64,000 nt of DNA from Octopus vulgaris (taxonomy: Eukaryota), in contig OX597815.1 in the NCBI GenBank assembly GCA_951406725.2, forward strand, positions 48,546,001 to 48,610,000. Reading direction: 5' to 3'. The notes under the pieces are model-generated. The model worked only from the letters and a program-made list of their open reading frames with translations. It was not told the origin of the DNA and searched no databases. Positions 1 through 64,000 of the stretch are shown in pieces. Both the position numbers and the translations under genes were made by a program. How positions within the stretch are numbered: position 1 is the first letter of the stretch; each line of letters opens with the position of its first letter.

Positions 1-990
1 ATACCATGTTGTTTTTCCTGAAAAGCTTACGAGTGAGGAAAGCTTAGTGACAGAGTGCATCCTTGTCTTGAAAGACCCAATCCTTAATGCTCCACAGATC
101 CGGTCACTTTTGATGAATGCCCTCCCTCAAACTCTTCAAAACATCACAGTAGAACTCTTGATTGATGGTCTGGCTCTGGGAGACACATTTTCATGCACAA
201 TACTGCGGATGTAAAATAATATGATGAGCCTGCTCATGATTGAGCTGTGGCTTTGCTATGCCTTTTTCAGTCATGGAAATGAAGGCTTCTTCTATTGTGA
301 TAACTGCTGCCTCATCTCAGAGTTATACCCAGAGACTCAACTGGTGATGATCTTTGACATGAAGGATGGGTCATCAGCGGCATGCTGATAGAAAGCTTGA
401 CAGATCTTGACACGATGTTCTTTCTGCTCAGTGGTCAGTAGATTGGTGACAAACTTGACAGAAAGATACTGCATCTTCAGTTCAGACATTAGGATTACCT
501 GCACGGACCCATACAACAGACCAGCAACATCAGCAGTGTCGATGATTGTCCTCTGCTGATCTTCATGTGCAGGCTAGTGAGTTTTCTCCACATTTCTGGG
601 GTGACGCTTGTGGCAAGTCTTCTAGATCGCTTATCAATTATCCAGGGACGGTCTTCTGCTTTTGAAGCAACTGTGTCACTTGAAACATTGCATATGGCCC
701 ATTGTCTCATCGCTGTAAGCTTACTGAAGCATGCTCAATATCTCTGTAGCAGACATTCCAAGTTTAATGCAAAAATTTCATGTTGGTTCTTTGTTCTTGT
801 CCATGACAAAATCACAGATTATAGAATATACATGTTCACAAAAACACAAATGTCATAACTTGTAAAATAAGTCACTTGGCACACATCCTCATGAAGGTCA
901 CTGCTAGCTCTCATTGCACACACAACTGTGTGCTGCCATTTGTTGGTGTGCTACAGAACTAGTCTAGGAAATTCTTGATACTACCTCGTA
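1..990 (-). mobile_element. Decayed mariner (Tc1/mariner) DNA transposon; runs off the window edge
   Basis: Minus-strand translation with stops/frameshifts: FCIKLGMSATEILSMLQ*AYSDE..., KFVTNLLTTEQKEHRVKICQ...DDPSFMSKIIT..., TINQEFYCDVLKSLRE. Terminus TA-CGAGGTAGTATCAAGAATTTCCTAGACT at about 960-990. Confidence 0.85.
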
Positions 991-1490
991 TGTATGCATG
1001 TGTGTACTTAATAAATAAAAAAAGTCTTTTATTTCTGATATTTTTTCAGATCAAATAAAAGGCATCCACTTTACTTTTAATATTTGGAGTTAAGAACTTT
1101 GTATCAATTAGAAATATATACTCAAAGAAGCGCTGGAAATCATTCTGGTCAAAACTTACAATGCACCACAGGAAAAGAAGTTTGGCAGCCAACTTTATTA
1201 TGTCTTTGCTTTAAAATCTTTCTTTTTGATATGAGTTCAGAATTCGAAATATTATATGCAAAGTGGATGTTATTCATTTCATATAGAAGCAAATTAAACC
1301 CTCAGAGTATGACATGTAAGTTTTCTCACTACAAATTGATTGGCACTCCCCCATCACACACATAATGAATGAGAAAAAAAAACAAGAAAAAGACATAATG
1401 AGAGTGACAAGTTTTAACAAAGGTGTTATTTGTATATCATTTGAAAAGAAAGGGAAGACAAAGTATAACTTGAGAAGAAATCTGAATATT

Positions 1491-1914
1491 AGGCATAGGA
1501 GTGGCTGTGTGGTAAGTAGCATGCTTACTAGCCACATGGTTCTGGGTTCAGTCCCACTGCGTAACACCTTGGGCAAGTGTCTTCTACTATAGCCTCGGGC
1601 CGACCAAAGCATTGTGAGTGGATTTGGTAGACGGAAACTGAAAGAAGCCCATCATATATATGTAAATATATATGTATGTGTGTGTGTATATATGTTTGTG
1701 TGTCTGTGTTTGTCACACCAACATCACTTGACAACCGATGCTGTTGTGTCTACGTCTCTGTAACTTAGTGGTTCGGCAAAATAGACCGATAGAACAAGTA
1801 CTAGGCTTACAAAGAATAAGTCCTGGGGTCGATTTGCTTTACTAAAGGTGGTGCTCCAGCATGGCCACAGTCAAATGACTGAAACAAGTAAAAGAGTAAA
1901 AGAGTAAAGAGTAA
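1491..1914 (+). mobile_element. tRNA-derived SINE, family A (Octopus-type), full length
   Basis: A-box-like TGGCTGTGTGG, B-box-like GGTTCAGTCC, internal (TA/TG)n, 3' (GTAAAAGA)n tail; closely matches 17493, 19517 and 40097 copies. Confidence 0.85.
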
Positions 1915-3228
1915 AATTAGAGAAATTAGAGTATGTAAGTACGAGAATGTGGGCGGTGTCAATTGTAAATGAAGGTGCCAACAGATTCAAGTAGATGAAG
2001 CCTGTTTAAGACAGAGAGCAAAAATGAGATATAAGACACAATATTAGATATCTATGTCATAAGGTTAGACCTCACAAAAGATACAACAAAAGATTGTAAC
2101 AAATGGAGGAAAATTGTGATGGAGTAGATCCATCAAACCCATGCAAATGAGGAAAAGAATGGATGTAAAATGATTGATAAAAGTAGTGGTGAGAGAGATC
2201 TTTATTATCACTGTGTCTCATTAATATCTCACCGGCAATGTAAAAAGTTTTCTGTCCCATCACTTTTTTATTGCTACCAAGCACTCTCTTACCCTCTCTC
2301 TCACACATACAGCATTCCTCCACGTAATGCCATAACATCCACCACACTTCCTTTCCTCTCACTCTCTCTTACTTCCATTAAACCTTCCTTCACCCCTTGT
2401 CTTCCTTATATCACTCTTTCCCTATCATGCCAACCCTGCTATTTCATTTCAGTAGACTCTAACACTCTATTCCATCACTCACTCTTCAGTCACTGTCTAG
2501 AGCTGCATCTTCCACTTTTATCACACTATCTTCTATTATCATTTCAGTAATGTTTTTCTCTATTCAATCTCCTAACCTACAACTCTCATATAACTGCCTA
2601 TTGCCTTCTACCTCTGATCTATTGCTCTCTTTCCTCTCACCCTATTGTTTCATCCTTTTGATTCTCTTCAGCTACTCTTTTTACTATCATGTTCTCACAC
2701 AGGTTTTCTTTTCACCTGGTTGTGTGAAAAGAAATAGAATGGATGAATAGAAGCAGATCAAGAAAGACAGGTCCCACTTTAGTCTTTTCAGGGGCTAGAC
2801 TAATTCTTTGGTGCTGGTGAATGAATGAAAGAAAACAAAGAACAGTAAAGAGCATTTTTAGTCCAGTCAAGAATGAGGCCATCTTCCTCAAATGCAGTGC
2901 CATGATAAAATCAATGCATGTCTTGCTGCAAAGATGTTGGTGATCGGAAGGGCATTCACCCATTGAAACCATGCCAAAAAGGAAACGTATGAGCAAGAGC
3001 ATCATGCTGATCCTAGATGGGTTAGGAACCTGATGGTAAACCTTAACAATTCCTTCTGACTATGATGACCCCTCTAACACATACCAGTATAGAAAAGCAG
3101 ATGTCAAATTGTTATGAGGATGCCAATATCATTCCCCTTTTCTTCTTTTTCTGTCTCTCTCTAATATATACACACATACACATACATAATGCATATATAT
3201 ATGTACTTATATATATATATATATATAT

Positions 3229-3590
3229 CATCATCATCATCATTTAATGTCCGCTTTCCATGATGGCATGGGTTGGACGATTTGACTGAGGACTGGTGAA
3301 CCAGATGGCTGTGCCAGGCTCCAATCTGATCTGGCAGAGTTTCTACAGTTGGATGCTCTTCCTAACGCCAACCACTCTGAGAGTGTAGTGGGTGCTTCTA
3401 TGTGCCACCAGTACGAGGGCCAGACAGGTGGTACTGGCAACAGCCACGCTCGAAATGGTGGTTTTTACATGCCACCTGCACAGGAGTCAGTTCAGCGGCA
3501 CTGGCAATGACCTCGCTTGAATGTTTTGTTCACGTGCCAGTAGGGCGACGCTGGTAACGATCACACTCAAATGGTGCTTTTTATGTGCCA
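3229..3590 (-). mobile_element. SINE family D fragment with (GAT)n tail and internal ~65-bp subrepeats
   Basis: Reverse complement contains TTGGCGTTAGGAAGAGCATCC...CCGTCCAACCCATGC-like...GCGGACATTAAATGATGATG; same family at 10742, 48715 and 58085. Confidence 0.75.
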
Positions 3591-3960
3591 TATATATATA
3601 TACATGTGTGTGTGTATACACACACACCCATATATGTGTGTATGGATGTATGTATGTAATTTGCTCTCCATATCTATGAGTTACATGCAGTATATTTGAA
3701 CTTGAGAGTAACTTCTTGTACATGTGTATGCACAGGATGTATGTGTATAACAGTGTATTGGTGTATATATCTTCATAATATAGTCAGTGAATGTTTGTAA
3801 CTGTTTATGCATATATGTGTGCATCTACACATGTCTGAGGGTGCGAGTGTCTGTGCGTGGGTTTGTGTTGAGAATATGATTACTTAACAGAATCTGGAAT
3901 TGCTAAGACCAGAAAACAACTCTCCTCTAGGATTTCCACCATCTCCTAGTCAGATCATCG

Positions 3961-4003
<43 letters not shown>

Positions 4004-4200
4004 TATCATTATTATTATTGATAGTAGTAGTAGTAGTATCTGCTATTGGTTTTCCTACATGTTACATAGTTACTTTATGTAGTTTTTTTAAATATTATTT
4101 TTATTATTTTTCATAGAGGGCTTAATACTCTCACTATAGGCAAACAAAAAGAAAAATCCCTTATAAACTAAGTAACTAAATTACAACCATTAACATTATC

Positions 4201-4275
<75 letters not shown>

Positions 4276-4483
4276 ATAGTTGCTGGTGTTGTTGTTATTT
4301 TTTATTATCATACTTATTTGCAGTAACAAAAAAAATCTCTGGTCCCTTACAAACCTGTGCACACAAACCCAATCACATCTACTCATTCTACTCGCCATTA
4401 TCATGAAAAGAAAATTATAGATAGGTACATACATAAATATATATATATATCCATATATATATGTGTACATAAATATACAGAGG

Positions 4484-4491
<8 letters not shown>

Positions 4492-4580
<89 letters not shown>

Positions 4581-4594
4581 ATATATATATATGC

Positions 4595-4665
<71 letters not shown>
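4492..4665. repeat. (TA)n microsatellite
   Basis: Direct observation. Confidence 0.95.
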
Positions 4666-4668
<3 letters not shown>

Positions 4669-5264
4669 AGCTAACATGTTAGAAAATATCAGATCAAGTT
4701 ATTGAATACCTCCAACTCACAACACACACACACTCTCTCTCTCTTTCTCTCTCATGCACACAAGCACACACACACACACATACACAGACACACAAACGCA
4801 CATATATGTGCACACAGACACAAACCACTTGCCTTGTGCTCTCTTTATTCCTTCTCACACACATGGACACATTTTCTATATAACTTCATACATGCAGACA
4901 CACACATGCACACACACACACATACACACACCATATACATGCACAAATACATAGGCACATCTGTATACACATGCACACACAAATATACATACATGCATAC
5001 ACACATACATGTATATACATGCATACATACATGTATACATACAATGTACCTGCATATGCATATGCACATGCAAATATGCATACACACTGTTTTCACATCC
5101 CCCTTTCTCACACTCAGAACCTTCCACAAATCCCATTTCTCTCTCTCTTTCTTTTTCTCTGTGTCTTATCTTTTCTACCTCACCCTCTTTCTCTGTCTCT
5201 CTCTCTTTCTTTTTCGCTGTGTCTTATCGTTTCTACCTCTCTCTCTCTCTCTCACTCTCTCTAT

Positions 5265-5421
5265 CTATCTGTCTGTCTGTCTATCCGTCCGGCCATCCGG
5301 CCATCTGTCCATCCGGCCATCTGTCCATCCGGCCATCTGTCCATCCATCCATCCCTCCCTCCCTCCCTCCCTCCATCCATCCATCCATCCATCCATCCAT
5401 CCATCCATCCATCCATCCATT

Positions 5422-5450
<29 letters not shown>
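5265..5450. repeat. Compound (TCTA/TCTG/CCAT/CCCT/CT)n microsatellite
   Basis: Direct observation. Confidence 0.9.
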
Positions 5451-5455
<5 letters not shown>

Positions 5456-5933
5456 CATTCTTCCTTTCATTATTATATTCATTTTCTTAAATTCTAGACT
5501 TGCCCTTTCTCCCTTTTTATTCCTCTTAGTCATGCCTTCTTTTTCCTTCTTTCCCTCACTTTCGTTCTGCTTATCTCTCTCACCTATATCTTTCTCTGAT
5601 TTATTACCTCACCCAACCACATAGACAAATCACCACTCCATGAAACAATAACTAAACAAAAAATAATTCAAACAAAATATTGAAATAACAGTACAAAACA
5701 AAAACATTAAGCTGAATCCCAGTGCCTCCAACTGCCTCTCTTCTAATCCCAGTTTCTTCCCAGCTCCACCCATATCACAACAAATCCCCATCACAAAACA
5801 TATGAGATTAAAGAAAAAAATTCTTTCTACAACACAGCTTTCTCGGCACTATAGTAATTTGGGAGAGAAACTACAATATATATATATATATATATATGTA
5901 TATACATTGAAATATCTATTATATAATATACAT

Positions 5934-6039
<106 letters not shown>

Positions 6040-6574
6040 CTGTCTCTTTCTCTCTTGCTATGTATATATATATATAGATATGTCATATATGTGTTACATG
6101 TTGATATATATAAATTATAATTATATTTATATATTATATATGTAAATATATATGTGTGCACGAGTGTTTGCGTGTATGTGTGTGTATTTGTAACTATGTA
6201 TGTATGTGTGTGTCTGTGTGCATATATATATATATATACATAGATTACTTACACGTAAGTATATGAATATATATGGACATACAGACACATGAATACACAC
6301 ATGCACACACACACAAACACTTTTTCATGCCAGTTGTTGATGTTGCTGCTGTTGTTAATGGTGTTTTGATCTATAGTTGTAATGACAGTGTTCGTGGTGT
6401 ATTTCTTGAAGTTAGTGCTTATTGTTGCTGTTGTTGTTGTTGTTGATATTGTTGATGTTTTTTGATGTTGTTGTTTTTGTTGATACTGAAGCTTATTTCT
6501 ACCTTAGCTTTGAGATTGGCACACATCAGAATATCTGATTCTTTTTAGAAGTTTTTGCTGACATTCTAAAAATT

Positions 6575-6580
6575 ATTATA

Positions 6581-6638
<58 letters not shown>

Positions 6639-6791
6639 TTGCTGCTACTACTGCTACTACCACCACCACCACCACCACCACTACAGCAACAATAAAAAGA
6701 CTAAACAAAACAAAATGCAACAGCAAGAACAACAGTACTATAATAATGATGCTGATGATAAATAATATTAAAAATAATAATACTAATAGAA

Positions 6792-6858
<67 letters not shown>

Positions 6859-7063
6859 TAATAATAATAATGATGATGATGATGATGATGATGATGATCC
6901 TCATGATCATGATGATAATGATGATGATGATGATCATCATGATGATCATGATAATAATAGTCATAATAATTATAATAATAGTAATAATAGTTTCTAGTTG
7001 TGACCTGGTCAGAAGATGAAATAAAATGCAAATCAATCGGGAAATAATAACAATGATAATGAA

Positions 7064-7129
<66 letters not shown>

Positions 7130-7496
7130 CAATAATAATAAACAATAATAATAAACAATAATAATAATAATAATAGTGATTTAATAATGAAATATATCTA
7201 AAAGGTCAAAATGTTAACTTAAAAGAGTTATTTTGCTTCATTTTATTTTAATATGGTGATGCTGCTGGTATTTGTCTATCTATTTACAAAGGTGATGATG
7301 AGGAGGGCGACCATGATGATGACAGTGATGATGATGATGATGATGATAATGATGATAGTGGTGGAAGTGGTGGTGGTGGTGGTGATGATGATAATTATTG
7401 TATGTAAAATGTTGTCCAAATCATTGGACCAATTAAATATTAAGATTACTGAGCAAATATCAATATTCCAAGTAGGGAAACAAACAAATTGAGGTG

Positions 7497-7571
<75 letters not shown>

Positions 7572-7828
7572 CAACAACAACTACAACAACAACAAAATGA
7601 TGATAATGATGATGATGGAAATAATCATAATTCTTAGGCATATGTGAGCAAAGGATATAAAAAAAATAGTGAAAAAGTTAATGGAACCAGCTTCCTAACA
7701 GAATCATTTATCAATAAAATATAATAAAACAGAAAAGTAAAACAACTTTATAGGAAAAAAAAACAAAATGAAACGTCCCAAAAGGGGTATAACTTTGCCA
7801 GCGAATAATAGTAGCAGCAGGAATAATA

Positions 7829-7895
<67 letters not shown>

Positions 7896-7950
7896 TAATA
7901 ATAATAATAATAATAATGATAATAATAATAATAATAATCATAATAATAAT
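6575..7950. repeat. Cluster of (CTA)n, (AAT)n and (GAT)n trinucleotide microsatellites
   Basis: Direct observation; source of the poly-I/N/Y/V ORFs. Confidence 0.95.
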
Positions 7951-10213
7951 TCAAAAAAGCTATCGGCCTATAACCTGTCTATCCACCACGTATAAAATCC
8001 TAACATCTATCCTGGCGGAGAAAACATGCATTCATGGAGAAGAACAATATTTTCCCCATTGAACAAAAAGGGTGCTGCCGAGGCTCTTACGGATGCAAAG
8101 ATCAACTGCTAATCAATCGTATGATCCTTGAGAACTGTCACAACAAGCGCAGAAATCTCAGCACCGCATGGATTGACTATAAAAAGGCCTTCGACAGTAT
8201 ACCGCATCCATGGATCTTGAGATCGCTGGACATCTTCAAAATTTCCCCTGTGATTTCAAACTTCCTGAAGCACAATATGTCATTGTGGAATACGAATCTC
8301 CAATTATACCACTCTAATGGAGTACTTGCCTCAGAAAATATAAACATCAACTGTGGAATTTCTCAAGGTGACTCACTTTCACCTTTAATATTCTGCATAG
8401 CCCTAATACCCCTTACAAGTGAATTAAACAGAACAGGGTATGGGTATAAAATTGCCAATAAAAAAATGAGCCATCTATTTTATATGGATGACTTAAAACT
8501 TTATGGTAAAGACAATAATGAACTTGAAGGCCTATTGCGCACCGTGAAAGCATTCAGCGATGACATTGGGATGGAGTTTGGACTTGAGAAGTGTGCCAAG
8601 GCCACTTTCCAGAAAGGGAAAGTGAAGACCACAAATTCAGTCGTGTTAGATGTTGACACAGTCATAAGAGAGCTTGAGCAAGAACAGACATACAAATATT
8701 TAGGGATAAATGAAGGCTCTGGTATTCAGCATGCAAGCATGAAAGAGAAAATCAGGAAGGAATGTTATAGGAGAGTTCGTGCAGTCCTGAAATCTGAACT
8801 AAATGCACGTAACAAGGTGTTAGCTATAAATTCCTTAGCAGTTCCAGTTGTTACTTATAGCTACAATGTGTTGAACTGGAATATGAGTGAAGTAAAGAAT
8901 ATAGATAGAAAAATACGCAAGCTGCTGAGTTGTAATAGGATGCACCACCCAAAGGCAGACGTAGATCGCCTTTACCTTCCCAGAGCCCAAGGAGGTCGAG
9001 GCCTGATCCAATTTGAACTAGCTTACAAAACAACCACAATTGGACTGGCCAAATATCTCGAAATATCGAATGACTGGATGCTAAAGCTCGTGGAAAATCA
9101 CGAGAGACAAAAGAAGCTTCATTCTATCATCAAGGAAAGCAAAAAATTTGCTATTGATCTCGTGCAGGATACCCAAACTGAACAACCCGAGGGAAGTACG
9201 GCAACTATTGTTGCAAAGAAGGTGAAAATGATGGCAATGAAAAAAGCGCACGAGCAATTGGCTGATAGGTGGGAGGAGAAACCTCTGCACGGCAAATATG
9301 TGACCCGCAGCAAACAAGCTGATGTTGACCAGAAGCAAACCCATCAGTGGCTGCAGAGCTCAGGGCTAAAAGCAGAGAGCGAAGGTTTCATCCTGGCTGC
9401 TCAAGACCAAAGCCTATTAACCTGGAACTACCAGGCCAATGTGATGAAAAATGGAGCAGACCTAAAATGCCGATTCTGCAATGACATGATTGAAACAGTG
9501 GACCACCTAATCTCTGGATGTAAAGTCTTAGCACTAGTGGAGTATAAATTAAGACATGACAGAGTTGGCCAATATCTCCACTGGCTAATAAGTCGGCATT
9601 ACAATATCAAAACTGCCGACAAGTGGTATAATCACCACCCTGAGGCTGTAACTGAAGGAGAAAATGTAACCATTCTGTGGGACTTTCCAGTACATACAGA
9701 CCGAACCATCAAGGCCAATAAACCAGATATTGTTGTGAAAGACCAAAACAATAAAGTTTGCTTATTGATCGACATGAGCATCCCCTGTGATCATAATATC
9801 TCAGCAAAAGAGTTTGACAAGCTCAGAAAATATAAAGACCTACTCATTGAAATTGAGAAAATGTGGCATCTCAAGGCGGTTACAATACCAGTGATCGTAG
9901 GAGCACTAGGAATGATCAAGAAGGGAACCGAAAATTATATGAGAATGATCCCTGGCTTACCATCCATGCAAGAAGTGCAAAAGATTGTCTAAACTGGTAC
10001 ATCACACGTATTGAGAAGAGCATTGTTGATGTGAGAACTGTTGCTGCTCATGTATTTTAATCTAACTTTAAAAAAAAAAAAAAAAAAAAAATGAACGAAC
10101 TTCTGAGTTTGGTTTAATGGCCTACCAATATACACTATGAGTTTCTTTGCCCTAGGAGTCGGGAAGACACTCGGCAAGAAATAGAAGAAAATTTGAAAGA
10201 AGAAAAAAAAAAG
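7951..10213 (+). mobile_element. 5'-truncated non-LTR retrotransposon with restriction-like endonuclease (Dong/R4 clade-like) inserted in (TAA)n
   Basis: Begins directly after (AAT)n at YRPITCLSTTYKILTSIL (frameshifted from the main ORF). Contains RT, CCHC and RLE domains, then a 3'UTR with stem-loop and A-rich end, followed by a long (AAT)n. Confidence 0.9.
8034..10034 (+). pseudogene. Reverse transcriptase - zinc knuckle - restriction-like endonuclease ORF (truncated; premature stop at 9990-9992)
   Basis: WIDYKKAFDSIPH, QGDSLSPLIF, FYMDDLKLY, YKYLG; CRFCNDMIETVDHLISGC; RHD...KPDIVV...LIDMSIP...KLRKY; PVIVGALG. The frame continues past TAA as TGTSHVLRRALLM* to 10034. Confidence 0.9.
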
Positions 10214-10269
10214 TAATAATAATAATAATGATAATAATAATGATAATAATAATAATAATAATAATAATG

Positions 10270-10300
<31 letters not shown>

Positions 10301-10314
10301 TAATAATAATAATG

Positions 10315-10369
<55 letters not shown>

Positions 10370-10446
10370 TAATAATAATAATGATAATAATAATAATGAT
10401 AATAATAATAATAATAATAATGATAATTATAATAATAATAATAATG

Positions 10447-10498
<52 letters not shown>

Positions 10499-10524
10499 TA
10501 ATAATGATAATAATCATAATAATC

Positions 10525-10567
<43 letters not shown>

Positions 10568-10641
10568 TAATAATAATAATGATTATGATGATGGTGATGA
10601 TGATGGTGATGATGATGATGATGAGGATGAGGATGAGGATG

Positions 10642-10679
<38 letters not shown>

Positions 10680-10683
10680 GATG

Positions 10684-10741
<58 letters not shown>
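10214..10741. repeat. Very long (AAT)n/(GAT)n/(GAG)n compound microsatellite
   Basis: Direct observation. Confidence 0.95.
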
Positions 10742-10742
<1 letters not shown>

Positions 10743-10885
10743 TGGCGTTAGGAAGGGCATCCAGCCGTAGAAACACTGCCAGATTTGACTGGGCCTGATG
10801 AAGCCAGAAGGCTTCACAGACCCCAGTAGAACCGTCCAACCCATGCTAGCATGGAAAACGGACGCTAAACGATGATGATGATGAT
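10742..10885 (+). mobile_element. SINE family D 3' fragment
   Basis: TTGGCGTTAGGAAGGGCATCCAGCC...CCGTCCAACCCATGCTAGCATGGAAAACGGACGCTAAACGATGATGAT. Confidence 0.8.
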
Positions 10886-10899
10886 AATAATAATGATAA

Positions 10900-11322
10900 T
10901 CGTTTCTACTAAAGGCACAAAGCCTGAAAGTTTGTGGAAGTGTGCTAGTTGACTATGTTGATCCCAGTTCTTAACTGGTACCTATTTTATCAGTCCTTGA
11001 AATGATGAACAGCATAGTCATCCCTGCTAGAATTTCAATTCAGAATGTAAAAATGTGCAAAATACTGCTAAGTAATATGTTCAATTCTGCCAGCTTGCTG
11101 CCTTAAAATATTGATAACAACAACAACAACAACAACAATAATAATGATGATCAGGAGTGTCTGAGTGGTAAGAAGCTTGCTTCCCAACCACATGGTTCCA
11201 GGTCCAGTCCCACTGCATGGCACCTTGTGTAAGTGTCTTCTACTATAGCCTCAGGCCGACCAAAGCCTTGTGAGTGGATTTGGTTGATGGAAACTGAAAA
11301 GAAGCCCATTGTATATATATAC

Positions 11323-11361
<39 letters not shown>

Positions 11362-11780
11362 CCCCCATCATCACTTGACAACCAGTGTTGGTGTGTTTAC
11401 ATCCCTGTAACTTAGCGATTTGGTAAAAAAGGCCAATAGAATAAGTGCCAGGTTTAAAAACAAGTAAAAGAATAAAAGAATAGCTGGCCAACAATTTCAG
11501 GGGTAAATCAGTTGCGTCACCCCAGTCCTCAACTGGTACTTATTTTATTGACCCTGAAAGGATGAAAGGTAAAGTTGACTTTGGTGGAATTTGAACTCAG
11601 AACAAGAAGACAGATGAAACATTTTGCCAAGTGTGCTGATGATACTGCCAGCTCACTGTCATAATAGTAATAATAATAATCCATTCTACTAAAGGCACAA
11701 GGCCTGAAATTTTGAAGGAGGGGACTGGTCGATCACATCGACCCCAGTTTTTCACTGGTACTTAATTTATCAACCCCCAA
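10900..11780. mobile_element. SINE cluster: family B (-) 10900-11105, family A (+) 11152-11470, family B (-) fragments 11490-11780
   Basis: Matches to other copies in the window (GGATGAAAGGYAAAGTYGAC...GAATTTGAACTCAGAA; family A head). Confidence 0.75.
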
Positions 11781-11808
11781 AATAATAGTAATAGTAATAA
11801 TAATAATA

Positions 11809-11837
<29 letters not shown>

Positions 11838-11841
<4 letters not shown>

Positions 11842-12201
11842 AGAGCACTCAGAGAGTGCAAACCTCTGCCAAGGCAACACCAATATCCTCTCAACGATTA
11901 GCCAAAGATGACTTTTAAAATGAGAATATCTGAAATAAACTCGACTGCTCTCACAAAGGAGAATACTGAAAATGAACCTGACCACGCTCAAAAATTAAGT
12001 AAAGAACAAGGAGAATAATCTAGAATCCCTGTCTGGTACTAGATCAATCCCAAAATTTAATCAGTTTGTGCTAGCCGTGAGGCTAAACATCCCTGAAAGT
12101 TTCATCTAAGTCTATCCAGTGGTTCTCAAGATATATTGTCCATTGACAAACCAACAAACAAACATGACTGAAAACAATACCTCTGCCTTTGCTAAGGTGA
12201 A

Positions 12202-12206
<5 letters not shown>
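11838..12206 (+). mobile_element. Non-autonomous Helentron-associated (DINE-1/HINE-like) element inserted in (TAA)n
   Basis: 5' AACAAGAG, subterminal ACCTCTGCC, (ACAA)n near the end, 3' hairpin TACCTCTGCCTTTGCTAAGGTGAAGGTA; partial second copy at 30348-30480. Confidence 0.6.
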
Positions 12207-12261
<55 letters not shown>

Positions 12262-12551
12262 GGCAAACTAATAGCACTGCCAATAATGAAGATGATGAGC
12301 ATTATGGTGATGGTATCAGTGATGCTAGTGATGATGATGGTTATGACATATATACAATGATAAGTTATGAACTTGTTGATCATGATGATATTAACTAACA
12401 TTAAAAATAACATTCTAAGTAACATGGCAAAAAAAAAAGCATGCAAACAATAATATCAATGACAATAAAGAGAATATCAACATTGATGATGATGATGATG
12501 ATGACAACATTGATGAAGATGATGGTGATGATGATATAGTTCAAGCTGATG

Positions 12552-12591
<40 letters not shown>

Positions 12592-12601
12592 AAATAATCA
12601 C

Positions 12602-12635
<34 letters not shown>

Positions 12636-12725
12636 TAATAATATATATATATAATAATAATAATATATAATAATAATAATATAATATAATATATGAAAAT
12701 ATATATATATGTAAAATTGTATATG

Positions 12726-12764
<39 letters not shown>

Positions 12765-13586
12765 CACATGTATGTGTGTGTATTATATACGGAGAAACTG
12801 AAAGAGAGATGAATGATGGATAAGTAAATACATAAATAGATCAATGCATAGATATACAGATATATGGATAGACAGATAAATAGGTATTTAGAAAGAATAA
12901 CACATATATTTACTCGTGATGCATACACACAAACACACACACACACACACATACACACAAGCCCATACATAGAGGTGTGTATATATATCTATAAACATAT
13001 ATTTATACACATACTAAGACATAGATCGAGACATATACACACACATCCCCAGCCCCCTTCCTCCCACACATATAAACACATACATTTATAAAGAGAAGGA
13101 AAAACTGAGAGATTATATAATTGAAGATAGGCATGTGGACGGTTAGACTGTAGGTCTGAGGGAAAGGGGTAGCGAGGAGCCGGGAGTGAGTGAAAATCTT
13201 GTGCAAACCAACCACTTCTAATTAGCTACAAGAGGAGCACAGAAGAGAAGCCTTGTTAAATTTCTTAATCACTGAGGTGTAAAGACATTTGAAGTTATTT
13301 ATTCCCCTCTATCTCTCTCTTACTCTACCAGGCATTCACTCCCTCCTTCTCTTTCTCTCTCTCCCTCTCTTTCTCTCTCTCACCCCTACCTTTATACATT
13401 ATCTCTTTTAATGTTTCTCCCTATATTTTTCTTAATTTCTTTCTCTGTTCATATATATATATATACATACATACATACATACATACACACATACACACAC
13501 ACATATAAATATGCATGTACACACATATACACATATACATCCATGTAGCATATATATATGTATGTATGCATATATATATATGTATG

Positions 13587-13648
<62 letters not shown>

Positions 13649-13663
13649 CATATATATGTATGT

Positions 13664-13715
<52 letters not shown>

Positions 13716-14806
13716 GAATATATATTTACATGTGTATATATACATATACATTCATACATATAAATAAAAGGATATATTCATTTATGATTATATATATATA
13801 TATATGGGAAATAAACAAATAAATATATAATTTGTGATAAAATATAAGCAACGTAACACAAACAACATGTGAACAAACATAAAACAAATTATAAATGAAA
13901 AGACTATATTAAAAAAACACCAAAGCCAAAGTAAAGAAATAAGTAAATACTGTTACAAAATACGAAATAGGAAAAGTATGATGTATTTATATAAAATCCT
14001 TAGGAATGTGTATCTGCATGTATTTATGTGGGAGATTTTTGCTTATATTAGTTTTTATATCTTTCATGTGTTTCTTATTTTGTTGGTTATTTTTTGTTTT
14101 TATTATGTATTTTTTTTACTGCTGTACATAATAAAAAATGTCACACATTTTCCATGTTGTAACAAATGCGTGTGTGTTTGTATGTATGTATGTATGTGTA
14201 CGCTTATATAAACTTCTGATATACTTTCATATATGCACATCTAGCTATCCATACATGCATATGTGTGTATATAAATGCACACACATGCATACACACACAC
14301 ATACACACACATACACAAGCACACATAACCCAACCATGCATATATGTACACACACACATATATATATATGTACATATATATATATATGTGTATATATATA
14401 TATATATATGCATACACATGCATACAGACACATACATATGCATGCATTTATAGATGGTTATTGGATAAGCCAGCAAAAACCTGAGTTTAGAGGGTTACAA
14501 TTAGGGTTGACCTCTGTTGCTGTCTTCTAATAATAGTGTTACAAGGGCATATATTCTAGGTGTGCTGGGAGAGCTCTATAATCTCAGTAAAGGTGGTAAA
14601 TTCATCATAAATGTTAAACATGGATCATAAACAAAACTAATTTTTCTGTCTCCTTTTATGAAAGATTGCCGCAGTTGTTCAGACATAAAAATACCCCTAG
14701 TTGTAGTATGATATATACTGAGTGTCTGGTGAAATGATGTGAGAGTGACAAAAATATGGACCATAGGGAGGAGCTACATCTCATCTACAAACATTTTATT
14801 CATTAA

Positions 14807-15026
14807 CCCTTTCGTTACTGTATTTATTTTGAGATGTCTGTGTTTCTTCCAATTATTTTAAATATAACAAAGAATTTAGTAAAATAACATCATTATCATT
14901 GAGCTAGTGTGAGGAACATAAATTGTGATTAAGATTTGGTGGAAGATTTGAATTCAAAACTTATGGAAACAAGACATTTAAACTAAAGAGCCAGAGCCGG
15001 TTTCAGCTGGGTTGGTAACAAAAGGG
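14807..15026. mobile_element. piggyBac-like MITE
   Basis: TTAA-CCCTTTCGTTAC ... GTAACAAAAGGG-TTAA: TTAA target duplication and ~12-bp TIR. Confidence 0.8.
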
Positions 15027-15729
15027 TTAATATGCTTTTAATTTTTTTACTTTTAGAAATATATCCTTTCTGTCAACTACTCTACACTTCTCATTAACTG
15101 CTCTTTTAATTCACCGACTATTCATATTCTTTCACTCCCTTCCTGTCGCTGCTTCTTTCTAAATTCAGCTTCTCCCTTACATGAACATTACTGTTATTCG
15201 TTTTTACACTCCTCTTTAATAAACACTGTTTTTTCATGGTGATTCAATTTTTAAAAATATTCAGTCTTTAAAAGTTTATTAACTGAAACTGAATTTCTTT
15301 ATATTATTACTGTTCTTTCAGTATCATAAAATAGACTCATCATAATTTGTTTTCATATTAAATAATATGTACTCAAAGCAAAGATTAAGTTAGGTTGAAA
15401 TAGTTTAAATTTTGTATATTATTTTTGACATACAAATATTGTATGTTATTTTTTACTAATAAGTTCAGCTTGGTAACTCTTTTACTTGTTTCAGTCATTT
15501 CACTGTGGCCATGCTGGAGCATTTAGTCGAGCCTTTAGTCAAGCAAATCGACCCCAGGACTTATTCTTGTATATCATTACAATAACTACCATACACAATA
15601 TAACTTGTGTTGCTTTAAAATCTTTCATTAATGTTTTAGTAATTAGACAGTTTGGTGATATATATTTTACATCATGTGTTGAAGGGAAGAAACCTTCTTT
15701 CTGATCCTTTAAGGAACTACCAGGCGAAT

Positions 15730-17250
15730 TAGAGACAGTGTTTCAGTGGTGAGAGTTGGTGAAGATTGAGGACAAACTAAATATATTTACTCTGAAAATA
15801 CAAATTTCGTGTCATCATTTGTTCATGCAAAGAAGTGTATGAGGGCTGAAAAATATACAAATCTTCAGAAAGTAATAATGAAGTAGTCTATCTATCAAAA
15901 ATCCTGAGGTGACAACGTCCATAGTGAAAAAAGTTAAAGTACAGCTGTCAGGCTTGATAGGTTTATGGATAACAAAAATTCTGAAGCTAATGACAGGTAG
16001 GTAATGGTGAATTAGAAGTCACTATGGAATGGATAATAAAATTATCCATGAAGTAGGCAGTGTACCAACGGAAGAAACTGAATCACACAAGAAGAGAAGT
16101 TAAATGACCTAATTAAGTGTCAAGGACTGTTGGTTCCCCAAGTGCAGGTGAAAGTGGATTATATTTGGTGCTCACTACTCCAGAATACTCAAACTTTTAA
16201 CCACAAAGATTCTACAGATGGTTTAAATTAAGGTATGTTTCCTGGCTTTGTATTGCACAATTGCCAGGCAGTATGCAGCATTCAGTGTTAATAGTGTTAA
16301 AAGCGATTGGCATGGCCAGATGTTCTACAAGCTATAATGTACTAATTAGTAACACATTTTTACCATGCCAAGAAATTGTGGTCCTACATGCATATCTTTA
16401 TCTTTAATGAATGCATTTTCTTGCAATTCTTAAGTAATAGAGGAATTATCCTAAAACATTCTTTTATGGCAATGTACCTATTCATCAGGAGTTCACTATC
16501 TTGTCAGTAATGATAGTAAAATATGGTGCATGTTCTTTCTGCACAGTGTTGCTTCCACAATCCAGCTGATAGTTAAATGTATACTTGACAGCCTGTAAAT
16601 AATTGTATCAACATAAATATTTGGACAATGTTCTTGGGGATGAAAAAAAGGATAACCTTAGTGAAGACACTTAAGACAAGCTTTCAGTAACATATAAAAT
16701 ACAAACTCAAACCTGTAATATATAATTTAGAAACTTTACGAAAGGTACTACAAAGTACCACTTGGCTAATGTTAGGAAACAAAAATAGCATAACATGAAG
16801 ATAGAATTCACATTTGAAGGATTCAAAACAAGAGATTTTATCATATATAACAGGGTGCAGGAGAAACAGATGTTATATAAGACTACATCAGAACCTGACT
16901 AGAAAATACTGTGAATGATGCTGGATACCAAATGTTAACAGAAGAAATAAGCTGATGACATTCTCACTGGTGACAGCAGAGATCATCATGATGAAGACAA
17001 TGAATCAATGATTGAGAAATCCACATTTGTTATTTGAGAGCCCCTTAATAATGCCATTTAACCAGAAGCAGCATTAGCAAGATAAAGAACTGAAACAAGG
17101 CTCATTTTTCAAGCCAATTCTTTCCAGCTCTTTCAAGGCTATTAAACCTGTAGATGATATGTCAACTGTTGATTCAGACCATCATGGGTTACTCCAGATT
17201 TCTACAAGTGGAAGGCAAGAAATCAAACTGCATCATAGATTTACAATAAT
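15730..17250 (+). pseudogene. Highly decayed Tigger/pogo (jerky-like) transposase remnant
   Basis: Fragmentary motifs only: KIEDKLNIF near the start, LQMV/FKLRY-like HTH end, MFFLHSVAS..IQL (compare FFPPNVTS.IQP), DAGYQMLTEE near the end; many stops. Confidence 0.4.
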
Positions 17251-17492
17251 TTATAACGACCACTTGTCACCTGTAGCTCTACACACACTTCTATCACATC
17301 AAGCTACAGGTAAATGTAATGAACAACTTACAGTGTTAATTTCTTAATTTTTCATATGGTAATATTAAATAATTTTATGAAATATATTCTTTTATTCTTT
17401 TACTTGTTTCAGTCATTTGACTGCAGCCATACTGGAGCACATATTTTAAATACATATATGAGTTACAGTTATTTCTGTAATTTTGTTAGTCT

Positions 17493-17885
17493 TGGCTGTG
17501 TGGTAAGTAGCTTGCTTACCAACCACATGGTTCCAGGTTCGGTCCCACTGCATGGCACCTTGGGCAAGTGTCTTCTACTATAGCCTTGGGCTGACAAAAG
17601 CCTTGTGAGTGGATTTGGTAGATGGAAACTGAAAGAAGCCTGTCGTATATATGTATATATATGAATATGTGTGTGTATATGTTTATGTGTCTGTGTTTAT
17701 CCCCTCAACATCGCTTGACAACTGATGGTGTGTTTGCGTCCCCATAACTTAGTGGTTCGGCAACAGAGACCGATAGAATAAGTACTAAGGTTACAAAGAA
17801 TAAGTTCTGGGGTCAATTTGCTTGACTAAAGGCGGTGCCCCAGCATGGCTGCAGTCAAATGACTGAAACAAGTAAAAGTGAGTAT
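17493..17885 (+). mobile_element. SINE family A
   Basis: Matches 1491-1914 along its length. Confidence 0.85.
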
Positions 17886-17939
17886 CATGTTCAGTGTACA
17901 GTATGTATGTTTTCTGTATCATATATGTATACAATATTG

Positions 17940-18357
17940 GTTTCGAATTTTGGCACAAGGCCAGCAATTTCGAGGTTGGGTTAAGCTGATTACATTGACC
18001 CCAGTGCTCAACTGGTACTTATTTTATTGACCCTGAAAGAATGAAAAGCAAAGTCAACCTTGGTAGAATTTGAACTCAGAATCTAAAGACAGACAAGATG
18101 TTATTATTAACTCTCACCAATATTATAATATTAACTCCTACCAACAATTGATACAGCCAATTGTCCACAACAGACAGCCTTACACTAGTAGTACTGATTA
18201 AGGCAGCGAGCTGGCAGAAATGTTAGCACGGTCCTTTTGGGGTCTATAAATTAAGTACCAGTTACACACTGGGGTCGATGTAATAGACTTAATCCTTTTG
18301 TCTGTCCTTGTTTGTCCCCTCTATGTTTAGCCCCCTGTGGGTAATAAAGAAATAAGT
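17940..18357. mobile_element. Two SINE family B fragments (- then +)
   Basis: GGCAGCGAGCTGGCAGAAA head; ATAAATTAAGTACCAG...GGGGTCGAT central domain. Confidence 0.75.
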
Positions 18358-19516
18358 ACTGATCAAGAATGTTTAGTTGCATAAATACATATATTAGTGT
18401 ATGTGTGTGTGTGTTTGTGCACATACATGTGCATGTACACACACACACACACACACAAATACAAACACACACTTTTATGTTCACTCTCTCTGTTGGCATG
18501 GGTTGTATTAGCCAAAATGGTTTGAGGTGCTTATTTAGAGCTAACACCCTCAAAATATGTCAGGGATTAAGTCTCGCATGCATGCTCCATTTTAGTGTGT
18601 TACTGTATTTTATCATGGCACCAGCCCTAAGAAATTTGTCCAGTAAAGTAAAGTAAGCAAAGTACCCTATCTGCTTCTATTCCATTCATTCACCAATCAC
18701 TTAATAGAGTATATTTGGTGAATTTCATCATGAAATCAGCCCTATTAAAACTGATTTGTTTCTTCAAAAATTGAAAAGTCCTCTCTATATACCTTATCAC
18801 CATTTGTTTATGACCATGTAACTAAGAGTGTGAACAAAAAAGTAAGTGGTGATAAAAGAAGAACCAGGATGAAGTGGGAACAGAAGAGAGAAGCAGAATC
18901 AGGAGGGATTATGAGTGATAAAGTATAGTGTAATGAAGAAGTGACAATGAAGATGGTGACAAATTTACTTGAAAGGTGATGAAGAGAAAACAACATGAGC
19001 AAAATCTTAAGGGAAAATAGTAAGGTGATAGAAACAGAGTAATGAGAAAAGGAGTAGTAAAAGTGGGAAAGACTGATATGAGTGAGAGAGAGAGAAAGAG
19101 AGAAAGAGAGAGAGAAAGAGAGAAAGAGCGAAAGAGAGAAAGAGAGAGAGAGAAAGAGAGAAAGAGAGAGATGCATGTCAACAATTATTGAGAGAGAAAG
19201 GAGTAATGTAAGAAAGAAAATCTGGTTGATAGATACCAACAAAGATAGAATATGGTATGAGAAAGAGTGAAAAATGAGTAGCATTAGTGATGATAGCTAA
19301 TGGTAAGATAGATAAATAGATATACAGAGAGATGAATAGAGAGAGAAGTAGAGAGGGAGTAATAGATAGTACTAGAGATGGGTTATGATTAAGAGAGAGA
19401 TTGGTATCAATAATGAGTGACTTAGCGGTGAGAGTGAAAGCTCACTGTGCAGAAAGGCAATGGTATGGGTTCATAAATATGAGCAAATCTGAAATGTTAT
19501 TTCTTATTACACAGGT

Positions 19517-19930
19517 AGGCGTAGGAGTGGCTGTGTGGTAAGTAGCTTGCTTATGAACCACATGGTTCCAGGTTCAGTCCCATTGTGTGGCCCTTTGGGC
19601 AAGTGTCTTCTACTATAGCCTCAGACCGACCAAATCCTTGTGAGTGGATTTGGTAGACGGAAACTGAAAGAAGCCCGTCGTATACATGTATATATATATA
19701 TGTATGCATGTGTGTATATGTTTGTGTGTCTGTGTTTGTTCCCCCAACATCGTTTGACTACTGATGCTGGTGTGGTTACATCCCCGTATCTTAGTGGTTC
19801 GGCAAAAGAGACCCATAGAATAAGTACTAGGCTTACAAAGAATAAGTCCTGGGGTTGATTTGCTCGACTAAAGGCAGTGCTCCAGCATGGCCACAGTCAA
19901 ATGACTGAAACAAGTAAAAGAGTAAAAGAG
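19517..19930 (+). mobile_element. SINE family A, full length
   Basis: Matches 1491-1914. Confidence 0.85.
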
Positions 19931-20380
19931 GTGTTGTATGGTGAATAAGAGAAAGAGGGAGTGATAAATGAGAGAGTAATGGAGGAGAGGGTGGCGTAAC
20001 TGGAGACTTAATAGTCATGTAAAGGGTGAAAGGCTCATCATTTATCTTTTATTTGTTTCTGTCATTCAACTACAGCCTACTGGGGTATCACCTTGAAAGG
20101 ATTAAGTGAACAAATCACTCCCAGTATTTAATTTTAAATTCTATCAGTCTCTTTCACCAAACCACTAAGTTATGGGAACATAAATGAAACAACACTGGAT
20201 GTTAAGCAATGGGGATAGGATGGAAGCACAAAGACAATGACACAAACTCTCTCCTTTAGATATATACAACTCCCAGCTTCTTCCTCTTTTCTTAACCCCC
20301 CCCCCCCCCCCATAGAACTGCATTCCTACCTAGTCCCTATCTTTTTACTCATCTCACCTTTCTACCACCCTTCTTGTTTT

Positions 20381-20417
20381 TCTTTCTGATGAAGAACTTT
20401 GTTCAAAACATCAAAGA
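20381..20417 (+). ncRNA. Decayed minimal type I hammerhead ribozyme motif
   Basis: tcttt CTGATGA a gaac ttt gttc aAAA ca TC aaaga; stems I and II pair; GAAACGTC is restored by reversing two CpG->CpA changes. Confidence 0.55.
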
Positions 20418-20712
20418 CCTTTTTGTTTTCCTTTTTTTTTTCAAGTGTGAAACTAGTTTCACCTTTATGAAAATCTGACCCTTTTTGTCATGTTTTTTTT
20501 TGGTTTTTGTTCTTTCATCATAGATATACACATACACGTATGACAGGCTTTTATACAAATTTTATCTATAAAATCCACTTTTAAGACATTGGTCAGCCTA
20601 TGGCTGTTCATTTGTGAACCATTGTCATTACAAACTAACATTAAACATCTTGTTGAGTATGTTCACTTCATTCAGGTCACTGCTTGGAATTGAACTCGAA
20701 ATTTCCCCAAGA

Positions 20713-20754
20713 CACCTGATGAGGACTGGAGGGTATATCAGCCAAAATGTTGTG
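20713..20754 (+). ncRNA. Decayed minimal type I hammerhead ribozyme motif
   Basis: cac CTGATGA ggactg gagggtatat cagcc aAAA tg TT gtg; core restored by CpG reversion (GAAACGTT). Confidence 0.5.
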
Positions 20755-20859
20755 CTAACAACAAACAAGACGAGAATAAATATTTGTCAAATGTAATTAA
20801 TGTAAATCATGTACATAATTCCTTATCACTTAAATATAGAACTGAAAGACAAATTAGTT

Positions 20860-21360
20860 GGTCCATTTTGGAGGGCTTTCAAGGCAGAGAATTATCATCG
20901 ATAACTTCCACAAATCTGAGACTAGTAATACTACCAAGGAGTGCTGCAAGTTTGAGATGACTTCTACAGTTATGGAAGTAATGCCAGGCAGTACAGCCCA
21001 AGATACATGCAGAACAACAAAACCATAATGCAATTTCTAAGCATTGCTGACTTGAAAAGTTATGCTAGGCAGCTGTTGTCATGTGTAGGACAAGTCTGAA
21101 TATTGGCTGAGTATATCATGAGGATTGTCCTACCACTCACCTTCAACAAGGCTGGGCAAGCAGTGATCATCTGCCTAGTTATTGGCTATGGTGAAGAAGG
21201 TTATGTGGTTGATGCGACACAAGGGATGGAAGAAAGACATCTTCCTCTTTGGTCAAACCTGCATTGACTTTTAAAAGTTTCCCTCAGAAAGGAAACTGAG
21301 GAATTAGTTGGAAATACTCTCTCTCCCCGTGAAATTGGTGACTGGCAAAACTGGTTAGAG
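20860..21360 (+). mobile_element. Decayed L1/Tx1-like LINE 3' fragment
   Basis: Fragmentary translation QLLSCVGQV.ILAEYIMRIVLP...AMVKKVMWLMRHKGWKKDIFLFGQTCIDF; homologous to 35630-36030 (-). Confidence 0.45.
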
Positions 21361-21624
21361 TGAATGGAATTATACTCTAAAGAAGTATTATAATCATGAA
21401 TGCAACACCCTAACCACAAGGCCACACACTTCACAAAGCCTGTACACATGTACAGGTGCATGGTGTGTCACATTTCAGATGCTAAATTGATCACAGAGCC
21501 AGGTGATATAAAGTGTTTTGCTAAAGAATACCTCACACTGCCTAATCCTGGAATTGAAACTGCTATCTTGCAATCATGTACTCAACACCCACACGTGCCT
21601 ACAGTAGAAAGAATTGTTATTTTA

Positions 21625-21848
21625 AGGCAGTGGATTGGTAGACTCATTAGTATACTGGACAAAATGCTTATCAGTATTTTCTTCTAGTTCTATACATTCT
21701 AAGTTCATATTTCACCGAGGCTGACTTTGCCATTCATCCTTTCAGGGCCGATAAAATTAGTACCAGTCAAGCACTGGAGTCAATGTAATTGACAAGCCTG
21801 CTCCACAATATTGCAGGCCTTGTGCCTATAAGAGAAAGGATTACTACA

Positions 21849-21884
<36 letters not shown>

Positions 21885-21885
21885 G
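21625..21885 (+). mobile_element. SINE family B with (ATT)n tail
   Basis: Ends GGCCTTGTGCCTATAAGAGAAAGGATTA...(ATT)n. Confidence 0.75.
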
Positions 21886-23539
21886 ATGGGTTACTGGGCT
21901 AAATTAATTTTAAATCATTTGTTCCACTGAGTTCTAAGTTCAAATCCTGTTGTGTCAACTTTGCCTTTCATTCTTCTAGGGCTGATAAAACAAGTATTAA
22001 AGCAAGTACTGGGGTTGATTAAATCCACTTCTTCCTTCTCCCTTCCCCACCCCCACAAAATGTGTGGCTTTCTGCCAAAATTATAAATCGATATTATTAT
22101 TACTCGGCCGACTATTGCTGCTACTGTTGCTGCTGCTGCTGCTGTTGTTTTATTGTTGTTTTGTTTTTGCATATTATATAATAAAGGGTTGAATTCATTC
22201 CTATGTTGGCTAGAAGTCAAAAACTAGCAGCAAAATGAAATATAATGGAAACAAGCCCAGCTACAAGACAAGCTGACATGAGATCAAGTATTATTAAACA
22301 ACTTCATGACTCTAGGGAGAGGACAGAAACAAAAAGAGAAAAAGATAATAACAAAAACATAACGAAAAGGAAACAAATTTCACATCTTTCAACATTTACG
22401 AGTGTCATGCATTTTGTCAATTAAGCCCATCGAAAATATGACCCCTAAATACTTCTCTCTTTCTCTCACTCACTCACACTTCTCTTCTTCCTTTCCCATT
22501 CTCTCACACTACCATGTACAATAGCAAATGTTATAGTAATTTAAACCCTTTCCATTGTGATTAGATCGGAATGGAAGAAAATAAATAAGATAAGATAAAG
22601 TAACCGCGGAAGATAACAAACTGAAAATCAATTTGGACTGCAAATGCGTTACGTGGCTTCATTTATTGCCGCCAATACAGCTGATGGATTTTCTCTCTTA
22701 AATGCAACCAGCGTGCTGACCAAAAGAAATAAAACCACCTTAACTGCTGGCTTAGCTTGCTGATTATATTGCCTCATAATGGTCACTTTCAATCCCTAAT
22801 AGTAACTAATATGGTGCTAATTTCTCCGTCTAACACTTTAAACAACGTTAGGTTTTTCTTTCCTTCTAATTGACTATTGCTTTACACCATCATTTTGTGC
22901 TGAAGCAGCTTGAACACCTGGGTACATCATCATCAAAATTCCATTTTGATATATCGTCAGGTGTGAATATTCCCAAGACGCCACTGACAATAAAGGGGAA
23001 AAGACAGAATTAGAGCAATTTTAACAGCAGACAGGTGTTAAGAGTCATCGATGTTTCAGGCTAAGCAGACCATGCCACAAGTGAGATTGCAACTAGATGA
23101 TGGCTGTCAGCCAAACATACATAACAGTTGTTGTGGTGGCAGGTATGTTGCCACCACTGCATGACACAAGAGCAGAATAAAAGGAAATAAAGTCTTTGTG
23201 TTTGCTGTTTCTGTTCTCCATGTAAGTAAATTACTACATTGATGGATGAATTACAACATTGCGTCTGCCATGCAAAGAAAAGCAAGAATTAGTAGAGTGC
23301 AAATATAATAACAGTTATTGTTTCTTCGTGTATTTCAAACCTGTAATCATCATAGTGGTTAGAAATCTGAGTAGATATCATGGTAGAAATCTATAGTTAC
23401 AATGCTAACGATATATCTAATTCAACTACTTGTTAATGGTAATTAAAAACCATAACAAGGCAGTAGAAAAATTGACGACTTCATATAACAAATAATTATG
23501 TTGCTGGCTTATAAAATAATTAAAGAACGATTAGACTGT

Positions 23540-24070
23540 ATTACCAAAAATATAGACAACATTATCAAAAATACAATCAGTTCATTATCAAAAGTGTTGA
23601 CAACATTATGAGAAAAATAGAAAGCAATTTAACAAAAATGTTGGTTGTACAATATCCCATGCTAAGAGAGTGCATTATCAAAATTAAAGGCAGTAGAAAT
23701 GGAGAAAGTACATTATCAAAAATAAAACTGCATTATGAAAAAATTGGAAAGTACATTATCAAAAATGTAGACAGTATTATTATAAATAAAGAAAGAACAT
23801 TAACAAGAATGTAGACAACACATTATCTAAAGTACGGAATATTATCAAAAATAAAGACAGCATATTATCAAAAGTATTGGCAACCTTATCAAAAATAAAA
23901 CCTGCACATTATCAAAAATAAAGAGAGCATGTTAAGAAAAATAAACAGAGCATTATCAGAAATAAACATATATTATTAAATGTAAAGACTACTTTATCAA
24001 AATAAAGATAACACATTAACGAAAATAAAGGCAACCTTATTTAAAATAAAAAGGATCTTATCAAAAAATA
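23540..24070. repeat. Degenerate ~21-23-bp minisatellite (CATTATCAAAAATAAAGACAG-like)
   Basis: Core ATTATCAAAA recurs at about 21-23-bp spacing. Confidence 0.8.
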
Positions 24071-24216
24071 AATGGATTAAGTAAACGCTGCAAAGCATTT
24101 TCCTTTTTTACTCATGTGTTATACTGGAACTCTTCATGGGTGAGGGAACTGACAACTTTTGTTAAATTTTCTAAATGTATGTAGGAAGTGTGTAAGTCTA
24201 AGAAGTTTGGGGTGAG

Positions 24217-24239
<23 letters not shown>

Positions 24240-24250
<11 letters not shown>

Positions 24251-24580
24251 ACTTATTTCAGTCATTTGACTGCAGCCATGCTGTGGCACCGCCTTTAGTC
24301 GAGCAAATCGACCCCGGGACTTATTCTTTATAAGCCCAGTACTTATTCTATCAATCTCTTTTGCCGAACCGCTAAGTGACGGGGATGTAAACACACCAGC
24401 ATCGATTGTCAAGCAATGCTAGGGGGACAAACACACATACATATATATATATATACATATATGCGACAGGCTTTCAGTTTCCGTTTACCAAATCCACTTA
24501 CAAGGCATTGGTCGGCCTGGGGCTATAGCAGAAGACACTTGCCCAAGATGCCACGCAGTGGGACTGAACCCGGAACCATG
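24240..24580 (-). mobile_element. SINE family A (5'-truncated, CpG-rich, probably young)
   Basis: Reverse complement of family A. Confidence 0.85.
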
Positions 24581-24769
24581 CTGTAATAATTATGTAATAA
24601 TTGTAGAAATGTTATGGAATCATTCATTTCACCTCATCAATGTTCTGCAATAAATACAATAACAGATGTTGAAAATTTCCATATATGTACACTTTTCCGT
24701 TAAGCAAATTATCAACAACTTCTCATGCTGCACAATATAGCAGAGAACAGAAAAAAACATATTATGGAT

Positions 24770-24945
24770 ATATGAGGCCATGCTTCTCTCAATCTGAAGT
24801 AGGTGCAACCAGAAAGAAAGATTACTTATTGTTATTGATCTTTTTTTCTCTATTTTTTCTGGTTGCAAGGGATTGACTTGTCTTCCCCAATGTAAAGTGC
24901 ACTGCAAAGTTTGCAGATGATGTGCACATCTTCCATTAATATATG
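24770..24945 (-). pseudogene. Possible Penelope-like GIY-YIG endonuclease fragment
   Basis: VHIICKLCSALYIGE then (frameshift) TSQSLATRK, resembling the YxIxCxxCxxxYIGETxxxLxxR motif. Confidence 0.45.
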
Positions 24946-26106
24946 CTGCATTATCTGTAAATGCGGTGAGCATTATCTGTTTAGGTGTGGTGAGCTGGCA
25001 GAGTTGTTAGCAACTGGGCAAAAAGCTTAGTGGCATTTTGGCTGTCTTCATATTCTGTGTTCAAGTGCTTTTGAGGCCAACTTTGCAGTGGTACATTAGG
25101 GTTGAGTTAATCAACTTACCCCTCACCCAAAATTTCTGGCCCTGTGCCTATAGCAGAAAGGATTATCTGTAGATACTCTTTCTGCAGTAAGCTGAAATCT
25201 AAGAAATCTTAAACGTATACCAAAAAGAAATTAAGAGACATCATTGCAAGGTATATGGCACAAAGCATAAAAAACTGCAGTTTTCAGTGATATAACCGTG
25301 TTAGCAAGAAAATAATAATTTCTTACAATAGAACAGGACCACAGAATCAGAATCATTTTAGAGGGCAACATATACTCAGTACTAGTAATATACTGACAGT
25401 ATATTAATGGAGTGATAAACATCAAAGTTAAATGCAAGGGATTTGAACTGAGAAGGTAAAAGTTTGCAACTGAATATTGCAAGATACTCTAATACAACAC
25501 TTGAGTGATTCCACCATTTACTGCCTCTACTAGTAATAAAATAATGATATCAAACTAGGATGGTAACAATCATAAAATCAGCATGTCAACTAATTTACTA
25601 ATTTACATATTTTCCTGTTAGCCTGTCAGAAAAGTACAACACTACTTATTTAGAGCTTTGTACAAGTATTAAACTCAAACCATGTTGTGTTTATGTACCA
25701 TGGCATTAATTATAACTTCAATGTTATTAACTTAATCAAACATCTTCATTTTTAGTGACGAGAATTATTATGGAGAAATGTGAAAGCAAAAATTACTAGT
25801 TGATGTCAATATATAACATTTAACTAATCCTCAAATCACAGAAATAGATGGTTGGCAAGTAATTAATGCATTCATAAAACCCATTTAGAATATGTTTGAT
25901 GATTATGTGGAAATAAATGTTATGTATTATATTACAATCTTCTTCCTATGACATTATGCTTTATATGCTACACACTCATATACACATATATCTATAAATG
26001 ATATTAAGATATAGCATTTATTAAAAACAATATTGTATGTATATTTAGCACTCTACGATGTCAAGCAGCTGTATCTTTAGTACTGAATTGCATTAAAAAC
26101 TATTTG

Positions 26107-26212
<106 letters not shown>

Positions 26213-26364
26213 GGAGGAGGAGGAGGAGGAGAAGGAGGATGTACTCATGTATTAAACTGGGTCTGTTTGACTGAAGATTAAAATAGAATTTTGTTATATT
26301 TTAAGCTAACATTTGATAATTTTGTGCTAGCTGTTCAAATTTTGTCACAAAGCCAGCAATTTCA

Positions 26365-26680
26365 GGTCTGGTTGTGTGGTTAGAAGTTTGCTTCCCAACC
26401 ACATGGTTCCAGATTCAGTCTCACAATATGGCACCTTGAGGAAAAATCTGCTTTGCCTTGGGTTAACCAAAGTTTTCTGAGTGGATTTGAAAGAAGCTTG
26501 TTGTAAATATGTGTGTGTGTGTGTGTGTCTGTGTCTTACTTCCACCACTACTTGACAACTGGTGTTTGCATCCCTGTGACAGCAGTTCAGCAAAAGATGC
26601 AGATAGAATAAGTAGCAGGCTTAAAATGGGTAAATTTCTTCACTAAAATTCTTCATGGAAGTGCTCAAACATAGCTGTAA
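26365..26680 (+). mobile_element. Diverged SINE family A
   Basis: Partial match to family A. Confidence 0.7.
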
Positions 26681-27689
26681 AATAAATTATAAGAGAATTT
26701 AAAGGATGATTTAATCACCAGCTACATTAATTCAGAAATCCAGAAATATCTTTGGATGCGAGTTTATTAAAATACACTTGATATCTGAAAAGTAAAAGTT
26801 TTAAGGACTACAAAACTGTCTGAAATATATTATAATATACTAAAATACATAGAAAGTAATGATGGTTGTGATTTTTATCTTCCAGAAAAAATTGATACGC
26901 TGTCTTATAAAGCATTCAGAGTTATTATATTTTGTCATCACAAATAAGAATATTTGCTTAAAAATTTTGTACCACCTAAAGGCTAATAATCCAGCCATCA
27001 CAGAGAATGATTATCCATATTCGAAAAAGCCAAAGAAGTTTCTTCAGTTAACATAAGGAAACGGAATGGTATTTTGTTAACATACATGAAAATGATAAAG
27101 TGATATAACATTCCGATTTCTTCAAAAGGTTTTTATTCTTAACATATCTATTTAACTATTTTTTAAGCTCAGACTGTATATGAATTTTAACTTGTCTCAT
27201 TTACTAACTTTATTTTATAAAAAAAATCAATAAAATATGAAAAACACAGCCAACATGTATGTAATTCCATCTTTAAAAAAATGTATAATCCACTCTTCAA
27301 ACTTGTATTGATCTGTCCTTTACATCTCTGAGTTTCTTTTTTTTTATATATGTGTATCTTCTTCAATCATACATGCATACATAGATGATTACATACACAG
27401 ACCTGTGTTCATGCACAAATATAAAGAAAAAAGGAAAGCACATTTTATATGGTTTATATTAATTGTATTTAACAGTTCACCACAGATTTACTTTATTTAG
27501 TTTTTCATAAGAGTGAAAAAAAACATTCCTGATGTTTGGACATATTTCATACTTGTGTGTAAGTTATACTGCATTCATACATTTACACATACCTGCATAC
27601 ATATATGTCTAATGCATATTATATACCTGCATGTATATATATATATATATCATCAGTAAATCATAAATCGAAAAAGAAACACAAGTTTT

Positions 27690-28000
27690 GAATTCAGCTA
27701 CTCCATTAAGAACATCCCTACACCATCTAACAAGCTGTACCTCGAATGCTGCTGGAAAAAATGATGAACTTAATAAGGTGAATGCAATGGAAAGCATTCT
27801 ACCATGACCTAGCAATACCATCCCTGGAGAACAACACATACGGGACCCTGGTTAACCCCATAAACTGGCTATATTTATCTTTATTAATATATATTGAAAA
27901 TAATATAAACAGGGCTGATTTAGTTTTCCCTCCATCGATTGAAAAAAATGATGAACAACCTTAATTGATTTTCAAACCTTATTGGGTTCTCATCAGAGGT
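27690..28000 (+). mobile_element. Penelope-like element remnant: N-terminal ORF fragment plus inverted hammerhead-bearing segment
   Basis: FSYSIKNIPTPSNKLYL...MLLEK..ELIR*MQWKAFY resembles the YSxKNIPxP...RMRWKA N-terminus of Penelope-like ORFs. Hammerhead on the - strand at 27958-28000. Confidence 0.6.
27958..28000 (-). ncRNA. Minimal type I hammerhead ribozyme motif, core intact
   Basis: Reverse complement: acct CTGATGA gaacc caataa ggttt GAAA atcaat TA aggt; stem III AATCAATT is one change from the palindrome AATCGATT. Confidence 0.7.
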
Positions 28001-28108
28001 ATTTACATCTATTTGGCCAACTCCAGAGAAATGAGCACCAAATTTATATAGACAACAATTGTTGTAGTTAGAGAGAATTGGAGCCACTAATTAACATACT
28101 GTGTTAAC

Positions 28109-28145
<37 letters not shown>

Positions 28146-28147
<2 letters not shown>

Positions 28148-28335
28148 TCCATGATAGATTGCTAGCCACTAAACTTTTTTCTATTTTCTCTCCCTGTTTA
28201 TTTCTGTGTTCCATTCTGTTGAAGAGCATAGGATCAAAATGTAAAAGACTTTCTCTCTTCCTGAGCATTAAACTAATACACGTTTGTTGTTTACACCCCC
28301 GTCTTTGTCTTTTATTTTTTGTAAATTCTCACTAT
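28146..28335 (+). mobile_element. Short repeat between (TA)n tracts carrying a hammerhead-like motif (CTGTTGA variant); second copy at 61160-61370 (-)
   Basis: catt CTGTTGA agagc atag gatc aAAA tg TA aaag at 28212-28248; flanks homologous to the 61160-61370 copy. Confidence 0.55.
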
Positions 28336-28356
28336 ATATATATATGTATGTATATA

Positions 28357-28406
<50 letters not shown>

Positions 28407-28597
28407 TACACGCATATATGTAAAGACATGAGAAAATGAAAATGGAAATTACTTTCATGGTGATTTTTTCAATCCATCATACACTGGTACCTTGCAGATG
28501 AGATACTGTACAAATATTTGTAGTGCATCACAGGTGCTGATTTATTTGCCATTTCACTTGTTTATACATCACAGTTTATATAAAAATTGAAATAGAG

Positions 28598-28780
28598 GGA
28601 ATGGAGCAGGTAAAATCCAGGTTACATATGTTTCTTAGCTAGCAGAATCTCAGAAGTAATAATTACTCAATGAAGGGTACTCCACTAGCTACTCATCAGG
28701 CCGAAGATACCTTAGTTAAATGAAAGTTACATTGTCATCAAAAGATGCTAAGTTAACTTGCAGGAGATTTGATCAAGATT
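28598..28780 (-). repeat. Dispersed repeat, homologous to 53070-53225 (+)
   Basis: Shared TGGATTTTACCTGCTCCATTCCC and TTCGGCCTGAT.A.TAGCTAGTGGA. Confidence 0.7.
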
Positions 28781-29031
28781 TTTGATCAAATTTTCAGTGA
28801 GTTGACTTCCTTTCCTTTTTCAAAAGAAAAAAAAGAAAAAAAAGAAAAGAAAAGACAGATAGCAAAATGTATATAACTGTAAATAATAGCATATAAATAT
28901 CGGATTAAAAAGTTATTTGGAGAGAAAAAGTCTGAGGCTTCATGGGAATTGAACCAACATCTCCTGTAAACATGTGTTTGTATAAACACACACACACACA
29001 TATGCATACATAAAAAATATGTATATAGATA

Positions 29032-29110
<79 letters not shown>

Positions 29111-29580
29111 ACTGACTGTGTTTACATGTGTGTACCAGTGAGTGTGTGACTATATAGTTTAGGAAGGATTTATAACGACTTAGCATTATCTTGTAAAGTC
29201 TAGCTTAAATCTTTTGTTTAGTTCTGTTTAGTCATCTAGCTGAAGAGCATTTATCTTACTGAAGGAACAGCAAACACATATCAACATCTTATCACTTTCA
29301 AAGTGACATAAAATAATTTATTGCATGAAGTAACACAGATCTGTTAACTTCCATAGATTCTGTTTTTCTACAGATTACCATTTTTTTTTCTTACTTACTT
29401 CTAATCTCAAAGTGAACTTTATCTGAAATGGTGGGAGAATTTTATTTGATATGTATTTTATATTTATCCATTTTAATAAATATATCCTAAGATTCAAGTA
29501 AGAAGTCTTTATTTAGATGTCGGATGATAGTAACGACAACATTAACAGTAATAAGCAATAATATTAATCATGTATTTTCT

Positions 29581-29614
<34 letters not shown>

Positions 29615-29626
29615 GTAGTAGTAGTA

Positions 29627-29693
<67 letters not shown>

Positions 29694-29739
29694 TAATAAT
29701 AATCAGAAGAAGAAGAAGAAGAAGAAGAAGAAGAAGAAT

Positions 29740-29955
29740 CCTTTCTACTAAAGGTGCAAGGCCCGACATTTTGTGGAAGGGGACCAGTCAATTATATTGA
29801 CTCCAGTTTTTTACTGGTACTTAATACATCAACCCTGAAAGGATGAAAGGCAAAGTTGATCCTGGCTGAATTTAAACTCAGAACATAAAGATGGATGAAA
29901 TGCTGCTAAGCATCTTGCCTGGTATGCTAATGTTTCTGCCAGCTTGCAGCCTTAA
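29740..29955 (-). mobile_element. SINE family B flanked by (AAT)/(GAA)/(GAT) tracts
   Basis: Match to family B. Confidence 0.8.
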
Positions 29956-29966
29956 TAATAATAATA

Positions 29967-30034
<68 letters not shown>

Positions 30035-30100
30035 AATCATGATGATATGATGTTGATGACGATGATGATTATGATGATGATGATGATTATGATGATGATG

Positions 30101-30345
30101 ATAATTGCTGGGCTCTTGGGAACAGTATCAGAAGGCATCAAGGGAAATATAAAGTAAACTGGAATTGAGTTTTCAGTAGAACTGTCACAAAAGGTTTGCC
30201 TCCTTGGTATAGCCAGAATAATCAGGAAAGTATTTGGTAGCTAAAAAGAATGGATAACATGGTACTGTAGGCTGCAGGTAGCAAGCCTGCTACACATGTA
30301 AGACTCCAGGAGTTCCAACAAAACCTGTGATAAAGAGAAATAATA
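30101..30345 (+). mobile_element. 3' fragment of a second Dong/R4-like family
   Basis: IIAGLLGTVSEGIKGNIK*TGIEFSVELSQKVCLLGIARIIRKVF (RLE C-terminal motif), 3'UTR hairpin, ends in AATAATAATAA; preceded by (GAT)n. Confidence 0.7.
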
Positions 30346-30479
30346 ATAACAAGAGCACTCAGGGAGCACAAACCTCCACCAAGGCAACAGCAATGTCCTC
30401 TCAAAGGTAAGCCAGAGATGATTTTTAAAATGAGAATATCTGAGATCAACTCGACTGTCCTCACAAATGAATATACTAT

Positions 30480-30960
30480 AATAAGGTCTGCAAGCACATG
30501 CAAACTCCCCATCCGATACCATATTGTTGCATGCTACATATATTTTCACTACCGTACTTGACTGTGCTGTAAAGGTAACAAAGAGCCAAAAGTCAATATT
30601 TTCACCAGAACCAATGTCCCTGACCATAACATTCGTGTTTTGGTTTCTGTATACTGCTGGCAATTATCTCTTTTTTGTCTTAAAGACTGTACACACATTT
30701 TCATATGTAATGCTCTACCTAGGAGGCAAATGTTACCATACATTGGTCAGGATGTTCTCGTTTTGCTCCTTGTAATTTCCTGAGGCAATTCTCTGGGCAA
30801 GGATGTACTATCTTTTGTGACAATCATCTTCCTTTGACACATTTACTTTTCTTGCAGTGCATTCATGTGCATAGTTTCTTTCTGGTTTACAATGTTAGTA
30901 AAGTTTAAACTGTTGCTGCCTTTGTCACTAAAGTTTGCTGCTTGTGTTTGGAAAAGTTTA
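30480..30960 (-). pseudogene. Possible decayed Gypsy gag-protease fragment
   Basis: MPAVYRNQNTNVMVRDIGSG resembles the MPV..G.VNG..V.VLRDTG protease motif; weak. Confidence 0.3.
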
Positions 30961-31745
30961 AATCTTCTGTTACAGGCATTTTTTTATGGCAACTACAACG
31001 ACAATGATGATGGCAACATTGGTGATTGGTTCCACAAGTCCGATAAGTGGAGAATATTACAGAGATGGTTTGCAAATTTATATTCCAATTATATTTTTCT
31101 TATATCAAATAAAAAAGAAAAAATAGGTCTATAATGAATGGGATTAAATCTCTCTTTCTCTCTGTCTGTCTGTATGTATGCATGCATCACTCTCTGTCTA
31201 TGTATGTATGCATCTATCTATCTATCTATCTATTTATCTGTCTATTGTTATATATATATATATATATATATATACATAATTACATATATACATTCACACA
31301 TACACACACACACACACACATATATATATCAATTGAAATAATAAATGAAGTGTGCTTTAATCGTAGACAAGAAGAAAGATAAAAATATAATAGAAAAAAA
31401 AACTGAGATTTAATAGTTATAAAAATATATGATAAAAATGAAGCAGATTAGGAGAGAAAGATTTTTCCGATCTTATTTTTATGTAATGTTTGCATGTGGA
31501 GATTTTATCTATTTATCAATTTTTTCTGCATGGTTCTGTTTCTTTCTCTCTTTTATTGTTCTTTTATATTTGTTAACCCACATTTTCTGGTTTATATATG
31601 ATTGTATGTTTGCTTGTCTGATTATATATTTGTGGATGTAGTCAGCATTTTCTTGAAGGCAGAGTAAGCCCAAGAGCTATATAACTGATCCACAGCCCAA
31701 TGAATTGCTGCTATTGCAGTTTAAGTTTGGTGGGAATTATCCTGC

Positions 31746-31935
<190 letters not shown>

Positions 31936-32679
31936 CCATATATCTATCCTATCCATAGATCTATCTATCTATCTGTGTGTGTGTATGTGTGTGTGTATGT
32001 GTGTGTGTATATATATGTATATATACATACACACAGACATATACACACATAAACACATACACACACACATACTAGAGGTAAAAGTTAAGCAAATTGTTTT
32101 ATTTAATCCACCTTTCAACATATACATTTTCACACCAGTAGCCACTCCTTTTCTCAAAATCCTACCAAAATATATACACTTTTCTCTTTACCGTAAATGT
32201 TACAATAAGTTAATAAACAAAATGTAAAAATATAACTAATAACTTCGCATAGAATATAACTAATTCTAAAAATTAAAAAAAAAAACTAAACAGGGAAAGT
32301 CACAGATACAAATTGTAAGTACAGCAATCTATTACATATCTTTTAAACAGAAAATACCTTGCTAGTAACCTAATCCATTGCTGCATTTTATATAGGTTTA
32401 ACACATCCATATATGTTGTAACTTGATTAGAAATATGATTCTTCATTACGCTAGCAATTTAAGACTAGAAATATTCTCCACTATATTAACTGGAATATAT
32501 TTGCATTGATCTGGTCTTACCATGTCGTTAACAAACCATGTAAACTATGTATTTCAGAATCATTTTCTTCTCTAAAATAAACTTAACCACAAAACTGAAC
32601 TGATTTCATCATTTAAACAAAATATCCTTAGAACTTATTATCTTTCTCAGCAAAAACTAATACTTTATAAGTTACGATG

Positions 32680-32975
32680 ACAGGGGTTCCAATCCACCTG
32701 ATCAACAGACCAGCCTGCTCATGAAATTAACGTGAAAGTAGCTGAGATCTCCACAGACATGCATACTCTTAATGAATCTCAGGAAGATTCAGCCTGACAC
32801 AGAATGTGATGAGGCTGGCCCTTGGAACTACAAGTACAGCTCACTTTCACCAGCTGAGTGAACTAGGGCAATGTGAAATAAAGGCTCTTGCTCAAGGATA
32901 CAACCTGCCACTAGGAATCGAACACCCAAACTTATGATCAACAACTGAATACTCCAAGTCACTAAGCCATGTGAC
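32680..32975 (-). mobile_element. tRNA-derived SINE related to family C
   Basis: Reverse complement has ATGGCTTAGTG A-box, GTTCGATTCC B-box and TTGAGCAAG...TTTATTTCACATTG...CACTCAGCTG domain shared with 44030. Confidence 0.7.
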
Positions 32976-33896
32976 ATCATTTCCCCCAAAAATAATTGAG
33001 CTCCCTATTGCCTTTTCTATGCATACATCTTCACATCCTATGTTATTCATCCAGTATACCATTATCACCCCTCAAAAAAGCTCCTTCCATTATTTTTGTT
33101 TAATTTTTGCGCTCCGTTCATTACCATTTATGTTATTGGTTCACTTTAGATATATTGCACTGATTTTAAAATTATCTTAACCTGAATTCTACATACTCTT
33201 ACAACGATCACACTATGAATATTAAACTGGCTCCACATTTCATTCATTCTAGATTATTTTTATTGAGGCTTCATGTGAAAACATGAACTTGCACATATAT
33301 ATATATATATATATATGAGTAAATGGACAAATGAAGAAAAAGGCACTGAACACATATAGTAAGAGTTACATTTATTATTTAAAACAATTTGATACGGTTC
33401 CATGTGCCTTAAAGTTTTGCAGGCCTCTAGCAAAAGCCCATCTCTGTCAGGCATAAATTTGGTAATCTAAGCCAGAAAGCGATGGCCTACAAAACTTGTA
33501 TGAAGCCACATCAAACTGTTTTAAATTATATATATATATATGTATGTATGTATCAGTGTATATATATATATATATATACACATCTGTGTGTGTTTAGGCA
33601 TATGTGTATTTGTGTGTGTGCATGTATGTACTTAATGGTCTAGTTTTACATGCAAATGTATTTTTGTGTAGGTCTGTAGTTGCATGCCAATATATCTTTC
33701 TACTTGCATGTGACTGTATGTGTGTGTATGTATATATATACATACATACATACATATATATGCATAAATCTTTACATATGTCTGGTATGTATGTGCATTC
33801 ATGTGTATGTATACAATGGATTATATATAGTATTTTGTATTGTTGTGTATATAATATGGTGTGGAATATGCTAATCAAAATGACATACAGGCACAA

Positions 33897-33902
33897 TGAT
33901 AG

Positions 33903-33987
<85 letters not shown>

Positions 33988-34005
33988 GAGAGATAGCTAG
34001 ATAGG
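33897..34005. repeat. (GATA)n microsatellite
   Basis: Direct observation. Confidence 0.95.
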
Positions 34006-34290
34006 CATACATAAATACAAATTAAAAATTGATAGATAGCAAGGTAAGTTGGTAGATAGGTAGGTAGGTAAGTTGGTAAGTAAGCATCTAGGCAGAATAT
34101 ATCTGTTCATATAAAGTGTATCTTTTGTGGTAATGGCTTGAGAATGGCCCAGTCATCCATGATCATTCTCTGCTATAAGCCTCTGCCAAAAGATATTACA
34201 GAGATGATGGGTAAGATGAGTAAAGGGGAGACAAATGTGTTAGATACAAATACCTACACACACACACGCACACACACATACACACACACA

Positions 34291-34334
<44 letters not shown>

Positions 34335-34493
34335 TATATAATCATTTTCCAAATGCACAATAATGACAATGCAGCAACAACAACGAAATGAATCAATGAC
34401 ATTCATGCAACCTGCTTCATAGAAATAGTAGCCAAATACTCCTTCTAAGATTAGTACACTCTAAAACTTTTAAAAGAGAACGTTTGATAATGT

Positions 34494-35027
34494 AATAGAA
34501 ATATTATCATTTCTAAGTCTCGCTAAAGGAGACTATGGCAGTGGTACTGGATATCAATAGTTACCGACAAGCTAATATGGCAGTCCAGAAATATAGGACG
34601 AATGCTGCTGTTGATTAGCTTCAAGAGGCCATCGCCTCTAGCTAGCTATGTAACACACGAACCTGTGTCCATTATAACCTTCGAACAGGGGAGGTCAGCA
34701 GCTTCCCCTTGCTGGTCAGGCATCTGCAGACTAGTTTCAGGGTATTTGCCCTTTATCAATGCAGAGCAGCTGAACCCAGCAGGCATTGCTACTGACTGTC
34801 TGTTTGAAGGATTATTTACCTAAATTCAGTGAAATACAACCACTGGTTTTCAAAAATAGAAATATTATTATTTCTAAGTCTCTCTAAAGAAGACTACGGC
34901 AGCGGTACTGGATATTAATAGTTATCACCAAGCTAATATGGCAGTCCATAAATATAGGATGAATGTTGCCGTTGATTAGCTCCAAGAGGCCATCGCTTCT
35001 AGCTAGCTATGTGTCACATGAACTTGT
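34494..35027 (-). mobile_element. Retrozyme-like / Penelope-associated tandem repeat, 361-bp unit, about 1.5 copies
   Basis: 34494-34666 is repeated at 34855-35027; a hammerhead motif lies between the copies. Confidence 0.7.
34723..34765 (-). ncRNA. Minimal type I hammerhead ribozyme motif (two core substitutions)
   Basis: Reverse complement: tctgca tTGATaA aggg caaata ccct GAAA ctag TC tgcaga; perfect 6-bp stem I, 4-bp stem II, palindromic ACTAGT stem III, GUC site. Confidence 0.7.
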
Positions 35028-35489
35028 AGTTTGAAATATATCTGAAGAGAAAAAAATGGCAATGAAGTCACAGTTGGTGAACTTTTGTACATAGGTATGT
35101 CTGATGAAGGATAGCCACAGTGACAGCAACCACAAGTGTTTAGATGACTACAACTACTACTACTACTACTGCTGCTGTCGCCACTGCCGCCACTGCCGCT
35201 GCCGCTGCCGCCACCACCACCACCACCACCACTACTACTACTACTACTACAAAAGCAAAAGTAACATAGCCACTATCACCACCACCCTCACTACCTTCAT
35301 CCTTACTACTTCCATCCTTATTGCTATTATCACAATTACTATCACTATGCCCACCACTCATATTTATTCTTTCAGTCTCTTTTAGTTTCCCTCCACTCAC
35401 AAGGCTTTGGTCGACCCGAGTCTATAGTAGAATTCACTTGCCCAAGGTGCCATGCAGTGGGACTGAACCTAGAACCATGTGAACACACA

Positions 35490-35613
35490 TTTGGATGAGC
35501 TCAGGACCACCGGCCTGACATGGGAAGCAGCCAATGACTGCAAAAAGGGGAAAACAACTGTTGAGGCCGTATGCTCCCCAAGGGGTAAAAAGGATTAAGA
35601 AGAAGAAGAAGAA
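35490..35613 (+). mobile_element. RTE-like LINE extreme 3' end with (GAA)n tail
   Basis: DELRTTGLTWEAANDCKKGKTTVEAVCSPRGKKD* followed directly by (GAA)n. Confidence 0.55.
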
Positions 35614-35629
35614 TGCCCACCACTACCAT

Positions 35630-36030
35630 TATTCAAGAAGTTAACGAGGATTTCACCAAAGAGGAAAACCTCAATTCTTAAACCTTTCAGCCTCGTCCAC
35701 CTCTTGACTTCTTTCACCATAGGTACGAGGCAAAAGAAGATCAGTGTGTCGAAGAAAGGTGGTTGGGTGATCTTCACAATAGTCTTGACTGGTAGCAAAA
35801 CCTGTCTCCCATGTAATCACAGTTGTTCAACAAAACCCTATAAAATCAGTAAGTCTTTAACACTGAATGAGTACATGTCAGATGGTTTTTGTTGCCCTGT
35901 ATGCATCTCTAATAGGTTTGGTTGTTGATGGTTTTAACATGACCAAGCTTGTAGAGTTTTTCCTGAGCACTAAAAGCTCTCCTGCCTTGCTTGTGTCATT
36001 ACCAAGCCAAAGGCTTTTGGAACTGTCCAT
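35630..36030 (-). mobile_element. Decayed L1/Tx1-like LINE 3' fragment
   Basis: KLYKLGHV...RCIQGNKNHLTC / TI*HVLIQC knuckle-like region; IFFCLVPMVKEVKRWTRLKGL...FLFGEILVNF. Confidence 0.5.
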
Positions 36031-36034
36031 AGAC

Positions 36035-36435
36035 ACAGGCGTGACTGTGTGGTAAGAAGCTTGCTAGGCACAGGCATTGCTGTATGGTAAGAAGTTCCCA
36101 ACCACATGGTTCTAGGTTCAGTCCCACTGCATGGCACCTTGGGCAAGCGAATTCTACTACAGACTTGGGTCGACCAAAGTCTTGTGAGTGAACGGAAACT
36201 AAAAGAAGCCCATCATATATATGTATGTGTGTGTGTGTTTCAGTCTTTGTGTCTACATTTGTCCCCATCACCGTTTTACAACCAGTGTTAGTTTGTTTAT
36301 GTCCCTGTAACTCAGCAGTTCAGCAAAGAGACTGAAAGAATAAGTATGAGTCTTGAAAAAGCAAGTACTAAAAAATTTTAAAGGCGGTGCCCCAGCATGG
36401 TCACAGTCTAATGACTGAAACAGGAAAAAGATAAA
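36035..36435 (+). mobile_element. SINE family A with duplicated head
   Basis: CACAGGC.T..CTGT.TGGTAAGAAG occurs at both 36034 and 36069. Confidence 0.75.
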
Positions 36436-37199
36436 CCAAGACACAAGAAGTCCTTGGTGATGCATAGCATCATCCCAAAGCCATCATTGCTTATGTTCTC
36501 CTCTAAACCTCAATAGAAGGTGAGGGATGACTTTCTGCTGACCAGATTGTCCAGCTGGGTAGATAGATCCTCCACCAAAAATAGCACTAGTGATGACCCA
36601 CTCTATGATGTATCACATAAAGCAGGGGTTATCATGCATAAATATACTGAGGATGCTACAACTTTATGTGTTTTCCTCTGTACTACCCGATGATAGCACC
36701 GAAATCTTGGTAGAAACCTTTGTCAAAATCTTTAATTCTGTGTTGAGCTAACTACTCAAATTATGGACAACTTACAGTATCTGTATTGGATAAACTAATA
36801 AAGGCACTAAATATGGAATAGTTCTACATTGGTGCATTTGAGAAATCCAAATAACAAGTGACTGACAATTGGAACCGCTTGTGCCACCCAATTATCCTAT
36901 AAGCTACTCCTATACAATTCTAGCTGCCCCTTAACACTAATGTGCCAGATATTCTTTGGCTTTCATACCACTGTAATAGAATAAACAACCACTTATACTA
37001 TTTCTCATGTCTCAGACCACTGGCCTTCTGAGCAACAATGAAAAAAATTGTGGATTTCTAGTATAGTACACAGCTACATTTTTTTTTTCACTGTTTGGGG
37101 AGAGAAAGAAGGAGCAGAATCATTGAAAGCAAAGAAGGAGAGAGAAAGCTTTTTAAAACTAGAGATTTGCACGGAATGACTGCAACAGTTCTACATTCC

Positions 37200-37725
37200 A
37201 CTATTATACATTGCTGTAGAAATCTACACAATTTTATCTGAACTATAAACATCCAGACATCTCTACAGATATTATCTCAACAAAAATTTACACAACTCAT
37301 AACTTCACTCCAGCCCTCCCAGCTTCACATGTCACTACATAGCTCACCACAAATCTATGCATATCTATATAGCTTTATACAGCTCTACATATCTCTGTAT
37401 AACAGTACACATCTCTGTACAACTATACTGATCTCTACATATGTCTACACATCTCCTAAAATGTCTACAGATACCTATGCGTCTCCACAGGTCTCTACAC
37501 AACTGTACAAATATCGTCACAACTCTACATAGTATACACATTTCTCCTCATTTCCACACAAGTAAACACAAATTTATACATCTCTACATACCTCTACACA
37601 TTACTACATGACTATACACATCATTATACAACTCTACATATTTCTACATGGCTCAACAAAACTCTACATATCTCTACATTATTCTACACATCTCTGTAAA
37701 TATCTTAATCTATACAAACTCTAAA
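37200..37725. repeat. Degenerate ~10-bp tandem repeat (TCTCTACACA-like)
   Basis: CTCTACA core recurs throughout. Confidence 0.75.
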
Positions 37726-37814
37726 AAGGAAGAAATAGTCCATAAAAAATTGAAATGCACCTGAAGTTCCTCTCTTCACTAACTGCATCGGAGTTTTTTA
37801 ATATACTTACTTAG

Positions 37815-38235
37815 CAGGCATGGTTGTATGGTTCAGAATCTTCACATGGCCACCACATGGTTCATGGTTTCAGGTTCAAGTCCCAATGCACAGCACCTTG
37901 GACATATGTCTTCTACTGTAGCACTGGGTTGACCTATGCCTCGTAAGTAAATATGATATATGGAAACTGTGAGGAAGCAAGTCATGTATATGTGTGTTAG
38001 TGAATGTATTTGTGTTAGTGTGAATGTGTTTTTTGTCTGCCATTACTGCATGCCAACTATTATAGGTTTGTTAATGTTTCCAATAACTCAGCAGTTTGGC
38101 AAAAGATACCAATAAATTAAGTACCAAACTTAGAATAAAAAAAAAATACTGGGGGTGATTTCTTCAATTTAAATCCTTCAAGGCAGTGCCTCTGTAAGGC
38201 CGCAGTTGAATGATGGAAACAAATAAAAGATAAAA
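37815..38235 (+). mobile_element. Diverged SINE family A
   Basis: Match to family A. Confidence 0.7.
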
Positions 38236-38439
38236 AAACAAAACACAGAAACATGTCTATGTGTAGTAATCTGTCCATGTTCACATTGCAGTGCATGTAT
38301 ACGTAAGTACTTGTGGACCAGGTGGTGCTGTTAAACTAGGAGACTGGTTAAGTCTAACACTCAGTTGATTTATATAATGTGACTCGTTCTTCATTTAAAT
38401 GATGATGTGTTTACTTTAGAATTGTAACTACGGTTTTTA

Positions 38440-38519
38440 CCAAGCACTACTACTACTATCACCAACTACTAACACTATCACCACTGCCACCATCACCGCC
38501 ACTACTACTACTTCTGCTG

Positions 38520-38562
<43 letters not shown>

Positions 38563-39090
38563 CATCACCATCACCACCAACACAACCACTACTACCACCA
38601 TCACCACTACCACCACCACTATTACTACTGCAAGCACTACTGCTGTTACTAATATAATAATTATAAGTGACAGTACTTGTAGTATTACCACAACTTTCAT
38701 CCCCTTCCAGAACCACTTCATCTCCCAATACAGTTATGACCACCACGACTGTGATCACAACAATGATGATCACCAGCACCACCACCACCACATTACTGGG
38801 CCCACAACCACCACCACCACTACTACTACTACTTTGCTCACTACTACAACTACTATTATTACAACCACAACCATTGCTAGCAGTAGAACCACTACCACCA
38901 TCACCACCACTGCCACCAACACCACCCTACTTCTCCCACAACCATTACTACTACTACTACTACTACCACCACTACCACCACCACCACCACAACAACAACA
39001 ACAACAACCACTACTACAATAATTGTTATTACCAGGACCAGTAGCAACAGCAGCAGCAGCACCACCACCACCACCACGACTACTACTACG

Positions 39091-39121
<31 letters not shown>

Positions 39122-39160
39122 AGCTGCTGCCACCATACCACCATCACCACCACTACCCCC
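38440..39160. repeat. Compound (CTA/CCA/CAA/CAG)n low-complexity tract
   Basis: Direct observation. Confidence 0.9.
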
Positions 39161-39837
39161 CCCCCACAAGCCACATGTCTTGACAAAAACTAATCCTGTT
39201 TTGCTATCAAGTAAATGTATCTAAATCCTTGGCACGCTGCATTACATAGCGTGCAGATAATGTTTATTAATGAAAAGCAACTAAATAGCCGGTGCAATGC
39301 ACTGCAATGTTAACATGCAGATTACTGCACATAGACATGTCTAAGCAACTATTTTCTCTGGTGCAGTTAGTGTAAAGAAGAAGTGCCTGTCAAGTTTTGT
39401 GGACTTATTCCTCCTATTTGGAGTCTCTTGCTATGCATGAAAATATGTGGAGTAATTTAGAGCTGTGTAGAGATGTGATGTGTGGTCATGTGGTAAGAAG
39501 TTTGCTTTTCAACCACATGGATTCAGGTGCAGTCCCACTGCATGGCAGCTTTGGCAAATGTCTTCTACTACAGCCTTGGGCTGACCAAAGCCTTGTGTAT
39601 GGATGTGGCAGACAGAAACTGAAGGAAGCCTGTTGTATATGTGTGTGTGTGATGGGTATCTTTACATCTCTGCTTGTTCCCCACCATTGCTTGACAACTG
39701 GAGTTGGTGTGTAAACGTCCATGTCACTTTGCAGTTCAGTAAAGGAGACTAATAAAATTAGCTTAAAAGAAAAAAATGATAAGTACTAGGGTCAATTCAT
39801 TTGACTATAATTCTTCAATGACTGAAACAAGTAATAT

Positions 39838-39871
<34 letters not shown>

Positions 39872-39878
39872 GTATGTA

Positions 39879-40029
39879 TATTAAAAATGGGGAAGGCTGG
39901 TTTATGGGATTACCTTAGGTTTCCTGTTCATAAAGGGTTTAGATTTATGACAATACACCATAAAGCTAAACCCTTTATCGACGGGAAACCTAAGGTAATC
40001 CCATAAACTGGCCTTCCCTATTTTTAATA
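39879..40029. mobile_element. Palindromic MITE-like element (~70-bp arms, 9-nt spacer) in TA context
   Basis: TATTAAAAATGGGGAAGGCTGGTTTATGGGATTACCTTAGGTTTCC... pairs with ...GGAAACCTAAGGTAATCCCATAAACTGGCCTTCCCTATTTTTAATA. Confidence 0.8.
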
Positions 40030-40096
40030 TATATTGCTCTACATCTTAGAGTGTGCTTCTTCTTTCGGATTTATGTGTTTTACAAAGAATATATAT

Positions 40097-40500
40097 AGGT
40101 GCAGGAGTAGCTGTGTGGTAAGTAGCTTACTTACCAACCACATGGTTCCGGGTTCAATCCCACTGCATTGCAACTTGGGTAAGTGTCTTCTACTATAGCC
40201 TCGGGCTGACCAAAGCCTTGTGAGTGGATTTGGTAGACGGAAACTGAAAGAAGCCTGTTGTATATATATGTATGCGTGTATGTGAGTGTATATCTTGTGT
40301 GTCTGTGTTTTTTTCCCCCAATATTGCTTGACAACCAATGCTGGTGTGTTTGCATCCCTGTAATTTAGCAGTTCAGCAAAAGAGACTGATAGAATAAGTA
40401 CTGGGCATATAAAGAATAAGTCCTGTGGTCGATTTGCTTGACAAAAGGCAGTGCTCCAGCATGATGACAGTCAAATGACTCAAAAAAAAGTAAAAGAGTG
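40097..40500 (+). mobile_element. SINE family A, full length
   Basis: Matches 1491-1914. Confidence 0.85.
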
Positions 40501-40824
40501 TATATATACTACTAATATAGGATAAATTTTTTTCAGAAAAAACTTTCATCAAAAGTGGCAGCATATTAAAATACCTTTAAAGGTTAAAATTATAAACAAT
40601 TTATAAGCAAGGGTAAAAGAAAAATTATTTATATGCCAATATGCTGAGAACAGACTTTAAATTGTCACTTGACGATTTAAAGTCTGTTCTTGGTGTTAGG
40701 AAGGGCATCCAACCAGAGAAACGAAGCTAAATCAGCTGGTGCAGCTCTCTGGCTACCAACTCTGGTCAAGCCAGACATTAAAGGATTGTGATAATGATGA
40801 TAATGATGATGATGATGATGATGA

Positions 40825-40977
40825 TGGGCTTCTTTCAGTGTCTGTATGCAAAATTTGCTTACAAGTGTTCTGGGCTATAGTGGAAGACACCTACCCAAGG
40901 TACAACTCAGTGGAACTGAACCTGAAATCATGTGGCTGAGAAGCAAGCCTCTTAACCTCACAGCCATGCCTGCACCT
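40825..40977 (-). mobile_element. SINE family A 5' half
   Basis: Reverse complement of the family A head. Confidence 0.7.
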
Positions 40978-41136
40978 ATTTGTATAATGTGGTGCATGAA
41001 TGTATATACAATGTAGGTGGTACTAAAGTGTCAAGAGGAAAGAAGAAGGAACACAGTAGGTAACGTTTTGCACATGGAAGATATACACATGGATGTGTGT
41101 GTGTGAGATAGATAGGTAGATAGATAGATAGAGAGA

Positions 41137-41194
<58 letters not shown>

Positions 41195-41628
41195 GAAAGA
41201 GAATGTATGAGTGTGGTGTGTGTGCTTGTGAGCATGTGTGAATGGAAGATATTCTGATGAATGCGAGTAATAGTGAAGATGATGATGATGATGATGTCAA
41301 AGATGATAATCAATGCTCCTGCAGAGATGTAGGTGATGATGGTGTTGATGGTGATGACAATGGTAGGCGATGGTTGCAGTTTTGGTATGGTTGTCGTTGA
41401 TGATATCTATGTCAACCAAGCAGGAAACCAGACACATCAGACATCAAAGACTACGAGAGTGGAATGTAAACAAACTGAAGTATGTAAGGGAGTTGTTTTA
41501 ACTACTCCTCTCAGTGCTGGCCATCAAAGTCACAATGACATGACAATATAAGGCAAACCTCTTCGAAAGGTCACAGTGACATGGTAACGTGAGGTAAATG
41601 TCCTGAGTGATAAGGTCTTCATGACATG

Positions 41629-41946
41629 CAGTGATTCTCACCTGGGGGTCCAAATAGCACCTGAGGGCCCATATAAGATTTTTGGTAGTCCATGCAACAA
41701 AATAGTAAATTGGGGATCCACTATAGTATTTTAAGGGACCCTGAAAAAATTTTGCTTTAGGTATATGTACTGGTATGTATTGCAAGAACAACCTAGGTTT
41801 CTTTCGTTAACATTTTACATAGTTCAACTTACACAAGTGAATGTGTGAAAAACAAAATGTTTTAAATATCAAATGGCTATGGGGGCCCACCAGAATAAAA
41901 TAGTAATTAAAGAGGGCCATAGATAAAAAGTGGTTGAGAAACCCTG
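41629..41946. mobile_element. hAT (Charlie-like) MITE
   Basis: CAGTGATTCTCA ... TGAGAAACCCTG termini and internal GGGG(T/G)CC repeats; 8-bp TSD not clearly preserved. Confidence 0.65.
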
Positions 41947-42558
41947 TGATAAATAAAAGGCAAATCTTGCAAGCAAAGCTGACTTGGCAATAAAAGATGT
42001 ATCAGGAGAAATTATATGACATCACACACATTTTTTTAGAATATCCAAGTTCCTTTCTTTTTTCTTCTTTTATATGTTTCAGTCATTTAACTGTGGCCAT
42101 GCTGGAGCACTGTCTTTTGGTCAAAGACTTTTACTTTGTAAGCCTGGTACTTATCCTATCGGTTTCTTTTGTTGAACCGCTAAGTTATGGGGGATGTAAA
42201 CACACAAATATCAGTTGTCAAGCAATGGTGGTGGTGGTGGGGGTGGGGGCAAACACAGACACAAAAACACACACATAAATATATACATACATACATACAT
42301 ACAAATATATATATATATATATTTATATATGCACATTTGCCAATTTTCTTATGAAAACTCTAGTGCTCTTAGCTCAGACATTTTTGGGGCAATTAGATCG
42401 AACTGTCTCAAATATAACTGCCCAAAACAGTAAGGACTTCTGGTAACTTGACTGAGAAAAGAAGGCCATGAATGACCCATCTTTTTTTCCCCTGTCCTTC
42501 TAATTGTTGTTTCTCCTGTCCGCCTTTGTATTGTCCTCTATTGCGTTTTTGTTCCATT

Positions 42559-42622
<64 letters not shown>

Positions 42623-43649
42623 GTATATATATACGAGCATTATATATATATATAGAGAGAGAGAGCATTAAAGTGTTTAGTTCAACCCTAGTGTTTAATT
42701 GATACTTCTTTTATTGATAGTTTTATAATTTAGGTCTTGAGGAAGTCTTTAGATGCCTCATCAACATGCTTGAAATAGTATCCAAATCTTCAAATCACAT
42801 GCATTTTTTCACCACCTTCATGGATTCCCATGACTCTGGTGCCAACCAATTCCGTTATTATGAATTTGAATTGGGACCTTGTGTTATAGTGAATTTTTCA
42901 TTAGCTGATTACACAACTATGGACACTACCCTTATGGAGGCATTGCAGTTAGTCTCGTGATAGAATTTGATGTTCCTGACTATTGATCATCTAGGATTCC
43001 TCTGTTCAGCATCAATGTAGGAAGCACTGTTGGCTCAGTCGAGCTCTTCCACTACCTCTTCACAATCCACTAGGGCATCATAGTATCCCTGGTAGGGTGG
43101 CTGAATGGGTACTATGTTTTGCTAAAGGGCAGCCAATATCTATGTAATTGCCTTAAAAAAGAGGAGATATGGAAAAATATATTGTAGCACTTTGAGCAAG
43201 TGTCTTCTAATTAGGCCCTGGGCCAACAAATGCCTTATGAGTGAATGTGATCGAAAGAAAACTGAAACTGTGAGGAAGCCCATCATGCATATAAATGTGT
43301 GTGTGTCTGTGGCTTTGTGTTTGTCTTCCTACTGCTGTTGGTTTGTTTATATCCCCATAACTTAGCAGCGTGGCAAAAGAGACCTATACGAATAAGTACC
43401 TGACTTGAAAAAAAGGTAATTCATTCACCTAACTCTTCAAAGGCAATGTCTTGGCATGGCCATGGTCTAATGAGAAAACTTTTGTAAGAGATATAAGATA
43501 AAATATAAATACAATGACAAAATAGAAAAAAGATGGTCAAGACTCAAAGATATGGTGTCAAGGTTTAGCTCAGTCAGAGCTGTTCAGAGGCTCAAGAAGA
43601 ACAACAATAACAATAACATGTAGGATCAGAAATTAGAGGAGGCAAAAAT

Positions 43650-44612
43650 TTGCTTCTCAGCCACATGGTTTCTAGGTTCAGTCCCAATGTGTGGGCTTTT
43701 GGGTAGGTGTCTTCTTTTCTACACTAGGCACAAGGCCTGAAAATTTTGGGGAGGGCCGAGTCGATTAGATTGACCCAGTATGCAAATGGTACTTAATTTA
43801 TCGACCCCGAAAGGATGAAAGACAAAGCTGATCTCGGTGGAAGTTGAACTCAGAGTGTAAAGATAGATGAAATACCACTAAGCATTTCGCCTGGCGTGCT
43901 AATGTTTCTGTCAGCATGCCGCTTTGGGCAGGTGTCTTCTACTACAACACCAAGATGATCAAAGTCTCATGAGTGGATTTAGTGGACTGGAAAAAAGCCT
44001 GTTATATATATATATGTGTGTGTCTGATAATGCATGGCTCAGTGGTTAGAGCATAGAGCTTACGATCGTGAGGTTGTGAGTTTGAATCCCAGACTGTGCT
44101 GCATGTTGTGTTCTTGAGCAAGACATTTTATTTCACGTTGCTCCAGTTCACTCAGCTGTAGAAATGAGTTGCGACATCAGTGGTGCCAAACTGTATCAGC
44201 CTTTGCCTTTCTCTTGGATAACATCAATGGCATGGAAAGGGAAGGCTGGTATGCATGGGCGACTGTTAGCCTTCCACAAACAATCTTGCCCTGACTTGTG
44301 CCTCGGAGGGTAACTTTCTAGGTGCAATCCCATGGTCATTCATGACCGAAGGGGGTCTTCTCTTATATGTGTGGGTGGTGGGGGTGTCTTTGTGCTAGTC
44401 CCAGCCGCCCCCACCACCACCACCACCACCACCTAACAATCGGTGTTAGTTTGTTTCCATCCATGTCACATAGAGTTTAGCGTAAGAGACCCACAGAAAA
44501 ATTACCAGGTTTAAAAAAAAGAAGAAGGTACTATTTCAGTTAAAGCCCTTTTAAGGTAGTGCCACAGTATGGCCATGAACCAATAACTCAAACAGGTAAA
44601 AAAAATAAAAGA
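43650..44612 (+). mobile_element. SINE family A interrupted by family B (43716-43922, -) and family C (44030-44360, +)
   Basis: Family A segments resume after each insert; 18-bp TSD TTTGGG(T/C)AGGTGTCTTCT flanks the B copy. Confidence 0.8.
44030..44360 (+). mobile_element. tRNA-derived SINE family C
   Basis: A box TGGCTCAGTGG, B box GTTTGAATCC. Confidence 0.8.
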
Positions 44613-45418
44613 TATGCATAATAATGTATGCTTGTATATATTCTTACATTTGGTGTTGGGTGGTATTGAACCTGCTCTGGTACAGAATGCAATCGTTTTT
44701 GTATTTGTTCAATAATGCTGTCAAGGGGAGACACACAGGAAAAACATTGATATAACAGCTGACTACACACTCCATGTGGTAAATTAGACATGAATCAGTG
44801 GTTTGTATTTAAATGTAAAATACACACACACACACATATCAACATCATCCTAGACTAGTATACTTAAACAAGAATGCATATGCAGACTTCATGTGTATGT
44901 ATGTATGTATGTATGTATGTTTGTATGTATGTATGTATGCATGTATGTATGTGTGGGTGGGTGGGTGTGTGCATGTGTGCATGCGCGTGTGTGTATGATT
45001 ACATATACATACATATATATACATACATATACATACATACATATATATATATATACATACACACACATATATACATGCATACTTATATATATGTATACAT
45101 ACATATATATATACATACATATGCATACATATACATGCATGCACACACATATACATATATACATATAGATACATACACACAGGCACATATACACACTCAT
45201 TTATATATATATATATATATATACTCACACATATATGCACAGATTATCTTTGCGTAGTTGATTGTTGTTTGCCATTGTTTATGTTTTAATTGTCCACTAT
45301 GCACGTGGTGGTGGTGGTGGGGAGACATATGTGACCATGAATGTGTGTGCGTACACACAGGCATAAACACATATTTACACATCTATGTATACATACATAT
45401 GTAAACATCTCTCTCTCC

Positions 45419-45450
<32 letters not shown>

Positions 45451-45469
45451 GTACATATATGTATATGTG

Positions 45470-45527
<58 letters not shown>

Positions 45528-45735
45528 CACACATACATATATATATACTTATACAATATACACATATATATGTATATGTGCATATATGCATACATATATG
45601 TGTGTGTGTATATGTGCATATAGGCATACATATATGTATGTATGTATGTTTGCAAATTCTCAGTGATTTTTTTACTAAATATTGTCTGACTTTAATGTGT
45701 CAATATAAATTGAGTCTCTCTCTCTCTCACTCACA

Positions 45736-45768
<33 letters not shown>

Positions 45769-45907
45769 TAGCAAATATTCACACACACCCCTGAGATGTA
45801 GGCACTGTAGAAGAAGTAGTTCTTGACTTCATCATCAGCTACTGAACAAATTCCAAATGAACTAATCCACCAAATGGATTACATCAGATCAATGATACTT
45901 AGTGCAA

Positions 45908-45967
45908 AGTAGCAGCAGCAGTAGTAGTAGTAGTAGTAGCAGCAACAGTAGTAGTAGTAGCAGCAAC

Positions 45968-46002
<35 letters not shown>

Positions 46003-46009
46003 CAGCAAC

Positions 46010-46085
<76 letters not shown>
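45908..46085. repeat. (TAG/CAG)n microsatellite
   Basis: Direct observation. Confidence 0.95.
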
Positions 46086-46086
<1 letters not shown>

Positions 46087-46249
46087 GTGATAGGGAGGGG
46101 GAAGAAGATCATACAAAATGAAATGTGGGTGCGATTACTGGAATGGATGATTGGTGATTGGGTGGTAGCGTCGTGGTGATGTTTTGCAGTGGTTTGATGG
46201 ACATTGAAAGAGTGATCTAGTTGTTGTTGTGTTGTTGTTGTTGTTGTTG

Positions 46250-46700
46250 TTGTTTAGCTTTAAGTCAGCCCTTGAACAAACAGACCTGTGATCATATATA
46301 AAAATGCTCAAGCGATGGCAAACCCATCATTTGGTATATCTAAGGACTGCTTTATCCAGTGCGACGTTCCTTTGTTCTTAAGACGATAGGGTGTGAATTG
46401 AACAAGGGAATTTGAGTTGTTATTTCAAGTATGGTGAGTAATTTCATAGAGGCTACCTCACTGTGTGTAGTAGTAACAGTAACGGTAATAGTGGTTGTTG
46501 TTGTTGTTATTGATGTTGCTTAGCTCCAAGTCAGTTCTGATTGAGCAAATATATTATTAAAAGATTTCTGTGCTATGATCATTCTGTCTTTGTCCACTGT
46601 ACAGAGAACCTAGGATCAGAGTTTCCAATGTATATTTTTTCAAAACGATTGGGAGTGATCTGAAGGGTTTAGGGTGTTATTTTTAGCGGTACTACTCATT
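46250..46700 (+). repeat. Two diverged copies of dispersed repeat family E (also about 59270, 61965, 62635; reversed at about 43560 and 61800)
   Basis: Shared GTTTAGCTCCAAGTCAGCYCTGATYGAGCAGACC-like start, often after (GTT)n. Confidence 0.6.
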
Positions 46701-47049
46701 GGCACATGTTAATGGTCATTGTGGGAGGATTTAGTGATGGGATATGTTGATGGTGGGTAAAGAGAGATGTGATCATATTGGTGTTGATATGTGTTTGTAG
46801 GCTGGCTCTGATCAAGCAGATCTTCAGAATAGAAGAATAAGGGAATGACAGAATAGTGGTGTGATGTTTGACAACCAGCTTGGAGGAGAATATAGGTGGT
46901 TAGAAGGCAGAGCAGTCATTTGCACCTCAAAAGCTAAATGAAAAGAAAACAAAAGATGAACAAAAACACGTAGGTAATCATAATTAGATATAGGTGTTAT
47001 TTTCAAAAAGGTGATGAATATTTACCAGTAGGAAATGAACCATCTGCTC

Positions 47050-48700
47050 AAGAGCAAACTGGAAACAAAACAATTTCTTCTATACCACATGCTACAGGAG
47101 TGGCATGTGGCATACTTCGGATTTGATACAAAAAAGTGCAGAAAACATTGAAAGTGAGCACAAGAAAGACATATTCCATTGCTCATAACATTTTCAAGTG
47201 ACAGTTAACAGCAATGTTTTACATTTGGCATCATTAAACACAGTAATTAAAAAGATAGAATGTCTGAGAGAAATTAGTTAATGTGAAGTGTCAATAAACA
47301 AACCATATTTTGTTTACTATGTTGACACATAGGAAAAGGCAGAATTAATACAATGGTTGTGACAACAGAAAATGGATTGTCTGCCAGAGAAAACTGGAAA
47401 AAATTATAAGACAGAATTCCTGAATTTGAATGTAGTAAATAGCATAAGTTGAGTTATGTATCATAAGTATCATGAAGAGGGTTCTCATAAAGAATTCCTT
47501 CAAACAGATGCCGAAGACATTTTCTGCATAAGCAAATGTAGAAGAGGGGGTGAACTAGTCTGCTATTTTAAAAGAATGTAAATTAAACAGTGTCTAATTT
47601 ACTTTATCTTTCTTTTTTCTCTATGAAAGGAGGTTAGCATCCTGTATTACCTGTCATTTGATTTGTGATGTTCACAATAACAACTTCATTAGTCTGGTTA
47701 CCTCATTGAGATCCTCTGTTTTGTAGCTTATGCTGGGCATTTCAAAGTAAACCAGGAAAAACAAGAAAATATTCTAGGCACATAATTTGTCACCTGAATC
47801 ACAAAATGAATTTATTTCTCCTTGCTCCTATCTCGTTTTGAAACACATACTCTCTGAAAGATCAAAAGCAAAATACTATTTAATAACAGTTGATGCAACA
47901 CCTAATTCTGCACATGTCGAACATGTAACATTTATCATATGTTCCCTTCAAAGTATAAACTGTGGGTTTAAGATTCAAGAGAAATTTGTATCTTTTGAAG
48001 ACTTGAGAAATAACATGTTCTGAGATTGCAAACTTGACAAAGGAACCACTGAGTAAAAATAGCATGATCTAGGGAGATTGCAGAAGTCAAGGATATGACT
48101 GTAGTGCCAATATGACTGCCAAGCACAAGGAAGTACAAAGAAGTACAAAGTTTTTCACAATATGGATGGCATATGTGAATTTGCGTGACATCGATTCAGA
48201 GTTCAATACTGAAACAGTCACCTTTTCTGGAACTATGGAACATATTTTCTATCTGTTATCTTGTACTTGTTTCAGTCACTGGACTGCAACTATGCTGAGG
48301 CATTGTGTTAAAGGGTTTAGACAAATGTGTGTGTGTGATGGACTTCCATGCAGTTTCCATCTACCAAATTCACTCACAAGACATTGGTTGATCCAAGGCT
48401 GTAATAGAAGACATTAGTCCAAAGTGCTGTGCAGTAGAAGCTCCATACAGCTATATTTGTAATATGTTTTCTTATAGGGAAAAGAAGAAAAGATGATAAA
48501 TGCTTCTGATAGGTACAGGCTATCTGGTTGTTAGCCAGAACTTATAGTGTGAAATAATTTTCATAAAACCTTATTGGTATGAAATTAGCCCTGCATAATG
48601 TTCTGAGTCTTAATTCAATGCTAAAGGCCAAAATTAAAGTAACAGGATCTATAAAATACATGTCCTCTGTATCTTCATGTGAACATCTGATTCGATATGA
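47050..48700 (+). pseudogene. Decayed hAT transposase (ZMYM1/DUF4371-like), interrupted by a SINE A fragment at 48255-48450
   Basis: NWKKL*DRIPEFECSK*H; HNNNFISLV; SPESQNEFI...KAKYYLITVDATPNSAHVEHVTFII...IQEKFVSF; DCRSQGYDCSANMTAKHKEVQ (compare CRGQGYDNAANM.GK..GVQ). Confidence 0.8.
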
Positions 48701-48713
48701 TTAACATCTGCAA

Positions 48714-48714
<1 letters not shown>

Positions 48715-48744
<30 letters not shown>

Positions 48745-49035
48745 GTTTAACGTCCGCTTCCCATGCTAGCATGGGTTGGACGATTTGACTGAGGTCTGGT
48801 GAACCAGATGGCTGCACCAGACTCCAATCTGATCTGGCAGAGTTTCTACAGCTGGATGCTCTTCCTAACACCAACCACTCTGAGGGTGTAGTGGGTGCTT
48901 TTATGTACCACTGGCACGAGGCCAGTCAGGTGGTACTGGCAACGGCCATGCTCAAATGGTGTTTTTTATGTGCCACCTGCACAGGATCCCATCCAGCGGC
49001 ACTGGCAATGACCTTGTTTGAATGTTTTTTCACGG
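48715..49035 (-). mobile_element. SINE family D
   Basis: Closely matches 3229-3590. Confidence 0.8.
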
Positions 49036-49198
49036 TATCAGTTAATACCATGTGGACAGCAATGAAACTGAAGTGAAAATCTTCAGAAGCTGCAAGATTG
49101 ATTTGGTGCTCTGCAGACAAAATCAAAATCTGTCACTAATAAATATATAGTAAGTGGGGATAAATATTTGTGGCTACTAGCCTGCAAAATGAAATTAA

Positions 49199-49406
49199 CC
49201 CATTAGCATTTAAACCAGCCATATCCGGCCAAAATATTCTGCATGTTTTATGTTCAAGCTAAAAAAGATCCATCCTTTTCCATCTACCCTACAATATCCT
49301 TCTAAGAATAAAACATTCATATCATTGATGTTTTGAAGTTATGGAATAATGTGTGATTAATTCAAAACTATGTAAATAAACAAAGAGATACGAATATGCT
49401 AAAAGG
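49199..49406. mobile_element. piggyBac-like MITE (second family)
   Basis: TTAA-CCCATTAGCAT ... ATGCTAAAAGG-TTAA. Confidence 0.65.
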
Positions 49407-49651
49407 TTAAACAAACAAATAAGAGACTGCAAAATCATTTTGTTTTATGAGACTCAATCAAATGATGGAATACATACAAAAGGATAGGTCAATGTAATTG
49501 AGCCCAGAATACAGCTGGTACTTATTTTATTCACTCTGAAAAGATGAAAGGCAAAGTCAAACCTCGGTGGAATTTGAACTCAGAACATAAAGACATAAAA
49601 TTATGCTAGGCATTTTGTCTGACTTGTTTATTGATCCTGCCAGCTTGCCAA

Positions 49652-49722
<71 letters not shown>

Positions 49723-49740
49723 TAATAATAATAATAATGA

Positions 49741-50230
49741 CTTAACAAAAATCATGCCTCCTCATTGATATGACTATCTCAATCGATATAAATGTATCTG
49801 TCAAGACCTACCAAAAACTGAGCAAGTATAAAGATCTTGGAATAGAAATTAACAAAATGTGGAACCTGAAGACTAAAACAATACCTGTTGTCATAGGTGC
49901 CCTGGGAATGATAGCAAAAGGGGTTGATTGCTACCTAGCTCAGATACCAGGAAACCCTAAAATGGCAGAAATTCAAAAGATAGTGCTCATGAGAACTACC
50001 CATATCCTACGTAAAATACTTTCTATGTAATCTCAAGTTTTAAAACAAACACATAATTTTCTTATGGTTTCTTAAACATTTTCTAGAACAATACTATGTA
50101 CAAAACCAAATATATGACACCCTAGGCATAATACCAATATGAACTTCCAACTTGTTGTCTCTTGGGGTCTTCTGGGTGAGACTTGGAGCCAACATGTACA
50201 AATGTAAAGCAAAAGTCAATCATAAAATAA
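49741..50230 (+). mobile_element. 3' fragment of a third Dong/R4-like family, flanked both sides by (TAA)n
   Basis: KSCLLIDMTISID...KLSKYKDLGIEINKMWNLKTKTIPVVIGALG...EIQKIVLMRTTHILRKILSM*, aligning with the C-terminus of the 8034 ORF; different 3'UTR. Confidence 0.85.
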
Positions 50231-50241
50231 TAATAACAAAA

Positions 50242-50305
<64 letters not shown>

Positions 50306-51192
50306 TAACAATAATAGAAAGAAGAAGAAGAAGAAGAAGAAGAAGAAGAAGAAGAAGAAGAAGAAGAAGAAGAAGAAGAAGAAAAAGAAGAAGAATGATT
50401 TCAAATCTTGGCACAAGGCCAGCAATTTTGGGGAGAGTGCTAGTCAATAACATTAACCCTAGTGCTCAAATGTTACTTGCTTTATTGTTTCCAAAAGAAT
50501 GATGAAAGGCAAACTTGACCTCAGCAGGACTTGAACTCAATATGAAAGGAACTGGAAGAATTAAGAGCTTATGTTGATATCAAAATCATGTTGATATCTA
50601 GGGGTGATTAACTCTATGGAAAACTTTAGTGTGATCCAATATAATTACAACTCTATTGTAGTCAGATTTGTTGATCACCCACTTTGCCATATATTAAATC
50701 ATATAATGTGAAGGTCATCATGAATAAAACAGGTTTATGCCTTTGAAATCATGGTTTTGATGGCAGCAATCAACCTCTTTCCTAGCAGCTTGACCAAGAA
50801 TTATCAATAACATCCCTATGTTCACAGCCTTCATCAGCAGTGCAATCACGTTTTGATTGACAAAACAGGGGATTCTCTTCTTTCAGTAGCAGTTGGCAGA
50901 TTTCTTTCTAGTAAAGGAACTTTCAAATGTCTGCTGTTCTACAAACATTGGCAACTTAAAATGTAAAGACAGACAAAATGCCACTAAGCATTTTGTCTGG
51001 TTTGGTAATGATTCTGCCAGGTTGCTGCCTTAAGAACTTTTATACAATATTACAATATTATATATATTTTTTGGTATATTTTACATTAGTTTTGCAATTT
51101 AATTTTTTATTGTCTTATTTCTGGATTTTGTTTTTACATTTTATTCTTTTACTAAATTTTGGCATTTCACATTTTTTTACGTATATCTTTTA

Positions 51193-51584
51193 CAGGTGCA
51201 GGCATGGCTGTGTGGTTAAGAAGCTTGCTTTGCAGCCGTGTAGTTTTGAGTTCAATCCCACTCTGCAGCACCTTGAGCAAGTATCATCTGCTACAGCTCC
51301 AGTCTGACCAGTACCTTGTGAATGAATTTGGTAACTGGAGACTGTGTGAAAGCCCATTATATATATTTCTTTATTGCCCACAAGGGGCTAGACATACAGG
51401 AGACAAACAAAGAGATTAAGTCGATTACATCGATCCCAGTGCGTAACTGGTACTTTATCTATCGGCCCCTAAATGATAAAAGGTAAAGTCGACCTTGGCG
51501 GAATTTGAACTCAGAACGTAATGGCAGACGAAATACCGCTAAGCATTTCACCCAGCACGCTGTCATTTCTGCCAGCTTGCTGCC

Positions 51585-51620
<36 letters not shown>

Positions 51621-51815
51621 ATCCCCAGCAACTGCTTAGCAACTGGTGTTGGTTTGTTTATGTTCCCTAAATTCCTGTGGCTTGGTAAAAATGACTAATA
51701 ATATAAGTACTTAAAGAAAATATAAGTACTGGTATCAATTTGCTTGACAAAATACATTAAGGTAGTGCTCCAGCATGACCAAACTTCGATGACCAAAACG
51801 AGGAAAAGACAAAAG
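51193..51815 (+). mobile_element. SINE family A with nested family B copy (51365-51585, -)
   Basis: Family A head and tail are separated by a CpG-richer family B copy at the internal microsatellite. Confidence 0.75.
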
Positions 51816-52158
51816 ATATTTAAGATATTTTACATATTTTACAAGATTTCCATGTCTATTTTTTTGCATATAAATTCCATATTATTTTGACTTTATATTC
51901 ATATATGTCTCCATGAGAATGTCTCTTAAATTATTCCTCAGATGATTCAGGAACGAAAGAGATGAAGTAAGAGAAGAACTGGCTGACTTGTCGACCTTAT
52001 TGATAAAGAAAACGATTACCTGGTTCCATACTGAGCTAGAACACTAGTTCTCTGGATCTGAGCCCAATATTCCATTAAATCGGTCAATGCCAGATAAAGA
52101 GGAATCAATTTCTAAGAATAGGCAGTCATAGTACAGAATTTGGTGCCGTGTAAGCATA

Positions 52159-52189
<31 letters not shown>

Positions 52190-52535
52190 GTGTGTGCATG
52201 CGTGTATGTATGTGTGAGAGAGAGAGAGAGAAAGAGAGAGAGTCTCTCTGAGGGTGTGTATGAGAGACAGAGAAAGAGAAAAAGTTATGGTGGAAATATG
52301 CTTGTGAAAGCATGTCTTTTCCTACACACAAACACACACACATGCACACACACACATATACACACACACATGTATTCTATATATCATACATATGTGTGCA
52401 CGTGTATTTATGCACTGTGTAGTACAAATGTACTAAAGAGGCATGGAGTGTACAATTGCCATTTAGCAAATTGTTTATAAACTTATTTTTAAGCTCTCAA
52501 TGGATATACTCACACTTGTTCCAACATATATAATT

Positions 52536-52909
52536 ATGAGCAAAATGCCCCCCGTCCAATGGACGGTGCTGAGTTGTCAAATATTTAAACCAAATTTTCT
52601 CAAAACAACTTGTCCAACCGTCCCATTTTGTGGCATTATTTCAAGCCAGACGGCTTTATTGCGCAAACTGCACAAGCATTTTTCTTGCGTATATGTAGTA
52701 TCAATCGCAACAGCTGATGTACTTGCACGTACAAATGCACGGTCCCACGGCTTTATTGATCGCATTCTCACCTGGAATCGATTTTTGTAATTTTTTCAAG
52801 ACTTATACACGCCCTGATACTGTCGGTATCTCCATATAAAATTTGGCCGCAATCGGATGGAGGATGCTAGAAGACACATACACAGACAGAACGGCTTTTA
52901 TGTAATAGA
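52536..52909 (-). mobile_element. Non-autonomous Helitron-like element
   Basis: Minus strand starts A-TCTATTACATAAAAG with (CTGT)n and ends with hairpin CCGTCCATTGGACGG about 10 nt before a degenerate CTAG-like end; CpG-rich. Confidence 0.6.
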
Positions 52910-53258
52910 TTACACTCATACATGCACACACGTACACACAACTTTAGACAATTGCCCAGACCCATATTTTGACCACTTTTTTTTCTATTACCAACCTTTT
53001 TATTTCTTCATGTCTGTTTTTCTGTTTTGGTTTTCCATTCCATTCTTCTGGCTTCACTACCCATTTTAAATCATATCTCTGGCGAGTTAACTTGGGATTT
53101 CTTAACAATACTGTAACCTTCATTAGAAATTCGGCCTGATAAATAGCTAGTGGAACATCCCTTGTGTAATTATTATTTTTGGGGTTCTAACATATATAAC
53201 ATGGATTTTACCTGCTCCATTCCCACAATTTGGATATATATATATTCTTGTAAATATA

Positions 53259-53371
53259 ATATGTGACAATTATTCGATAGCCATGATAAAACTCTGAGTT
53301 TCAGATGTCGGGGTGAAAACCCACACTGGCATCTCTTCAGTTATCATGGCTACCGAATAATTGTCACATAT
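53259..53371 (-). ncRNA. Type I hammerhead ribozyme motif with 31-bp stem I
   Basis: Reverse complement: atatgtgacaattattcggtagccatgataa CTGAAGA gatgccagtgtgggttttcaccccgacatc t GAAA ctcagag TT ttatcatggctatcgaataattgtcacatat. Confidence 0.7.
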
Positions 53372-53435
53372 ATTTACAGATAAATTTCTCTATTTACATA
53401 ATGTCTATTTACATTCTTTTGTTGTCTTGCCATTT

Positions 53436-53650
53436 CTTATTTCTTTATTGCCCACAAGGGGACAAACAAGGACAGATACACGGATTAAGTCGATTACATC
53501 AACCCCAGTGCATATCTGGTACTTATTTAATCGACCCCGAAAGGATCAAAAGCAAAGTCAACCTCAGCAGAATTTCAACTCAGAACGTAGCGGCAGATGA
53601 AACACTGCTAAGCATTTCGCCCAGCGTGCTAACGTTTCTGCCAGCTCGCC
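53436..53650 (-). mobile_element. SINE family B
   Basis: Close match to 51365-51585. Confidence 0.8.
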
Positions 53651-53865
53651 ATTTCTATCATTATATATATACATACATACATATATATATAAACAATGGC
53701 ACCATGGAAGATGTTTATAATCCATTTAAAAACACACAAAACTGTTAGTTTCACTTCAACATTTAAATTTCATTTGTGTCAAAATATTTTCATTGCTGTG
53801 ATACCACGACCTGTTCATTGACAAAACTTTATGCTGCATCTGAGAAAGTAACAGTTAGTTCATGA

Positions 53866-54170
53866 TGTATGTATGTATGTATGTATGTATGTATGTATGT
53901 ATGTATGTATGTATGTATGCATGCATGCATGCATGTATGTATGTATGTATTATGTATGTATGTATGTATGTATTATGTATGTATGTATGCATGTATGTAT
54001 GTATGTATGTATGTATTATGTATGTATGTATGTATGCATGTATGTATGTATGTATGTATAAATAGCATGTATGTATGTATGTATGTATGTATGTATGCAT
54101 GTATGCATGTATGTATGTATGTATGTATGTATGTATGTATGTATGTATGTATGTATGTATGGATGGATGG
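53866..54170. repeat. (TATG)n microsatellite
   Basis: Direct observation. Confidence 0.95.
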
Positions 54171-54754
54171 ATATGTATACATGCATATATGCATATATGC
54201 ATGCATTTATTTATATATGTATGCCAATAAATTAAGTATCAGTGAAACACTAGGGTCGATGTAATTGACTTCTCCCCTCCCACCAAAATATCAGGCCTTG
54301 TGCCTATAGTAGAAAGGATTATTATTATTATATGCACACACACACATATCCTCTCTCTCTCTCTCAACTGAACCATCCCAAAAAATTATAATTAAAAAGC
54401 TATTGAGGAATATATCTCTAAAGCTCTCTTCTTTATTTTCCAATGAGAGGACACTCAATGAAACAGCAACACCATATAATGAAACTCTGAATAACAGCTG
54501 TTACATAGAAAAAGTACATAATACATTTATATATATTATACTTTTGGTTGTACTTCACTTGATGAAGCACCTACAGACAGCTATTGTTGAGTAACATTCA
54601 AGCACATAGTAATTATTAAAAGTAACCTGACATAATGCTATATGAATATGACCTGGCAACCTAAAGTTGATGTGGAGTGCAGAAGCCTATGTTATGATCA
54701 ACTACGAAAGTCTATTAACTTCCATCCTCATGCTTTATTATCATTATAATAAAA

Positions 54755-55110
54755 GTGGTGAGCTGGCAGAACCATTAACACACTGGGTGAAATGCTTAGC
54801 AGTATTTCGTCTGTCCTTACAGTCTGAGTTCACATTCTGCTGAGGTCAACTTTGCCTTTCATCCTTTCGGGGTTGATAAATTAAGTACCAGTTGATGTTA
54901 TCAATTGTCTCCCTCCTTGCAGAATCTGGGCCTTGTGCTTATTGTAGAAAGGATTATTATTATTATTATAAAGGTGGTGAGCTGGCAGAATCATTAGCAT
55001 TCTGGACAAAATGCTTAGTGTCATTTCGTCTGTCTTCATGTTCTGGTTTCAAATTCTGCTGAGGTCAACTTTGCCTTTCATCCTTTCAGGGTCAATAAAT
55101 TAAGTATCAG
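54755..55110 (+). mobile_element. Two tandem SINE family B copies separated by an (ATT)n tail
   Basis: GTGGTGAGCTGGCAGAA heads at about 54755 and 54974. Confidence 0.8.
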
Positions 55111-57254
55111 TGTTAAATGCTGATAAAGTGGTATAATAAACAATGAGTGAATGTGAAGGTCTTAAAGGACTAAGTCAATCTAGATTTGGGGTAAAGTTAC
55201 TAGTGTTGCAATATATATAATAATGATAACAATAAAAAGAGAAAATTGAACCTAAAAAGAAAGATTAAATTAAAATATTTGAGGGATGCAGACATGAACA
55301 TTAACTTGGGAAAATGTTTGTCCAAGAACAAGATATATATATATATTTTTTTGGTACTCTGTTTCAAAAATTTTTTAAAGAAGTGTGTGGGATTCTCCAG
55401 ATTGACCTTGGGTTTATAAGATATTAAATATTTTTCCCTGCCTTAGTAAGAGTCAAAGTACTATTTTGAAATTAGTATTTTGCTAAGTTTTTATGGTTGA
55501 TAGTTGCCAAAATATTCTAAAATGATCAAATTATTTGCAAATTTGCACAAGAAAAATGTTAAATTTGTTTGGACAAATATTTAGCAAAAAGCATTTGATA
55601 ATTAAAAAAGTGCTCATGCAGAATATACTGCTAACTACGCATCACATTGACAACTGATGCTGGTGAGCAGTCCATAACCAAAAATTTTCTTGCAGGTGGC
55701 TAGTTCAAATTATGTTGATGATAATTTCAAATGCTAGATAGAAAATGGTGTGTTATGTCTTGATAGCCAAGCTTCAGAAATTCTGTGTGATCCAGCACTG
55801 AGCTAGTAGCACAACTGGGGTACAATTCATCCCAGGTACTGTTTTTTTTATCAAAGTAGCACCTTTGGGTCTACTGGATAAGCCTGTATGGGTTTATATT
55901 CTTGAATGGGTGGGAACAGCAAACTCAAGGGTTGCCCCATGTAGCACACACCCTAACTGTGCCACTACATTGAGCAGAAACATTTCCAGATAAACAAAAA
56001 CAGAAAAAAAACCCAAGAAAAATGAGGTAACTTCTACAATGCCAAGAGACCTTATAAGCAGGTCAATTATGAATTAACCTTGGAAAATGGCATGCTTTGC
56101 AACTGTAAGCATTTTGTGCTGCCTTAAAGTAACCAGGAGGCAAACCATTCAAAGATTTTATACTTTTTTCTTTTTATTTATTTATCTATTTATTTATTTA
56201 TTTATATATTTATTTATTGGTAGGGAGAATAAATAATTCTGTGTTTGGGAGTCACTGGTCCGAAGAAATTTATAAATCTGATATTTAAGAAACTGATAAA
56301 CACATCCACTTCATGTAAAGACAAATGAAATGCCACTAAGCATTTTGTCGGGTTTGTTAACGATTCTGCCAGTTTGCCACCTTGAAAGAGAAAGTCAACC
56401 TCAGTGGAATTTGAACTCAGAATGTAAAGACAAACGAAATGCTGCTATGAATATCATCCAGTGTGGCAATGAATCTTCCTGCTTACTGCCTTACCCATCG
56501 TCAAAATAAAATAGTAAAAATCCACTTCATCACCTTTGCTTTATTACTTCAAAAGAGGAAAAACTGTGACACTGTATACAAAAGCATCCATTGATTCCTT
56601 CTTCCTGATTCTCTCTTTGGTAAAGTTATATCCATCAGTGTTTCTTTTTTTTTTATATTTGTATATATATATTTTCTATTCTCTTACTGGTTTTAGACAT
56701 TCAAAGGTTTTACTGGGTTATATTTGCATCAGTCTTTTGTCATATATTTATGTATATATTCTCAACTTCAGAGAAACAGGAAAACTAAAGTCGACCAGTT
56801 GCAAAAGGGAAGCAACTGAGACAGATTGAAATATGCAAATTATTTTCATTCAATGCCTCAATATTTTCTTTTGGTCTTTTCCTGGTATGAAATACACTTC
56901 AAGGTCTGGATTAAGCAAAATAAGGCATATGCTTGAAAGTACCAAAATGGGGGAGCCATTGAGATAATGGATATATCAAGGTGCAAGTGATACAGCTGAA
57001 TCAGAGACCTATAAAAAGGGTCTCACAATACAGACAAAGTATACATACATACCTGATTGACGTGTTGATATTTTGTCAGCCTTATAATTTAAGGTCGAAG
57101 GAAGATAACATTTTTACTTTTTACATTTTAGTTTTTACTTTTTTGTTTTATATTTTCCATTTTTTAAAACTTCTGCATTTTCTATATGCTTCCTTCTCAG
57201 CTTTTCACGTTTCTTCGCATATTCAGTATTTTAGTTCGTAATGGTATGTGGCTT

Positions 57255-57309
57255 GTGCCTGATGATTATGTTTGAGGTATTTCTCAGCATATGAAACTAT
57301 TAGTGGCAC
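57255..57309 (+). ncRNA. Hammerhead-like motif with non-cleavable GUG site
   Basis: gtgc CTGATGA ttatgtttgag gtattt ctcagcatat GAAA ctattag TG gcac. Confidence 0.55.
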
Positions 57310-57998
57310 TCAAAGACATGTATTGTGTCCTTTAAATAATATTATCTCTCACCAGATGGAGTACATTTTTGGTGATTTTTCTATCATGGAGCAGTACATT
57401 ACACACACACACACACACACACAATTTCCAACACAATATTATTGTTTCTGATTTAGGCATAAAGTTAGAAGTTTTGAGGGAAGAGAATTAGTTAATGCTA
57501 TTAACCCCAGTATCTGACTGGCACTTCATTTTATCAAATCTGCAGGGATGAAAGGCGAAGGTGATCTTGTTGCAAATTGAAGCCAAAACATAAAGAGCTG
57601 GAAGGAATAGAAAGAACACAAAGCATTTTGTCTGATACTCTAATGATTCCACCAGCTCCCTACAATTTTTTGATAATCTAGTAATAACAATTGTTTCAGA
57701 TTTTGGCACAAGGTTTGGTATTTTAGGGAGAAGGGAGTAGTCAATTACTTCACTATTTGACTGGTACTTTGTTTCATTGACCCTTAAAGAATGAAAGGCA
57801 AAGTTGACCCCAGCATAATTTGGTCTCAGAGTGTGTAAAGTTGGAGCAAATACCACAGTCAAATGATTGAAACAATTAAAAAGAATAAAAGAATATGTAC
57901 TATTCAAAAAGATTTTGAGTAATTCTTCAGTTTAATGGTAAATTGTTTTTAGTATTGCTCAACAAAGAAACAAACATTAATATTTTCATATATATATA

Positions 57999-58084
<86 letters not shown>

Positions 58085-58085
<1 letters not shown>

Positions 58086-58235
58086 GGAGTGGTTGGCGTT
58101 AGGAAGGGCATCCAGCTGTAGAAACATTGCCAGATAAGACCGGAGCCTGGTGCAGCCTTCTGGCTTCCCAGATCCCCGGTCAAACCGTCCAACCCATGCT
58201 AGCATGGGGAATGGACGTTAAACGATGATGATGAT
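58085..58235 (+). mobile_element. SINE family D 3' fragment within (TA)n
   Basis: Match to 10742-10885. Confidence 0.8.
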
Positions 58236-58270
58236 ATATATATATTCATGTATGTGTGTATATATATGTG

Positions 58271-58316
<46 letters not shown>

Positions 58317-58337
58317 TGTTCATACATATATATATAT

Positions 58338-58536
58338 ACGGTAGTATCTCGGTTTTCAAACACCTCTGATCATAAATAAATCATGCTTTATATATATATA
58401 TATAACGCACAATTTATTCATGATCAGATGTGTTCATAAACTGAGGTACTATCGAATTAAATGAATATGAGAAAGACAGGAGATAAAGCACGATTTATTC
58501 ATGGTCAGAGTTGTTTGAAAACTGAGGTACTACTGC
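58338..58536. mobile_element. Tigger/pogo-like MITE with one left and two right arms
   Basis: CGGTAGTATCTCGGTTTTCAAACA...GCTTTA is inverted at about 58403-58455 and 58485-58536. Confidence 0.7.
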
Positions 58537-58756
58537 ATATGTTTATATATATACACATGCACACACACACACACACACACACATGTATATGTATTTATTT
58601 ACATGTATGTGTGTGTGTGCATGCATGTGTGTAGGTATATTTGATAGACTCAAACATTTTACTCCATCTAGAAGCTAGTACAAAACCTCAGAATCACCTG
58701 ATTGTGAAGTAAACATCTTAAGCACACAGATAGGCCTCTGCCTGAAAAATTTACTG

Positions 58757-58813
58757 TTTCCACAACAGGAATTGAACCCAGGCTACCTGGATAAAAGCCA
58801 GATATCCTTACCA
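58757..58813 (-). pseudogene. tRNA-Glu-like pseudogene or SINE head (partial)
   Basis: Reverse complement TGGTAAGGATATCTGGCTTTTATCCAGGTAGCCTGGGTTCAATTCCTGTTGTGGAAA resembles eukaryotic tRNA-Glu(TTC); 5' acceptor strand missing, anticodon altered. Confidence 0.55.
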
Positions 58814-59889
58814 ATATCTAAACTAGATTTTAATAACATCAACATTCAATATGCATGTAAATGCATTCACGACTTATATGCACAAATACATTATGACATC
58901 TTAAATATACTTAAGAATACTATTCTTCATTATTCTTTGTTTTAATGATTTATAAACATATTACCTTAGTTGAGATTTCTGAAATACTAAAAGAATATTC
59001 CAGGCAACTGGAGCTTAATCAATTCTCTCGAGGCATAGATTCTCGTCTGAAGTCAATAAAATCAATAACATGCAAATCTGTCATCAACTTTGTAAAATGT
59101 GACTTTAAACAAAAACCAAGGTCAATAGAACATGCTTTTGTTATCAAAGCATATTTGACCTTTTATCCTACCTAGACGGTTCTGTAGTAGAAAGAGTAAG
59201 GGAAGAATAACAGGAGTGATAGAGATTGAGAGTCACTACAAAAATATACCATGGCCTATGATCATAGTTGTTATTTAATCCCAGATATTCTTTCTGACTG
59301 AGCAGATCTTTGAATAAATTAAACCAGCTATGACCAACTCAACTTTGTTGACGTCTATGATTTTTTTCTAATGTGTTGTCTCCTTCAAAACACTTGGATT
59401 TGATCTGAAGGAGATCTGACAGTTATTTCTAGTTACCACATCCCTGTAGAACCTGATACTGGTATGAAGAAAAAGTGATTGATGAAGATGATTTTAATAT
59501 TGAGCAAGAGAACCAGATACATGGAAGTAATTTCCTGCCAAAAGCCAGTTCAAAACAGTCAAAAGGAAAATGAGGAATAGGTTGGAATTGGTTGAAGACT
59601 TCAGGTGGCAAATATTTATCTGGAAAAGGGAAATATCAAACAACTCCAGATACTTTATCCATCCATTTTGCATTTTCAAGATTTGGAGTTAATGGTCTAC
59701 AAGGCACCACTTTTTTGCGAACATAACTAATTTTCTGTTGGCCAAGTTGGAATAATATGAAATGAAGTACCTTAATCAAAGCTGCAGTGTGCTGTCTGAT
59801 CTAGGAATCGAACACATGACCTTACAATCGTGAGTCATTCAATATTATTATTAGGTTAGGATGTGGGATGGCTTCACAATCGTAACATA

Positions 59890-60909
59890 CCCTAAAAACC
59901 CATGTAATTTACGCATATTTTTCTGCAAAAATAAAAATAAACTTTAGGAGTGTGTAAATTTACACGAGAAGATTGTTTCCAGAATATTTTTAGAAATTTT
60001 TTTGTTGAAAGAGACGTACAAAATGTAAACATTTGTATCGGAAGTTGACACATTTAGTGTCAGAATAGGTTTTTACAGAAAAGTAAGAGCTTAAATATAA
60101 TGTGCAGTGAATCCACGACTACATTGATTTAACAGACAAGCTTCATTCTAAGACACCTGAGTTTGATTTTAGGGTGATTCAGCTGATATTTATGCTGGAC
60201 GGTATACTTTTTTTAAATGGTTAACTACTATTTGAAGTCTGATGTCCATGCTGGTAATCACTGTCTGGGTCATCTTCTACTATAATAATACCCTTGTGTT
60301 TTTCTCCATCACAGCATATGAATGAGAAATGAAAGGGTGATAGATGAATAATCAAGGAAAGGGTGATGGCAAACTGGTAGTGGGAGTGTTTCAACTCTGT
60401 GTGAGTATATATGGGTATGTGTATGTGTGTGTGTACAAGGGAAGAATGTGAATGCTTGTATGAGTGAACTAGCGTTCTTTCAGTAACAAACGATGATCGA
60501 TGTCACATCCTAAAAGACAACCACTAGATAACATTGACAAATGTATTAATATGATTTGCAATCCATATTTATATATAAAATACTACAATTAGTTGTTTTT
60601 GATGGCACAGGGCCAGCTAGTATTATTATAAAAAACACAAGCACTTTGTAATTTAATAGCTTTTAATGTGATACCTGTTAAACAGAAATTATTTTTATGT
60701 AAAGAAAATATTATAAAATCTAATCCTAAGTAAGTGAAATTATACTGAATGCAACTAAATTGAAAACTTTTTTCCCCTGAACATGTTGGCAATTCTGAAA
60801 ACTTTTGGGTGCAAATTTTACATGAGTAGTAGCTTTTTTTTAACAATTTTTATCCTGAAAATCATCTGCATATATTACTCAGGTGTGCAAATTACATGGG
60901 TTTTTACAG
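59890..60909. mobile_element. Non-autonomous Tc2/pogo-like DNA element
   Basis: TA-CCCTAAAAACCCATGTAATTTACGCA ... TGTGCAAATTACATGGGTTTTTACAG-TA; subterminal GTGYAAATT(T)TACAYGAG motifs. Confidence 0.75.
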
Positions 60910-61159
60910 TATATTATATTACACAATAGCGAGTTAGAAACCTTTAAGGAAATTTGCCCAAGAGTTTAAGACTCATTGGTTACCCTCGTCTTGGTTTAGC
61001 TGACCCAGTAATGCTGTTGCTCAGGATGTGATACATTACATCATGTAGAGAATTCCTGAAACTACAGGAGAGAACTAGATGCTAGGTAGGAGCTAATGGA
61101 AGACAGGTTGCCCTGAAATGAGATTCAAAGTACTATCCTTCTTTAACAGCCTATATCTT

Positions 61160-61370
61160 ATATACAGTTCAAATGTATAGAAAACATAAGACAGAGACAC
61201 AAGTTGAGAGAGCACAAGCAGGTGTATGAGTTTGATGTTTAAGAAAAATTTAAAAAGTCCTTGACATTTTGAGCCTATGCTCTTCAACAGAAAGGAACGA
61301 GAGGGAAAAATGGAGAGAGAGAGAGGAAAAAAAAAAACCTATAGGAAATATAGAGCCTAATAACACTACA
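61160..61370 (-). mobile_element. Second copy of the 28146 family with hammerhead-like motif at 61259-61294
   Basis: Reverse complement: cttt CTGTTGA agagc atag gctc aAAA tg TC aagg. Confidence 0.55.
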
Positions 61371-62889
61371 CTATGGTACAGCACGTAATATTAATTATAG
61401 TGGACAATTAATTCTCCAATATTCGAAGACTGTTCATACCTCAATATATTTTGATTTGTGTACAATAACAATAACAACAGCAACAACGTCTACAACTCTT
61501 ACAATTGCAACTTAGAATGAAAAGATATAAGTAGTAGATGATTAGATGTGGTCATTATAATATACAAAGTTTATCTATATGGGCAATCTCTTGAGAAGTG
61601 GGCTGCATGAGACATGGCTCATCAGCAAGCAGGCCACACAACTAAAATAATTCAAGGTAATTTTTTTATTGGTGGGTTGCAGTTCACCCATGATTGAGAT
61701 AAGCTATACATGTTACAGGTCACACAACATACTAGAAATAGCAGCTAAATTTGTCTCCTAATATAACTTTAAAGTCATTAAAAAAGAAATGAGCCCTAAA
61801 AACATAAAAATAACAGGTTGTTCATGATTGGAATGTCATTAACCATGCAACTATTTGATCAAGATTGACTTGGAGATTAAAAAGACAGCAGCTACTAAAA
61901 CATGAAACATTGTAAGGGAAGGAAGAATTCTTAAATGTAGCAATTGTTGCTGGTGTTGCTTTGCTTCCAGTCAGCTCTGATTGAGCAAATCAAAAATCAA
62001 GATTATTCTAGTCATAACTGTTTTATCTTTCTCCTATGTACAGTGAATCCATGACTACATTAATCTAACAGACAAGCTTCATTTTAAGACAACTGAGTTT
62101 GATTTTAGGGTGATTCAGCTGATATTTCTAGCAGGTCAAGCGACTACTTAGAAACTCTCTGGTTGCTTAAAGATCAGATTGAGATTTCAGTAGGGTATTC
62201 TTCAGAACTAACACACAATTTATCTTGAACATTTAGCACCACAGTAGGTGGGTTAGGATAAATGCAAAACAAAAAAAAAGTATTTTTAAGATAACCATGT
62301 TATTAATTTATTTCATATTTAAGGCGCCAAGGATTCAAAAGTGAGAGAGGGAAGGAGAAAGAGAGAGAGAAATTCACATATGATGAACTGATTTTTAAGT
62401 TTTTATTCATTTGGTCAAAGGAAGATGCACAGTACCCATGACCTTTCCAGACTATTGAGATCGATTCTATTGATGTTTTGATAAAATATCCATAGGTCAA
62501 TATCCACTGAGAAAACGTGGGTGGGGAGAGAATCATCTCTGTACAGAAATGTTTGTGAGAGGAAAAAGTTTTAATGTAAGTGTTTGATGAGCTCAGATGC
62601 AGCAGAATCCAGGATGGGTATTGTATTATTACTGTTGTTTAACCCAAGGTTAACTCTGATCAAGCAGACCCATAATCGGAAGCATTGTAGAAATAACCAC
62701 CAGTCTTGTTTTCTTAGAGGTATATCAAGAATTTGATTATCTAATAAGCATTTTCTTTTTATTTTATTTTATTTTCTAAAGATGATGTGAGGAAAGTTTC
62801 GTTACTCTTAGAAGATGAAATGATTGCATTAAATGAGGTTGGGTTAATGTCACAGCTTGCTAGTTCAGAAGAACAGAGACTGCAATCCT

Positions 62890-63805
62890 TCTTCTGAAGA
62901 GGTTCCAGGCCATCCATGATGTCCATACTCGTCCTTCTCAGGGCGGCTTCCATCCCGGGAGAGGGTGCATTGATCAAATCTTTAGTCTCCAGCGAGTCCT
63001 GGAACAGCGGTGGGTGCACCAACAACCTACCGTTCTCTGCTCCATCGATTTTGTGGCTGCCTTCAACTCAGTGGATCGGGAGGCCCTCTGGCATATTATG
63101 CAGGCAGACGGTATCCCTGTGAAGCTGCTAAACCTCATACAGGGCTACTATTGTTCAACGAGGGCTCGTGTGAGGGTCTATGGTGGGGAGACGGAGTAAT
63201 TTGATGTCACTACCGGTGTTTGACAGGGTTGTGTGCTCTTGCCAACCCTATTCAATTACACCATTGATTACATTTTCAACACTGTGCTTCGGGACTACCC
63301 GGGTGTAGAGGCTGGGAGAGAAGTCATGGTGATGGGCCTGGCCTATGCAGATGACATCGTGTTCTTGGGCTCTAACCAGGCAGATGTCCAAGATGCTCTC
63401 GAAAGGGTGCATGCGCCAGTGGCAACTGTTGGTCTTTGGATCAATGCTGGCAAAACCAAAGTAATGACGTTTCTGGTCGCAGCAGATGACTGGCAGCCAA
63501 TTGTTCTCAAGGGCATGGAGCTGGAGGATGTGGAGTCCTTCGTCTACTTGGGTTCAATGGTGGTTTCAATGGGCCAGGGCACAGCCGAGGTCGAGCGTCA
63601 CATAAGTGCTGCCAGATCTGCATTCGTGCGCCTCCAGCGGTGCCTGTGGGACAGAAGAGAGATCTCCTTGGTGACCAAAGGGTGAATCTACCAGGTCGTC
63701 GTTCATACTATCCTCCTCTATGGTTGTGAAACATAGCTCATGAGGGTAGTCGATCAGTGAGGGCTGGAGGTGTTCGACAATGACTGTCTCCGAGTATTTC
63801 TGTCT
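62890..63805 (+). pseudogene. RTE-clade LINE reverse transcriptase fragment
   Basis: QGGFHPGRGCIDQIFSL, IDFVAAFNSVDREALW, GV*QGCVLLPTLFN, LAYADDIV, INAGKTKVM, VESFVYLGS, LLYGCET*; several stops. Confidence 0.9.
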
Positions 63806-64000
63806 ACAAGTATTTCCTGACAAATGCACATCCTCTCCTCCAACTAATAAAAACTGCATTTCAAAGAATAACTTTCCTCCTCAGAACTAGTTGATAATTC
63901 AGTCTCTCAAAACTACTCACCCTTAACTAGACTCAGGTGAGATCCATGATGGAATGCATTTGAGATGGTCCTTCTGCTACACATGCAGAAGTCATTAGTA

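Follow-up and report, generated by a model that had tools for sequence, protein, structure and literature searches.

The palindrome that begins at position 53249 of the window, the whole stretch of 64,000 nucleotides of Octopus vulgaris DNA that was analysed, is very probably what remains of a Hydra-clade Penelope-like element (PLE), now dead, that was truncated at its 5' end and inserted as two arms, which were likely joined via the 5-nt stem I of the hammerhead ribozyme of the element. The join likely fell on the native stem I by chance pairing, so the 31-bp stem I of the window copy would be a rare by-product of insertion. The initial annotation had interpreted this hairpin either as an unusual long-stem ribozyme element or as a TIR element that captured a ribozyme. 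A real hammerhead with a dimer-type stem III and arms that abut the core was borne out by the present analysis. The special long-stem element and the ribozyme-capturing TIR element or MITE were not.

Anatomy of the insertion and its hammerhead core

The features of the insertion are listed below with their positions in the window and their strands.

53234..53245, no strand: target microsatellite, (AT)n, next to the short end
53249..53289, minus: sense arm, which is the 3' end of the element from +1 (predicted cut) to the short terminus at +41, and the 3' strand of stem I
Between 53290 and 53289, minus: predicted cut at the GUU site
53290..53302, minus: GAAA box (53299-53302), palindromic stem III ACUC-A-GAGU, U16.1, and U17
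53303..53333 (31 nt), minus: stem II, a long imperfect hairpin with a GAUG/CAUC base
53334..53340, minus: CUGAAGA box (C3-A9)
53341..53345, minus: junction microhomology GATAA, shared by the native stem I, as its 5' strand, and the inverted arm, as its inner end
53341..53437, plus: inverted arm, a second copy of the 3' end of the element from +1 into the long tail
53438..53647, minus: later SINE-like high-copy repeat (210 bp) within the long tail
53657..53662, plus: final nucleotides of the long terminus (+106 to +111), with (AT)n/(AC)n beyond

The whole insert extends from 53249 to 53662 and is set in (TA)n. Starting at GATAA (53345), the sense arm includes the core and stops at +41 (53249), next to (AT)6; this end agrees with the short ends of the family. 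GATAA is common to both arms and is also the reverse complement of +1 to +5, so that joining at this microhomology lets stem I continue as a perfect duplex. The inverted arm is 87% identical to locus L093 and 79% identical to the young locus L122. The extent of 53249 to 53378 that had been annotated initially is too small: the 5' arm goes on to 53437, the SINE-like repeat splits it, and its end lies at 53662. The 9-bp duplications GCCATTTCT at 53429-53437 and 53648-53656 flank the SINE-like repeat and belong to it, and the flanks of the insert itself give only (TA)n on both sides. Judged by these flanks alone, the target is probably (TA)n and the insert appears to have no TSD of its own. The contigs assembled from eight sequencing runs represent mostly other repeat copies and none of them spans the locus. 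More copies of the SINE-like repeat are present in the window at about 50960, 51400, 54740, 54960, and 56310. Two ORFs of the window, at 8004-9992 (plus strand, 662 codons) and 63224-63685 (plus strand, 153 codons), exhibit motifs that resemble the RT of non-LTR retrotransposons.

The hammerhead parts follow on the minus strand in the order CUGAAGA, stem II, GAAA, CUCAGAG, and UU, and the type I core spans 53340-53290. All of the 11 invariant core bases of a type I hammerhead and the NUH site are present. As had been annotated, the arms adjoin the core exactly on the CUGAAGA and GUU sides, and the segments 53341-53371 and 53289-53259 are paired at 31/31 positions with one G-U (53353/53277). 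The pairing reaches 38 aligned positions across a 3-nt bulge (37/38 match), which corresponds to the bulged extension to about 40 bp described earlier. The 141-nt hairpin region has a folding z of -11.65 with 0/200 equally stable shuffles. The hammerhead core alone folds no better than chance (z = -0.93), and the Rfam scan of the window gave no match at the gathering score.

Stem II is imperfect (53333-53303) and has one extra pyrimidine before GAAA at its foot, as the initial annotation had recorded. This base is U in the window copy and C in most old copies. The G10.1-C11.1 closing of stem II is not clean in the window copy, which has the bulged pyrimidine at the foot and a G-U at best. The stem III motif is palindromic and of the dimer type as first described, and with its one-base loop it does not fold within the monomer. 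The core-open fold of the window RNA is predicted to lie 6 kcal/mol above the minimum, and the self-pairing of stem III in a dimer is predicted at -9.8 kcal/mol. Two other hammerhead-like cores were identified in the window by scan at 27996-27962 and 63884-63846, both on the minus strand, and their stems I of 4 and 6 bp agree with the short stems reported for the other hammerheads here. Both cores are unrelated in sequence to this PLE family and are candidates from the scan only.

Family, parent element, and clade

A first look at the genome of the window (2.8 Gb) gave 2186 candidates for the whole element. The 26-nt core-plus-arm pattern has 1951 exact matches genome-wide. The native upstream context (22 specified bases) has 1739 exact matches, whereas the junction of the window copy (24 bases) has only 4, with 17 at two mismatches. 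The reversed-pattern controls gave 0 matches each time. In the native stem I, two helices of 5 bp are separated by an internal loop, and the second is followed by a mismatch and at most 4 further bp; most copies are without a long stem. With this 5-bp stem and its interrupted extension as the family norm, the idea of a ribozyme element specialised for a long stem is not supported. The ancestral part is the ribozyme, to which the long arm was added.

Upstream walking in four longer old copies identified RT/GIY-YIG fragments that are colinear with the same hammerhead approximately 1 kb downstream. The search with the RT fragment led to a young sister subfamily of near-identical copies with an open frame of 717 codons, which is 71% and 83% identical to the old fragments. 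In this young subfamily a homologous hammerhead lies about 190 nt beyond the stop, and the two 3' ends are those of the old copies. The protein search for longer relatives gave one match only (P0003). Members of the young subfamily at L122:2823-4973 (P0004) and L115-L134 exhibit intact 717-codon frames and both tandem and head-to-head inserts of kilobase scale.

The 717-residue frame P0004 has RWK at 46, DKT at 123, the CxCx5C linker CSCRNKELC at 566, and in its C-terminal part CGLC (CxxC) at 669 and CPH (CxH) at 700. The motif check of P0004 for GxKF/Y and CX2-5CxxC found both absent. The Hydra clade is marked by this pattern of present and absent motifs (PMC8557442). Comparison by eye counted 28 of the first 44 residues as alike between Hydra-1_Obim and P0004. 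Like members of the Hydra clade, the element has a single frame with RT and C-terminal GIY-YIG that is colinear with a hammerhead 3' end, and (TA)n insertion is found in the flanks of the window copy and in most copies inspected. The inverted 5'-truncated copy, the tail on one end, and the tandem pLTRs in longer copies are those of PLE insertions. The Pfam match of GIY-YIG to a fragment was below the cut-off (E = 0.012), the full P0004 frame had no Pfam match, and its PDB search gave nothing useful. On the motifs and the comparison by eye, we assign the window core as the 3'-end ribozyme of a Hydra-clade PLE. An assignment to the Neptune clade was rejected by the motif test. Residues 355-358 of P0004 in the RT catalytic loop are YKDD, and those in the published Hydra alignment are YRDD. 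Near an old copy, at L091:1-780 in the reverse-strand reading, lie fragments of a PLE that is more distant (33-49% identity to P0001/P0002).

Hydra elements and their hammerheads are already in print for an octopus (PMC8557442). Hydra-1_Obim (Craig et al. 2021, PMC8557442) is similar in its single-frame unit of approximately 2.6 kb with RWK, DKT, the CxCx5C linker, and GIY-YIG with CxxC and CxH, in its (TA)n targets and inverted 5'-truncated copy, and in its 3' hammerhead, which starts with CUGAAGAG-AUG and whose palindromic 4-bp stem III is closed by a one-base loop. It represents a sister family with different stems I and II. In contrast to the published description of Hydra-1_Obim (PMC8557442), the window family is abundant and partly young, its tail is about 65 nt rather than 30-40, and its youngest subfamily has a CCGA core. 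The present analysis adds another family to the Hydra clade, together with one rare class of junction.

Arms, ends, and junctions of the insertions

The surveyed insertions are matches to a 26-nt anchor on contig C1, taken by position to 132.2 Mb. This sample of 90 loci was drawn among the 100 matches listed, with the last 6 left out. Two loci that showed the same insert via the other arm and three identical duplicates were dropped, which left 85 insertions. No more than 70 nt from the 5' truncation point, 46/85 insertions have an inverted copy of the 3' end, and 39/85 are without an adjacent second arm. All of the 46 two-armed old inserts have one long and one short end, and no long/long or short/short insert is present among them. 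The long arm is inverted in 26 and the short arm in 20. The long terminus lies at +107 to +111 and the short end mostly at +41 to +48 with a few shorter; BLAST ends at +67 probably run on into (TA)n. Six loci scored as one-armed hold remoter or broken inverted pieces, of which four fit the end rule and two could be read either way. Fifteen young two-ended inserts were picked for long frames or opposed pairs; 13 of them have a long and a short end, and the exceptions are L120 (long/long) and L129 (short/short). The end rule is therefore found in 59/61 two-ended inserts (46/46 old and 13/15 young).

The junction of the window copy is shared by 0/85 sampled insertions, and junction positions vary widely. 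The 46 junctions comprise 20 that overlap by 1-9 nt, 23 with a gap or filler, and 3 that are blunt, as measured from approximate BLAST ends. Junction microhomology is thus not general in the family. In 31/46 inserts the short arm extends upstream of the long arm by more than 5 nt (reverse 9, equal 6). Each arm of those inserts therefore carries sequence that is absent from the other, which speaks for two cDNAs that were primed separately. Within one insert, the two arms match at subfamily-diagnostic bases (28/30, 24/26, 23/24, 25/28, and 32/41). Paired arms differ at 85/1041 compared positions and share 30 departures, 23 of which are one subfamily site. This agreement and drift point to a common template followed by free decay.

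The inverted arm ends within -3..+6 of the cut site in 1/46 inserts, which is no excess, and the inserts are thus unlike copies of cleaved RNA. Sense arms are uninformative on starts at the cut because the anchor spans this site. The 5' truncation of sense arms clusters 60-85 nt upstream of the cut in a T-rich stretch just before stem I, with truncation points at -83/-84 in 10/85 and at -68 to -71 in 12/85 sense arms (L139-L228). Inserts repeated identically on C1 at distances of about 8 kb and 376 kb (L173, L174, and L175; L146 and L147) indicate segmental duplication or an assembly repeat. A weak bulged hairpin follows the short end in one old copy (z = -1.4), and folding of the tails at either end of one young copy found no hairpin above chance.

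Among the 17 two-mismatch matches to the window junction, 15 have the stem-I junction, and L234 and L240 are without it or complex. The 15 loci belong to at least three subfamilies, and 11 are long-inverted, 3 are short-inverted, and 1 is unclear. Their cores are canonical in 3, U4C in 4, and broken in 8, in a two-mismatch search that favours damaged 5' boxes. Five of these loci represent one intermediate subfamily, where the native stem offers a 6-nt match. Limited re-amplification as a unit may have occurred, since 11/15 have the same polarity and five come from this one subfamily with its 6-nt match.

The proposed course of insertion is as follows. The protein of the element would nick both strands of a (TA)n site. 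Priming would take place at the distal start site (+111) for one cDNA and at the proximal one (about +45) for the other; both would be templated by RNA of the same subfamily, and both would stop early. The cDNA ends would then anneal at a short inverted match, here GATAA/TTATC, or be joined with filler, and repair would complete the head-to-head insert. By analogy, this proposal fits the two-strand cutting and two RT start sites described for Poseidon_Ac (PMC11167929). The in vitro work on Poseidon_Ac (Frangieh et al. 2024, PMC11167929) describes similar features: two internal RT start sites define the tail, targets are AT-rich, both strands are cut and extended, and hammerhead cleavage is unneeded for insertion. 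Poseidon_Ac belongs to another clade and its hammerhead overlaps the start codon, whereas the hammerhead here lies in the 3' untranslated end (PMC11167929). One start site per strand is not reported in the parts of that work consulted (PMC11167929). We lean slightly towards a stricter form of the proposal, an obligatory two-primer reaction in which a protein dimer would use the distal start on one strand and the proximal start on the other and the cDNAs would be sealed head-to-head, sometimes via ribozyme helices.

Conservation of the ribozyme and alternative explanations

The conservation of the core was assessed in copies picked by upstream sequence only; 24 of the 30 copies were used and 6 were without a full alignable core. 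Departures from the majority were found in 8/264 cells at the 11 core positions and in 75/744 cells of stem II. The composition-matched expectation for the core is 15.4 departures (permutation p = 0.042), and the core is intact in 18/24 of these old copies. The core is thus more conserved than neighbouring bases, with a modest signal since most change is post-insertion decay. The 132 native-context copies, in which the core is fixed by the filter, exhibit one-sided subfamily changes only; no mismatch turns into a pair, and some subfamilies have lost outer stem I pairs. The stems of the published Hydra families differ in sequence yet pair (PMC8557442). Hydra hammerheads have a palindromic stem III, and one of them reads actc-a-gagt-t as in the window (PMC8557442). 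The core and the palindromic stem III that are common to distant Hydra families are the stronger argument for a real ribozyme.

The core of the youngest subfamily is CCGA(A/U)GA (U4C), with 3182 exact matches. The U4C core is present in 45/49 rows of the young-subfamily listing and CUGA in 0, and an intermediate subfamily also carries U4C. U4C lowers activity in vitro, yet it allowed viroid infectivity (PMC3088659). Single minimal hammerheads of PLEs did not cleave and dimers showed low cleavage (PMC4209133). The Poseidon_Ac hammerhead cleaves only with protein and is dispensable for insertion, and hammerhead core mutants still inserted (PMC11167929). In tandem transcripts of the parent the ribozyme was likely active, weakly and as a dimer, and little or no cleavage is predicted for the lone window copy. 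Dimeric PLE hammerheads have reportedly been the subject of a 2017 paper in RNA Biology.

The two arms could also have come from one cDNA that folded back on the quasi-palindromic native stem I and copied itself into the second arm. The native stem I is a 14-bp interrupted quasi-palindrome, self-priming has been proposed for palindromic PLE junctions (PMC3846280), and in 15/46 inserts the upstream reach of the long arm equals or exceeds that of the short arm. However, the window core is found only in the short arm and the tail only in the long arm, as in the 31/46 inserts with mutually exclusive sequence, and fold-back would require an extra template jump. Self-priming is highly improbable, and simple fold-back is refuted for the window copy because neither arm contains the other. 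MITEs are short, with inverted arms and many copies, and the inverted arms around a short spacer with thousands of related copies resemble them. A DNA MITE whose TIRs captured a ribozyme has next to no probability here. The arms are unequal (41 and 111 nt), the spacer differs in nearly every copy, 39/85 inserts are without an adjacent second arm, and TSD is not visible beyond (TA)n. Both supposed TIRs are the 3' end of an RT-coding element and junctions differ among copies. The MITE is refuted by the colinear RT/GIY-YIG parent; fixed TIRs and a uniform copy length were not found. The plain DNA MITE with TSDs, which the initial annotation had set against its own reading, is likewise not what the locus holds.

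A selected long-stem ribozyme, whose cleavage would leave a nicked duplex that primes copying or feeds small-RNA/ADAR pathways, is highly improbable, and the counts give it no support. The junction recurs at about 15 loci, and in the window copy none of the 11 core bases is lost and the arms differ by a single substitution over 38 positions. That one difference is within the arm drift of the family (P = 0.17), the canonical core is kept at only 3 of the 15 loci, and these loci are drawn from several subfamilies in both polarities. The inverted arms that end near the cut (1/46), the lack of cleavage by single PLE minimal hammerheads (PMC4209133), and the core mutants that did not block insertion (PMC11167929) also stand against it. 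A non-LTR retrozyme, with head-to-tail non-coding units each carrying a hammerhead, was rejected as well, with a single core and head-to-head arms here and tandems only in coding copies.

PLE insertions with an inverted copy and a one-sided tail have already been described (PMC8557442, PMC3846280). The inverted-pLTR insertions of PLEs are similar in their head-to-head arms, one-arm tail, and junction overlap (PMC3846280, PMC8557442), whereas the window insert is a non-coding miniature and has its junction right at stem I of the ribozyme. A further known hammerhead system has a similar short native stem I, long stem II, and dimer-suited palindromic stem III, as well as many solitary truncated copies with some opposite-strand pairs 100-700 bp apart. 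The window family differs from it by an unpaired foot base on the 3' strand of stem II, and the window copy by a stem I lengthened by inversion in this one copy. In contrast to MITEs, the window family has no fixed TIR pair, no TSD visible beyond (TA)n, and a retroelement parent. In the open-access literature we found no explicit count of how long and short ends are paired and none of a U4C PLE wave; papers under subscription or supplements on bioRxiv may hold one.

The flagged hairpin is ordinary retroelement debris, and PLE inversions can mimic MITEs and long-stem ribozymes. The young intact Hydra-clade PLE and its family provide thousands of two-armed insertions, and counts on these insertions constrain the origin of the inverted ends and tails of PLEs. 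The U4C switch in the youngest subfamily is a natural test of whether PLE hammerheads must cleave. If the two-primer reading is true, the ribozyme would shape insertions as a structure and its chemistry would be dispensable, with U4C in the youngest wave of more than 3000 copies.
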